This document shows positions 1 through 48,340 of a stretch of DNA of 48,340 bases, piece after piece. The translations under genes and the position numbers were made by a program. A model generated the notes under the pieces. That model saw only the letters and a program-made list of their open reading frames with translations, had not been told where the DNA came from and ran no database searches. Within the stretch, counting starts at the first letter, position 1; the number at the start of each line of letters is the position of its first letter. The DNA comes from Gemmatimonadota bacterium (GTDB taxonomy: Bacteria; Gemmatimonadota; Gemmatimonadetes; Palauibacterales; KS3-K002): positions 1 to 48,340 of the forward strand of contig JACQVD010000078.1 in the NCBI GenBank assembly GCA_016209945.1, given 5' to 3'.

Positions 1-17
1 GCAGGGGGGTGGGTGGA

Positions 18-50
18 GGCCCCGGTGCCGCGGCCGGGGCCTTCCTGTGT
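18..50 (+). terminator. GC hairpin (GGCCCCGG 18-25 / CCGGGGCC 34-41, 8-nt loop) followed by a T-containing tract. Possible terminator of the gene lying upstream of the window.
   Basis: Perfect 8-bp inverted repeat read directly from the sequence. The downstream ttcctgtgt is only moderately T-rich. Confidence 0.3.
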
Positions 51-68
51 GGAAGGGGACGAGCGGAG

Positions 69-96
69 TTGACCGGAAGGCTTATTTTGCTAGTCT
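69..96 (+). promoter_or_regulatory. Candidate sigma70-type promoter of the str operon: TTGACC-N16-TAGTCT
   Basis: TTGACC at 69-74 and TAGTCT at 91-96, inside the only AT-rich patch upstream of rpsL. An alternative -10 (TAATTC, 111-116) is possible. A leader hairpin (GGCCCGG 142-148 / CCGGGCC 164-170) follows. Confidence 0.35.
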
Positions 97-201
97 TCAC
101 AGGCTGTAGGTAATTCGGAACCCCCCGGGAGAATTCAGACGGGCCCGGGGCCTTTTTGGGCTTCCGGGCCTCTCTGTCTCCAACACCGGTATCAGCGAAC
201 G

Positions 202-573
202 GTGCCGACGATCAACCAGCTCGTCCGCCTCGGTCGGCGCGAGGTGGTCAAGAAGGAGAAGGCGCCTGCCCTGCAGGCGAACCCGCAGAAGCGCGGGGTG
301 TGCACCCGGGTGTACACGACCACGCCCAAGAAGCCGAACTCGGCGCTCCGGAAGGTCGCGCGGGTGCGGCTGACGAACGGCTACGAGGTCACGGCCTACA
401 TCCCGGGCGAGGGGCACAACTTGCAGGAGCACTCGATCGTCCTCATCCGCGGCGGCCGGGTGAAGGACCTGCCGGGGGTCCGTTACCACATCATTCGAGG
501 AACGCTGGACGCCGCAGGGGTCGCCGACCGGAAGAAGAGCCGGTCGAAGTACGGCGCCAAGGCCCCCAAGTGA
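202..573 (+). CDS. rpsL: 30S ribosomal protein S12
   Basis: 123 aa with a GTG start. MPTINQLVR...[11 protein letters not shown]...GHNLQEHS...[13 protein letters not shown] is the S12 signature. It is the first gene of the rpsL-rpsG-fusA order. Confidence 0.98.
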
Positions 574-630
574 GGCGTCCCTCGACGTGGTGGGGAGGGC
601 CGGTGAGGCGTCCCTCCCCCAAGGGAGCGT
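571..630 (+). promoter_or_regulatory. rpsL-rpsG intercistronic element: a 13-nt direct repeat plus a hairpin that occludes the rpsG Shine-Dalgarno
   Basis: TGAGGCGTCCCTC occurs at 571-583 and again at 604-616. CTCCC 614-618 pairs with GGGAG 623-627, which is the SD 3 nt before ATG 631. Confidence 0.35.
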
Positions 631-1098
631 ATGCGTAGAACGCGGGCGGTACCCCGACGGGTTTTGCCGGATCCCAAGTACCGCAGCGAGTCGGTGCAAA
701 AGTTCATCAGCTCGCTGATGGAGCGCGGGAAGAAGTCGAAGGCGGAACGGATCTTCTACGAGGCGCTGCGGATCATCGAGGAGAAGACCGGGCAGCCGGC
801 GATGAACGTGTACCGGCAGGCGCTCACCGATGTGAAGCCGGTCCTGGAGGTGAAGAGCCGGCGGGTGGGGGGTGCCACGTACCAGATCCCGGTGGAGGTG
901 CGGCCCGATCGGCGGGAGTCGCTGGCGCGCCGCTGGATCATCGCCGCCGCCCGGGCCCGCGGGGAACCGACGATGCAGGAGCGGCTGGCGAGCGAGCTCC
1001 TGGCGGCGGCCCGAGGCGAGGGGGCGGCGGTGAAGCGAAAGGAAGAAGTGCACCGGATGGCCGAGGCGAACAAGGCCTTCGCCCACTACCGGTGGTAA
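631..1098 (+). CDS. rpsG: 30S ribosomal protein S7
   Basis: 155 aa. PDPKY...KFI..LM..GKKS.AERI and ...[14 protein letters not shown]-terminus are typical of S7. Position is consistent with the str operon. Confidence 0.98.
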
Positions 1099-1117
1099 CC
1101 CGGAAGGACACGGGCGT

Positions 1118-3244
1118 TTGATCTCTATGGCAAGACCGCTTCCGCTGGAGCGGATTCGGAATATCGGCATCATGGCGCATATCGATGCCGGGAAGACGAC
1201 CACCACCGAGCGCGTCCTCTACTACACGGGGAGGGTGCACCGGATGGGGGAAGTGGACCACGGCAGCGCCGTGATGGACTGGATGGAGCAGGAGAAGGAG
1301 CGGGGGATCACGATCACCGCCGCCGCCACGACCTGCTACTGGAACCACTTCGGCGAGATGTACCGGGTCAACATCATCGACACCCCGGGGCATGTGGACT
1401 TCACGGCCGAGGTGGAGCGCAGTCTTCGTGTCCTCGACGGCGCCATCGCGTTGTTCTGCGCCGTGGGCGGCGTGGAGCCGCAGTCGGAGACGGTGTGGCG
1501 CCAGGCGGATCGGTATGGGGTCCCGCGCATCGCCTTCGTGAACAAGATGGATCGCGTGGGCGCCGACTTCGACAACGTCGTGCAGATGATTCGCGAGCGG
1601 CTGGGCGCGCGCGCCCAGCCCGTTCAGGTCGCGCTGGGTCAAGGGGAGCTCTTCACCGGCATCGTGGACTTGGTGCGCGAGAAGGCGATCGTCTGGGACG
1701 AGGAGTCCCTCGGGCAGCGGTGGGAGGAGGGGCCGATCCCGCACGCCCTGAAGTCCAAGGTTGAAAAGCTGCGTCACGACCTCGTCGAGGCGGCGGCGGA
1801 GCACGACGACGAGGTCCTCCACAAGTACCTGGAGGGCCAGCCGATCGCGGAGGCTGAGCTGCGGCGCGCGATCCGCAAGGCGACCTTGAAGCTCGCCTTC
1901 GTGCCCGTGCTCTGCGGATCGGCGTTCCGCAACAAGGGCGTGCAGCCGCTTCTGGACGCGGTGCTGGACTACCTCCCCTCGCCGGCGGACATCCCCGCAG
2001 TGCGCGCTCACCTCCCCCATCACGACGACCAGATCGTCACCCGGGAGACGTCGGACGCCGCGCCGTTTGCCGCGCTGGCGTTCAAGATCCAGACGGACCC
2101 GTACGTGGGGCGGCTCACCTACCTGCGCGTCTACAGCGGTTCGGTGAAGGCGGGTACGTACGTCTACAACGCGACGCGGGACCGGAAGGAGCGGCTCGCC
2201 CGCGTCCTGCAGATGCATGCGAACAAGCGGGAGGAGCGGGAGGAGGTCTTCGCGGGCGACATCTGCGCCGCGATCGGGCTGAAGGAGACGAAGACGGGCG
2301 ATACGCTGTGCGATCCGGACGACGCGATCATCCTGGAGTCGATGCGGTTCCCGGAGCCGGTCATCTCGGTGGCGATCGAGCCGAAGACGAAGGCCGACCA
2401 GGACAAGCTCTCGCAGGCGCTCCAGAAGCTGGCCGACGAGGATCCGACGTTCCGCGTGCACAGCGATCCCGAGACGGGGCAGACGATCATCTCGGGGATG
2501 GGCGAGCTGCACCTGGAGATCATCGTGGATCGGCTGCGCCGCGAGTTCAACGTGAACGCGAACGTCGGCCAGCCGCAGGTCGCGTACCGGGAGACGATCC
2601 GGAAGAGGGTCGAGAACGTCGAGGGGAAGTTCATCCGGCAGACGGGTGGTCGCGGCCAGTACGGGCACGTGGTGATCCACGCGGAGCCCGCGCCGGCGGG
2701 ATCGGGCCTGCTCTTCGAGGACCGCATCATCGGCGGGGCGATCCCGCGGGAATTCATCGGGCCGGCGGAGGCTGGCGTTCGCGGGGCGATGGACGCGGGT
2801 GTGCTCGCCGGCTACCCCATGGTGGACCTGAAGGTGGAGCTCGTGGATGGCTCGTACCACGAGGTCGATTCCTCGGAGATGGCGTTCCGGATCGCGGCGT
2901 CGATGGCGCTGAAGGAGGCGGTGCGGCGCGCGGATCCCGTGCTCCTGGAGCCGATCATGCGCGTGGAGGTCGTCACACCGGCGGACTACCTCGGCGAGGT
3001 CATGGGCGACCTCGGTGCGCGGCGCGGCAAGATCCACGGGATCTTCCAGCGGAACGAGGCGCAGGTCATCAGCGCCCACGTGCCCCTCTCCGAGATGTTC
3101 GGGTACTCCACGACGCTGCGGAGCCTCTCCCAGGGGCGCGCGGTCTACAGCATGGAGTTCTCGCATTACGAGGAGGTGCCGCGGGAGAGGGCGGCCGAGC
3201 TCCTGGGGGCGGTCCGCGCGGCGGAGCTCGCCGCGAAGCGATGA
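1118..3244 (+). CDS. fusA: Translation elongation factor G
   Basis: [34 protein letters not shown] and NKMDR GTPase motifs over a full-length EF-G. TTG 1118 lies 8 nt after GGAAGGA. ATG 1127 (MARPLP...) is an alternative start. Confidence 0.97.
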
Positions 3245-3302
3245 CGGACTCGGCGGCCGGGGCCCCGCGGGCACCGGCGGCGAACTTCGATTTGTGCGAA
3301 CC

Positions 3303-3611
3303 ATGGCGGACAGGATTCGGATCCGACTGAAGGCGTTCGATCACGTGGTGATCGATCAGACCGCGGCCGACATCGTGCGCACGGCCCAGAAGACCGGCGC
3401 CACGGTGGTGGGGCCCATTCCGCTCCCCAGCCGCCGGCAGCTGTGGACTGTGCTGCGGAGCCCGCACGTGGACAAGAAGTCGCGGGAGCAGTTCGAGCTG
3501 GTCACGCACAAGCGGCTCATCGACATCCTGGATTCGCGGCCGCAGACGATCGATGCGCTGACGAAGCTCGATCTTCCGGCGGGCGTGGACGTGCAGATCA
3601 AGGTCACCTGA
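3303..3611 (+). CDS. rpsJ: 30S ribosomal protein S10
   Basis: 102 aa, [16 protein letters not shown]....IV......G....GPIPLP. This is the in-frame tail of track ORF 3015..3611. It is the first gene of the S10 operon order. Confidence 0.97.
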
Positions 3612-3615
3612 GGCG

Positions 3616-4263
3616 ATGGTGGGCGGCCTCATCGGACGGAAGGTCGCGATGACGCGGGTCTTCGGACCCGACGGCGCCTCGATCCCGGTCACGGTGATCG
3701 AGGCGGGTCCGTGTCCGGTCCTCCGGGTGAAGACGGCGGAGCGGGACGGCTACTCCGCGGTCGCCCTGGGGTTCGGCCGGCGGAAGCCGAAGAGGACGCC
3801 GAAGGCACTCGGGGCGCAGGCGACGAAGGCGGGGCTCGAGCACGCGCCGCGGGTCGTGCGGGAGTTTCCGGTGGCCTCGGCTGGCGGGCCCGAGGCGGCA
3901 ATACCGGAGCCCGCGCCCGGCCAGGTCGTGACGGTGAGCGTTTTCGAGCCGGGCGAGCGCGTGAAGGTGACCGGTTGGTCGAAGGGTCGCGGGTTTCAAG
4001 GGGTGGTGAAGCGCCACGGGTTCGCCGGCGGCCCGGGCACGCACGGGCAGCCGTCGATCAGGGTGCCGGGCTCGGTGGGGCCCGGGACCGATCCGTCGCG
4101 CGTCATCAAGGGGCGGCGGATGGCCGGCCACATGGGGAACGAGCGCTGCACCGTGCGGCACCTGGAGGTCGTGAAGGTGGACGCGGAGCGCAACCTGCTG
4201 CTCGTGAAGGGTGCGGTGCCGGGTCCGCGGGGCGGGATGCTGCTGATTCGGAAGGAACGGTAG
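3616..4263 (+). CDS. rplC: 50S ribosomal protein L3
   Basis: 215 aa, [13 protein letters not shown]...[10 protein letters not shown] and a [14 protein letters not shown] motif. Confidence 0.97.
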
Positions 4264-4275
4264 CGGGTCGAGGCG

Positions 4276-4950
4276 ATGGCGACGGAAGGGCTCAAGGCCC
4301 CGTACTTCACGGCGGACGGCAGGGCCGACGGGATGCGCGAGCTCCCGCGCGAGGTCTTCGACGGCGTCGTGCACGAAGCGGCGCTGTACGCCGCGGTGAA
4401 GGGCACGCTGGCGAACCAGCGCCGGGGGACGGCGTCCGCGAAGACGAGGGCCGAGGTGAGCGGCGGCGGCCGGAAGCCGTGGCGCCAGAAGGGGACGGGC
4501 CGCGCGCGCCAGGGCACCATCCGCGCACCGCACTGGCGGGGCGGTGGGATCGTGCATCCGCCGAAGCCTCGGGACTGGCGCGAGGAGGTCCCGAAAGCGG
4601 TGAAGACCCTCGCCCGCCGCTCCGCGCTGAACGCGCGGGCGCGGGAGAACGCGCTCCTCGTCGTCGAGGCGCTGAGGCTGGAGACGGTGAAGACGCGCGC
4701 GCTCGTGCAGTGGCTCGCGCGCCTGGGCCTGGAGGAGCGGAACGTGCTGATCCTCACGCTCGGGCACCGGCCCGACGTGGTCCGCGCGGGGCGGAACCTC
4801 CGGAACGTGCGGGTTCGGCCGTTCGGACAGGAGTCGTCGTACGACGTCCTGTGGGCCGACGGCGTCGTGGTGGAAGAGGGCGCGCTCGGCGCAGCGGCGG
4901 AGCCCGCGGGCGCCGGGCGTGTCGATCGGGCGGCGGTGCGAGATGCTTGA
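4276..4950 (+). CDS. rplD: 50S ribosomal protein L4
   Basis: 224 aa with the SGGGRKPWRQKGTGRARQGT motif. Position is syntenic. Confidence 0.97.
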   Translation: MATEGLKAPYFTADGRADGMRELPREVFDGVVHEAALYAAVKGTLANQRRGTASAKTRAEVSGGGRKPWRQKGTGRARQGTIRAPHWRGGGIVHPPKPRDWREEVPKAVKTLARRSALNARARENALLVVEALRLETVKTRALVQWLARLGLEERNVLILTLGHRPDVVRAGRNLRNVRVRPFGQESSYDVLWADGVVVEEGALGAAAEPAGAGRVDRAAVRDA

Positions 4951-5239
4951 TCCACGCGAGGTGATCCGCCGGCCGATCGTGACGGAGAAGACGACGGCGC
5001 AGCAGGAGGCGCTGCGGCGCTACGCGTTCGAAGTCACGCCGGAGGCGACGAAGCGCGAGATCGCGCACGCCGTGGAGTCGCTCTTCAGCGTGCGCGTGGA
5101 GTCGGTCCGGACGATGCGGTACCGTGGGAAGACGCGGCGCGCCCGGTTCGCGCGGCTCCCGGGTCGCCGCCCCGCGTGGAAGAAGGCGGTGGTCACGTTG
5201 GCAGAGGGGGAGTCGATCCCCCTCTTCGAGACGGCATAG
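4943..5239 (+). CDS. rplW: 50S ribosomal protein L23
   Basis: [17 protein letters not shown]... The ATG at 4943 overlaps the rplD stop by 8 nt. The track ORF begins at GTG 4919, but the L23 homology starts at 4943. Confidence 0.93.
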
Positions 5240-5261
5240 GCCAGGAGCGGTTCGCCAAGCG

Positions 5262-6113
5262 ATGGGCATTCGCAAGTTCAAGCCGACGTCGTCGGGAACG
5301 CGCTTCCGCTCGGTCTCGGATTTCTCCGAGATCACGAAGGCGGAGCCGGAGAAGAGCCTCCTGGAGCCGCTCACGAAGAGTGGCGGGAGGGACAACTTCG
5401 GGCACATCACCGCGTACCGGCGCGGCGGCGGCCACAAGCGCACGTACCGCCGGATCGACTTCAAGCGCGACAAGCGCGGGATCCCGGCGAAGGTCGCGGC
5501 GATCGAGTACGATCCCAACCGGTCGGCGCGGATCGCGCTCCTCCACTACGCCGACGGCGAGAAGCGGTACATCCTGCATCCGCGCGGCCTCGAGGTGGGC
5601 GCGACGGTGGTCGCGGGGCCCGGCGCGGACATCAAGGTCGGGAACGCCGTGCCGCTGCGTGAGGTCCCGCTGGGCGAGACGGTTCACAACATCGAGCTGG
5701 TCGCGGGGAAGGGCGGGCAGATCTGCCGGTCGGCGGGGAGCGGTGCGCAGGTGGTCGCCAAGGAGGGAGCGCACGTGACCCTGAAGCTCCCCTCCACCGA
5801 GGTGCGGAAGGTACGGGCGGAGTGCTACGCCACGATCGGGCAGGTGGGGAACCTGGAGCACGAGCTCGTCTCCAGCGGGAAGGCGGGGCGGTCTCGCTGG
5901 CTCGGACGCCGGCCGATTGTGCGGGGCGTGGCCATGAATCCCGTGGACCATCCTCTGGGCGGCGGGGAGGGGAAGAGCTCCGGGGGCCGGCCGGCCTGCT
6001 CCCCGTGGGGGAAGCCCGAAGGGCGCAAGACCCGGGACCCGCACAAGAAGTCGAAGGCACTCATCGTGCGCCCGCGGCGCCGCGGGAAGGCGACCGCGGG
6101 CGGTGCCGTGTAG
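5262..6113 (+). CDS. rplB: 50S ribosomal protein L2
   Basis: [15 protein letters not shown]... and [16 protein letters not shown] motifs. In-frame internal ATG of track ORF 5124..6113. Confidence 0.97.
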
Positions 6114-6130
6114 CGGGCGAAAGGGTCGCC

Positions 6131-6424
6131 ATGGCTCGGAGTCTCAAGAAAGGCCCCTTCGTGGACGGGCACCTCCTGAAGAGAATTCAGGAGATGAACG
6201 AGACGGGTGAGAAGCGCGTGATCAAGACGTGGTCGCGGCGCTCCACGATCACACCGGAGTTCGTGGGCCACACCCTGGCGGTGCACAACGGGAACAAGTT
6301 CATCCCGGTGTACATCACCGAGAACATGGTCGGCCACAAGCTCGGGGAGTTCGCGCCCACGCGGCTCTTCCGGGTGCACGGCGGCAAGCTGTCGTCGGCC
6401 GACAAGCGGGCGAAGCTCGAATGA
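6131..6424 (+). CDS. rpsS: 30S ribosomal protein S19
   Basis: 97 aa, [13 protein letters not shown]......[22 protein letters not shown]. Confidence 0.97.
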
Positions 6425-6783
6425 TGGAGGCGCGGGCGGCCGCGAAGTACGTGCGCCAGTCGGCGCGGAAGCTGCGCCTCGTGGTGGATGGCATCCGCGG
6501 CCGGGACGTGAACGAGGCTTACGCGTGGCTCCAGTTCCAGCCGAAGAAGAAGGCGTCGCGGATCATGGAGAAGGCGCTGCGCTCGGCGGTGGCGAACGCC
6601 CTGCAGAAGGCGGAGGCGGAGGGCGAGCCGCTGGACGTGGACGAGCTGTACGTGAAACGGGCGTACGTGAACGAGGGTCCGACGCTCAAGCGCTGGCGCG
6701 CGCGGGCGATGGGCCGCGCGTCGCTCATCCGGAAGCGCACAAGCCACGTGGTGATCGTGGTGGACCGGAAGGGAGAGGCGTAG
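6421..6783 (+). CDS. rplV: 50S ribosomal protein L22
   Basis: 120 aa, A.AKYVR.SARK.RLVVD.IRG. The start forms an ATGA overlap with the rpsS stop. Confidence 0.96.
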
Positions 6784-6786
6784 GCG

Positions 6787-7449
6787 ATGGGCCAGAAGAC
6801 GCACCCTCTGGGGTTCCGGCTCGGTGTCATCAAGAGCTGGAAGTCGCGCTGGTACTCCGAGAACAACGGCTTCGCCGAGCTCCTGGCCGAGGACGAGAAG
6901 GTTCGCAGGTACCTGCGCACGCGGCTGCAGCACGCGGCGCTCTCGTCCGTGGACATCGAGCGCAAGCCCGGGAGGATCGTGGTGACGATCCACACGGGCC
7001 GACCCGGCGTCGTGATCGGGAAGAAGGGCGCGGAGGTGGACAAGCTGCGGGACGAGCTGGCGCTCCTCACGCACTCGGAGGTCTCCATCAACGTGGAGGA
7101 GATCAAGCGGCCGGAGCTCGACGCGCAGCTCGTGGGCGACAACGTGGCGCACCAGCTCGTGCAGCGGATCTCCTTCCGCCGCGCGATGAAGCGCGCGGTG
7201 CAGGCCGCCATGCGGATGGGCGCCCAGGGAATCCGTATCCAGTGCAGCGGCCGGCTGGGCGGCGCGGAGATCGCCCGGGCGGAGGGCTATCTGGAGGGCC
7301 GCGTTCCGCTGCACACGCTGCGGGCGGACATCGACTTCGCGCGGTCGCTCGCGCGCACGACGTACGGCACCATCGGCGCGAAGGTCTGGATCTTCAAAGG
7401 CGAGATCGTGGAGGACCGCCGCGGGCGCACGTACTCCACCGGGGTTTGA
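6787..7449 (+). CDS. rpsC: 30S ribosomal protein S3
   Basis: 220 aa, [17 protein letters not shown], with a KH-domain GKKG motif. Confidence 0.98.
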
Positions 7450-7455
7450 GGGATC

Positions 7456-7878
7456 ATGCTAAGTCCGAAGCGGATCAAGTTCCGGAAGCAGCAGAAGGGT
7501 CGCACCAGGGGGATCGCGAGCCGGGGTAACCGGATCGCGTTCGGCGACTACGGGCTGCAGGCGCTGGAGCCGGGCTGGATCACGAACCGGCAGATCGAGG
7601 CGGCCCGCGTGGCGATGACGCGGTTCCTCAAGCGGGGCGGCAAGATCTGGATCCGCATCTTCCCCGACAAGCCGGTCACGCGGAAGCCCGCGGAGACGCG
7701 GATGGGGAAGGGGAAGGGGAACCTGGAGGGCTGGGTCGCCGTCGTGCGGCCTGGCCGTGTCATGTTCGAGCTGGAGGGGATCCCCCACGACCAGGCGCTC
7801 GTGGCGATGCGGTTGGCGTCGGCGAAGCTGCCGGTCAAGACGAGGTTCCTGAGCCGCGCGGCCGGAGGGCTCTCGTGA
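7456..7878 (+). CDS. rplP: 50S ribosomal protein L16
   Basis: 140 aa, [17 protein letters not shown]...RGN...FG.YGL. Confidence 0.98.
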
Positions 7879-8096
7879 AGGCGCGAGAGATCCGGGCGAT
7901 GAGCGACGCCGAGCTCCGGGAAAAGCTCCGCGAGCTCGAGGACGAGCTCTTCAAGCTCCGGTTCCGGGCCGGGATCGATCCCGAGGTCAACCCGGGGAAG
8001 ATGAGGAGCCTGCGGCGCGAGATCGCGCGGATTCGGACGATCCAGCGGGAGCGCGAGCCGGCGGCGGCCGGCGGCTCGCGGAGGACGGGGGCGTGA
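7875..8096 (+). CDS. rpmC: 50S ribosomal protein L29
   Basis: 73 aa, [30 protein letters not shown] overlap with the rplP stop. Confidence 0.95.
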
Positions 8097-8410
8097 GCGC
8101 CGTGGCGCGGGAGCGCGCGGGGGAGCGCGGGCGACGAAAGCGCCGCGTGGGCGTCGTGGTCAGCGACAGGATGGCGAAGACCGTGGTCGTGAAGGTGGAG
8201 CGGCGGTCCCTGCACCCGCTGTACGGGAAGCCGATCATGCGGGCGACGAAGTACTACGCCCACGATGAGGCGCGGGACGCGCACCTGGGTGACACGGTCG
8301 AGATCGTAGAGACCCGGCCGCTCTCGAAGCTGAAGCGCTGGCGCGTGGTCCGGATCGTCGAGCGGGCTCGTGGCGAGGAACCGCTGACGGTGAACGCGGC
8401 GGAGCCATGA
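8093..8410 (+). CDS. rpsQ: 30S ribosomal protein S17, with an N-terminal basic extension
   Basis: [28 protein letters not shown] core. GTGA overlap with the rpmC stop. Confidence 0.95.
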
Positions 8411-8775
8411 TCCAGCAGGAGACGGTCGTCAACATCGCGGACAACACCGGGGCCAAGCGCGCCCTCTGCATCCGCGTGCTGGGCGGCTCGGGCCGCCGGT
8501 ATGCATGCCTCGGGGATGTCATCGTCGTGACGATCAAGGACGCGCTGCCCACAGGGACCGTGAAGGAGCACGAGGTGCTGCGGGCGGTGGTCGTACGCAC
8601 GGCGAAGGAGCAGCGGCGCAAGGACGGCTCGTACATCCGGTTCGACGATAACGCCGCCGTCCTCATCAACGAGGCGGGCGACCCTCGGGGCACGCGCATC
8701 TTCGGGCCCGTGGCCCGGGAGCTCCGGGAGAAGCAGTTCATGAAGATCATCTCCCTGGCGCCCGAGGTCGTGTGA
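8407..8775 (+). CDS. rplN: 50S ribosomal protein L14
   Basis: 122 aa, [17 protein letters not shown]....IRVLGG. ATGA overlap with rpsQ. Confidence 0.98.
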
Positions 8776-8776
8776 G

Positions 8777-9103
8777 ATGGCATCGCGGCTCCACGTGCGG
8801 AAAGGGGATCTCGTGCAGGTGATCTCGGGGAACTTCCGGGGTCAGCGTGGGAAGGTGCTGCGCGTCCTTCCGGAGAAGCGCCGTGTCGTGGTGGAGGGGA
8901 TCAACCTGAGGAAGAAACACGTGCGGGCCACCCCGCAGACCGAGGGAGGGATCATCAGTCTCGAGGCGCCGGTCCATGGCTCGAACGTGCTGCCGGTCTG
9001 CCCGCACTGCGACCGGCCCGCGCGCACGCGCCGGCACCGGGACGCCGAGGGCCATGCGGAGCGTCTCTGCGCGAGGTGCGGGAAACCGATACCGAAGGCA
9101 TGA
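8777..9103 (+). CDS. rplX: 50S ribosomal protein L24, with a C-terminal CxxC...CxxC zinc-ribbon form
   Basis: 108 aa with a KOW motif ([20 protein letters not shown]). The C-terminus reads CPHC...16 aa...CARC. Confidence 0.96.
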
Positions 9104-9672
9104 CGGGCAACGTTGGGCCGAGGCTTCAGATCCACTACGAGACGGTGGTGCGGCCGAAGCTCCTCCAGGAGTTCGGCTACCGGAATCCGCACGAGGTTCC
9201 GCGCGTCCTCAAGATCGTGGTGAACGCCGGGGTCGGCGCGATGGCGCACACACCGAAGCTCCTGGACTCGGTGGTGGAGCAGCTGGCCGCGATCACGGGC
9301 CAGAAGCCGGTCGTGAATCGTGCGCGCAAGTCGATCGCGGGGTTCAACCTGCGGGAGGGGATGCCCGTCGGCGTGAGTGTCACGCTGCGGCGGGCGCGCA
9401 TGTACGAGTTTCTGGATCGGTTGCTGAACGTCGCGGTCCCGCGGATCCGCGATTTCCGCGGGTTCTCGACGCGCGCCTTTGACGGTCGAGGGAATTACAC
9501 CCTCGGGATCAAAGAGCAGATCGTGTTCCCCGAAGTGGATTACGACAAGGTCGTCCAGGTCCACGGGATGGACGTAACCATCGCCACAAGCGCGCGCAGG
9601 GACGACGAGGCGCTGGCGCTCCTGCGCGAGATGGGGGTGCCGTTCCGCGGGATGGAATCGGTTCTGGTCTAG
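9100..9672 (+). CDS. rplE: 50S ribosomal protein L5
   Basis: [43 protein letters not shown] overlap with the rplX stop. The track ORF starts earlier, at 9076. Confidence 0.95.
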
Positions 9673-9690
9673 GAGAGGCTGGGTTCGTTC

Positions 9691-9876
9691 ATGGCGCGCA
9701 AGGCGCAGATCGAGAAGACGAAGCGGGCACCGAAGTTCGCGGTGCGGGCGCGGCATCGTTGCTGGCGCTGCGGGCGCTCGCGGGCGTACATGCGGAAGTT
9801 CGGGATCTGCCGGATCTGCTTCCGGGAGATGGCGTTGAAGGGCGAGATCCCGGGCATGAAGAAGGCGAGCTGGTGA
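9691..9876 (+). CDS. rpsN: 30S ribosomal protein S14, type Z (61 aa, zinc-binding)
   Basis: [17 protein letters not shown]...RC.RCGR......FG.CRICFRE with CxxC-N12-CxxC. Confidence 0.97.
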
Positions 9877-9877
9877 G

Positions 9878-10279
9878 GTGGGCGTCGTCACCGATCCGAT
9901 CGCGGACGCGCTGACGCGGATCCGGAACGCCGCGCGGGCAGGTCAGCGGCGCGTGGATCTCCCCATCTCCAAGCTCGCGGTGGAGGTGGTGAAGAAGCTC
10001 GCCGACGCGCACTTCGTCCAGGACTACAAGGTGATCGACGACGGCCGCTTCGGCCGTCTCCGGGTCTACCTGCGCTACACGCCGGAGGGGAGGCCCGTGA
10101 TCCGCGAGTTGCGGCGCGTCTCCAGCCCAGGCCGGCGGCGGTACGTGAAGGTGTACGGCATCCCGAAGGTGCGCGGCGGTCTCGGGATGGCGATCCTCTC
10201 GACGTCCCGCGGCGTCCTGAGCGACCGCGAGGCGCGCGCGGCGCGCGTGGGCGGCGAACTCATGGCCATCGTGTACTGA
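9878..10279 (+). CDS. rpsH: 30S ribosomal protein S8
   Basis: 133 aa with a GTG start, TDPIADALTRIRNA motif. Confidence 0.97.
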   Translation: MGVVTDPIADALTRIRNAARAGQRRVDLPISKLAVEVVKKLADAHFVQDYKVIDDGRFGRLRVYLRYTPEGRPVIRELRRVSSPGRRRYVKVYGIPKVRGGLGMAILSTSRGVLSDREARAARVGGELMAIVY

Positions 10280-10300
10280 GGCGAGGACACCGGGTCACCC

Positions 10301-10855
10301 ATGTCGAGGATCGGCAAGAAACCGATACCCATCCCGCCGGGCGTCGAGGTCACCGTCGACGGCCGCCGGGTCCGGGTGAAGGGCCCCAAGGGCGAGCTCG
10401 TGAAGGAGTTCCATCCGGACATGACATTCGTGCTGGAAGATCGGGTCCTGCGGGTGGAGCGTCCGACGGACTCCTCGCGACACCGGGCGCTGCACGGCCT
10501 CACGCGCACGCTCGTGGCGAACATGATCGAGGGCGTCGTGAAGGGGTTCGAGGAGAGCCTGGAGATCGTCGGGGTGGGCTACCGTGCGGAGTCCAAGGGC
10601 CAGAGCGTGCGATTCCATCTGGGGTTCAGCCATCCCGTGGACGTGCGACCGCCCTCGGGCGTGCGGATCGTGGTCGAGTCGCCCACGCTGGTAAAGGTTT
10701 TGGGGCCGGACAAGGAGCTCGTGGGGCGGGTCGCGGCGGAGATCCGAAACCTGCGGCCGCCAGAGCCGTACAAGGGGAAGGGCGTTCGCTACGTGGGCGA
10801 GCAGGTCCGTCGCAAGGCGGGGAAGACCGCTGCGGCGACCGGCACGCAAGCGTGA
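10301..10855 (+). CDS. rplF: 50S ribosomal protein L6
   Basis: 184 aa, MSRIGKKPIPIP.GVEV.......VKGPKGEL. Confidence 0.97.
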   Translation: MSRIGKKPIPIPPGVEVTVDGRRVRVKGPKGELVKEFHPDMTFVLEDRVLRVERPTDSSRHRALHGLTRTLVANMIEGVVKGFEESLEIVGVGYRAESKGQSVRFHLGFSHPVDVRPPSGVRIVVESPTLVKVLGPDKELVGRVAAEIRNLRPPEPYKGKGVRYVGEQVRRKAGKTAAATGTQA

Positions 10856-10861
10856 GATCGA

Positions 10862-11260
10862 GTGACACGCACCATGTCGGTCAAGATCCATAAACGGACG
10901 GCTCCGCGCGTCGTCGCGCGGCGGCGGCGGCATTGGCGGGTTCGGAAGAAGGTGCGCGGCACGCCCACGCGCCCCAGGCTCGTGGTCTACCGGTCGTCGA
11001 AGCACATCGAAGGCCAGCTCGTGGACGACACGCGCGCGATCTGCCTCACGGGGTTCAGCACGACATCGAAGGAGTTGCTGGCGCGTCTCGGGGAGGACCG
11101 CCGCAAGACGGCCCGCGCGCATGTCGCGGGGCGTATGCTGGCGGAGCGGGCGCGCGCCATGGGGATCGAGACGGTCGTCTTTGACCGCGGGGGCTACCGG
11201 TACCACGGGCGCGTGCGCGCGTTCGCGGAGGGCGCCCGCGAAGGGGGACTGAAGGTCTGA
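10862..11260 (+). CDS. rplR: 50S ribosomal protein L18
   Basis: RPRL.VYRS.KHI..Q.VDD and [21 protein letters not shown] motifs. The start could be GTG 10862 or ATG 10874. Confidence 0.95.
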
Positions 11261-11261
11261 C

Positions 11262-11801
11262 ATGGCGAAGGAACGCGGGGTCGAGCGGGAGCGCGAGAGG
11301 CGGGTTCGGACGCAGGAGCTTGTGGAGAACGTGATCCACATCAACCGCGTCGCCAAGGTCGTGAAGGGCGGCCGCCGCTTCTCGTTCACGGCTCTCGTGG
11401 CCGTCGGTGACAAGCAGGGGCGCGTGGGGATCGCCCTGGGCAAGGCGAAGGAGGTGTCGGAGGCCGTGCGCAAGGCGATCGAGCAGGCGCGCACGGGGAT
11501 GCAGCCCATTCCCCTCGTGGGCGGGACGATCCCCCACGAGGTGATCGGCGCGCACGATGCCTCGCGGGTGCTCCTTCGCCCGGCCGGCCCCGGGACGGGC
11601 GTCATCGCCGGCGGCCCGGTGCGCGCCGTCCTCGGGGCGGCCGGGGTCCAGAACATCCTCACGAAGAGCCTCGGCTCGAACAACCCCATCAATCTCGTGC
11701 GGGCGACGATGGACGGGCTGCGACAGCTCGTGACGCCGGAGCAGGCGGCACGGGAGCGCGAGGTGCCGCTCGGGGAGTTTGCGGGGGCGCGCCGTGGCTG
11801 A
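11262..11801 (+). CDS. rpsE: 30S ribosomal protein S5
   Basis: 179 aa, [32 protein letters not shown]. Confidence 0.97.
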
Positions 11802-12027
11802 GCTCCTCATCACCCAGATCAAGAGCGGGATCGGTGCGCCCAAGAAGATCCGCAGGACGCTCGCGGCGCTCGGCCTGCGGCATCAACGGACGGTCGTGAA
11901 GCCCGACAACCCGGCCGTCCGAGGGATGATCTTCCAGGTACGCCATCTCGTCCGCGTGGAGCCCGTCGCGAACGGCGGCGCGGAGCCGGCTGGCGTGAAG
12001 GCTCGTGGCCGGGCGTCGAGGAGCTGA
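11794..12027 (+). CDS. rpmD: 50S ribosomal protein L30
   Basis: [27 protein letters not shown] 11794 overlaps the rpsE stop by 8 nt. The track ORF starts at TTG 11779. Confidence 0.9.
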
Positions 12028-12043
12028 GGGGGGAGCTCGTGCC

Positions 12044-12487
12044 ATGGTGCGACTGAACGAGCTCAGGGCGCCCGAGGGTGCCGTGCAGGCCCGCAAGCGC
12101 AAGGGGCGCGGTCCCGGTTCCGGGCTCGGAAAGACCGCTGGCCGCGGGGCGAAGGGTCACAAGGCGCGGAGCGGCGGCCAGACGAACCCGGGCTTCGAGG
12201 GCGGACAGATGCCGCTCACCCGTCGGATCCCGAAGCGCGGGTTCCGCAACCCATTCGGCCTGGACTACCAGGTCGTGAACGTGCGGGATCTCGAGCGCCT
12301 GGGAGCCGCCGAGATCGATCCCGATGTCTTGCGGGCCGCGGGGCTCGTGAAGAGCGCCCGGGAGCCCGTGAAGGTTCTGGGTGACGGGGAACTCACGCGC
12401 GCGCTCCGGGTGCGTGCCCACGCGTTCAGTGCTGCGGCCGCCCGCAAGATCGAGGCGGCGGGCGGCGCCGTCGAGGTCATCCCGTAA
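12044..12487 (+). CDS. rplO: 50S ribosomal protein L15
   Basis: MVRLNELRAPEGA...RKGRG.GSG.GKT.GRG.KG. ATG 12044 is preceded by GAGGGGGGAG. The track ORF starts at 12005. Confidence 0.95.
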   Translation: MVRLNELRAPEGAVQARKRKGRGPGSGLGKTAGRGAKGHKARSGGQTNPGFEGGQMPLTRRIPKRGFRNPFGLDYQVVNVRDLERLGAAEIDPDVLRAAGLVKSAREPVKVLGDGELTRALRVRAHAFSAAAARKIEAAGGAVEVIP

Positions 12488-13821
12488 TGGCGAACCCGAT
12501 CCCGAATCTTTGGCGCATCCCGGAGCTTAAGGAGAAGATCTTCTTCACGCTTCTGTGCCTGGCCGTGTACCGGCTGGGCGCGCACGTGACGGCGCCGGGC
12601 GTGGATGTCGTGGCGCTCCAAGCGAGCCAGGGTGCCCTCCAGGGGACGCTCTTCGGGCTCTACGACATGTTCGTGGGCGGCGGTCTCCAGCGGGCTACCG
12701 TCTTCGCGCTCGGGATCATGCCCTACATCTCCGCCAGCATCATGTTCCAGCTGCTGGCCCCCGTGTTCCCCGTCATCGAGAAGATGCAGAAGGAGGGCGA
12801 GGAGGGCCGGAGACGGCTCACGCAGTGGACCCGCTACGCCACGGTGATCCTCTCCATGCTCCAGGGGTACGGCTTCGCCGTTTATCTCGAGAGCCTGCCG
12901 CCGGCGCCGACGGGTGACGTGGTGGCCGGCGCCGGCTTGGGCTTCCGCCTCCTGACGGTGCTGACGCTCACGGCGGGCGCCGTGTTCATCATGTGGCTCG
13001 GCGAGCAGATCACCGAGCGCGGCGTGGGGAACGGGATGTCGCTCCTCATCTTCTTCTCGATCCTGGAGGGGTTCCCGAACGCCGTGGGCCGCACTCTGGA
13101 GGCGCTCCAGGTCGGCACGATCTCGGTGTTGAAGGTCGTCCTCCTGCTCGCGGTCATGGTGGGGGTCGTGGCCGGGGTGGTGGCGGTGACGATGGCGGCG
13201 CGTCGGATCCCCGTGCAGATCCCCCGGAAAGTGGTGGGCCGGGGTCGGATCCGCGAAGGGACGAAGACGTTCATCCCGTTGAAGGTGAACTCGGCGGGCG
13301 TCATGCCGATCATCTTTGCGCAGTCGATCATCGTCGTCCCGGGGACGCTGGCGGCGTTCTCGAACGTGCCGTTCCTCCAGGACATCAGCCGCTGGTTCCA
13401 GCCCCAGGGTACCACGGCGTGGGTCTACTATCTGACGTACACGGTCCTGATCGTCTTCTTCACGTACTTCTACACGGCGATCATCTTCAACCCGATCGAC
13501 GTGGCGGAGAACCTGAAGAAGCAGGGCGCCTTCATCCCCGGGGTGAAGCCGGGGCTGCGCACGGCGGAGTACGTCGAGCATGTCCTCTCGCGGATCACGT
13601 TCCCGGGCGCGCTCTTCCTCGCGCTCATAGCACTTCTTCCCTTCTGGATCTTCGACCTCTTCGACATCCAGCTCTTCTTCTTCGGGGGGACGGCGCTTCT
13701 GATCGTGGTCGGTGTGGCCCTCGACACGGTTCAGCAGCTGCAGCAGCACCTCCTCTTGCGACACTACGAGGGCTTCATGCGGAAGGGGCGGGTGAAATAC
13801 ATCGGTCGCAGGAGGGTGTGA
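12487..13821 (+). CDS. secY: Preprotein translocase subunit SecY
   Basis: 444-aa polytopic membrane protein, L..KI.FTL..L..YR.G..V..PG.D. TAATG overlap with rplO. Canonical position at the end of the spc operon. Confidence 0.97.
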   Translation: MANPIPNLWRIPELKEKIFFTLLCLAVYRLGAHVTAPGVDVVALQASQGALQGTLFGLYDMFVGGGLQRATVFALGIMPYISASIMFQLLAPVFPVIEKMQKEGEEGRRRLTQWTRYATVILSMLQGYGFAVYLESLPPAPTGDVVAGAGLGFRLLTVLTLTAGAVFIMWLGEQITERGVGNGMSLLIFFSILEGFPNAVGRTLEALQVGTISVLKVVLLLAVMVGVVAGVVAVTMAARRIPVQIPRKVVGRGRIREGTKTFIPLKVNSAGVMPIIFAQSIIVVPGTLAAFSNVPFLQDISRWFQPQGTTAWVYYLTYTVLIVFFTYFYTAIIFNPIDVAENLKKQGAFIPGVKPGLRTAEYVEHVLSRITFPGALFLALIALLPFWIFDLFDIQLFFFGGTALLIVVGVALDTVQQLQQHLLLRHYEGFMRKGRVKYIGRRRV

Positions 13822-13833
13822 GGGCCGCGGCGC

Positions 13834-14481
13834 GTGATGCGGGTCGTTCTCCTCGGGCCTCCGGGCGCCGGCAAGGGAACGCAGGGTGAGCTCCTGGCGC
13901 GCCGTCTGGGGGTTGGCCGATACGTGAGCGGGGATCTCCTGCGCGAGGCGGTCCGGGAAGGGAGCGCGGCGGGTCGTCAGGCGCAAGGCTGGATCGAGCG
14001 GGGCGAGCTCGTTCCCGACGCGATTGTGACGGGGATCGTCACGGGCGCGCTGAGCCGCGACGCGGGCCCGGGATTCGTGCTGGATGGGTTCCCGCGAACG
14101 ATCGCCCAGGCCGAGGCGCTGGCGGAGTTCCTGGGGAGCCGGCGGGCGCGCATCGACGCCGTCGTCTACCTGGAGGTGCCCGAGTCGGAGGTCGTCAAGC
14201 GCCTCGTGTCGAGGAGGGTCTGCCCGTCGTGCGGGGCGGCGTACAACCTGCACACGAACCCGCCGCGCAAGGACGAGGTGTGTGACCGCTGCGGGGCGAG
14301 ACTCGCCAGCCGGAGCGACGACGACGAGGGCACGGTGCGCCGCCGACTCCGAGTGTACGAGGGGGAGACGGCCCCGCTCGTCGAGTGGTACCGCGCACAG
14401 GGCGTGCGGCTCCTCCGGGTGAATGGCCTCGGCTCCGTGGCAGAGGTGCGGGCACGGGTACGGTCGGCGCTGGGCCTATGA
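13834..14481 (+). CDS. adk: Adenylate kinase with a Cys4 zinc lid
   Basis: LLGPPGAGKGTQ P-loop. The lid reads CPSCGAAYN...CDRCG. ATG 13837 is an alternative start. Confidence 0.96.
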   Translation: MMRVVLLGPPGAGKGTQGELLARRLGVGRYVSGDLLREAVREGSAAGRQAQGWIERGELVPDAIVTGIVTGALSRDAGPGFVLDGFPRTIAQAEALAEFLGSRRARIDAVVYLEVPESEVVKRLVSRRVCPSCGAAYNLHTNPPRKDEVCDRCGARLASRSDDDEGTVRRRLRVYEGETAPLVEWYRAQGVRLLRVNGLGSVAEVRARVRSALGL

Positions 14482-15239
14482 TCACGCTGCGCAACCGGAC
14501 GGAGATCGCTCGGATCCGGGCAGCGTGTCAGGTCGTGGCCCGCGTGCTGCGCTTTCTGGAAGGGAGAGTGGAGCCCGGGGTCTCGACGGGGGACCTGGAC
14601 CGCTGGGCGGAGGAGTTCATCCTCCGTCATCCCGGGGCCGAGCCCGCGTTCAAAGGACTGTACGGGTTTCCGTGCACGCTCTGCACCTCGGTGAACGAAG
14701 AGGTCGTGCACGGGATCCCGACGGCGGAGCGGGAGCTGCGGGAGGGTGACATCGTCAGCATTGACGTGGGCGTGCGACTCGACGGCTACTACGGGGACGC
14801 GGCGGTGACGATTCCCGTGGGCGAGCCGAGCCCGCGGGCCCGGCAGCTTCTGGAGGCGACGAAGCTCGCCCTTCAGCGCGGGATCGAGGCTGCCCAGCCC
14901 GGGGCCCAGATCGGGGACATCAGCGCGGCCATCCAGGAGACGGTGGAGGCGGCGGGCTTCAGCGTGGTTCGCGAGCTCGTGGGCCACGGGATCGGCACGC
15001 GCCCGCACGAGGAGCCCCAGGTCCCGAACTACGGGCGCCGGGGACAGGGTGTGCGACTGCGGGCGGGGCTCGTGATCGCGATCGAACCCATGGTGAACGC
15101 GGGCGGCCATGGGATCCGCACCCTCGACGACGACTGGACGATCGTCACCGCGGACGGGGGGCTCTCGGCGCACTTCGAGCACACCGTGGCGATCACGGAA
15201 CGCGGCGCGGCGGTGCTCAGCGCCCTCGAGGAGGGGTGA
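14478..15239 (+). CDS. map: Methionine aminopeptidase, type I
   Basis: [15 protein letters not shown]...V......, FKGLYGFP...[24 protein letters not shown] motifs. ATGA overlap with adk. Confidence 0.95.
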
Positions 15240-15460
15240 GGTTGGCGAAGCAGGAACCCATCGAGATGACGGGCACGGTCATCGAGGCCCTGCCGAACGC
15301 CATGTTTCGGGTCCGGCTGGAGAACGGGCACGAGATGACGGCGCACATCTCAGGGAAGATCCGCATGAACTACATCCGGATCCTCCCGGGCGACAAAGTG
15401 CAAGTGGAGCTCTCGCCGTACGATCTGACGAGGGGGCGGATCACGTATCGGTACAAGTAG
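15236..15460 (+). CDS. infA: Translation initiation factor IF-1
   Basis: [54 protein letters not shown]. The start is GTG 15236 (GTGA overlap with map) or TTG 15242 (MAKQEPIEM...). Confidence 0.96.
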
Positions 15461-15463
15461 GGG

Positions 15464-15491
15464 TTGAGGACTGGGGATTTTTGGCTACATT
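15464..15491 (+). promoter_or_regulatory. Candidate internal promoter for rpmJ and the alpha operon: TTGAGG-N16-TACATT
   Basis: The hexamers sit in a conspicuously AT-rich 67-nt infA-rpmJ spacer (gatttttggctacattaaaaagttttgtgaatttc) within an otherwise high-GC region. Confidence 0.4.
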
Positions 15492-15527
15492 AAAAAGTTT
15501 TGTGAATTTCGCCCTTTTGAGGACCCT

Positions 15528-15644
15528 GTGAAGGTACGATCGAGCGTACGTCGGATCTGTGAACATTGCAAGGTGGTGCGGCGCCGCGGTGTCGTCCGCG
15601 TCATCTGCAAGCGGAACCCCCGCCACAAGCAGCGGCAGGGGTAG
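15528..15644 (+). CDS. rpmJ: 50S ribosomal protein L36 (zinc form)
   Basis: Hand-translated and absent from the ORF track: [38 protein letters not shown], then TAG. GTG start 4 nt after GAGGA. Canonical infA-rpmJ-rpsM order. Confidence 0.93.
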
Positions 15645-15661
15645 CGCGGGACGGGATCGCC

Positions 15662-16045
15662 ATGGCTCGAATTGCGGGCGTCGATCTTCCACGGGACAAG
15701 CGCGTCGAGATCGCGCTGACGTACATCTACGGGATCGGCCGGTCGTCCTCGCGAAGGATCCTGGCCGATGCGGGGGTGAGCCCGGACACCCGGGTGCACA
15801 AGCTCTCGGACGAGGAGGTGGCGCGCCTGCGACGGGTGATTGAGGGGCGCCACAAGATCGAGGGCGCGCTGCGCACCGAGGTGGCGATGAACATCAAGCG
15901 GCTCATGGACATCGGCTGCTACCGGGGGATCCGCCACCGCAAGGGCCTGCCGGTGCGCGGGCAGCGGACGCACACGAACGCGCGCACGCGGAAGGGTCCG
16001 CGGCGGACCATCGCCAGCAAGAAGAAGCCGCCGCCCAAGAAGTAG
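15662..16045 (+). CDS. rpsM: 30S ribosomal protein S13
   Basis: [26 protein letters not shown]. In-frame ATG inside track ORF 15566..16045. Confidence 0.97.
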
Positions 16046-16056
16046 GAGGGGCCGGA

Positions 16057-16443
16057 ATGCCATCGAAGAAGCCGTCCGCGGCGAAGAAGAAGGCCGTCGA
16101 GAGCGAAGGCATCGCCCACATTCAGGCGACGTTTAACAACACGATCGTCACGATCACCGACACGAAGGGGAACACGATCGTGTGGGGGAGCGCCGGGCGG
16201 GCGGGCTTCAAGGGGTCGAAGAAGTCCACCCCGTTCGCCGCGACCGTCGCCGCGGAACAGACCGCACGCCAGGCGCTGGCCCTGGGCGTCAAGCGCGTGC
16301 ACGTGCGCGTGCAGGGTCCGGGCTCGGGGCGCGAGTCGGCGATCCAGGCCCTGCAGACGGCCGGGCTGCAGATCCGGTCGATCCGCGACGTCACACCGAT
16401 CCCTCACAACGGCTGCCGTCCACCGAAGAAGAGGAGAGTGTAA
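16057..16443 (+). CDS. rpsK: 30S ribosomal protein S11
   Basis: 128 aa, [19 protein letters not shown]...W.SAG..GFKGS.KSTPFAA. Confidence 0.97.
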
Positions 16444-16520
16444 GGCTCGTCGGCTCTCGGGCGAGGCATCCCCAGCGGCTGCGGATCGCCCGGGCGCCGG
16501 CGAAGACCAGATACGATCGT

Positions 16521-17150
16521 ATGGCACGATACACAGGTCCTGTTTGCAGACTCTGCCGCCGGGAGGCGGAGAAGCTCTTCCTGAAGGGGCAACGCTGCTT
16601 CACGGAGAAGTGCGCCATCGAGCGGCGGAACTACCCGCCGGGGCAGCACGGGCTGACGCGCGGCCGGCGCCGGCGCCAGTCGGACTACGGACTCCGGCTG
16701 CGCGAGAAGCAGAAGGTGAAGCGGATCTATGGGCTCACGGAGCGGCAGTTCCGGAACCTCTTCGATCGGGCGCTCCAGATGCCGGGCGTCACCGGTGAAA
16801 ACTTGATCGTGGCCCTGGAGTCGCGCCTGGATAGCGTCGTGTACCGGCTGGGGTTCGCGTCGTCGCGCAAGGCGGCGCGGCAGCTCGTGCGGCACCGCCA
16901 CGTGCTCGTGGGCGGTCGCACGGTGGACATCCCGTCGTACCTCGTCAGAGCGGGCGAGGAGATCCGGCTCAAGGAGACGAGCCGGCAGATGCCGCTCGTG
17001 AGAGAAAGCCTGGAGATGCCGCGTGAGCTGTCGGACTGGCTGGCCCTGGACAAGGAAACGATGACCGGGCGGATGCTCCGGCGGCCCACACGGGCCGACG
17101 TCCCGCTGGCCGTGCAGGAGCAGCTGATTGTGGAGCTCTACTCGAGATAG
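16521..17150 (+). CDS. rpsD: 30S ribosomal protein S4
   Basis: [25 protein letters not shown]...KCA... with an N-terminal Cys cluster. SDYG..LREKQK and S4-domain motifs follow. Confidence 0.97.
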
Positions 17151-17165
17151 GGAGGTCGCTAGGCA

Positions 17166-18233
17166 ATGGACGTGGATCTCACCGGGCTCGTTCTCCCCAC
17201 CAGGGTGGAGGTGGGCGAAGTCTCGGCCGATGGCCGGCGGGCCGATTTCATCCTTCAGCCGTTGGAGCGGGGGTACGGGCACACGCTGGGCAACTCCATG
17301 CGGCGCGTGCTGCTGTCGTCGCTCCGCGGGGCCGCGGTGTGGGCCTTCCGGGCGGAAGGCGTCGTCCACGAGCACCAGACGATCCCCGGCGCGGTCGAGG
17401 ATGTCCATCAGATCATCCAGAACCTGAAGTCGCTCGCCCTGACGCTGACCGACGAGGTCGAGGAGGTGAAGCTGGAGCTCACGGTCCAGGAGCCGGGTGT
17501 CGTGACGGCGCGGCGCATCCAGCCGCACTCGGCCGTGATGCTCATCAACCCGGATCACGCGCTGTTCACGCTCCAGGACGCGCTTTCCGAGGAGAAGCCT
17601 CTGCGCATGGAGCTGTGGGTGAACAAGGGACGCGGCTTCGTCCTGGCGGAGCAGCATCCCCGGCGCAAGGAGATGCCGGTGGATCTCATCCGCATCGATG
17701 CCATCTACAACCCGGTGATGCGCGTGAACTTCGTGGTGGAGGAGACGCGGGTCGGGCAGCGGACGGATTTCGATCGCCTCGCGCTCACGGTGGAGACCAA
17801 CGGGGCGGTCACTCCCACGGACGCCGTGGCGTATGCCGCGGGCCTTCTTCTGACCCACCTGGAGTACTTCCGGCGGTTTGAGGACGCGACGCCGCCGGAG
17901 GCCTCGCCGCGGCGCACGCGCCTTGTGCCGGTGGACGAGCGGATGCGCGAGGTCATCAATCGCCCGCTCGAGGATTTCGATCTGTCGCTGCGCTCACGGA
18001 ACACGCTGGAGAAGGGGAACATCCGGACGCTGGGCGACATCGCGCGCAGAACGCGGGAGGAGATGCTGCAGGTCGAGAACTTCGGCCGGAAGTCGCTGGA
18101 AGAGGTCGAAGAGCTGCTCAGGCAGCACGGCCTCGGCTTCGGGATGAAGTTCCAGACGGGCGAGGACGGTCAGCTCTACCTCCTGCAGGAGAGCGCGGAC
18201 GGCGAAGGGGAGCCGAGCGAAGCGGAGGCGTAG
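17166..18233 (+). CDS. rpoA: DNA-directed RNA polymerase alpha subunit
   Basis: 355 aa, GYGHTLGNSMRRVLLSSL. The C-terminal domain reads DLSLRSRNTLEKGNIRTLGDI. There is an acidic tail. Confidence 0.97.
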   Translation: MDVDLTGLVLPTRVEVGEVSADGRRADFILQPLERGYGHTLGNSMRRVLLSSLRGAAVWAFRAEGVVHEHQTIPGAVEDVHQIIQNLKSLALTLTDEVEEVKLELTVQEPGVVTARRIQPHSAVMLINPDHALFTLQDALSEEKPLRMELWVNKGRGFVLAEQHPRRKEMPVDLIRIDAIYNPVMRVNFVVEETRVGQRTDFDRLALTVETNGAVTPTDAVAYAAGLLLTHLEYFRRFEDATPPEASPRRTRLVPVDERMREVINRPLEDFDLSLRSRNTLEKGNIRTLGDIARRTREEMLQVENFGRKSLEEVEELLRQHGLGFGMKFQTGEDGQLYLLQESADGEGEPSEAEA

Positions 18234-18596
18234 GTGCGGCACCGGAAGAAGGGGCGAGCGCTCGGTCGCACGGCGGAGCACCGGAAGGCGCTCCTGCGCA
18301 ACCTGGCCACGAGCGTGCTGGAGCACGAGCATGCTCGCACGACGACCGCGAAAGCGAAGGAGGTCCGGCCGCTCGTGGAGCGGCTGATCACATGGGCGAA
18401 GCGCGGCGATCTGCACGCCCGCCGGCTGGCCGGCCGCTACGTGCGGGACCGCGCCGTGCTCCGGAAGCTGTTTGAGAGCCTCGGGCCCCGGTACGCGGGG
18501 CGCAACGGTGGCTACACGCGGATCGTCAAGCTCGGTACTCGGGTGGGCGACGGCGCGGAAGAGGCGATCATAGAGCTCGTGGATCGAGCGGCCTAG
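18234..18596 (+). CDS. rplQ: 50S ribosomal protein L17
   Basis: MRHRKKGRALGRTAEHRKALLRNLATSV...TT..KAKE.RP.VE.LIT. GTG start directly after the rpoA stop. Confidence 0.97.
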   Translation: MRHRKKGRALGRTAEHRKALLRNLATSVLEHEHARTTTAKAKEVRPLVERLITWAKRGDLHARRLAGRYVRDRAVLRKLFESLGPRYAGRNGGYTRIVKLGTRVGDGAEEAIIELVDRAA

Positions 18597-18660
18597 GAAA
18601 ACGTTCGCAGGAAAAGGGACGCGGGCGCAGAAGGGCCTCCACGGTTCAAGGAGCCAAGGC

Positions 18661-19188
18661 ATGGGCGCTAGCGGAGGTGGCCGATCCCTCCCCGACTGGG
18701 TGTGGCCCGGGTTGGCGTTTCTCAGCATCGCCGCCCTGCTGGGGTACCTCTACTGGGCGACGCGCGAGGTCGAGGTGCCGATGATGGAGGGAGGGAGTGC
18801 CACCGGGGGAACACCCCGGGCGACGCCCGCCGAGTTCGCGGCGGCTCCGGGACGCTGGTCCGGACGGCTCGTGCGTCTCGATTCCGTGCTCGTGGCCGAA
18901 AGACTAGGCCGCGCGGCCTTCACCGTCGAATTGCCGGGGCGGCCTCGCTATCCCGTCGTGATGGAGCGCTGGCTCATCGAGCAGGGCGTCCAGGTGACGA
19001 TGCAGGACTGGGTGACGCTCGTGGGATCCGTGTACGCCCTGAACGACTCCGTCCTCAACGTGTGGACTCAGAGGGGGATTGTGGACCCGGCGCGACGCGC
19101 TGATGTCGCACAGGATTCCACCTTCTTCCTCGCCGACTCCTTGGAGATCCTGATCCCGCCGCTCCCCGGCCGGACGTCGGGTTCGTGA
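18661..19188 (+). CDS. Hypothetical membrane-anchored protein: one N-terminal TM helix plus a roughly 130-aa soluble domain
   Basis: 175 aa with ATG 7 nt after AAGGAG. High-GC3 coding look. TM segment WVWPGLAFLSIAALLGYLYW. I recognise no family motif. Confidence 0.7.
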   Translation: MGASGGGRSLPDWVWPGLAFLSIAALLGYLYWATREVEVPMMEGGSATGGTPRATPAEFAAAPGRWSGRLVRLDSVLVAERLGRAAFTVELPGRPRYPVVMERWLIEQGVQVTMQDWVTLVGSVYALNDSVLNVWTQRGIVDPARRADVAQDSTFFLADSLEILIPPLPGRTSGS

Positions 19189-19189
19189 T

Positions 19190-19230
19190 CCGAAGCAAAA
19201 AGCCCCTGATCGGGGGCGGTCGTCTTTCGG
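19190..19230. terminator. Composite hairpin between convergent genes. On the - strand it reads GCCCC-loop-GGGGC followed by T5, a likely rpmB terminator.
   Basis: Inner stem GCCCC 19202-06 / GGGGC 19213-17. An A5 run at 19197-19201 gives U5 on the - strand. Outer arms CCGAA 19190-94 / TTCGG 19226-30. The inner stem is short. Confidence 0.45.
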
Positions 19231-19243
19231 GGCGCGGCGGGTC

Positions 19244-19432
19244 CTAGCGCGCTTTCTCGACCTTCCCCGCGGACAGGCACGCGGTACACACACGTACCCG
19301 GCGGGTCTGGCCGTTCAACACGACTCGCACGCGCTGGAGGTTGGGGTACCAGCGCCTGCGGGTCCGGTTGTTGGCATGGCTCACCTCGTACCCGACGCTG
19401 GGACCTTTTCCGCAGACGACACAGCGACGCAT
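19244..19432 (-). CDS. rpmB: 50S ribosomal protein L28 (4-Cys form)
   Basis: 62 aa, [49 protein letters not shown]. The SD GAGAGG lies upstream on the - strand. The rest of track ORF 19244..19717 is not coding. Confidence 0.92.
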
Positions 19433-19464
19433 ACCGCCTCTCGGTTCGAGAACGTTCGCCCGGG

Positions 19465-19492
19465 AATGTAGCCGGCCCCGGGGCGCCGTCAA
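19465..19492 (-). promoter_or_regulatory. Candidate rpmB promoter on the - strand: TTGACG-N16-TACATT
   Basis: The reverse complement of 19465-19492 reads TTGACGGCGCCCCGGGGCCGGCTACATT. The -35 is one arm of the 20-bp palindrome at 19486-19505. Confidence 0.45.
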
Positions 19493-19498
19493 CCTTGG

Positions 19499-19527
19499 TT
19501 GACGGGTGCGGAGGGTACGGGCATATT
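19499..19527 (+). promoter_or_regulatory. Candidate promoter for cobA-hemD and downstream genes: TTGACG-N17-CATATT
   Basis: TTGACG at 19499-19504 and CATATT at 19522-19527, 22 nt upstream of ATG 19550. The -35 is the other arm of the palindrome. Confidence 0.45.
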
Positions 19528-19549
19528 CCCGCGCGCGAGTACGGTATCG

Positions 19550-21067
19550 ATGATGTCTACCAGCGCGGGCACGGTCTATTTCGTGGGCGCGGGGCCGGGT
19601 GACCCCGCGCTCCTGACATTGCGGGGCCGCGAGGTTCTCGAGCGCGCGGACGCCGTTTTCTACGACCGCGGAGTTGACGCGGAGGTTCTGGACCTCACGC
19701 CCTCGGGTGCCGAGCACGTCGCCTTAGGAGGGGGAGAGGATCCGGCGGAGGGGGGCCGGCGCCTTGTGCAGGCGGCGGCTCGACATCGCGTCGTCGTGCG
19801 CCTCTCGCCCGGCGACCCGTTCGTGATGGGTTGCGCCGCCCGCGAGGCGGCGGAGCTCGCCCGGGCCGGCGTTCCTTTCGAGGTCGTGCCCGGCATCACG
19901 ATGGGTTTGGCGGCGCCGGCGTACGCGGGCGTTCCGGTCACCGATGGTGAGGCCGCCGGGTGCGCCGTCCTCGTGGACGGCGATCGACTCGTGGAAGGCG
20001 CGGCGCCGGCCTGGGGCGATCTTCTTCGTCGTGCGCCCGCGCTCGTCATCTCGACGCGGGGCTCCAACGTGGAAGGGCTTTGTCGCGTCCTTCGCGAGGC
20101 GGGGGTGGGATCGGACACGCCGCTGGCGTGCGTCGCGTCCGCGACGAAGCCGTCTCAACGGACGGTCTTCACGACGCTCGGGGATGTGGGGCGCGGCGGG
20201 GTGGCTGCGCGGCTGGAAGGCCCGCTCGTGTGTGTCGTGGGCGCCGCGGCGTCGCCGGAGCGCGCGCTCCGATGGTTCGAAGAACGACCGCTCTTCGGGC
20301 GGCGGGTGGTCGTCACGCGGTCGCGGGCGCAGGCGGCCGAGTTGGTTCGCGCGCTGCGGGACCTGGGCGCGACCACACTCGCCTTCCCGACGTTTCGGGT
20401 GAGAGAGGCGCCGGACCGCGAGGCGGTGCGCGCCGCGGCACGTTCGCTGGAGAGGTACGACTGGGTGGTCTGTACGAGCGTGAACGGCGTCGAGGCGCTC
20501 TGGGGAGCGCTGTGCGAGGTGGGTCGCGACGCGCGGGCGTTCGGCGCGAGTCGGGTCGCGGCGATCGGTCCGGGGACCGCCGCCGCGCTGAACGCGCGGG
20601 GCATCCACGCGGACATCGTGCCGCGGGAGTACGTCGCGGAGGCGGCGCTCGCGGCCCTGGCAGAGGTCGGGCCCTGGGGAGGCCGCCGGGTGCTCCTCCC
20701 GCGGGCGGCCGGCGCCCGGGACGTGTTGCCGCGCGGCCTCCAGAGCCTGGGGGCGGAGGTGGATGGGGTCGTGGCCTATGTCACGGAGCCCGATCGCGGG
20801 GATGTGGAAGCGCTGCGCGAGGAGTTGAGGCGTGGGGGCGTGGACGTGATCACGTTCACGGCCTCGTCCACGGTCCGGAACTTCGTCGCGGCCGTGGGCG
20901 CGGAGATCAACGGCGCGGCGGTGGCGGCCATCGGGCCTGTGACGGCGCGAACGGCGCGCGAGCTCGGGCTCCCGGTCCACATCGAGGCCCGCGACCACAC
21001 GATCGCGGGTCTCGTGACGGCAATCCGCGAATACTTCCGATCCGGCTCCGGGACTCGCGCAGGATGA
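19550..21067 (+). CDS. cobA: Fused uroporphyrinogen-III C-methyltransferase / uroporphyrinogen-III synthase
   Basis: The N-terminal half carries [18 protein letters not shown] and GDPF..G methyltransferase motifs. The C-terminal half (from about [16 protein letters not shown]) has the HemD two-lobe repeat pattern. ATG 19550 is preferred over TTG 19499. Confidence 0.88.
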
Positions 21068-22050
21068 GGGCCTCCTTCCCAAGTTACCGGCCCCGACGGC
21101 TGCGCCGGACCGAGCGGCTGCGCCGTCTCGTTCGCGAGAACGAGCTCTCGCCCGAACACCTCATTGCGCCCCTCTTCGTCATCGCGGGGCGCTCCGAGCG
21201 GAGGCCGGTGGAGTCGATGCCGGGGGTGGAGCAGCTCTCCGCGGACCTCGCGGCGGAGAAGGCGCAGGGCCTGCGCGAGCTCGGCGTGGGCGCCGTGATC
21301 CTCTTCGGCATCCCCGAATCGAAAGATCCCGGGGGGAGCGGAGCGTACGATCCGGAGGGCGTCGTCCAGGACGCGGTCCGCTTGATCAAGGCTGCCGCGC
21401 CCGATCTGCTCGTCGTGTCGGACGTCTGTCTCTGCGAGTACACGACGCACGGACACTGCGGGCTCGTCACCCCGTCGGGCGAGGTGGACAACGACGCGAC
21501 TCTGGAGGTTCTGGCTCGTGTCGCGGTTTCGCAGGCGCGGGCCGGCGCCGACCTCGTGGCGCCGAGCGACATGATGGACGGGCGCGTGGCGGCGATCCGT
21601 TCCGCGCTGGACGCCGAGGGGTTTGCCTGGGTTCCCATCATGTCCTACGCGGTGAAGTACGCGTCGGCCTTCTACGGCCCCTTCCGTGAGGCGGCGGAAT
21701 CCGCGCCGAAATTCGGCGACCGTCGGGGGTATCAGATGGATCCGGCGAATGCTGAGGAGGCGCTTCGGGAAGCGTGGCTCGACATCTCGGAGGGGGCGGA
21801 TATCCTCATGGTGAAGCCTGCGCTCCCGTATCTCGACATCGTGCGCCGGGTGAAGGAGGCCACGGGGTATCCCGTCTGCGCGTACCACGTGTCGGGAGAG
21901 TACAGCATGTTGAAGGCCGCGTCGGCGCGGGGGTGGATCGACGAAACGGCTGCCATGCTGGAGTCGCTGCTGGCGATTCGGCGGGCGGGCGCGGACTGCG
22001 TCATCACCTATTTTGCGGAGGCGGCGGCGCGCCGGCTCCGCGCGGGCTAG
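21064..22050 (+). CDS. hemB: Porphobilinogen synthase (delta-aminolevulinate dehydratase), zinc type
   Basis: RPRRLR......R.LV.E..L....[20 protein letters not shown] Cys-rich metal site, [10 protein letters not shown] active-site Lys region. ATGA overlap with cobA-hemD. Confidence 0.95.
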
Positions 22051-22062
22051 GGTGCATCCATC

Positions 22063-24401
<2,339 letters not shown>

Positions 24402-24423
24402 GGATCGGGTCGGGCCTAGTCCG

Positions 24424-25422
24424 GTGCCTGTCTTGAGCCTCGTCACGGGCGCGGACGGTTTCGCGGGGCAACATCTGATCGCCCACCTTCTGGCGACCGG
24501 CCGCGAGGTCGTGGGCGCCGTGAAGGGCTTGCCGCCGCGGCTCACGACGCTCTCCCCGGAAGACGCGGCCAGGGTCGCCTGGGTTCCCTTCGACCTGGAA
24601 GACCGGGAGAGCGTGAGAAGCGTCGTGCTCGGGCACCGCGTGTCGGAGGTGTACCATCTCGCCGCGGTCACGTCGGTCGCGCGTTCGTGGTCCGACGCGG
24701 CGGTCGCCTTTCGGGTCAACGCCATCGGTACCCTCTGGCTTCTCGAGTCGCTGGCGGACGCTCTCCGCAGTGGATTCTCGGACCCGAAGATCGTGATCAC
24801 GGGCTCGGCGGAGGTGTACGGCGCGAGCGCGGAGGAGCGGCTCCCGCTCACGGAGGACGCGCCGCTGAAGCCGCTCAGCCCCTACGCGGTGTCGAAGGCG
24901 GTACAGGAGCTTTTGGCATTGCAGTGCCACCGGGCGTGGGGGTGCCGGGTGGTCGTGACGCGGAGTTTCAACCACACTGGCCCCGGACAGCGGCCGCCCT
25001 TCGTCGCGGCGGAGCTGGCCGACCAGGTCGCGCGCCTCGCGCGGGCGGGACGCCGGGGCGCCATCGTCGTGGGAAACGTGGAGGTGCGGCGCGACTTCAG
25101 CGACGTCCGGGATGTGGTGCGCGCTTACAAGCTTCTGGTCGAACGCGGGGAGCCCGGCGCGGTCTACAACGTCTGTAGCGGCGTGTCCGTGTCGATCCGG
25201 GAGCTCCTGGGGTTGCTGGCCCAGATCGCCGGGATCGAGGTGGAGTGCCGGGTGGACCCCTCACGGCTCCGTCCGGCGGACGTGCCGGAGTTCTACGGCA
25301 GCCCGAGAGCCCTTGAAGCCGCGACGGGCTGGCGTGCGGAGATCCCGCTGCGGAAGACGTTGCACGACCTGTTGCAGCATGCTCGGGCTGAGGAGTCCCT
25401 CGACGCGGGGGTGCGCAGATGA
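24424..25422 (+). CDS. rmd: GDP-4-dehydro-6-deoxy-D-mannose reductase-like SDR (Rmd type, GDP-D-rhamnose forming)
   Basis: LVTGADGFAGQHL, SPYAVSKAVQE (YxxxK), RSFNHTGPGQ. It lies immediately downstream of gmd. The D-rhamnose versus other 6-deoxyhexose outcome is inferred. Confidence 0.7.
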   Translation: MPVLSLVTGADGFAGQHLIAHLLATGREVVGAVKGLPPRLTTLSPEDAARVAWVPFDLEDRESVRSVVLGHRVSEVYHLAAVTSVARSWSDAAVAFRVNAIGTLWLLESLADALRSGFSDPKIVITGSAEVYGASAEERLPLTEDAPLKPLSPYAVSKAVQELLALQCHRAWGCRVVVTRSFNHTGPGQRPPFVAAELADQVARLARAGRRGAIVVGNVEVRRDFSDVRDVVRAYKLLVERGEPGAVYNVCSGVSVSIRELLGLLAQIAGIEVECRVDPSRLRPADVPEFYGSPRALEAATGWRAEIPLRKTLHDLLQHARAEESLDAGVRR

Positions 25423-26741
25423 ACGTGGGGGTCATCGGGACGGGGTACGTCGGCCTGGTCGTCGGCGCGTGCCTCGCCGAGACCGGGAACGATGTCGTCT
25501 GCGCGGACATCGACCCGGAGAAGATCCGGAAGCTCAGCGCAGGTGACATCCCGATCTACGAGCCGGGCCTCGAGCCCCTGCTGCGACGCAACCTGGCGAC
25601 CGGGCGGCTGCGGTTCACCACCTCCGTGGCCGAGGCGGCCCGCGCGTCCACCGTGATCTTCATCGCGGTCGGGACGCCTCCCCACGAGGACGGCTCCGCG
25701 GATCTCCAGCATGTGCTGGCCGTGGCCGAGGAGATCGGCAAGGCCATGAACGGCGAAAAGGTCGTGCTCACCAAGAGCACGGTCCCGGTGGGCACAGCGC
25801 AGCGGGTGCGCGAGGCGATCGAGCTCCACACGCGCCACCGCGTCCACATCTGTTCCAACCCGGAGTTCCTGAAGGAAGGGGCGGCGGTCGAGGACTTCAT
25901 GAAGCCGGATCGGGTCGTGATCGGGACGGAATCCGAGCACGCCAAGGAGATCCTCCGCGAGCTGTACGCGCCCTTCGTCCGGACGGGGAACCCGATCGTG
26001 TTCATGGATCTCGCGAGCGCGGAGCTGACGAAGTACGCCGCGAACGCCATGCTCGCCACGCGGATCAGCTTCATGAACGAGGTCGCGCAGCTCTGCGAGC
26101 GGGTCGGCGCGGACGTGGATCTCGTGCGGTACGGCCTGGGGACCGACCGCCGGATCGGCCCGAGCTTCCTCTTCCCGGGGGTGGGCTACGGTGGCTCTTG
26201 CTTCCCGAAGGACGTACGCGCGCTCGTCCGCGCGGGCGCGGAACTCGGGTGCGAGCTCAAGATCGTGAGAGCGCTGGAGGCGGTGAACGAGGCGCAGAAG
26301 CGCGTGCTCCTCGAGAAGATCGATGCGCACTTCGGGCGCCAGGCGCTCCGGGGACGCCTCTTCGCGATCTGGGGCCTGTCGTTCAAGCCCGAGACCGATG
26401 ACTTACGGGAAGCGCCCTCCATCGTGACCGTCGGGGGTCTCCTGGAGCGCGGTGCCGTGCTGCGGGTCCACGACCCGCAGGCGCTGGCGAATGCGCGGCA
26501 GATCTTCGGCGATCGGGTCACGTACTGCCCGCGCGCCTACGACGCGCTGGAGGGCGCGGAGGCGCTCGTCATCATGACGGAGTGGCTCGAATATCGGCGC
26601 CCGGACTTCCAGCGGATGAAGACGCTGCTGAAGGATCCGGTCGTCTTCGACGGCAGGAACCTGTACGATCCGGAGCGCATGGAGGCCAGGGGCTTCACCT
26701 ACCACTCGGTCGGGCGCAGGGCGGTGCGGTGCGATTCATAG
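25419..26741 (+). CDS. ugd: UDP-glucose 6-dehydrogenase
   Basis: 440 aa, [46 protein letters not shown] overlap with rmd. Confidence 0.92.
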
Positions 26742-27697
26742 TCACGGGTGGGGCCGGGTTCCTGGGGTCCCATGTGGTCGAGCGACTCCTCGCGCAGGGA
26801 CACGAGGTCGTCGCGATCGACAATCTCATCACCGGCCGGTGGCTCAACCTTGAGCCGCTGGCGCGGGACGGGCGCCTTGGCTTTCTCCAGCAGGATGTCA
26901 CGGAGTTCATCGCCGTGGACGGCGAGGTCCACGGCGTCTTCCACTTCGCCTCCCCGGCGAGCCCGGGGGACTATCTCGCCCTCCCCATCCAGACGCTGAA
27001 GGTCGGTGCCCTGGGCACCCACAAGGCGCTGGGCCTCGCGCGGGCGAAAGGCGCCCGCTTCCTCCTCGCCTCGACCTCCGAGGTCTACGGCGATCCTGCG
27101 GTGCATCCACAGCCGGAAACCTACTGGGGTCATGTGAACCCGGTGGGTCCCCGGGGCGTCTACGACGAAGCCAAGCGGTTCGCCGAGGCGCTCACCATGG
27201 CGTACCACCGGGTGCATGGCCTGGAGACGCGCATCGCGCGGATCTTCAATACGTACGGCCCCCGGATGCGGCCCAACGACGGGCGGGTCGTCTCGAACTT
27301 CATCGTCCAGGCGCTGCGCGGCGAGCCGCTCACGGTCTACGGCGACGGTCGGCAGACGCGCTCGTTCTGCTACGTGGAGGACATGCTGGACGGCATCCTG
27401 CGCCTGTTCGAGAGCGACCACGTGGGGCCCGTGAATCTGGGGAATCCGGACGAGCACACGGTGCTGGAGCTCGCGGAACTCGTGCGGGAGGCGACCGGTG
27501 CGCACGTGCCGATCGAGCACCGGCCGCTGCCGGAGGACGATCCGAAGGTGCGGCGCCCCGACATCTCGCTGGCGCGTCGCGTACTCGGCTGGGAGCCGCG
27601 GGTCTCGCTGGAGGAGGGGCTGCGGCAGACGGTCGCCTACTTCCGGCAGATCGTGGGCGACATCACCGAGGAATCCGATCGGCGGGCGGGACGATGA
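26729..27697 (+). CDS. uxs: UDP-glucuronate decarboxylase (UDP-xylose synthase)
   Basis: [62 protein letters not shown] 26729 overlaps ugd by 13 nt. Confidence 0.9.
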
Positions 27698-28446
27698 AAC
27701 TGGCCGTGGTGATCCCGGTGTACAACGAGCGGCTGACGATCGAGGAGATCGTGCGGCGCGTGCGGGCCGCGCCCGTGGAGAAAGAGATCATCGTGGTGGA
27801 CGACGCCTCCACGGACGGAACGCGCGCGGTTCTGGAGGCGATATACGCGCGCGGCGAGATCGATCGGCTGATCCTGCAGCCGGTGAACCGCGGCAAGGGC
27901 GCGGCGATCCGCGCAGGGATCGCCCGGGCGACGGGCGGTGCGGTCGTCGTCCAGGACGCTGACCTCGAATACGATCCGCGGGAATACCTGAAGCTCCTCG
28001 CGCCCATCGAGGAGGGCGTCGCCGATGTCGTGTACGGGTCCCGCTTCCGGACGACGGAGCTCCAGAGGGTGCTCTACTTCTGGCACTACGTGGGGAACAG
28101 GTTTCTCACCCTCTGCTCCAACATGCTGACGAACCTGAACCTCACGGACATGGAGACGTGCTACAAGATGTTCCGCCGCGAGGTGATCCAGGGGATCGAG
28201 ATCGAGGAGGACCGGTTCGGCTTCGAGCCCGAGATCACGGCGAAGGTGGGCCTGGGAGGCTGGCGGGTGTACGAGGTGGGGATCTCCTACCGCGGGCGCA
28301 CGTACAGCGAGGGAAAGAAGATCCACTGGCAGGACGGCGTGCGCGCCCTCTGGTGCATCCTCAAGTACGGGCTCCTTCGCCGGTTCGTGCGTCGGCGAGG
28401 GCGGACCCCGGCGTCGTCGGTTGCCGAACCGCGGGTCCGGGTCTAG
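27694..28446 (+). CDS. Family-2 glycosyltransferase, soluble DPM1/ArnC-like (polyprenyl-phosphate glycosyltransferase type)
   Basis: 250 aa, [27 protein letters not shown] (DxD). No TM segments are visible. ATGA overlap with uxs. Confidence 0.85.
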
Positions 28447-28456
28447 GTTCGCTTCC

Positions 28457-29179
28457 GTGGCCAGCGTCCCCACGGAGCAGCTCATCGCGCGCGGGAAGGA
28501 GTGCCTCGCGCGCAACGATGTGGTCGGGGCGATCGCCGCGCTGAGGGAGGCGGGCGCCCGGGAGCCGAAGTACGCAGATGTCCGCAACCTGCTCGGGATC
28601 GGCCTGAGCCTGGCGGGCGAGTTGGAGGCGGCAGTGGCGGAGTTCACGCGAGCCGTGGAGCTGAACCCGGGGTACGTGGAGGCGCACCTCAATCGGGCGA
28701 TCGTCCTGAACGAGCTCGGTCGCTTCGACGAGGCCCAGGAGGCCTTCCGGCGGGCGTGGGAGAGCGAGGATCGGCGCGGGCTGCCGTACCCGAAGACGGC
28801 GGCCGCACGCCTGGCCAATGTGCACGCGGAGCTCGGGGATCTCTACCTGGAGGTCGGCGGACGGTCGGAGGCGATCACGCAGTACCGCGCGGCCACGCAG
28901 TTGCGGCCCGATTTTGTCGATCTGCGCAACAAACTCGCCCGGGCGCTCATCGAGGCGGGAGATTTGGAAGCGGCGCGCACCGAGCTGGAGGCGGTCCTGG
29001 CGCAGAATCCGGAGTACGCCGAGGCGCGCGTCAACCTCGGGCTCATCCACTACCGGTGGGGCGATGAGGAGTCCGCCGCCCGCGAGTGGCGCCTCTGCCT
29101 CGAGAGGAAGCCCGACCACTCGAGGGCGCGCGCGTTTCTCAAGATGTTGGGCCGCCAGCGGGCGGAGGGGTCGTCCTGA
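28457..29179 (+). CDS. TPR-repeat protein, with no signal peptide
   Basis: Repeated 34-aa A..Y..A..L.P...A patterns, for example AEFTRAVELNPGYVEAHLNRA and AVLAQNPEYAEARVNLG. GTG 28457 follows the GT2 stop. The track ORF begins at 28421. Confidence 0.85.
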   Translation: MASVPTEQLIARGKECLARNDVVGAIAALREAGAREPKYADVRNLLGIGLSLAGELEAAVAEFTRAVELNPGYVEAHLNRAIVLNELGRFDEAQEAFRRAWESEDRRGLPYPKTAAARLANVHAELGDLYLEVGGRSEAITQYRAATQLRPDFVDLRNKLARALIEAGDLEAARTELEAVLAQNPEYAEARVNLGLIHYRWGDEESAAREWRLCLERKPDHSRARAFLKMLGRQRAEGSS

Positions 29180-30117
29180 GGAGCTTCCGGGCCTTCGCCT
29201 CGATTCTCCTCGTGGCCGGCGCGTGTCGGGGCGATCTCCGCGACCATCTGAAGTGGGGCGACCGGCTGCAGGGAGCGGGGAGGACCGAAGCCGCCCTCGC
29301 CGAATACCAGGTCGCGCTGCGAGTGCGCGGGCCCGAGCCGGAGATCCTCCTCCGGCTGGCCCACGGATACGCGAAACTGGATCGCCTGGAAGAGGCGGTC
29401 GAGTTCTACGCCCGGCTTCTCGCGGCCGACTCCTCGTACGCGGACCAGGCGATCGCCGATCTCGTGCAGATGGCGCGGCGCGCGCTCGCCCGCGGGGACG
29501 TGCCGAAGATGGCGCGGCTCCTGGAGCAGCTGCAGGCGATCCGCCCCGGTGCTGTTCCGGAGGATCTCGTTCGTCCGCTCGCCGAGCATTACCACCGGCT
29601 CGGCGACCACCAGCGCGCGCTCCCGTTTCTGCTTGTGGCGCAGACAGAGGCGGAGGCGCCCGCCGCCGAGAGGAGCTCGCTCGGGTATGCCCTGGCGCGA
29701 ACGTACGAGGCGCTGGGCGACTGCCGGGCCGCGCTGGAGTACTTTCAGCAGTACCTTTCCGGGGGCCGGGCGCGCGGGGCGCGCCGAACGCCAGGGGTTG
29801 GCGGCGCGCGCGGCGAGCAGGCACGGGAAGCGCGGTGGTACGCGGGCGGTTGCGCCTACCGGCTGGCGGAGGAGGCGCGCACGCTCGGCCGGCCCGCCGA
29901 GGCTCTGGAACACCTGGATCTCGTGATCGGCTACGGGATGCCCCGCGCGGTGCTGGACGAGGCGTGGTTCCATCGAGGGGAGATCCTGTACGGTTTGGGA
30001 CGGTATGAGGAGGCGTTGCTCGCGTATCAGAAGGTGCTCGAGTTGAATCCCAGCCGCACGGGGCGCCTCGTCTGGCACGCGGAGGACCGGATTCGGGCGA
30101 TCCGTTTCCGGCGATGA
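29086..30117 (+). CDS. TPR-like protein, probable lipoprotein or secreted protein. The real start is likely about 29176 (see findings).
   Basis: TPR-like helices (AEYQVALRV...EEAVEFYARLL; EEALLAYQKVLELNP). The signal-like segment RSFRAFASILLVAGAC begins exactly where the upstream gene stops. The only canonical in-frame start is GTG 29086. Confidence 0.8.
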   Translation: MAPLPREEARPLEGARVSQDVGPPAGGGVVLRSFRAFASILLVAGACRGDLRDHLKWGDRLQGAGRTEAALAEYQVALRVRGPEPEILLRLAHGYAKLDRLEEAVEFYARLLAADSSYADQAIADLVQMARRALARGDVPKMARLLEQLQAIRPGAVPEDLVRPLAEHYHRLGDHQRALPFLLVAQTEAEAPAAERSSLGYALARTYEALGDCRAALEYFQQYLSGGRARGARRTPGVGGARGEQAREARWYAGGCAYRLAEEARTLGRPAEALEHLDLVIGYGMPRAVLDEAWFHRGEILYGLGRYEEALLAYQKVLELNPSRTGRLVWHAEDRIRAIRFRR

Positions 30118-30863
30118 GGTGGCGCACCTTCGAGACTTTGGTTCTCGTCGCCGGGCTCGGGTCCTCGCTGGGGTGCCCCAAGGAGCTCCCCCCGGATCTC
30201 ACGCCGGAGGAGCTCTTTGAGCGCGGGAAACAGCTCTTCGCGCGCGAGCGCTGGTTGCAGGCGCGAACCGCCTTCGAGCGACTGGTCTTCTCGGCACCGA
30301 CGCACGCGAAGGCCGACAGCGCCCAGTTCCTACTGGCCGAGACGTATTTCCAGGACGGGGCCTACCTGACGGCGGCTTCCGAGTTCCTCAAACTGGCCCA
30401 GACACGACCGACGATCCATCTCGCGGACGACGCCCGCTACCGGGCCTGCCTGGCCTACGGCAGGCTGTCGCCGCGTGCGGAGCTCGACCAGGGGTACACG
30501 GAGCAGGCGATCGCGGAGTGCAGGGCCCTGAGGCTCCTGTACCCCCAGAGCCCGCTCGTGCCCGAGGCGGAGGCGAAGGTCGCGGAACTGCGGAACAAGC
30601 TGGCCCGGAAGATGTATTTGAACGGTCTGTACTACTTTCAGCGAGAGGGGTACGACTCGGCGATCCTCTACTTCAACGAGTTGCTGAAGCAGTACCCCGA
30701 GGCGGAGGTCGTGCCGGCGGCGCTCTACCACCTGTACCGGGCGTATCGGCGCATCGGGTACGAGGACGAGGCCGCGGGAGCGCGCGACCGGCTGCTTCGC
30801 GAATTCCCGAATTCGCCGGAGGCGCGGTCCCTCGCGCCGGCCTCGACAGCGAGCGGGGGCTAG
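30114..30863 (+). CDS. bamD: Outer membrane protein assembly factor BamD (YfiO) lipoprotein
   Basis: Lipobox LGSSLGC. The TPR-like AQFLLAETYFQDGAYLTAASEF and LNGLYYFQREGYDSAILYFNELLKQYP are typical of BamD. ATGA overlap with the upstream gene. Confidence 0.85.
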   Translation: MRWRTFETLVLVAGLGSSLGCPKELPPDLTPEELFERGKQLFARERWLQARTAFERLVFSAPTHAKADSAQFLLAETYFQDGAYLTAASEFLKLAQTRPTIHLADDARYRACLAYGRLSPRAELDQGYTEQAIAECRALRLLYPQSPLVPEAEAKVAELRNKLARKMYLNGLYYFQREGYDSAILYFNELLKQYPEAEVVPAALYHLYRAYRRIGYEDEAAGARDRLLREFPNSPEARSLAPASTASGG

Positions 30864-30883
30864 GGAGGCGGGGGGCCGGCCGG

Positions 30884-31468
30884 ATGGCTCGGCGCGTGGG
30901 GCTCTTCGGCGGCACCTTCGATCCGCCGCACATCGGTCACCTGATCGTCGCGGAGGACGCGACGGACGCGCTGGGGCTCGACGCCGTCTGGTTCATCCCG
31001 GCGGGCGCGCACCCGCTGAAGCAGGGGCGTGTGGTGGCGTCCGCGGAGACTCGCCGCGCGATGATGGGGGCGGCCATCGCCGGAAACGATCGGTTCGAAT
31101 GCCTGGACGTGGAGCTGCGGCGGCCGGGTCCGTCGTTTTCCGTAGACACGCTCCGTATCTTGCACGAGGCGGACCCCGAGACGGAATTCTTCTTTCTCGT
31201 CGGGGCGGACGTCGTGTCGGAGTTTCACACCTGGCGGGAGCCGGAGACGATCGCGAAGCTGGCGCACTTCACGATCCTGACCCGCGGCGGCGAGGAGGCC
31301 CAGGCCCTGCGCCCGGCGGTGCAGGTGGCGTATCGGAAGGTGGCCGTCACGCGCGTGGATATCTCCAGCACGGAGATCCGCCGGCGGGCGCGCGAAGGGA
31401 AGCCCTTCCGGTATCTCGTGCCAGAACGGGTGTATGAGATCATCGTGCAGCAGGGGCTCTACAAGTAG
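30884..31468 (+). CDS. nadD: Nicotinate-nucleotide adenylyltransferase
   Basis: GLFGGTFDPPHIGHL and ISSTEIRRR motifs. In-frame ATG inside track ORF 30518..31468. Confidence 0.93.
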   Translation: MARRVGLFGGTFDPPHIGHLIVAEDATDALGLDAVWFIPAGAHPLKQGRVVASAETRRAMMGAAIAGNDRFECLDVELRRPGPSFSVDTLRILHEADPETEFFFLVGADVVSEFHTWREPETIAKLAHFTILTRGGEEAQALRPAVQVAYRKVAVTRVDISSTEIRRRAREGKPFRYLVPERVYEIIVQQGLYK

Positions 31469-31555
31469 AAATATAATACGTAGGAGGGGAACCGCGGGCA
31501 CGCGTCCCGGGATTCGCCGCGCGGGGAGGCAAGGGCTCCGCGAGGTCAACCGAGC

Positions 31556-34500
31556 ATGCTGAAGGCCGTCGCCACAAAGCTCTTCGGAACCAAGTTCGAG
31601 CGCGATGTGAAGAAGATCCAGCCGCTCGTGCAGGAGATTTTCCGGCACGAGGCGCGCCTGCGGACCTTCACAGACGCCGAGCTTCGCGCCCAGACCGAGA
31701 AGTTCCGGGCCGTCATCCGGGAGCGGGCGGGCTCCCTGGAATCCCAGATCGCCGAGCTCAAGGAGACGAAGAAGCGGACCGAGGACGCGAGCGAGCGGGA
31801 GTCGCTGGCGGTGCGACTGCGGAACGTCGAGGAGGCGCTCTACCGGGAGACCCAGGACGTCTTGGACGAGCTCCTTCCCGAGGCGTACGCGACGGTGCGC
31901 GAGGCGTGTCGCCGCCTCCTGGGAAAGGAGATCGTCGTCCGCGGTCAGAGGATGGTGTGGGACATGGTGCCGTACGATGTGCAGCTCATCGGCGGCATCG
32001 TGCTCCACCAGGGGAAGATCGCGGAAATGGCCACCGGCGAGGGGAAGACGCTCGTGGCGACGCTCCCCCTCTACCTGAACGCCCTCCCGGGGAAGGGCGT
32101 GCACCTCGTCACGGTGAACGACTACCTGGCGAAGCGCGACGCCGAGTGGATGGGCGTCGTGTTCGACTTCCTGGCGCTCACCGTGGGCTGCATCGACGCG
32201 GCGGAGCCCGGGAGCCGCGAGCGCCGCGCCGCCTACCTCTGCGACGTCGCCTACGGGACGAACAACGAGTTCGGGTTCGACTACCTGCGCGACAACATGG
32301 TCCTGCGTCTCGAGGATCGGGTCCAGCGCGGCCACCACTTCGCGATCATCGACGAGGTGGACTCCATCCTCATCGACGAGGCGCGAACGCCGCTCATCAT
32401 CAGCGGGCCCGTGGGCGACGAGGACAACAAGAAGTACCGGGAGTACAACGCGATGGTCGCCGAGCTCGCGCGGCGTCAAACCCGAATCGTGAACGAGCTC
32501 GTGGCGGAGGCGGAGACGCTCCTGCGGGAGGCCGAGGAGGCCGAGGAGGCCGGCGAGGCCGACAAGGAGTACGAGGCCGGGGAGAAGCTCCTGGCGGCGC
32601 AGCGGGGGATGCCCAAGCACAACCGGCTCATGAAGCTTCTCCAGGAGCCGGGGGTGAAGAAGCTCCTCCAGCGGGTGGAGGCGGACTACATGCGCGACAA
32701 GCGCCTGCACGAGCTGGAGGAGCTCGTCCTCTACACGATGGACGAGAAGGGGCACACGGTCCACGTCAGCGACCAGGGGCTCGATCTTCTCTCCCCGAAC
32801 GACCATCAGGCCTTCATCGTCCCCGACCTCTCAGAGGCGGTGCACCGGATCGAGCACGACGAGTCGCTCTCCCTGGACGAGAAGCGGGGCCGCATCGCCG
32901 CCCTCGAACGCGAGTACGCGGAGAAGAACGAGAAGATCCACATCATCCACAACCTCCTGAAGGCGTACACACTCTTCGAGAAGGACGTGGACTACGTGGT
33001 GGAGAACGGGCAGGTCGTCATCGTGGACGAGTTCACGGGACGGAAGATGCCCGGCCGCCGCTGGTCCGACGGGCTGCACCAGGCCGTGGAGGGGAAGGAG
33101 GCGGTGACGGTCCGGGGCGAGACGCAGACGCTCGCCACCATCACGATCCAGAACTACTTCCGGCTCTACGACAAGCTGGCCGGGATGACGGGGACCGCGG
33201 AGACGGAAGAGGCCGAGTTCCACCAGATCTACGGGCTCGAGGTGGTCGTCATCCCGACGAACCGGCCCGTCCGCCGCATCGACGAGGACGATCTCGTCTA
33301 CAAGACGAAGCGCGAGAAGTACAACGCGCTCCTCGCCGAGATCGAGCGGCTCCACGGGAGGAACCTCCCCATCCTCGTGGGCACGACGAACGTGGAGACC
33401 TCGGAGCTCATCTCGAAGATGCTGAGGCGCCGGGGAACGGCCCATAACGTGCTGAACGCGAAGCAGCACGAGCGGGAAGCGGAGATCGTCGCGCACGCGG
33501 GGATGCCGGGTGCCGTCACGATCGCGACGAACATGGCGGGTCGCGGGACCGACATCAAACTCGGCCCGGGCGTCAAGCGCTGCAAAGTCTGCGGGATCCA
33601 GTCCCGGCTCCCCGCCTTCGGGCAGGTGCAGGAGGAGCCCGACCTCACGGAGGAGGAGATCCGCGCCCTCGGGTGCTACGACGATCCGCCCTGCGGGCTC
33701 CAGATCCTGGGGACCGAGCGGCACGAGGCGCGCCGGATCGACCGGCAGCTGCGCGGTCGCTCCGGCCGGCAGGGCGACCCGGGGGCCTCGCGCTTCTTCC
33801 TGTCGCTGGAAGACGACCTCATGCGGCTCTTCGGCTCGCAGCGGATCGCGGGGCTCATGGACAAGATGGGCGCGCAGGAGGGCGAGGTGATCACGCACCC
33901 GCTGGTCACGAAGTCCATCGAGCGCGCGCAGAAGCGCGTGGAGATGCAGAACTTCGACGCGCGCAAGCGGCTGCTGGAATACGACGATGTGATGAACCAG
34001 CAGCGGGAGGTGATCTACGACCTCCGGCTCTTCGCGCTCGAGGGCGGCGAGGACCTCAAGGGCGAAGTCTGGGAGATGATCACGCACGCGGTTCAGTCGC
34101 GCAGAGACGAGTACTGCCCGGCCGATGCCGCGCCGGACGAGTGGGACCTCGCCGGCCTGCGGAACCGCCTCCTCCTCGACTTCTTCATCCACTGTCCGCG
34201 GCTGCCGGCCGAGGGCGACGGGCAGGCGTCTGGGTGGGACGAGCGCGACGCGGTGGAGAGCTACTGCCTCGAGGAAGCCCGGGCCGCTTCCAAGCGCAAG
34301 CTGGAGTCCTTCGGCGAGCACACGGAGCGGGTGCTCTCGTGGCTCGTCCTCTGGACGATCGACGAGAAGTGGAAGGACCACCTCTACGACCTCGATCAGC
34401 TAAAGGCGGGGATCTACTACCGGGCGTGGGGCCAGAAGGACCCGCTCATCGAGTACAAGCGCGAGGCGTACGAGATGTTCGTTGACCTCATGCGCGACAT

Positions 34501-34891
34501 CCAGAACACGGTGGCGGACCGGCTCTTCAAGACGCAGATCGCCGAGCCGCCACCGCCGCCGCGCCCGCTCCGGGTGAGCGCGTTGAGCGGCCCCACGCTG
34601 GAGGCGCCGCAGCGCGGGCTCGCCTCCGAGCCGGAGGAGGAGATCCTCGCCGCGGCCGCCGCGCCGGCGGCCCTGGCGCGGCGGGGCCCGCTCGTGCCCG
34701 GGGGCGCCGATGTGATCTCACAGGCGGCGGCGAGGGCGGACGCCGCCGCGGCGGCGATCCGTCGGCTCCCCACGAGCCACGGCGGCGAGGTCAAGCGGAA
34801 GCCGGTCACGGTCCAGAAAGTGGGGCGCAACGATCCCTGCCCCTGTGGCTCCGGGAAGAAGTACAAGAAGTGTCACGGAGCCGGCACGTGA
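31556..34891 (+). CDS. secA: Preprotein translocase ATPase SecA, long form (1111 aa)
   Basis: [68 protein letters not shown]-terminal zinc motif [14 protein letters not shown]. The PPXD region is expanded. Confidence 0.97.
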
Positions 34892-35277
34892 GATAGGGCC
34901 GGAGGCGAACCCGCGCCTGCTGGCTCTCCGACTCCAGCCTCGTTCCGTCTCTCCCTACTCGAGGTTGTCCGCACCCCGCGCCGATCACAGCAGGATGCTG
35001 GCCGTTGACGCTGTGTTGAAGCCGCGGCCTTAGTCTTAGCCCCGACGCTGCGAGGCGGGAGCGCGTTCGGGGCTGGAGCGAGGCCCCGAAGCACGCGGAG
35101 CGGATGGGGTGAGGGCTGGGTGGTCCCGCCACCAGCCGAGGAACTCTCTCGTGCCCCCGTGCGGCCGCTGGAGGCCCGGCCGGAGGGAGGGCGCGGGCCG
35201 CTTTGAGCACGGCCGCGCCGCCGCACGCCTGCGCAGTGGTCACGCTGGAATGGGACCCCAAACCACAGGAGGTCGTG

Positions 35278-35493
35278 ATGCGCAGGAAGCTCATCCCCGT
35301 GCTGTTGGCGCTGGGCCTGCTGGGCGGCACCGCCGTACCGGCGAACACCGCGGTCGTCCAGGACGAGCCTCAGGAGGAAGGCAAGCCGACTCAGGAGTGC
35401 ATCGGCAGCTGCAACAGCGACTTCCCGGGCGGCGACCCGTTCACGGTCGCGATCCGGGGCTGGTGCTACATCATCCGCTGCATGCTCCTCTGA
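35278..35493 (+). CDS. Small secreted Cys-rich protein: 71-aa precursor with a Sec signal peptide and a mature part with CX3C...CX4C
   Basis: ATG 35278 lies 5 nt after a perfect AGGAGG (35267-72). Sequence: MRRKLIPVLLALGLLGGTAVPANTAVVQDEPQEEGKPTQECIGSCNSDFPGGDPFTVAIRGWCYIIRCMLL. High GC3. It is embedded in track ORF 35203..35493. Confidence 0.7.
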   Translation: MRRKLIPVLLALGLLGGTAVPANTAVVQDEPQEEGKPTQECIGSCNSDFPGGDPFTVAIRGWCYIIRCMLL

Positions 35494-35527
35494 GGCCGGG
35501 CGCCTGGACCCAACTGGTCAGGGCAGG

Positions 35528-35563
35528 GGGACCGGGAGGTACGACACCGCGTATCCCGGTCCC
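35528..35563 (+). other. Perfect 10-bp stem-loop downstream of the mini-protein gene; possible attenuator or processing/stability hairpin
   Basis: GGGACCGGGA 35528-37 pairs with TCCCGGTCCC 35554-63 across a 16-nt loop. No U-tract follows. Confidence 0.45.
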
Positions 35564-35644
35564 GCGCCTGGCCGCCCTTCCCATTCAAGACGTGAACCTG
35601 GCGACGTGGCGATCGTGCGCGTGAACGACTGTGAGGTTTGACGC

Positions 35645-36745
35645 GTGAAGCGCGGATCGCATTCGCGTTGCCGCGGAAGAGGGGTTCACCTGCTCGCCGT
35701 CGGCACGGCGGCGCTGTGGGGACTGGCCTGGCTCGGCTGCGCCCGCGATCGGGATCTGCGCTCGCTGCCCCGGTTGACGCCGCTCCCGGATGCGGGGGCA
35801 ACGGCGTGGGCGGGCCTCCTCCATCCCTCGGCCATTCGAACGGACAGCGGCGGTCGCGTGTACGTCGCCGACATCGCTGACCGCAGCGTGAAAGTATTCG
35901 ATGCCTTTGGCACGCCGATCACGACGCTGGGAGGCACGGGCAGGGGCCCGGGCGAGTTCCAACGCATCCAGGACTTCGAAGTCATCGCCGGCGAGGTCAT
36001 CGTGCTCGACTCCGGACTCCGACGGGTGGTGCGCATGACCGAGGATGGCAGCGTGCTGGGGTCGTGGCCCACAGAGGGAGAGGAGGTGCTCGCTTCGCTC
36101 GGAGCGGACGTGCTGATCCTGGCGAACAGCCCGGAGTGGAGCCTGGTGCCGCCGGATGGGAGGACGCGACCGCCGCTGCTCCGGGTCCTTGATCTCCAGG
36201 GTGAGACTCGCTATCGGCTCGGCGAGCGGCAGCCGAGCAAGACGCCTTTTGCCGACTACGTCGCGAACTTCGTGCTCCCCGCAGGCACCCCGGATGGCCG
36301 CCGGATTTGGCTGGCCCGCCTGAACGACCCCGTGGTCGAGGTCTTCTCCAGTGAAACGCGTGCCTCGCGATGGATTGGCCGGCACGTCCCGTTCGACTGG
36401 CGCAGGATCGCGCCGGATTTCGTGCCGTCTCAGGCGATGCTCACGCCGGCGGGCCGCGCGGCGATCCCGTTCGATCCCGTGTCTCTGGACATCGCCACCG
36501 ACGCGCTGGGCCGAGCCTACATCCTCACGGCCCTCACTCCGGATCGGAACGAGGGCCGGCCCCGTCGAGTGGGGGTGGACATCCTGGATCCCCGGGACGG
36601 GAAGGTGACGCGCTACGTCGCGCCGGAACCGGCCACTCACATCGCGGTCTCGCCGGACGGAGGAATCCTATACCTCGTGGACGAGCGCGAGGCTCGGGTA
36701 CGCCTCTACGCGCACCGGCGCGAAGGGAGCGGGGACAGGCGGTGA
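35645..36745 (+). CDS. NHL-repeat / 6-bladed beta-propeller lipoprotein
   Basis: Signal plus lipobox-like AWLGC. NHL-type blades: GRVYVADIADRSVKVFDAFG, LGGTGRGPGEFQRIQDF, VIVLDSGLRRVVRM, ...ILYLVDEREARVRLY. GTG start. Confidence 0.8.
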   Translation: MKRGSHSRCRGRGVHLLAVGTAALWGLAWLGCARDRDLRSLPRLTPLPDAGATAWAGLLHPSAIRTDSGGRVYVADIADRSVKVFDAFGTPITTLGGTGRGPGEFQRIQDFEVIAGEVIVLDSGLRRVVRMTEDGSVLGSWPTEGEEVLASLGADVLILANSPEWSLVPPDGRTRPPLLRVLDLQGETRYRLGERQPSKTPFADYVANFVLPAGTPDGRRIWLARLNDPVVEVFSSETRASRWIGRHVPFDWRRIAPDFVPSQAMLTPAGRAAIPFDPVSLDIATDALGRAYILTALTPDRNEGRPRRVGVDILDPRDGKVTRYVAPEPATHIAVSPDGGILYLVDEREARVRLYAHRREGSGDRR

Positions 36746-36776
36746 GGTGTGAGGTTGACTCCTCCCTGAGCTTGCC

Positions 36777-37511
36777 GTGAGGGTGGAGGCGAAGGACCTC
36801 GTCTGCCGGTACGGCGTGCGGTGGCGGAAGGGAAGGCCGGCGCTCCGCGGGGTCGAATTCGACGCGGCCGGCCCGGTCGTGGGACTCGTGGGTCCCAACG
36901 GGGCGGGGAAGACCACGCTGCTCCGGTGTGTGGCCGGTTTCCTTGCGCCCTCCGCGGGCGCCGTCACGGTGGCCGGTCTCGACCCGGTGAGCTACCGCAG
37001 GCGTCACGGCATCGGCTACCTCCCGGAGCGCATGGCGCTCCCCGCCTACGCGCGCGTGGAGTCTTTTCTCAGGACCGTCGCGAGCCTGCGGCGGGACCGC
37101 TCCGCCGACGCCGTGGAGGAGGTCATCCGCTGGACGGCGATCGAGGGAGTGCGTCGCGAGCGAATCGGCAACCTCTCCCGTGGTTTCCAGAAGCGCGTCG
37201 CGTTGGCCCTTGTAGAGCTCGGGCGCCCGCCCTTCCTGGTGCTGGACGAGCCCACGAACGGTCTGGACCCGATCGCCATCCATGACCTGCGCGAGCGCGT
37301 CGCCGGTTGGCGCGCGGATGGGCGACTCGTGCTCGTCTCGTCGCACCAGCTCGACGAGGTGCAGCGTCTGGCGGACGAGGTGTTGCTCCTGTGGGAAGGC
37401 CGTGTTCGCGCCCATCTCACTCGGGAGGAGTTGAGTGCCAAGGGGCCGGGCTCCCTGGATGCCTGGTTCGCAGAGCGACCCTGGCAGGCGGGCGAGCGGC
37501 GGCACGCGTGA
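36777..37511 (+). CDS. ABC transporter ATP-binding protein (ABC-2 exporter type)
   Basis: Walker A GPNGAGKTT, Q-loop region IGYLPE, signature LSRGFQKRV, Walker B FLVLDEPTNGLD, H-loop SSHQLDEV. All motifs are intact. Confidence 0.92.
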   Translation: MRVEAKDLVCRYGVRWRKGRPALRGVEFDAAGPVVGLVGPNGAGKTTLLRCVAGFLAPSAGAVTVAGLDPVSYRRRHGIGYLPERMALPAYARVESFLRTVASLRRDRSADAVEEVIRWTAIEGVRRERIGNLSRGFQKRVALALVELGRPPFLVLDEPTNGLDPIAIHDLRERVAGWRADGRLVLVSSHQLDEVQRLADEVLLLWEGRVRAHLTREELSAKGPGSLDAWFAERPWQAGERRHA

Positions 37512-38266
37512 CCCGCGTGTCTGGGAGCCCCTGGCGATCGAGCTGGTGCGCGGCTTGGCGGTGGAGCTGGAGCCGCTGGCTCTTCCACAGGCCCGGCCCG
37601 TTCGGTTTGGCCTTTCTCGTGTTGGTGGTGCCCGCGGCGGCGTTCGCTCTCGCCGGTATGGGCGGCGGCACGGAGTGGGCGGCGGCGGTGCGGCGGACGT
37701 TCCTCCTCGGCTCGTTTCTCGCTGCGCTCTTGGTCTCCAAGGGGCTCGCCGATGACGCGTGGAGAGACGGGTACATCGTGTGGTGGCTCCAGAAAGGGCA
37801 GACCGCGGCGCGGTTCGTCCTGACCCGACTCGTGCTCGATACGGTCTTCGTACTCGCGCTCGTCTGTCTGTGGAGCCTCCTGGGAACCCTCGCGCTCAGG
37901 TTCGGGTCGCCGGATGGCATCTTCCTACGCGCGCTCCCGGCCGAGGCGGTCGGGATCGCTCTTGCCGTGTCACTCGTGGCGTTTCTTTCCGCAGCGGGTT
38001 CCGAGCGCGATTCGGATCTTGCCGTTGTGATCCTGCTCCTGGGAGCGGTGTGGAACGTGGGATTCTTTGCGGACATCCCGGGGTGGCTGCACGCCCTTGG
38101 CCGCGTGCTGCTGCCCCCCCTGGACTCGCTGGGGCAGGTGCGGGAGGCGCTCCAGCGGGGCGACCTCCGGGCGGCTCTCGGGCGATCCGCGTGGCCGCTG
38201 GCGTACTGCGGGGCGCTCTGGGTCGGGACGCTGGGGCTCGTCTCCCGCCGGGTGCCTCACGCATGA
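37508..38266 (+). CDS. Six-TM membrane protein, the presumptive permease partner of the ABC ATPase
   Basis: GTG 37508 forms a GTGA overlap with the ATPase stop. About six hydrophobic segments follow a Trp/Arg-rich N-terminus (SPWRSSWCAAWRWSWSRW). I recognise no family motif. Confidence 0.75.
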   Translation: MTRVSGSPWRSSWCAAWRWSWSRWLFHRPGPFGLAFLVLVVPAAAFALAGMGGGTEWAAAVRRTFLLGSFLAALLVSKGLADDAWRDGYIVWWLQKGQTAARFVLTRLVLDTVFVLALVCLWSLLGTLALRFGSPDGIFLRALPAEAVGIALAVSLVAFLSAAGSERDSDLAVVILLLGAVWNVGFFADIPGWLHALGRVLLPPLDSLGQVREALQRGDLRAALGRSAWPLAYCGALWVGTLGLVSRRVPHA

Positions 38267-38973
38267 ACGAGACACCGGTCCAGGCCATCAAGGAGTGGCC
38301 CTCGACCGAGCGGCCGCGGGAGCGGCTCCGAGGGCTCGGGCCCGCGGCGCTGCGCACCCCGGAACTCCTGGCGATCATCTTCGGTACCGGGTCGGCCCGC
38401 AGGTCCGCGTTGCAGGTGGCCGAGGATCTCTACGAGCGGTTCGATCGGTCGCTGCGGAGGCTCGCCGCGGTGCCCGTCGCGCAGCTGGAGGCTGTGCCTG
38501 GGGTTGGAGCGGCCCGGGCGGTGACGGTCCAGGCCGCTCTCGAGCTCGGGCGCCGGGCGGTGAAGGAGACTCGACCGGAGAGCGAGCGGATCGTGTCTCC
38601 GCGGGACGTGTACATGCGGTTTGAGCTCCGACTCCGCGATCTGCGCCAGGAGGAGTTCCACGTGCTGCTCCTGAACACCCAGAACGCGGTGATCCGCGAG
38701 GTGATGGTGAGCCGTGGGATCCTCGACGCGTCGGTCGTCCATCCCCGGGAGGTGTTCGCGCCCGCGCTCGTGGAAGCCGCGGCATCGGTCGTGCTCGTGC
38801 ACAACCACCCGAGCGGCGATCCTACGCCATCGGCCGCCGACCGCGAGGTGACGCGGCAGATGTGCGAGGCGGGCCGGGTGCTCGGGATCCCGGTGCGGGA
38901 CCACGTGATTGTGGGAAACGGGCGGTATATTAGTTTTCTGGACGCCGGCCTCCTTCGCGAGCTGGAGCGGTAG
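38263..38973 (+). CDS. radC: RadC-like JAB/MPN domain protein (UPF0758)
   Basis: ERPRERL...G...L...ELLAI....G, an HhH region, and the JAMM motif VLVHNHPSGDPTPSAAD. ATGA overlap with the permease stop. Confidence 0.92.
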   Translation: MNETPVQAIKEWPSTERPRERLRGLGPAALRTPELLAIIFGTGSARRSALQVAEDLYERFDRSLRRLAAVPVAQLEAVPGVGAARAVTVQAALELGRRAVKETRPESERIVSPRDVYMRFELRLRDLRQEEFHVLLLNTQNAVIREVMVSRGILDASVVHPREVFAPALVEAAASVVLVHNHPSGDPTPSAADREVTRQMCEAGRVLGIPVRDHVIVGNGRYISFLDAGLLRELER

Positions 38974-39053
38974 GCCGTGAACGGCCGAGCAAGCGATCGT
39001 TCGGAACCCTGTGCGGTGAGGTCGCTGAGTCCGCGCGCCCTGGGAGGTTTTGG

Positions 39054-41258
39054 GTGGCCGCCCACGACATCGACGCGTCCCTGCGGGCACCGGCGGAGCC
39101 CCTGCCCGCCGACCTGGTCGCTGCCCTCGAGCCGATCCGCGACCGGCTCGAGCTAGGGGTCCTCGCGCGCGCGCTCCGCTTCTCCCGCCAGGCCCACGAG
39201 GGTCAGCGACGCCGCTCCGGCGAAGACTACGTCCAGCACTGCATCGAGGTCGCCAAGATCCTGGCCGAGCTTCAGCTGGACACCGCCTCCATCGCGTCTG
39301 CGCTCCTGCACGATGTCCTGGAGGACACCGACGTCACCGTGGAGCACGTGCGGGCGGAGTTCGGTGACACCGTGGCGACGATCGTGGACGGGCTCACCAA
39401 GATCGGCAAGTTCCAGTTCAAGTCCACGACGGAGCAGCAGGCGGAGAACTACCGCAAGCTGCTGCTGTCGATGGCGCAGGATGCCCGCGTCATCATCATC
39501 AAGCTCGCCGACCGCGTGCACAACATGGGCACGCTCGAAGCGCTCCCCGAGACGAAGCGCCGCCGGATCGCCCTGGAGACCCAGGAGATCTACGCGCCGC
39601 TCGCCCACCGCCTCGGGATGGCGAAGATCCGGTGGGAGCTGGAAGACCTCGCCTTCAAGCACCTGGAGCCGGACGAGTACCGAAAGCTCGCCAAGAAGAT
39701 CCACGACAAGCGGAAGGAGCGCGAGGAGCTCATCGCCCGGCTCGTGGAGCCGCTCACGGAGGAGCTCCAGAAGGCCGGGATCCCCTGCGAGGTGGTTGGG
39801 CGACCGAAGCACCTCTGGTCCATCTACAAGAAGATGCAGAGGCGCGGAAAGCCGTATGAGGAGATCTACGACCTCATGGCGATCCGCGTGATCACGGAGA
39901 CCGTCCGCGACTGCTACCATGCGCTGGGCGTCATCCACAACAAGTGGACGCCGCTGACCGAACGCTTCCACGACTACATCGCGACCCCGAAGTCGAACAT
40001 GTACCGGTCGCTCCACACCACGATCTTCGGACCCGGCGGCCGGTTGTACGAGATGCAGATTCGCACCCGCGACATGCATCGGACGGCGGAGTACGGGATC
40101 GCCGCGCACTGGCGGTACAAGGAAGACGTGAGCGGCCCGCCCAGCGAGGTGGACGAGAAGCTGGCCTGGCTGCGCCAGGTGCTGGAGTGGCAGCAGGAGG
40201 CGAGCGAGCCCGAGGAGTTCATGGAGTTCCTCCGGATCGATCTCTGCCAGGACGAGATCTTCGTCTTCACGCCCAAGGGAGACGTGAAGCAGCTCCCGAG
40301 GGGGGCGACGCCGATCGATTTCGCGTTCGCGGTCCACACGGCGATCGGCGTCCACTGCGCGGGCGCGCGGGTGGACGGCCGGCTCGTGCCGCTTTCCAGG
40401 GAGCTCCAGAGCGGGGACACGGTGGAGATCCTCACGGACCCCAAGCAGACCCCGAGCCGCGACTGGTTGGGCTTCGTGAAGACGGCGCGCGCGCGGCAGA
40501 AGATCCGGCAGTGGATCGCGAAGCAGGAGTTCACCGCGGGCGTCGCGCTCGGGAAGGAGTTCCTGGAGCGCGAGCTGCGGCGCCGGCGGCGAAAGGCGAC
40601 GGAAGAGGAACTCCGGAACGCCGCCCTCGCCCTCTCCTACCCGGACGTGGACCACCTCTACGCGGCGCTCGGGCGCGGCGACGTGGGGCCGTCGCAGGTG
40701 CTGAAGCAGATCTGGCCCGAGGTGCCCATCGCCGACGAGGCGAAGCCGACGACCTTCGAGAGGATCGTGGACCGGCTCAAGGGCGGCCCGCGGGCGGTGC
40801 GGATCCAGGGGATGGACAATGTCATGGTCCGCTATTCCCAGTGCTGCCAGCCGGTTCCCGGCGATGACGTCATCGGCTACATCACGCGGGGACGCGGCGT
40901 CTCCATCCACCGGACGGACTGCCCCAACGTGTTGAGCCTCTCCGCGCATCCCGAGCGCCGCGTGGAGATCGACTGGCGGACACACCGGGGAGAGCGCTTT
41001 CTGGTTCGCATCGTCATGGAGGGGACGGACCGACGTGGCCTGCTCTCCGACATCGCCACGGCCATCACGCAGACCGGCACGAACATTCAATCCGCCGACA
41101 TCAAGGCCGTGGAGGGCGGGATGCGTGGCAACTTCGTCGTGGAGGTCGAGGACCTTGACCACCTGACGAAGGTCGTGAACGCCGTGCGGAAGGTGAAGGG
41201 GATGGTGAGCGTGGAGCGGCGCGAGAGCCTGGCAGAAAGCGATCTTTCCGCGGAATAG
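39054..41258 (+). CDS. relA: Bifunctional (p)ppGpp synthetase/hydrolase (RelA/SpoT homologue)
   Basis: HD domain (HCIEVAKIL...LLHDVLEDT). Synthetase motif YRSLHTTIFGPGGRLYEMQIRTRDMHRTAEYGIAAHWRYK. TGS and C-terminal ACT-like regions. GTG start. Confidence 0.95.
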   Translation: MAAHDIDASLRAPAEPLPADLVAALEPIRDRLELGVLARALRFSRQAHEGQRRRSGEDYVQHCIEVAKILAELQLDTASIASALLHDVLEDTDVTVEHVRAEFGDTVATIVDGLTKIGKFQFKSTTEQQAENYRKLLLSMAQDARVIIIKLADRVHNMGTLEALPETKRRRIALETQEIYAPLAHRLGMAKIRWELEDLAFKHLEPDEYRKLAKKIHDKRKEREELIARLVEPLTEELQKAGIPCEVVGRPKHLWSIYKKMQRRGKPYEEIYDLMAIRVITETVRDCYHALGVIHNKWTPLTERFHDYIATPKSNMYRSLHTTIFGPGGRLYEMQIRTRDMHRTAEYGIAAHWRYKEDVSGPPSEVDEKLAWLRQVLEWQQEASEPEEFMEFLRIDLCQDEIFVFTPKGDVKQLPRGATPIDFAFAVHTAIGVHCAGARVDGRLVPLSRELQSGDTVEILTDPKQTPSRDWLGFVKTARARQKIRQWIAKQEFTAGVALGKEFLERELRRRRRKATEEELRNAALALSYPDVDHLYAALGRGDVGPSQVLKQIWPEVPIADEAKPTTFERIVDRLKGGPRAVRIQGMDNVMVRYSQCCQPVPGDDVIGYITRGRGVSIHRTDCPNVLSLSAHPERRVEIDWRTHRGERFLVRIVMEGTDRRGLLSDIATAITQTGTNIQSADIKAVEGGMRGNFVVEVEDLDHLTKVVNAVRKVKGMVSVERRESLAESDLSAE

Positions 41259-41306
41259 GCCGGCGCCCGGCGGAGCCGGGGGACTCACGGAGGGACGCGA
41301 GAGCGC

Positions 41307-41762
41307 ATGGCGTCTCGGGAGGTCGTTCGAGCGGTGGTCGTGCCCGCGCATCCCCGGGCCGTGTTCGAGGCCTGGGTGGATCCCGAGCGGCTCACGCGCT
41401 GGTTCTGCGACCGGGCGGTCGTGGCGCCGCGCAAGGGGGGCGTGTACGCTCTCGAGTGGGGGCGCTGGGGCGGTCCGGAACACTACGTCACGGCTGGGGT
41501 CTTCGAGCGCTACGAGCCGGGCCACCGATTCTGGCTGTTCAACGTCTATGACTACCCTCCGGACGGGGATGTGTACGGCCCGATGGCCTGGGGCGTGGAG
41601 CTCGAATCGGTCGGCGGAAACGGCACCAGAGTCACGGTCCGACAAGGAGGGTTCGGCGAAGGCCCGTGGTGGGACCGCTACTACGACGGGTGCGCGGAGG
41701 GCTGGGAGAAGAGCCTGAGCCGGCTGGAGGCGTACCTCGCCGAGTGGCAGGGCGTTGTCTAG
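41307..41762 (+). CDS. SRPBCC / Aha1-domain (START-like) protein
   Basis: 151 aa. [21 protein letters not shown]... and the length are typical of the AHSA1/SRPBCC fold family. Confidence 0.7.
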
Positions 41763-41781
41763 CCTCGAGGGCTTCCCGGCG

Positions 41782-43842
<2,061 letters not shown>

Positions 43843-43845
43843 CGG

Positions 43846-44310
43846 GTGCGTCGCGAGATCGGCCCCATGGACCTCACCGAAGCCGCTCTTGTTCGGTGGG
43901 GACGCGCGATCGGCGCACAGGCTTCTCCGCCGCTGTGGATCTCGCTGCACGGGCCGCTGGGAGCCGGGAAGAGTGTCTTCGCCCGGGCGGTGTGCGAGGG
44001 GGCTGGCGTAGGAGGTACCCTCCCATCTCCGGGATTCACCCTGTTAGGCGTGTACCGCTCGCCTCGGAGCTTTCCGGTCGTCCATGCCGATCTCTATCGC
44101 ATCGAGCGGCCCGACGAGTTGCACGGCCTGGGATGGCGTGAGCTGGAGGCGGCGGATGCCGTGGTATTGGTGGAGTGGGCGGATCGCGCGGGCGGGAGGC
44201 AGCCTCCGGACCGCTGGGACCTCACGCTGGAGCACGTGGCCGACCCCATGCTTCGCCGCGTCCGGGCCGTGGCCGTCGGCTCCGTGCGCGATCTGCCGGC
44301 GCCCGCATGA
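43846..44310 (+). CDS. tsaE: tRNA t6A37 biosynthesis ATPase TsaE (YjeE)
   Basis: LHGPLGAGKS P-loop, SPGFTLL, HADLYR motifs. ATG 43867 is an alternative start. Confidence 0.88.
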   Translation: MRREIGPMDLTEAALVRWGRAIGAQASPPLWISLHGPLGAGKSVFARAVCEGAGVGGTLPSPGFTLLGVYRSPRSFPVVHADLYRIERPDELHGLGWRELEAADAVVLVEWADRAGGRQPPDRWDLTLEHVADPMLRRVRAVAVGSVRDLPAPA

Positions 44311-44996
44311 CCGCACGGCTGGCACTGGACACCTCGACGCGGGTCGGTAGCGCGGCCGTGGGCCGCGGCGATCGGGCGCTCGCGGAAGTCAACCTCGACA
44401 TCGAGGGCATCCACTCGCAGGTCGTGATGCCGGCGGTGGACTTCGCCCTGACCGTCGCCGGTGTGGCGCCGCACGAGATTCGCGAGGTCGTCGTGGGAGC
44501 GGGTCCCGGCTCCTTCACGGGCGTGCGTACCGCGGTCTCGATCGCGAAGGGCTGGTGCACGGGGGCGGGCGCGACCCTCTACGGCTACCCCAGCCTGCTC
44601 GCGCTCGCGGCGAGCGTGTCGGCCGATGGGCAGCCGATCTGCGCGCTCCTCGACGCGCGGCGTGGTGAGGTGTACGCCGCCTGCTACGAGTTCCGCGGGG
44701 ATGAGGTGAGGGAGGTCCTGGCACCGGCGGCCTTCACCATCCCGGAACTGGTGGAGCGTTCGAAGGATCTGAAAAAGTCGGCGCGCTGGGTCGGCGACGG
44801 CGCAGGCGCCTATCGGACCCAGTTGGAAGAACTCGGAGTGCAGGTGGCTCCAGGGCCGCCGGCCTGGCCCCGGGCATCGGCGCTTCTGTGGCTGCGGGCA
44901 CGCTGGCCGGATCTCGGCCGGGTGCGCGACCCGAACACGTGGGAGCCCCTCTATGTGCGCGACGCAGGCGTACGACCCCGCCAGTTCGCTCAGTGA
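44307..44996 (+). CDS. tsaB: tRNA t6A37 biosynthesis protein TsaB (YeaZ)
   Basis: LALDTST...AV and GAGPGSFTGVRT motifs. ATGA overlap with tsaE. Confidence 0.9.
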   Translation: MTARLALDTSTRVGSAAVGRGDRALAEVNLDIEGIHSQVVMPAVDFALTVAGVAPHEIREVVVGAGPGSFTGVRTAVSIAKGWCTGAGATLYGYPSLLALAASVSADGQPICALLDARRGEVYAACYEFRGDEVREVLAPAAFTIPELVERSKDLKKSARWVGDGAGAYRTQLEELGVQVAPGPPAWPRASALLWLRARWPDLGRVRDPNTWEPLYVRDAGVRPRQFAQ

Positions 44997-45435
44997 CGCT
45001 GCGATCCGGCGGATGCAGCACAGCGACCTCGATCAGGTCTACGCGATCGAGAACGTCTCGTTCACGTGTCCGTGGACCCGCGAGAGCTTTCGCCGCCTCC
45101 TCCCCCGCAACGACGTGGACATGCTCGTCGCGGGCATGGCAGCCGGCGTGGCCGGGTACGCGATCGTGTGGTACGCCGCCGATGACGCGGAGCTCGGAAA
45201 CCTGGCCGTGGCGCCTGAGTGGCGGCGCCGCGGCGTCGGCGGGCACTTGCTCGACGCCGCGATCGGGCAGGCGCGGCTCCGCGGCGCACGGCGGCTCTTC
45301 CTGGAAGTGCGGGTCAGCAACGCGGCGGCGGAGGCGCTGTATCGCTCCCGCGGGTTCGTACCCGTCGGCATCCGGCCGCGCTACTATCAGCGACCCGTGG
45401 AGGACGCACAGTTGATGTGCTTCCACCTGAGATAG
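44953..45435 (+). CDS. rimI: Ribosomal-protein-alanine N-acetyltransferase (GNAT)
   Basis: IRRMQHSDLDQVYAIENVSF..PW....F and the acetyl-CoA motif RRRGVGGHLL. Canonical tsaE-tsaB-rimI order. Overlaps tsaB by 44 nt. Confidence 0.88.
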   Translation: MCATQAYDPASSLSDAAIRRMQHSDLDQVYAIENVSFTCPWTRESFRRLLPRNDVDMLVAGMAAGVAGYAIVWYAADDAELGNLAVAPEWRRRGVGGHLLDAAIGQARLRGARRLFLEVRVSNAAAEALYRSRGFVPVGIRPRYYQRPVEDAQLMCFHLR

Positions 45436-45498
45436 AGGGCGCGCGTCATCACGGGAACCGCGCGGGCCGCCGCACGACAGGCGTTTCACGGGTTTTCG

Positions 45499-45527
45499 TT
45501 GACAATGCTTTGACGCAAATCTATTAT
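45499..45527 (+). promoter_or_regulatory. Near-consensus sigma70 promoter of ssb: TTGACA-N17-TATTAT
   Basis: The hexamers were read directly (45499-45504 and 45522-45527) in an AT-rich patch 56 nt upstream of ATG 45583. Confidence 0.65.
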
Positions 45528-45582
45528 GGTCTGTGGCGTCAATTTGGCAGTTCGACGCCAACCTCGAGGGGAGGGTTTTTTC

Positions 45583-46044
45583 ATGTCCCGCAGCGTGAAC
45601 AAGGCGATCATCGTGGGCAACCTGGGTGCGGATCCGGACATTCGGACGACCCCGGGAGGGACCCGTGTGGCGACGCTCTCGGTGGCGACGAACCGGCGGT
45701 GGGCGGACCGCAGCGGCGCCACCCAGGAGAAGACGGAGTGGCATCGCGTGATCGCCTGGAACAACCTCGCAGAGATCGTGGAGAAGTACCTGCGGAAGGG
45801 CGACAGGGTGTACGTGGAGGGGCGGATCGAGTACCGTCAGTGGCAGGGTCAGGACGGGCAGACCCGCTACACGACGGAGATCATCGCCCGTGATCTCGTG
45901 ATGTTGGGCGGACGCGGCGACGTTGCCGCGGCGGAGCCGTATGCGGCGCGGGGCGCGCCGGCATCCACTGGTGGGGGTGAGGAACAATCCTATGAGGACT
46001 TCCCGGCTGAGGCGATCGAAGAGAACGACGATCTCCCGTTCTAG
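45583..46044 (+). CDS. ssb: Single-stranded DNA-binding protein
   Basis: MSRSVNKAIIVGNLGADPDIR, TEWHRVIAW, and the acidic tail ending DDLPF. ATG follows GAGGGGAGGG. The track ORF starts at 45526. Confidence 0.96.
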   Translation: MSRSVNKAIIVGNLGADPDIRTTPGGTRVATLSVATNRRWADRSGATQEKTEWHRVIAWNNLAEIVEKYLRKGDRVYVEGRIEYRQWQGQDGQTRYTTEIIARDLVMLGGRGDVAAAEPYAARGAPASTGGGEEQSYEDFPAEAIEENDDLPF

Positions 46045-47158
46045 CTTGCGATGTGCCCTCGGGGTGGCGACGGGTCTGCTCGGTCTGACCTTCCCGATCT
46101 CGCCCGCGCGAAGCCAGGAACCACAACAGAGACAGCCTGAACGCGTGCACGTCGTGAAACCCGGCGACACGCTGTGGGACCTGGCGCGCATGTACATCAA
46201 CGATCCGTTCCTGTGGCCCGAGCTCTACCGCCTCAACACGGCGGTGGTCGAGGATCCGCACTGGATCTACCCGGAAGAGGTTCTGCGGCTGCCGGCGCCA
46301 GCGGAGACGGTGGCGGTGGCGCCGGCCGAGGCACCGCCCGAGGCACCTGCCGCAGCCCCTGTGGTGCAGGAGCGCGCCGTCCAGGAAACGCTGACGATCT
46401 TCGCAGGGCGAACCGCCGCCGAGCGGGAGGGCCGTCTCGTCTATCAACCGGTGGCGGAGGTGCCGGCGACAGCGGTGTCGGAGGGCGATTTCCAGCGGAG
46501 CGGCTGGCTCGCACCGCTCGACGAACTGGAGCCGACGGGTCGCGTGCTCGAGCTCATCCAGCCGAGCGGGGTCCGCCTGGAACTGCCGCCCAGCGCCGGC
46601 GTGTACGACCGGTTTACCATGAGCTTCCCGGGCGATACGCCGGTCGTCGAGGGCGAGCGCTACCTGCTCTTCCGCGTGGGGGAGGAGGTTCATCCGTGGG
46701 GAGTGGTGGTGCGGCCCACCGGTCTCGCAACGGTGGTCGCGGTCGGTCGAGACGTCGCGACCGCCGTGCTCGTGGAGGCGTACGGGCGTGTCCTGGTGGG
46801 GGATTGGGCGGCGCGCGCGCAGCCGTTCGCCATGGAGCCCGGCGTCTTCCCGCAGGACGTGGAGACGGGTCCGCAGGGTCACGTGGTCGCCATGCTCGAC
46901 CCGCAGCCGCTCCCGTCGGGCGAGGACATCGTGTTCATCGATCTCGGGCGCCGCGACGGCGTCGCCGAAGGGGACGAGTTCGAGATCTACCTCGGAGAGC
47001 GGGAAGGTCGCGCCGGGTTGGCGTATCCGGAGGAGCAGATCGCGACCGGGCGTGTGGTCCGCACGACCGAGAGAACGGCCACGCTCCGGATCGTGACACA
47101 GCGCCATGCGGCTCTGAAGCGCGGCCTCCTGGTGCGGCTGATCCGAAAGATGCCGTAG
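45992..47158 (+). CDS. LysM-domain secreted protein
   Basis: Signal-like RCALGVATGLLGLTFPISPARS. LysM motif HVVKPGDTLWDLARMY....LWPELY..N. A Pro/Ala linker and a C-terminal domain of unknown type follow. The start is ambiguous: ATG 45992, TTG 46046, or the track start at 45923. Confidence 0.8.
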   Translation: MRTSRLRRSKRTTISRSSLRCALGVATGLLGLTFPISPARSQEPQQRQPERVHVVKPGDTLWDLARMYINDPFLWPELYRLNTAVVEDPHWIYPEEVLRLPAPAETVAVAPAEAPPEAPAAAPVVQERAVQETLTIFAGRTAAEREGRLVYQPVAEVPATAVSEGDFQRSGWLAPLDELEPTGRVLELIQPSGVRLELPPSAGVYDRFTMSFPGDTPVVEGERYLLFRVGEEVHPWGVVVRPTGLATVVAVGRDVATAVLVEAYGRVLVGDWAARAQPFAMEPGVFPQDVETGPQGHVVAMLDPQPLPSGEDIVFIDLGRRDGVAEGDEFEIYLGEREGRAGLAYPEEQIATGRVVRTTERTATLRIVTQRHAALKRGLLVRLIRKMP

Positions 47159-47183
47159 GCCGAGGCCCTGCACGTCCTTCGGA

Positions 47184-47218
47184 GGCGCCCTTCCCGGTGG
47201 GGAGGGCGCCTGTATATT
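47184..47218 (+). terminator. Rho-independent terminator after the LysM gene
   Basis: 12-bp stem GGCGCCCTTCCC / GGGGAGGGCGCC with one G-U pair and a 3-nt loop, followed by TGTATATT. Confidence 0.6.
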
Positions 47219-47227
47219 GGCCCGGCG

Positions 47228-48040
47228 ATGAGGATCGCGTACCTGGCGTCCCTGGCCGCGTATGTCGGGGCGAGCGGCCGGTACTGGGTGGGGTTCGCCC
47301 GCTCATGGCCGGGATCGCCCGTGTGGGGGGCTCCCTGGGTCCTGGTGGGCGTGGGGCTTCACGGGACGGCGACGGTTCTGTACACGAGGCACTTCGGCCA
47401 CCCGCCGCTCGTCGGCCTCGCTCCCTCGCTGGCCACGCTTTCGCTCCTGCTGGCGCTCGCGCTTGCCCTGCTCACAGCCCTGCGTGCCGGCGGTGCCGTC
47501 GGTCTTTTTCTCGCGCCGGTCGCGGCGCTACTCCTGGGTCTCGGTTCGGCGCTCGGGATCGAGCCCGCCGGTGAACCGCCGGCGTTCCGCGCTCCCTGGC
47601 TCCTCCTTCACATCGTTCTCAGTTTCATCGGGTACACGGGGCTCGTTGTAGCCGCCGCGGCGTCGCTCATGTACCTGCTTCAGTTCCGTCAGCTCAAGCG
47701 GAAGCGGTTCGGCGCGGTCTTTCAGTTCTTCCCCGACCTCGAGACGCTCGACCGCATCAACGGACGGGCTCTTCTGCTGGGTTTCGCCGCGCTGACGCTC
47801 GGGCTCCTCGTCGGGTGGGTGTGGAGCATGAGCTTCGGTCCGAGCGCGCGGTGGAACCCGGCGCAGGTCGTTTGGGGCGTGCTGACCTGGGTCATCTTCG
47901 TGGCGGCGCTGGGGGTGCGGGCGGGCCGGGGTTGGGCCGGTCGGAGGAGCGCCTGGTTGAGCGTTGTGGGCTTTGGGGCGGTCCTTCTGGCATACGTCGT
48001 GCTGAAGTTGAACGCACCGCAGGCACGTCTCTTCCTGTAG
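47228..48040 (+). CDS. Cytochrome c assembly family (CcsA-like, HemX/YpjD-type) integral membrane protein
   Basis: 270 aa with about 8 hydrophobic segments. It lies immediately upstream of hemA, as hemX-type genes often do. The family call rests on topology and context only. Confidence 0.55.
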   Translation: MRIAYLASLAAYVGASGRYWVGFARSWPGSPVWGAPWVLVGVGLHGTATVLYTRHFGHPPLVGLAPSLATLSLLLALALALLTALRAGGAVGLFLAPVAALLLGLGSALGIEPAGEPPAFRAPWLLLHIVLSFIGYTGLVVAAAASLMYLLQFRQLKRKRFGAVFQFFPDLETLDRINGRALLLGFAALTLGLLVGWVWSMSFGPSARWNPAQVVWGVLTWVIFVAALGVRAGRGWAGRRSAWLSVVGFGAVLLAYVVLKLNAPQARLFL

Positions 48041-48060
48041 ATCGAGGGGTCGCGACGAGG

Positions 48061-48340
48061 ATGGGCCTGGCACTGATCGGACTGAGCCACGTGACCGCAC
48101 CGATTGAGGTGCGGGAGCGGCTCACGTTCCGTGACCGCGACGTGCGCAGCGCCCTCGCAGCGGTCCTGGCGGACTGCGGGGTTTCGGAGGCCGCGCTCCT
48201 CTCCACGTGCAACCGCTCGGAGTTCTACGTGCATCTGAGCTCCGAGTCCGGGCTCGCGGAGGCGGTCCGGCTTCTCGAGGCGAAGGGGGGTGGGGGGGGT
48301 GGGGGGGGTGGGGAGCTTCCGCAGTCGGTCGTGTCCTACC
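48061..48340 (+). CDS. hemA: Glutamyl-tRNA reductase, 5' partial (runs off the window)
   Basis: MGLALIGLSHVTAPIEVRERLTF and LSTCNRSEFY (catalytic Cys) motifs. It contains an odd poly-Gly stretch encoded by the G-tract at 48285-48314. Confidence 0.88.
   Translation, partial: MGLALIGLSHVTAPIEVRERLTFRDRDVRSALAAVLADCGVSEAALLSTCNRSEFYVHLSSESGLAEAVRLLEAKGGGGGGGGGELPQSVVSY
48285..48314 (+). repeat. G-tract G6-T-G8-T-G8-T-G4 (canonical G-quadruplex-forming pattern, or a poly-G read artefact)
   Basis: Read directly from the sequence. A similar G-rich run (GGGGGGTGGGTGG) sits at 4-16 at the other end of the window. Confidence 0.9.

Follow-up and report, generated by a model that had tools for sequence, protein, structure and literature searches.

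The window analysed here, comprising all 48,340 nt of positions 1 to 48,340 on the forward strand of contig JACQVD010000078.1, carries a previously undescribed, Gemmatimonadota-specific gene cassette in which a small secreted four-cysteine peptide is encoded alongside a helper lipoprotein and a putative ABC-2-type exporter. The peptide may be a disulfide-stapled effector with the lipoprotein as its handler and the pump as its route of expulsion, in analogy to LanI/LanFEG, a tentative reading to which we give somewhat less than an even chance. The five genes, their junctions and an intervening hairpin were all found at the positions given by the first-pass annotation, as follows:

Ending at 34891, secA
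34892-35277, forward strand, upstream non-coding gap of 386 nt
35278-35493, forward strand, mini-protein gene (71 aa) with an AGGAGG ribosome binding site (RBS) and a GC3 of 0.93
35528-35563, forward strand, GC-rich hairpin, located and folded
35645-36745, forward strand, propeller lipoprotein gene (366 aa; PF17170, AlphaFold2 and Foldseek)
36777-37511, forward strand, ABC ATPase gene (244 aa) of the ABC-2/ABCA-like class (PF00005)
37508-38266, forward strand, integral membrane protein gene (252 aa), presumed permease from its position, hydrophobic segments and related loci
38263-38973, forward strand, radC (RadC NF000642)

The mini-protein and propeller genes are separated by 151 nt, within which the hairpin lies, and the propeller and ATPase genes by 31 nt. 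The ATPase stop and permease start overlap as GTGA, and the permease stop and radC start as ATGA. The block had been described as the only non-housekeeping one in the window, which is not strictly true given the sugar-nucleotide dehydrogenases, epimerase and GT2 glycosyltransferase encoded at 22063-28446.

The mini-protein begins with a Sec-type signal peptide (MRRK followed by a hydrophobic core and ...PANTA), and the mature chain of approximately 45 aa possesses four cysteines (C41, C45, C63 and C68) within the motif C-x3-C-x2-DFP...A-x-RGWCYIIRC. The AGGAGG sequence lies 6 nt 5' of the ATG. No match was found in Pfam, and the sole NCBIfam match, to CoaP_CTERM, was a chance one that scored 15.5 bits where 35 is required. 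A single-sequence search yielded nothing beyond the ORF itself, which, together with the lack of a Pfam match for both the mini-gene and the permease, would suit a spurious ORF or a chance adjacency of genes. That explanation is extremely improbable and is refuted by the conservation data. Profile searches recovered at least 133 clusters of homologues at 90% identity, and an exhaustive search 75 representatives at 50% identity; members are unannotated proteins of 55-100 aa, each with a Sec-type signal peptide. Exactly four cysteines are present in all 120 members examined, the motif RG(W/Y)CY is invariant, and dN/dS between close pairs ranges from 0.10 to 0.36 (0.31 between the mini-protein and the peptide of locus L001, the closest relative of the window). 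The GC3 value and strong RBS likewise argue against a spurious ORF, as does the recurrence of the gene order in approximately 45 independent loci against chance adjacency. The mini-ORF is a genuine, conserved gene under purifying selection and founds an unannotated family confined to Gemmatimonadota, the host phylum in 36 of 36 genome loci.

The spacing of the outer cysteines covaries across the family: three residues between C1 and C2 accompany four to five between C3 and C4 (n = 25), and seven accompany seven (n = 85), while the C2-C3 spacing is constant at 16-19. AlphaFold2 modelled the mature mini-protein as a helix (17-26), a loop and a second helix (32-48), with one cysteine pair on each and a pLDDT of 80 overall and approximately 95 in the core. 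The peptide is thereby predicted to be a helical hairpin stapled by two disulfides, the connectivity of which we infer. Across orders the C-terminal helix (A-I-R-G-W-C-Y-I-I) hardly varies, and this would fit a conserved partner equally as well as a toxin target. The peptide core is anionic to neutral with a median net charge of -2, and no conserved His, Met or additional Cys was found in the family. Two tandem paralogous peptides are encoded in at least five loci; the tandem pairs of Gemmatimonadaceae are adjoined by a third secreted Cys peptide, unrelated to them.

The first-pass annotation of the second gene product as an NHL-type propeller was borne out. PF17170 (6-bladed beta-propeller) was matched at 27.9 bits, above its cut-off of 22.9, with the NHL model falling slightly below its own cut-off (19.7 against 20), and the AlphaFold2 model (pLDDT 89.6, pTM 0.86) found its top PDB matches by Foldseek in the NHL domains of Brat, TRIM71 and TRIM2 (E approximately 1e-13). 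The lipobox cysteine, C32, is conserved in eight of nine orthologues, those eight having a complete N-terminus; the mature part of the protein has no further cysteine, and the mature propellers are cysteine-free. Every propeller orthologue has a peptide orthologue upstream. In the window's clade all 11 loci pair the peptide with a propeller, the peptides being of the short CX3C...CX4-5C kind throughout, and no propeller accompanies a CX7C-type peptide. Sixteen Gemmatimonadales loci encode instead a thioredoxin-fold protein in the helper position, with an invariant CxxC and a cis-Pro 'VP' motif, whose profile matches thioredoxin-like, StoA and tryparedoxin structures at an E value of 1.5e-5; some loci of that order have no helper gene at all. 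The propeller can accordingly not be regarded as a core component of the wider system. As read from sequence, the gene directly following the peptide gene encodes one of two sorts of lipoprotein or anchored protein, an NHL propeller or a thioredoxin-fold CxxC protein.

The ATPase matched PF00005 at 84 bits, reached no NCBIfam equivalog cut-off, and has ABCA4, ABCA3, ABCA7, NosF and LptB as its closest PDB relatives. All of its ABC motifs had been taken to be intact; this holds for Walker A, Walker B, the D-loop and the H-loop, which are canonical, but the Q-loop Gln is replaced by Glu (GYLPER aligned to CPQ of ABCA4) and the signature motif reads LSRGFQ. The permease, with approximately six hydrophobic segments as read by eye and 65% identity to its L001 counterpart, has itself no Pfam or PDB match, whereas permeases in the equivalent position of related loci match ABC2_membrane_2, ABC2_membrane_3 and ABC2_membrane (best E 7e-9). 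Its assignment to the ABC-2 class is thus probable from position, segments and related permeases, and not from a match of its own. ABC2_membrane_2 is the Pfam family that includes NosY. The top PDB matches of the permease profile were four sequences of PmtD, which exports phenol-soluble modulin peptides, at non-significant E values of 0.4-0.7, with NosY also among the weak matches. Permeases of the L003 type and of Gemmatimonadales are homologous (hhalign probability 74-96%); hhalign gave no match between the window/L001 permease and those of other loci. The window/L001 ATPase shares 32-40% identity and 82-109 bits with other cassette ATPases, compared with 61-79 bits for an unrelated ABC ATPase, and the two pump genes stand in inverted order relative to other loci. 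By these comparisons the window/L001 pump is not clearly orthologous to the pumps of other cassettes.

Synteny in relatives, on which the first-pass annotation depended, holds. Permease and ATPase follow peptide and propeller in nine of the 11 loci, counting L008, where the ATPase gene reaches the end of the contig; the L009 contig breaks off within the permease, and L049 has peptide and propeller with no adjacent ABC genes. An ABC ATPase follows the peptide in all loci readable downstream except L049, and an ABC-2-type exporter is the constant partner over approximately 45 loci. The cassette is accessory and comes and goes among related genomes. Among the 53 Gemmatimonadales contigs with a readable interval between DUF1611 and cysS, it occupies that slot in seven and is missing from 46, in approximately 25 of which the two genes lie less than 400 nt apart. 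The cassette is chromosomal, of host-like GC content and without flanking repeats. It adjoins pspA and other envelope genes in Gemmatimonadales, while the flanks and regulators of the propeller clade vary (secA/radC, a sigma-54 activator, AraC-type regulators, IS21). In one locus the pump is retained next to an IS200-like gene and the peptide gene is missing. The proposed coupling to radC (model score 229.6 bits, cut-off 180) was found in this window only: radC is probably co-transcribed with the cassette here, yet it adjoins none of the other approximately 45 loci, is missing downstream in L001, and is a bystander outside the cassette.

The 386-nt gap is presumably the site of a promoter or regulatory region. 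It shows no third-position GC bias (0.74/0.74/0.68 in three frames) and hence no coding GC3 signal, no sigma-70-like site was found within it, and it has no Rfam match. L001 has an adjacent sigma-54 activator and a near-consensus sigma-54 promoter, which is not retained in the window; conservation with L001 extends only over the last 30 nt or so, RBS included. The hairpin, beginning 35 nt past the mini-gene stop codon, has a perfect 10-bp stem (35528-35537 pairing with 35554-35563), a 16-nt loop and no U-tract. GC-rich hairpins of 6-12 bp and differing sequence stand at the same position in the seven other propeller-clade loci folded, so that eight of eight, the window included, have one 3' of the peptide gene. 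The hairpin may serve as an attenuator or to stabilise the transcript.

In the mechanism proposed, the signal peptide would be cleaved and the 32-48-aa peptide would fold in the periplasm as a helix-loop-helix with two nested disulfide staples, an inner C2-C3 and an outer C1-C4. The thioredoxin-fold helper, where encoded, would set or repair these disulfides; the cysteine-free propeller lipoprotein would bind the peptide on the outer face of the inner membrane in a LanI-like role. The ATP-driven ABC-2 pump could then clear the amphipathic peptide out of the inner membrane or off its periplasmic face, protecting the producer and/or driving release, as do LanFEG, SkfEF and PmtCD with their peptides, and the hairpin would leave transcript of the peptide gene more abundant than that of the helper and pump genes. 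Such stapling, handling and pumping would make a secreted effector the likeliest role of the peptide, either bacteriocin-like or, possibly, a signal. Counting against an effector are its anionic to neutral core, the lack of an adjacent pump in L049 and the doubtful orthology of the window/L001 pump. In a diderm, Sec export carries the peptide no further than the periplasm, and no gene for an outer-membrane or adaptor component lies near the cassette.

An unlikely, though still credible, alternative is that the peptide, rather than being released as an effector, belongs to an envelope machine as its periplasmic partner or a regulatory subunit, the pump being a mechanotransducer or an exporter of an envelope component, with peptide and lipoprotein serving as periplasmic acceptor or adaptor in the manner of NosD/NosL for NosFY or LolA for LolCDE. 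The very strong conservation of the C-terminal helix between orders, the anionic peptide, the host-like chromosomal setting, the neighbouring pspA and envelope genes, and the links of related permeases to ABC2_membrane_2 and NosY are all consistent with it. However, absence from 46 of 53 contigs with the same flanking genes argues against a core envelope function, a hairpin of this size has no cavity for lipid or other cargo, and the helper is interchangeable or dispensable. Tandem paralogous and unrelated secreted Cys peptides better suit a peptide-product locus.

A redox or metal carrier is an improbable identity for the peptide: as a bacterial periplasmic counterpart of mitochondrial twin-CXnC proteins such as Cox17, with its cysteines kept reduced by a TlpA-like thioredoxin-fold protein, it would hand metal or reducing equivalents on to a target in the periplasm while the pump supplied or removed the ligand. 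Many proteins of the TlpA/ResA/StoA class act as reductants, and four invariant cysteines on two helices, a dedicated thioredoxin-fold partner in 16 loci and the loose parallel with NosL/NosDFY would accord with such a role. Yet the outer cysteine pair shifts by one helical turn on both helices jointly (3/4 to 7/7), which preserves two separate staples and would break a single four-Cys metal site. Conserved His, Met or extra Cys residues are absent, the propeller found in place of the thioredoxin-fold helper is cysteine-free, and no locus links a target metalloenzyme gene. A diffusible signal (pheromone), exported by the pump and sensed by the propeller lipoprotein, seems a similarly long shot: the product is conserved, small and secreted with a hairpin 3' of its gene, NHL propellers are typically binding modules, and dedicated regulators adjoin some cassettes (the sigma-54 activator and promoter of L001; AraC-type regulators in L047 and L049), but neither a sensor kinase nor a response regulator is linked, the lipoprotein has no means of relaying a signal into the cell, the window has no adjacent regulator and most cassettes have no propeller.

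The effector reading, a cargo or bacteriocin-like peptide with a periplasmic handler and an exporter or immunity pump, was the guess of the first-pass annotation and, on circumstantial support, still appears the best. No characterised system absorbs the genes in Pfam and NCBIfam searches, and NosDFY, the PQQ-associated ABC cluster, LanFEG, glycocin and lactococcin 972 were compared with none fitting. The likeness to NosDFY and to the PQQ-associated cluster, proposed in the first-pass annotation, was not borne out when membership was tested, and the loose NosL/NosDFY parallel is that of a lipoprotein with an ABC-2 pump. The Glu/Asp at the Q-loop position of the cassette ATPases recalls the 'E-loop' of LanF; it also occurs in unrelated ABC ATPases from the same contigs, and the likeness is therefore not discriminating. 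Typical membrane-active peptides are cationic, whereas the core here is anionic to neutral. Glycocins carry two nested disulfides and their clusters include thioredoxin-like genes (PMC12457901), and enterotoxin STII, after Sec export, acquires two disulfides in the periplasmic space before an ABC system pumps it out (PMC5985334). The lipoprotein LanI binds its lantibiotic, which LanFEG expels from the membrane (PMC5786555); the likeness would be that of a lipoprotein and an ABC pump serving a peptide, and the layout most resembles a bacteriocin-type peptide accompanied by the pump that protects its producer.

The block lies downstream of secA and comprises a mini-gene encoding a small Cys peptide, genes for a propeller lipoprotein, an ABC ATPase and a permease (together termed the cassette), followed by radC. 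The coordinates assigned to the five co-directional genes, their junctions and the stem by the first-pass annotation were correct on re-reading of the sequence:

End 34891: secA, upstream neighbour of the block
After secA: gap of 386 nt with no coding signature
35278-35493, + strand: mini-gene, with AGGAGG 6 nt before the ATG and a third-position GC of 0.93, against approximately 70% GC for the genome
35528-35537 / 35554-35563: hairpin, a perfect, GC-rich 10-bp stem inside the 151-nt spacer
35645-36745, + strand: propeller gene
36777-37511, + strand: ATPase gene
37508-38266, + strand: permease gene
38263-38973, + strand: radC

From the mini-gene to radC, the genes are separated first by 151 nt and then by 31 nt, after which the two remaining pairs overlap, as GTGA and ATGA respectively. 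This contig of a Gemmatimonadetes MAG carries the locus tags HY702_04085 and HY702_04090. Rfam, a promoter scan and a repeat scan returned nothing relevant between 34.7 and 39.2 kb, an interval holding five terminator-like sites, none of them at the mini-gene hairpin. A GC-rich hairpin stands just 3' of the peptide stop codon in every locus folded from the propeller clade, that is, the window and those relatives in which an NHL propeller gene follows the peptide gene, and the hairpin sequences are unrelated to one another. Its presence in all of these loci suggests that the peptide transcript is in excess over those of the helper and pump.

The block had been described as the only one in the window without a housekeeping role; a second non-core block is present at 22-28.4 kb. 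This surface-polysaccharide-type block (22063-28446) encodes two UDP-glucose/GDP-mannose dehydrogenases, an NAD-dependent epimerase/dehydratase and a GT2 glycosyltransferase. Nor did the proposed coupling to radC survive comparison with relatives. radC follows the cassette in this window only, and the flanking genes differ in L001, the closest relative of the window, whose propeller is 68% identical; radC was rejected as a member of the system because its linkage is confined to the window. A sigma-54 promoter was likewise discarded for the window. In L001 a near-consensus sigma-54 promoter, TGGCACGCGCTGTGCT, occupies positions 5566-5581, 66 nt upstream of the peptide gene, with a sigma-54 enhancer-binding protein gene just upstream of it (3960-5009), and a fragment of such an activator is also found in the propeller-clade locus L008 (2-598). 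The window has neither the promoter nor the activator gene.

When searched as a single sequence, the mini-protein matched only itself. The family was uncovered by collecting ORFs from the neighbourhoods of propeller homologues and searching with a profile of these. Propeller orthologues were found at 40-68% identity, and on every contig carrying one, an ORF of 58-69 aa with the same architecture lies directly upstream: a Sec-type signal (K/R-rich start, hydrophobic core, A-x-A-like end) followed by C-x3-C-x2-[DE]F-[PD]...RG(W/Y)CY[IL]IR-x0-1-C. A profile built from seven of these ORFs recovered no fewer than 133 clusters, 55-87 aa in length and all without a name or a Pfam domain, and an exhaustive HMMER search over 1.84 billion representatives yielded 75 members only. 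A scan of one genome per species gave 36 loci, all within the Gemmatimonadota (Gemmatimonadales, Gemmatimonadaceae, Longimicrobiales and HR33). Close pairs of mini-genes gave dN/dS values of 0.10-0.36. To judge from sequence, the mini-protein represents a real, conserved family that is both small and tight. Nothing on the family emerged from Pfam, NCBIfam, PADLOC, a PDB profile search or the literature: 47 members gave only signal-peptide or chance matches against Pfam, with no Lactococcin_972 or other bacteriocin model among them, NCBIfam returned nothing relevant, the PDB profile search returned nothing, and no paper was found in the literature on DUF5128 or on the motif RGWCY. The hitherto unannotated family has a simple signature, a signal peptide followed by C-x3/7-C-[DN]-x-[DE]-F...RGWCY-x3-7-C, and together with its neighbours could be converted straight away into profile models for annotation, whether or not the peptide is bioactive.

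Exactly four cysteines (C1-C4) were present in 120 of 120 members examined. The C2-C3 spacing is nearly constant at 16-19 residues, and the two flanking spacings covary: a C1-C2 spacing of 3 is paired with a C3-C4 spacing of 4-5 (25 members), 7 with 7 (85 members) and 11-12 with 7 (10 members). AlphaFold2, supplied with 120 sequences, predicted a helix-loop-helix for the mature peptide, with a core pLDDT of approximately 95 and one Cys pair on each helix. On the basis of spacing and model, we infer two nested disulfides, C2-C3 as the inner and C1-C4 as the outer. On both helices together the outer cysteine moves by a single helical turn, which two nested staples would permit and one four-Cys metal site would not. 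The median net charge of the core is -2, in the anionic to neutral range. Foldseek gave no meaningful match to the peptide model (E above 6), the peptide being too small.

The protein encoded next to the mini-gene in the window matched PF17170 at 27.9 bits (cut-off 22.9) and the NHL repeat model at 19.7 bits, just under its cut-off of 20. Its AlphaFold2 model had a pLDDT of 89.6, and the best Foldseek relatives were the NHL domains of Brat, TRIM71 and TRIM2 (E approximately 1e-13, target-normalised TM 0.7-0.77). Profile and model together identify it as an NHL/DUF5128 six-bladed beta-propeller. The mature propeller has no Cys and no conserved His, and looks like a binder rather than a redox or catalytic partner. 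A role as a peptide-modifying enzyme was considered and abandoned, since Foldseek returned only generic NHL/WD40 propellers, with PAL ranked 48th, and no His is conserved.

The propeller lipoprotein directly follows the peptide gene in 11 of 11 distinct propeller-clade loci (the window, L001, L003, L005, L008, L009, L010, L026, L047, L048 and L049). All 11 encode the short CX3C...CX4-5C form of the peptide, and no propeller occurs at any CX7C locus. At 16 Gemmatimonadales/Gemmatimonadaceae loci the peptide gene is followed instead by one for a lipoprotein or membrane-anchored protein of 160-185 aa. The CxxC and the cis-Pro 'VP' of this helper are invariant in 14 sequences, and its profile matches thioredoxin-like, StoA and tryparedoxin structures (best E 1.5e-5), assigning it a thioredoxin fold. 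Four further loci (L022, L030, L032 and L041) have the permease gene directly after the peptide gene and no helper. The helper is swappable and changes together with the disulfide geometry of the peptide; the pump is constant.

That the constant partner of the peptide is an ABC exporter was found by HMM scans and clustering across approximately 45 loci. An ABC ATPase is encoded 0.1-2 kb downstream in every locus readable that far, with the exception of the propeller-clade locus L049. The window ATPase matched PF00005 at 84 bits, and its best PDB relatives were ABCA4, ABCA3, ABCA7, NosF (98 bits) and LptB; these profile matches place it as an ABC NBD of the ABC-2/ABCA-like class. As a group, the cassette ATPases belong to the ABC-2/ABCA/NosF/LptB class. 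The first-pass description of all ABC motifs as intact holds in part: the Gln of the Q-loop is a Glu, GYLPER aligning with the CPQ of ABCA4, and the signature motif reads LSRGFQ. Glu or Asp occupies the Q-loop position in all cassette ATPases but one, which has Ala. Asp is also found there in unrelated ABC ATPases on Gemmatimonadota contigs, the same contigs that carry cassettes; for this reason the residue was not counted as evidence and the 'E-loop' was downgraded as a hallmark of LanF. The window permease had no Pfam or PDB match and no hhalign match to other permeases. Five of nine permeases from related loci matched PF12679, an ABC-2 membrane family (best E 7e-9), and the permeases of the L003 type, from the propeller clade, and of the Gemmatimonadales are mutually homologous (hhalign probability 74-96%). 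Orthology of the window and L001 pump with those of other cassettes could not be established by comparison.

Further genes follow the ATPase gene in some cassettes. In the Gemmatimonadales a multi-pass membrane protein of 244-266 aa is encoded there (L029 10539-11339, L022 9950-10684, L045 10426-11178); it had no Pfam or NCBIfam match among the members scanned, and its two subgroups are weakly related (hhalign 48%). Two propeller-clade cassettes carry in this position a gene for a secreted protein of approximately 416 aa (L047 8969-10219; L048 4654-5904, split in two), for which Pfam and PADLOC gave no match and NCBIfam only a sub-threshold chance match.

In the Gemmatimonadales the gene order is uvrA, small coiled-coil genes, pspA, an AI-2E-type transporter gene, DUF1611, the cassette and cysS. 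Metagenome contigs were scanned with the DUF1611 neighbour as bait, and 53 had a readable interval from DUF1611 to cysS. The full cassette was present in seven of the 53 and the peptide absent from the other 46, in approximately 25 of which DUF1611 and cysS lie less than 400 nt apart. The cassette is accessory. All seven full cassettes contain a second small Cys peptide gene, two tandem mini-genes, the thioredoxin-fold gene and the permease gene, followed in contigs of sufficient length by genes for the ATPase and a further membrane protein. The slot between DUF1611 and cysS seems to be a hotspot of variable content. In L116 (9140-11393) it holds an IS200-like transposase gene on the minus strand, then a cassette-type permease and ATPase (GYAPEAP) without a peptide gene, which may constitute an orphan pump. 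Several cassette-less contigs have, in this same slot, a single ABC-ATPase-like ORF whose Q-loop position is Ala:

L081, 4189-4974: lone ABC-ATPase-like ORF
L082, 2253-3098: lone ABC-ATPase-like ORF
L072, 2912-3895: lone ABC-ATPase-like ORF
L086, 1396-2259: lone ABC-ATPase-like ORF
L105, 7964-9862: lone ABC-ATPase-like ORF

Flanks and regulators of the propeller clade vary by locus and include secA/radC, AraC-type regulators, IS21, and the sigma-54 activator and promoter of L001. Transposase genes (rve-type integrase; IS21 IstB) adjoin two propeller-clade cassettes (L003 9390-10552, L048 140-907), an arrangement consistent with movement of the cassette between genomic sites.

The second small secreted Cys peptide of the Gemmatimonadaceae-type cassettes belongs to an unrelated family and is encoded directly upstream of the two tandem mini-genes, so that three consecutive secreted Cys peptides are encoded per locus; an example of its mature sequence is SVCPNRPDPDPDCSSILIGYWQDPTQPWCPIVGCDWLVIY. 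Its positions include:

L019, 7570-7761: second Cys peptide
L018, 1194-1475: second Cys peptide
L020, 7521-7754: second Cys peptide
L029, 7659-7892: second Cys peptide
L050-L055 and L057: second Cys peptide also present

Between uvrA and pspA, the Gemmatimonadales carry three to five tandem genes of approximately 95 aa, each product starting with a TM segment and ending in a coiled-coil tail (L032 5005-5894, three copies; similar in L012, L015, L022, L023, L027, L034, L038, L045 and L046). They had no significant Pfam match (GvpG sub-threshold only), and may be partners of PspA.

As a whole, this accessory cassette has the layout of a peptide-product locus equipped with its own genes for handling and pumping. 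This layout, together with the LanI/LanFEG, glycocin and STII analogies, favours the reading that the product is a secreted, disulfide-stapled effector peptide, a reading given nearly an even chance of being right. The locus comprises one small structural gene for a secreted product, in some cases two or three such genes, then a hairpin, a helper that is either a lipoprotein or an oxidoreductase, and the ABC-2 pump. The lipoprotein would capture the secreted peptide and the pump would drive it off the inner membrane, so as to protect the producing cell, release the peptide or both. The weak points of the effector reading are that the peptide is acidic, that one of its helices is almost invariant, that no outer-membrane route is encoded, that L049 lacks a pump, and that the pump of the window and L001 is without demonstrable orthology to the others.

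Were the peptide a subunit or adaptor of an envelope machine, the cassette would not be expected to be missing from most related genomes that share the same flanks, and this explanation is considered unlikely. A rather unlikely further reading, less probable than an effector, makes the peptide the non-antimicrobial founder of a bacterial periplasmic 'twin-CXnC' family and a ligand or adaptor dedicated to an ABC-2 mechanotransducer. It would be a structural counterpart of mitochondrial intermembrane-space proteins, and cytoplasmic ATP hydrolysis would load the hairpin onto, or unload it from, the NHL propeller lipoprotein, or present it to the thioredoxin-fold enzyme. If true, this would be a new kind of envelope machine restricted to one little-studied phylum. 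A redox or metal carrier is improbable given the Cys spacings and a propeller devoid of Cys, and a diffusible signal, for which there is no transduction partner, is equally so. A spurious ORF or chance adjacency retains next to no probability, being refuted by the conservation of the family.

The Gemmatimonadota are a widespread phylum with few cultured members, and to our knowledge almost nothing has been established experimentally about their secreted peptides or competition systems. If the peptide is bioactive, it would represent an unmodified hairpin, stapled by disulfides and dependent on Sec, that recombinant production or synthesis could readily supply, and an NHL propeller in a protection module would be a role not previously described. 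If it is not bioactive, an unknown envelope function is indicated. In either case a clean, unannotated protein family is accompanied by a defined genetic partnership.

Among known systems, LanI/LanFEG (e.g. NisI/NisFEG) resembles the cassette in combining a small secreted peptide gene, a lipoprotein and an ABC pump with separate ATPase and 6-TM permease. LanI binds the lantibiotic and LanFEG expels the peptide from the membrane (PMC5786555). The Glu at the Q-loop of the cassette ATPase, not specific here, recalls the 'E-loop' of LanF, in which Glu takes the position of the Q-loop Gln (bioRxiv 10.1101/2025.10.09.681468; Okuda et al. 2010, cited in PMC4742701). Unlike a lanthipeptide, the cassette peptide has a Sec signal; LanB, LanC and LanM domains were found in none of the loci scanned. 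There is a single permease gene in place of the LanE and LanG pair, the window ATPase scored 118.5 bits against TIGR03740 (cut-off 309.75) and is not of the LanF family, the NHL propeller lipoprotein has no relationship to LanI, and the host is a diderm.

Glycocin clusters encode peptides with two nested disulfides, thioredoxin-like thiol-disulfide proteins and an ABC transporter (PMC12457901). Like sublancin 168, glycocin F and thermoglycocin, the cassette peptide is predicted to have two helices and two nested disulfides, and a thioredoxin-like gene is present in the Gemmatimonadales version of the cassette. In contrast to glycocins, no glycosyltransferase, of the SunS type or other, is encoded, the peptide loop has no conserved Ser, Thr or Cys, a Sec signal replaces the leader cut by a C39-peptidase ABC transporter, the pump lacks a peptidase domain and has its ATPase and permease as separate proteins, and the peptides share no sequence similarity. 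The E. coli heat-stable enterotoxin STII, exported by MacAB-TolC, also has a precursor of approximately 70 aa. STII undergoes Sec export, acquires two disulfides in the periplasm and finally leaves that compartment through an ABC pump (PMC5985334). Sec export and two periplasmic disulfides are likewise predicted for the cassette peptide, and ABC-pump exit from the periplasm is proposed for it. MacB is of another ABC type: its NBD and TMD are fused, its periplasmic domain is large and it requires the MacA adaptor and TolC. The cassette encodes none of these; STII has no sequence similarity to the cassette peptide.

In B. subtilis skfABCEFGH and lactococcin 972-type cassettes, systems of Firmicutes and Actinobacteria, a peptide toxin gene is combined with an ABC ATPase/permease for export or immunity. 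The skf locus includes a thioredoxin-like protein, SkfH, and lactococcin 972 depends on Sec and has an ABC system of its own. In contrast to skf-type loci, no radical-SAM enzyme or CAAX-type protease gene occurs among the loci examined, and no cassette peptide matches the Lactococcin_972 Pfam model. The analogies with NosDFY and the PQQ-associated cluster drawn by the first-pass annotation could not be upheld. NosDFY(L) and the PQQ-alcohol-dehydrogenase cluster share with the cassette an ABC-2-class ATPase and 6-TM permease with periplasmic or lipoprotein partners, but neither includes a Cys-rich mini-protein. No NosD beta-helix, NosL or nosZ occurs in the window cassette or its relatives; the window ATPase scored 96.8 bits against TIGR03864, under the cut-off of 302.25, the propeller lies outside the PQQ-associated propeller family, and the window has no PQQ dehydrogenase. 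PADLOC gave only generic P-loop matches for the ATPase and nothing for the peptide, propeller, permease or thioredoxin-like protein. The cassette belongs to none of LanFEG, the glycocins, lactococcin 972, NosDFY, the PQQ-associated ABC cluster or defence systems. Neither the peptide family nor its association with a helper, be it an NHL propeller lipoprotein or a thioredoxin-fold protein, has been described before, and the classes that hold for the window and its relatives are the generic ones of NHL propeller, ABC-2 exporter (in the window, by its ATPase), thioredoxin fold and RadC.

Follow-up and report, generated by a model that had tools for sequence, protein, structure and literature searches.

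In cassettes of the lactococcin 972 type, the gene of a Sec-dependent, unmodified bacteriocin is followed by a membrane-protein gene and then by an ABC ATPase gene (TIGR01653/TIGR01654). The twin-CX3C and twin-CX9C proteins of the mitochondrial intermembrane space, Cox17 among the twin-CxnC proteins, offer a further parallel to the peptide described here. The Gemmatimonadota, from which it comes, are abundant in soils and little studied, with very few small proteins characterised; they have two membranes, and Sec export takes a protein as far as the periplasm only. Lactococcin 972 (Lcn972), a class IId bacteriocin without cysteines, has lipid II as its binding target (PMC8538875), and the plant alpha-hairpinins, with the motif C1X3C2X4-20C3X3C4, are helix-loop-helix peptides with two disulfides (PMC11591084, PMC7191063). 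The window, by which we mean the whole stretch of 48,340 nucleotides of Gemmatimonadota DNA that was analysed, contains a real gene at 35278-35493 (Table 1) whose product belongs to an undescribed and unannotated family, a new family inside a known kind of cassette. As in the lactococcin 972 cassettes, the gene for a small peptide with a Sec signal is found immediately 5' of those for an ABC ATPase and a polytopic membrane protein, and modification enzymes are absent. The likeness does not extend to sequence: neither the window peptide nor 52 members matched the lactococcin 972 family (PF09683/TIGR01653), Pfam and NCBIfam gave no match at all for the window peptide, and scans of the 52 members against both yielded only two single chance matches (DUF3551 and CoaP_CTERM). 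Lcn972 is moreover a beta-rich peptide of 66 amino acids from Gram-positive bacteria, whereas the family described here consists of predicted four-cysteine helical hairpins from bacteria with two membranes.

Table 1. Features of the peptide locus in the window.
Feature	Position	Strand	Remarks
Leader/promoter region of peptide gene	34892..35277	+	Non-coding: no coding signature
Shine-Dalgarno AGGAGG	35267..35272	+	5 nt 5' of ATG 35278
Peptide CDS	35278..35493	+	71-aa pre-peptide, stop codon included; codon-position GC and family of ~125 members
Predicted Sec-type signal peptide, residues 1-22	35278..35343	+	n-region MRRK, h-region LIPVLLALGLLGG, c-region TAVPA
Acidic linker, residues 23-39, NTAVVQDEPQEEGKPTQ	35344..35394	+	Length variable and conservation poor in family; low pLDDT
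Conserved core, residues 40-71	35395..35490	+	Predicted helix 1 (C41, C45), DFPGGDP turn, predicted helix 2 AIRGWCYIIRC (C63, C68)
Perfect 10-bp stem-loop (GGGACCGGGA/TCCCGGTCCC)	35528..35563	+	35 nt after peptide stop codon
NHL / six-bladed beta-propeller lipoprotein (DUF5128-like)	35645..36745	+	Signal ends ...LAWLG-C
ABC transporter ATPase, ABC-2 / DrrA / NosF / ABCA kind	36777..37511	+	Pfam ABC_tran 1.7e-23
Polytopic permease, 252 aa, 5-6 transmembrane helices (hydropathy)	37508..38266	+	Overlaps ATPase stop codon

The sequence-only reading had placed the start of this gene at ATG 35278 rather than at TTG 35203, where a longer ORF of 96 amino acids begins, and its grounds for doing so proved sound: AGGAGG occurs once between 34892 and 35300 and is separated from ATG 35278 by the spacer TCGTG. 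Of 77 family members, 68 have a GGAG/GAGG-type site ahead of the aligned start codon, and M-[KR]-[KR] forms the N-terminus of all members in the alignment; because of this alignment and the Shine-Dalgarno spacing we favour ATG 35278. Automated callers had been expected to miss or mis-start the gene. They have not missed it, as it is present in public records, but those records give it 72 amino acids (GTG 35275), 71 (ATG 35278) or, in strain variants, 96 (TTG), and mis-starting therefore does happen. The claim that its third codon positions are GC-rich, like those of real neighbouring genes, stood as well. The GC contents of its three codon positions (0.61/0.47/0.93) resemble those of secA (0.70/0.40/0.94), and a gene-like pattern is absent from the upstream extension of the ORF (0.72/0.52/0.80), from the alternative frame 35109-35624 (0.81/0.67/0.63) and from the minus-strand ORFs at the locus.

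Comparison of close strains gives some encouragement to the view that this is a chance ORF in G+C-rich DNA and not a functional gene: the ORF differs at 11 of 213 nt, about the rate of the flanking non-coding DNA (19 of 311 nt), and most of the differences change amino acids (seven changes against one purely synonymous one; dN/dS about 1.2-1.9, resting on only 9-11 substitutions, against 0.27 for the NHL gene). The acidic linker holds two or three of these amino-acid changes, and the variation as a whole falls in the linker and the first half of the core. Against a chance ORF, G or C occupies 67 of the 71 third positions (GC3 about 0.94; binomial tail 1.6e-7 at p = 0.69), the variants are free of stop codons and indels, the Shine-Dalgarno site is conserved, and the RGWCY motif and invariant cysteines are kept by about 125 homologues from lineages whose overall identity is just 30-40%. 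The family alignment refutes the chance reading for practical purposes, and we give it next to no credence.

The family was reached solely through homologues of the neighbouring NHL gene. A word-indexed homologue search with the peptide returned its own cluster only, tblastn returned only the window's own sequence, and neither six-frame searching of 60 relatives nor searching 145 same-order genomes with a profile gave more than chance or signal-peptide matches. The sequence-only reading had staked its claim on a homologous ORF at the equivalent position in related genomes, and one is present: wherever the downstream NHL gene has a homologue, a mini-ORF with a signal peptide and four cysteines, homologous to that of the window, lies directly upstream of it. 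A profile search of 1.84 billion representative proteins then added 53 clusters, nearly all of 57-100 amino acids, a 401-genome sample of Gemmatimonadota contained 27 further genomes with the peptide, and genome and metagenome collections supplied 75 additional loci; the family comprises about 125 distinct members. Its carriers are 28 of the 401 sampled genomes (7%) and one of the 145 in the window's own order, and among named source genomes it is found only in Gemmatimonadota. Its signature is a Sec-type signal, C1...C2-[DN]-x-[DE]-F, a turn, and [AS]-x-R-G-[WY]-C3-Y...C4 near the C-terminus; the window peptide has all of these, and the window reaches 110.9 bits against the family profile. 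PDB sequences, searched with a profile of the peptide family, gave no match, and Foldseek with the peptide model found none either (best match E = 7.6).

The pre-peptide reads MRRKLIPVLLALGLLGGTAVPA / NTAVVQDEPQEEGKPTQE / CIGSC...WCYIIRC / MLL, and the signal, acidic stretch, two cysteine pairs and MLL tail that had been described before are all where they were said to be; only the spacing had been misread, as CX3C-N21-CX4C, the actual spacing being CX3C-N17-CX4C (C41, C45, C63, C68). The Sec-type signal, which is kept throughout the family, was recognised in the sequence itself and in the family alignment, with its A-x-A-like ends before the mature part, and cleavage is predicted after VPA22. 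The window peptide heads both family alignments. In an alignment of 8 members (A1), C41, C45, F49, R60, G61, C63, Y64, R67 and C68 are invariant; in one of 52 members (A3), C45, F49, R60, G61 and C63 are, with W62 and Y64 conserved in at least 90%. AlphaFold2 predicts helices at 37-48 and 54-70 in the window peptide (block pLDDT 93/94/88, residues 41-70), helix 1 being acidic and helix 2 (AIRGWCYIIRC) hydrophobic and slightly basic. The mature peptides of the family are net anionic (median -2, range -7 to +2).

Exactly four mature cysteines are found in 116 of 119 members. The C1-C2/C3-C4 spacings are 8/8 in 82 of the 119, 4/4-6 in 21 and 10-13/7-8 in 11, and there is no crossover between the 8/8 and 4/4-6 classes; the window peptide is CX3C-X17-CX4C and most members are CX7C-X17-CX7C. 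The outer cysteines, C1 and C4, move in concert between subtypes by about one helical turn. Their joint shift fits nested disulfides in a helical hairpin; it supports the pairing of C1 with C4 and gives a clean, testable prediction of the disulfide pattern. We infer with good support that two predicted disulfides, C41-C68 (outer) and C45-C63 (inner), would hold an alpha-helical hairpin. DsbA and VKOR genes adjoin each other on contig C73 of the window's genome, and this system would oxidise the exported core. The earlier proposal of a disulfide-bonded exported peptide thus gains support from the conserved signal, the four cysteines with their covarying spacings, the predicted hairpin and the DsbA-VKOR pair, which fit a product of about 46-49 amino acids with a core of about 32.

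Such a structure would resemble the alpha-hairpinins and other cystine-stabilised alpha/alpha peptides in its two antiparallel helices, each with a cysteine pair, and in its predicted nested disulfides; a length of about 30-45 residues, a signal peptide and an oxidising compartment are also shared. The helix-loop-helix arrangement is the one that AlphaFold2 predicts, but the alpha-hairpinin motif is absent, C3-C4 being CX4C in the window and the pattern CX7C...CX7C in 82 of the 119 members. The peptides described here are also bacterial, and anionic rather than cationic, and they have a motif of their own, C[DN]x[DE]F...RGWCY, whereas alpha-hairpinins conserve the cysteines only.

Downstream of the peptide gene, the NHL protein matches Pfam DUF5128 (1.7e-6; 27.9 bits against a cut-off of 22.9) and the NHL repeat, its PDB matches are NHL-repeat proteins, and a cysteine follows the hydrophobic segment of the signal in all seven homologues inspected. 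Among NCBIfam models the ATPase comes nearest to GldA, DrrA and the lantibiotic-protection ATPases, without reaching the cut-off of any. In the PDB it best matches ABCA nucleotide-binding domains, TM_1403, NosF and LptB, with NosF the best-scoring named bacterial protein, behind eukaryotic ABCA domains and an unnamed Thermotoga ATPase; it is also the top match in the window's genome for the ATPases of other cassettes. A homologue search with the permease gave four proteins, none of them named. Its AlphaFold2 model (pTM 0.80, built on 5 sequences) matched NosY, ABCG25, KpsM and PmtCD in Foldseek with probability 0.99-1.0 and TM 0.54-0.68, though with a best E-value of only 3.7e-3, NosY being the best PDB fold match (TM 0.64), and on this model the permease has the ABC-2 (type V) fold. 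By hhalign it is not detectably related to the membrane proteins TM1 or TM2 of other cassettes. The cassette consists of the genes for the peptide, the NHL propeller, the ATPase and the permease, and Pfam showed no further domains in it; radC, which lies 3' of the permease in the window, was rejected as a cassette member, as it does not do so in the closest relative, L046.

The association of peptide and transporter is invariable. All 40 distinct loci whose sequence extends 2.5 kb or more downstream, that of the window among them, encode an ABC ATPase within 3.5 kb on the same strand, and at all 40 one or more polytopic membrane proteins are also encoded downstream on that strand. The gap between the peptide and membrane-protein genes is usually 4-50 nt; the peptide adjoins TM1 in 25 of about 30 genomes with a TM1 membrane protein, and in type-B loci the two are so tightly coupled that there is no space for a stem-loop. 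At 31 of the 40 loci there are only peptide, membrane proteins and ATPase, with no NHL gene or other candidate enzyme. The NHL lipoprotein gene is confined to the short-spacing (CX3C-type) peptides (9/9, against 0/31 of the others) and in the window's subtype sits between the peptide gene and the transporter genes. Several loci have tandem divergent peptide copies beside a single transporter, the cassette of the Gemmatimonadaceae stays, in different genera, at one chromosomal site between pspA/AI-2E and cysS, and the RGWCY core is better conserved than the partner membrane proteins. Intact TM1-ABC cassettes without the peptide occur in two genomes (G186 and G212) and resemble orphan immunity genes. 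In type-A loci a stem-loop follows the peptide gene, at the same place in all eight examined (-20 to -37 kcal/mol per 50 nt) and with unrelated sequences; in the window, 35494-35644 folds at -73.4 kcal/mol (z = -2.2), and the stem-loop there is a candidate partial terminator or mRNA stabiliser.

These observations suggest, tentatively and with rather less than even confidence, that the Sec-exported peptide is handled or expelled by the transporter in a bacteriocin/immunity-like arrangement. The peptide would be the transporter's cargo and not one of its building blocks: after release by signal peptidase, its hydrophobic helix would keep it on the outer surface of the inner membrane, from which the ABC-2-type transporter would extract or expel it, as PmtCD does phenol-soluble modulins and LanFEG lantibiotics, with the NHL lipoprotein of the window's subtype as an additional periplasmic binder. 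The same transporter would afford self-protection against an envelope-active, bacteriocin-like peptide, and the stem-loop would let the peptide mRNA exceed that of the machinery. The patchy distribution, tandem copies, peptide-free cassettes, dN/dS and type-A stem-loops all point in this direction. The transporter is encoded with its peptide, as in the PmtCD and LanFEG systems, its ATPase is of the DrrA/lantibiotic-protection kind, and the permease model falls in the fold class of PmtCD, NosY and ABCG; that a peptide exporter is among these modelled matches counts for the transporter link. The ATPase nevertheless misses all the curated cut-offs of the LanFEG/PmtCD-type families (118.5 bits against 309.75 for TIGR03740), and phenol-soluble modulins have no signal peptide or cysteines and lantibiotics are modified, unlike the window peptide. 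Expulsion and immunity are here proposed functions.

The principal alternative, which we think possible though on balance unlikely, is that the oxidised hairpin is a periplasmic accessory subunit or adaptor docking on the outer face of the transporter, and perhaps also on the NHL lipoprotein in the window's subtype, within a mechanotransducing machine like NosDFYL, LolCDE, Mla or Lpt whose true substrate is another molecule (a lipid, metal or envelope component). Much that counts against the peptide as cargo counts for it as a subunit: the organism has two membranes and the cassette holds no outer-membrane secretion gene; the mature peptides are anionic, which sets them apart from most membrane-active bacteriocins; the core motif shows very strong conservation, stronger than that of the membrane partners; the tight coupling of peptide and TM1 genes in type-B loci, with no room for a stem-loop, fits a stoichiometric subunit; and the stable position by pspA/AI-2E and cysS seems to suit a physiological module better than a weapon that varies between strains. 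NosY and NosF, the best fold match of the permease and best named bacterial match of the ATPase, recall the NosDFYL copper-delivery machine (PDB 7o0y, 7znq), an ABC-2 module with periplasmic and lipoprotein partners, although the cassette has no homologues of NosD (a beta-helix), NosL or NosZ and its partners are an NHL propeller and a four-cysteine hairpin. The perfect covariation of cysteine-spacing subtype with the NHL lipoprotein also suggests a physical partnership. The excess of peptide suggested by the type-A stem-loop, the tandem divergent copies next to one transporter and the transporter cassettes that lack a peptide speak against a subunit. The absence of detectable relationship between the window permease and TM1/TM2 weighs on both sides: we counted it against the peptide as cargo, and a membrane partner that differs across subtypes is odd for specific docking. 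A bolder form, which we regard as doubtful, makes the family a bacterial periplasmic counterpart of the eukaryotic twin-CxnC hairpins, dedicated to mechanotransducing ABC-2 transporters as their extracytoplasmic subunit or hand-over adaptor, with the NHL propeller as receiving partner in the short-spacing subtype; if true, it would define an unrecognised class of ABC accessory protein in two-membrane envelopes, possibly linked to Psp stress.

Other roles seem to us improbable. Four invariant cysteines on two helices, the resemblance of ATPase and permease to NosF and NosY, and a propeller protein as type-A partner could indicate a periplasmic carrier of metal (Cu(I) or Zn) or redox equivalents, by analogy with NosL/NosDFY and Cox17, from which transporter and propeller receive or deliver cargo; but the joint shift of the outer cysteines is what one expects of structural staples and is less likely to be tolerated by a fixed metal site, the family conserves no His or Met as a ligand and lacks a CxxC motif, the peptide's compartment is an oxidising one with DsbA/VKOR present, and the cassettes inspected have no NosD-, NosL- or NosZ-like genes. 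A secreted signal for quorum or envelope stress, sensed or recycled through the transporter, is a distinctly improbable reading: the peptide is small, secreted and strain-variable in its linker and first core half, adjoins pspA in Gemmatimonadaceae, and in L046 lies beside a sigma-54 activator gene with a sigma-54-like promoter, but the cassettes share no gene for a sensor kinase or receptor, the ABC-2 fold of the transporter is of the exporter type, and the window lacks a convincing sigma-54 site. Very improbable is a ribosomal precursor modified after export by the NHL propeller as enzyme and exported by the ABC transporter. A small peptide gene upstream of a propeller and an ABC transporter, with a stem-loop after it, has the look of such a precursor, and some NHL propellers are enzymes, peptidyl-alpha-hydroxyglycine lyase being one. 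The 31 loci without an NHL gene or other candidate enzyme, the Sec signal in place of a double-glycine leader, the ATPase-permease pair without a peptidase domain and the lack of radical-SAM, LanM and YcaO genes in any cassette argue otherwise, and only in the other nine loci might the NHL protein conceivably be a modifying enzyme.

One 71-codon ORF has in this way led to a defined family with a clear signature, a predicted disulfide-stapled hairpin and an invariable ABC-2 transporter link. Should the peptide prove to be an antagonist, two-membrane bacteria would have yielded a new scaffold for antimicrobial peptides of the Sec-dependent, unmodified sort, and the immunity system that goes with it; should it prove to be part of the transporter, the periplasmic accessories of ABC transporters would gain a new kind. 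Either way a family model is warranted and would stop annotation pipelines from mis-starting these genes or calling them hypothetical.

The leader of the peptide gene contains a terminator-like site 3' of secA (35010-35028), and no sigma-70 or convincing sigma-54 consensus was found between 34892 and 35277. A sigma-54 promoter for the window was considered and dropped, a good site being present in L046 only, where it has 10 of 12 consensus positions, a score reached by 0.6% of shuffled upstream regions, and where the peptide gene adjoins a sigma-54 activator gene. In an alignment with L046 and L043, the last 25 nt or so of the leader of the peptide gene (ACCCCAAACCAYAGGAGGTCGYG) recur almost unchanged in L046, a divergent relative.

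The open reading frame that starts at ATG 35278 is a real gene, and its product is MRRKLIPVLLALGLLGGTAVPANTAVVQDEPQEEGKPTQECIGSCNSDFPGGDPFTVAIRGWCYIIRCMLL. Its G+C content by codon position (0.61/0.47/0.93) is close to that of secA (0.70/0.40/0.94) in a window of 69% G+C; G or C occupies 67 of its 71 third positions (binomial tail 1.6e-7 at the window's mean composition), which bears out the sequence-only reading in its statement that third positions are GC-rich as in real genes. No such gene-like pattern is seen in the 25 extra codons upstream, in the alternative frame 35109-35624, in either intergenic stretch or in the minus-strand ORFs that overlap the gene, and a chance ORF is excluded as an explanation. 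The AGGAGG described with a 5-nt spacing before the ATG is indeed present. In 68 of 77 family loci the aligned start codon has a GGAG-type ribosome-binding site ahead of it, which supports ATG 35278 as the start in the window. Public callers give three different starts: 72 aa (GTG 35275, the NCBI record), 71 aa (the Logan assemblies) and 96 aa (strain variants). The suspicion that callers mis-start such genes is therefore justified here; the suspicion that they miss them is not, since the gene had already been called.

Positions of the features discussed, in the window unless another locus or contig is named
Feature	Position	Strand	Remark
Shine-Dalgarno AGGAGG	35267-35272	+	5 nt ahead of ATG 35278
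Peptide ORF	35278-35493	+	stop TGA 35491-35493
Longer mechanical ORF, same frame	from TTG 35203	+	96 aa; listed by ORF caller
Perfect 10-bp stem-loop	35528-35563		after peptide stop codon
NHL gene	35645-36745
radC	38263-38973		overlaps permease stop codon
VKOR and DsbA-like genes, adjacent	G000:C73:13966-14771		window's own assembly; probable periplasmic disulfide-forming system of the organism
Sigma-54 activator	L046:3960-5009		closest relative; 349 aa

The peptide belongs to a new family. A word-indexed search of 5.8 billion proteins with the peptide returned nothing beyond its own cluster, and six-frame searches of 60 relatives gave chance matches only. The window's NHL gene has full-length homologues at 42-68% identity, one of them in a MAG labelled Longimicrobiales, and in every locus retrieved for them a small called gene lies directly 5' of the NHL homologue. 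The translated small genes align with the window peptide, and in each of them C-x3-C-[NDK]-x-[DE]-F-P-G-x-D comes after a signal peptide and is itself followed by A-I-R-G-W-C-Y-I-I-R-C; a homologous ORF at the equivalent position, on which the sequence-only reading had staked its claim, was found in all of these loci. A profile of eight sequences (the window peptide and the aligned upstream mini-ORFs) was run against 1.84 billion representatives and matched 53 clusters with E < 1e-3, nearly all of them 57-100 aa long; it also hit 27 further genomes among 401 sampled from Gemmatimonadota. It found no peptide in the other 144 genomes of the window's own order. The peptide was present at 65 metagenome loci and at ten loci in named genomes, all of them Gemmatimonadota (Gemmatimonadaceae or Gemmatimonadales MAGs), and about 125 distinct sequences were collected in total. 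Family members are not covered by Pfam or NCBIfam, the family profile matches no PDB sequence, and we found no earlier description in the literature searched.

The family alignment has four parts: an n/h/c signal (M-[KR]-[KR], then a hydrophobic stretch that often ends in P-N-P-x-P-A-D-A or P-A-x-A), a linker varying in length and composition, a conserved core and a short tail. Exactly four cysteines follow the signal in 116 of 119 members. The two inner cysteines keep their places, with C2 in C-[DN]-x-[DE]-F and C3 in R-G-W-C-Y, 18 positions apart in 98 members; in the window 17 residues separate the two cysteine pairs, not the 21 originally counted. The offsets from C1 to C2 and from C3 to C4 are (8, 8) in 82 members, (4, 4-6) in 21, including the window with (4, 5), and (10-13, 7-8) in 11; no member mixes short with long offsets. 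Both outer cysteines are thus displaced outward together, by about one helical turn, as would be expected if two antiparallel helices were bridged by C1-C4 and C2-C3 pairs. From a 52-sequence alignment AlphaFold2 predicts just such an arrangement, with helices at 37-48 and 54-70 (block pLDDT 93, 94 and 88 over residues 41-70) and with the signal and linker at low confidence. Helix 1 is acidic (median charge -3); helix 2, whose median is +1, is hydrophobic and contains one or two arginines. The mature peptides are predicted to have some 42 residues (49 in the window) and a net negative charge (median -2, window -4). Machinery for periplasmic disulfide formation is present in the genome, which carries adjoining genes for DsbA-like and VKOR homologues. 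Export by Sec and a hairpin closed by two disulfide bonds are both well supported, and the original proposal of an exported, disulfide-bonded peptide gains from the cysteine counts, their concerted shift, the predicted fold and the DsbA-like/VKOR genes alike. Foldseek found no PDB relative of the model, which is common with domains this small. In its predicted fold the peptide is similar to plant alpha-hairpinins and other cystine-stabilised helical hairpins, but the CX3C...CX3C motif that defines the plant alpha-hairpinins (PMC11591084) is not found in this family, which has its own conserved sequence motif.

Our scan of every locus in six frames, with peptide, NHL and ABC ATPase profiles and a hydropathy filter, demonstrates an obligatory link between the family and an ABC-2 transporter. 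Forty distinct loci extend 2.5 kb or more past the peptide gene, and all 40 carry an ABC ATPase gene on its strand no further than 3.5 kb away, against a roughly estimated chance expectation of a few percent. In the common subtype, type B, the order is peptide, the membrane protein TM1 (~250 aa, six helices, with its start 4-50 nt past the peptide gene), ATPase and a second membrane protein, TM2 (~245 aa). The NHL lipoprotein gene is specifically linked to the short-spaced subtype, type A (9/9 loci, versus 0/31 of type B), where it is inserted between the peptide and transporter genes. A cysteine directly follows the hydrophobic segment of the signal in all seven NHL homologues inspected, which identifies them as lipoproteins. 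About 30 genomes in the sample of 401 encode TM1, in 25 cases with the peptide alongside. Intact TM1-ATPase pairs without an upstream peptide gene (L165, G186:C78; L167, G212:C101, in the latter directly after pspA) and broken TM1 genes in two further genomes (L166, frame-broken in G187; L168, partial in G302) indicate that there are lineages in which the cassette decays or the peptide is lost from it. The window's cassette is flanked by secA and radC; radC is probably not part of the module, since in the closest relative (L046) different genes, without a RadC domain, follow the permease.

Most type-A loci encode a homologue of TM1 as their membrane protein (hhalign probability 93%, E = 2.5e-7). 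In the window and L046 a permease lies 3' of the ATPase, and it has no detectable relationship to TM1 or TM2. Its AlphaFold2 model in the window (pTM 0.80, alignment of 5 sequences) matches the ABC-2/type V permeases NosY, ABCG25, KpsM and PmtCD (probability ~1.0, TM ~0.64, best E-value 3.7e-3). The window ATPase is the best match in its assembly for the ATPases of other cassettes; its nearest relatives are ABCA nucleotide-binding domains, TM_1403, NosF and LptB in the PDB, and GldA, DrrA and lantibiotic-protection ATPases, all below cut-offs, in NCBIfam. Lactococcin 972-type cassettes and ABC-2 peptide expulsion systems have a similar layout, but no family threshold was reached. Secreted peptides that have an ABC-2 transporter of their own are a known kind of system; the peptide family and its scaffold, in an under-studied phylum, are new.

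A strong stem-loop occupies the same place after the peptide gene in 8/8 type-A loci, with unrelated sequences. Directly 5' of the peptide gene L046, itself of type A, has a sigma-54 activator of AAA+ plus HTH_8 only, lacking a regulatory domain as in the PspF architecture, and a good sigma-54 site (TGGCACG-N4-TGTGCT) precedes the peptide ATG, ~66 nt upstream of L046:5648. A related activator fragment is also found upstream in locus L053. The window has secA there instead, and no convincing sigma-54 site. Among strain variants ~4-5% divergent in nucleotides, the frame and the last 21 amino acids of the peptide are intact and the signal peptide is kept save for one T-to-A change; the rest has seven amino-acid changes versus one purely synonymous. 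At dN/dS ~1.2-1.9, from small counts, versus 0.27 for the NHL gene, the changing part of the peptide shows no purifying selection, and counts of this size do not prove positive selection.

As to function, we infer that two models fit best. By analogy with PmtCD or LanFEG, the peptide may, tentatively, be the transporter's cargo: after cleavage its hydrophobic helix would keep it on the inner membrane's outer face, its expulsion by the transporter would protect the producer, and the peptide would then act on the envelope of the producer or its neighbours. Its patchy distribution, tandem divergent copies, fast change between strains, the cassettes without it and the stem-loop after its gene all favour such a role. 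The cassette of this two-membrane organism nevertheless has no outer-membrane export gene, the family's peptides are anionic with a highly conserved core motif, and in Gemmatimonadaceae the cassette keeps its place on the chromosome; these points argue against a cargo. They fit a somewhat less likely second model, in which the peptide would serve a mechanotransducing ABC machine as an accessory subunit in the periplasm; so do the NosFY-like character of the transporter and the fact that peptide subtype and NHL partner covary perfectly. A metal or redox carrier, a RiPP precursor and a signalling peptide are minor alternatives.

Several smaller observations accompany these results. A conserved run in Gemmatimonadaceae (L084:1118-12229; also L080, L081, L082, L083 and L086) reads uvrA, three to four small proteins, pspA, an AI-2E-family transporter, peptide, TM1, ABC ATPase, TM2 and cysS; the small proteins are tandem, single-pass and ~90 aa, with a EERLDFAERLLARQR-like motif near the C-terminus, and the adjacency of pspA may point to envelope stress. 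In four of ten genomes fetched the contig ends 4.7-5 kb 3' of the peptide gene, just past cysS (L078, L079, L084 and L085, in G202, G451, G503 and G338), which may indicate a repeat or rRNA operon. Compared with the window, strain variants L042-L045 carry a 9-nt insertion (35602) and TT>GG (35638-35639) between the peptide and NHL genes; these open the NHL frame upstream, so that callers place its start 35 codons further upstream, giving 401 aa instead of 366 aa, and the lipoprotein signal begins at the putative 366-aa start. Relatives G002-G060 have very large paralogous NHL/six-bladed propeller sets, up to ~100 first-look candidates per genome, and these paralogues from the window's order match the window's NHL protein only over residues 60-145. 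The window's own assembly spans 1.73 Mb at an estimated completeness of 83.5%, against 2.0-5.5 Mb for same-family relatives: either its genome is unusually small or its completeness is overestimated.
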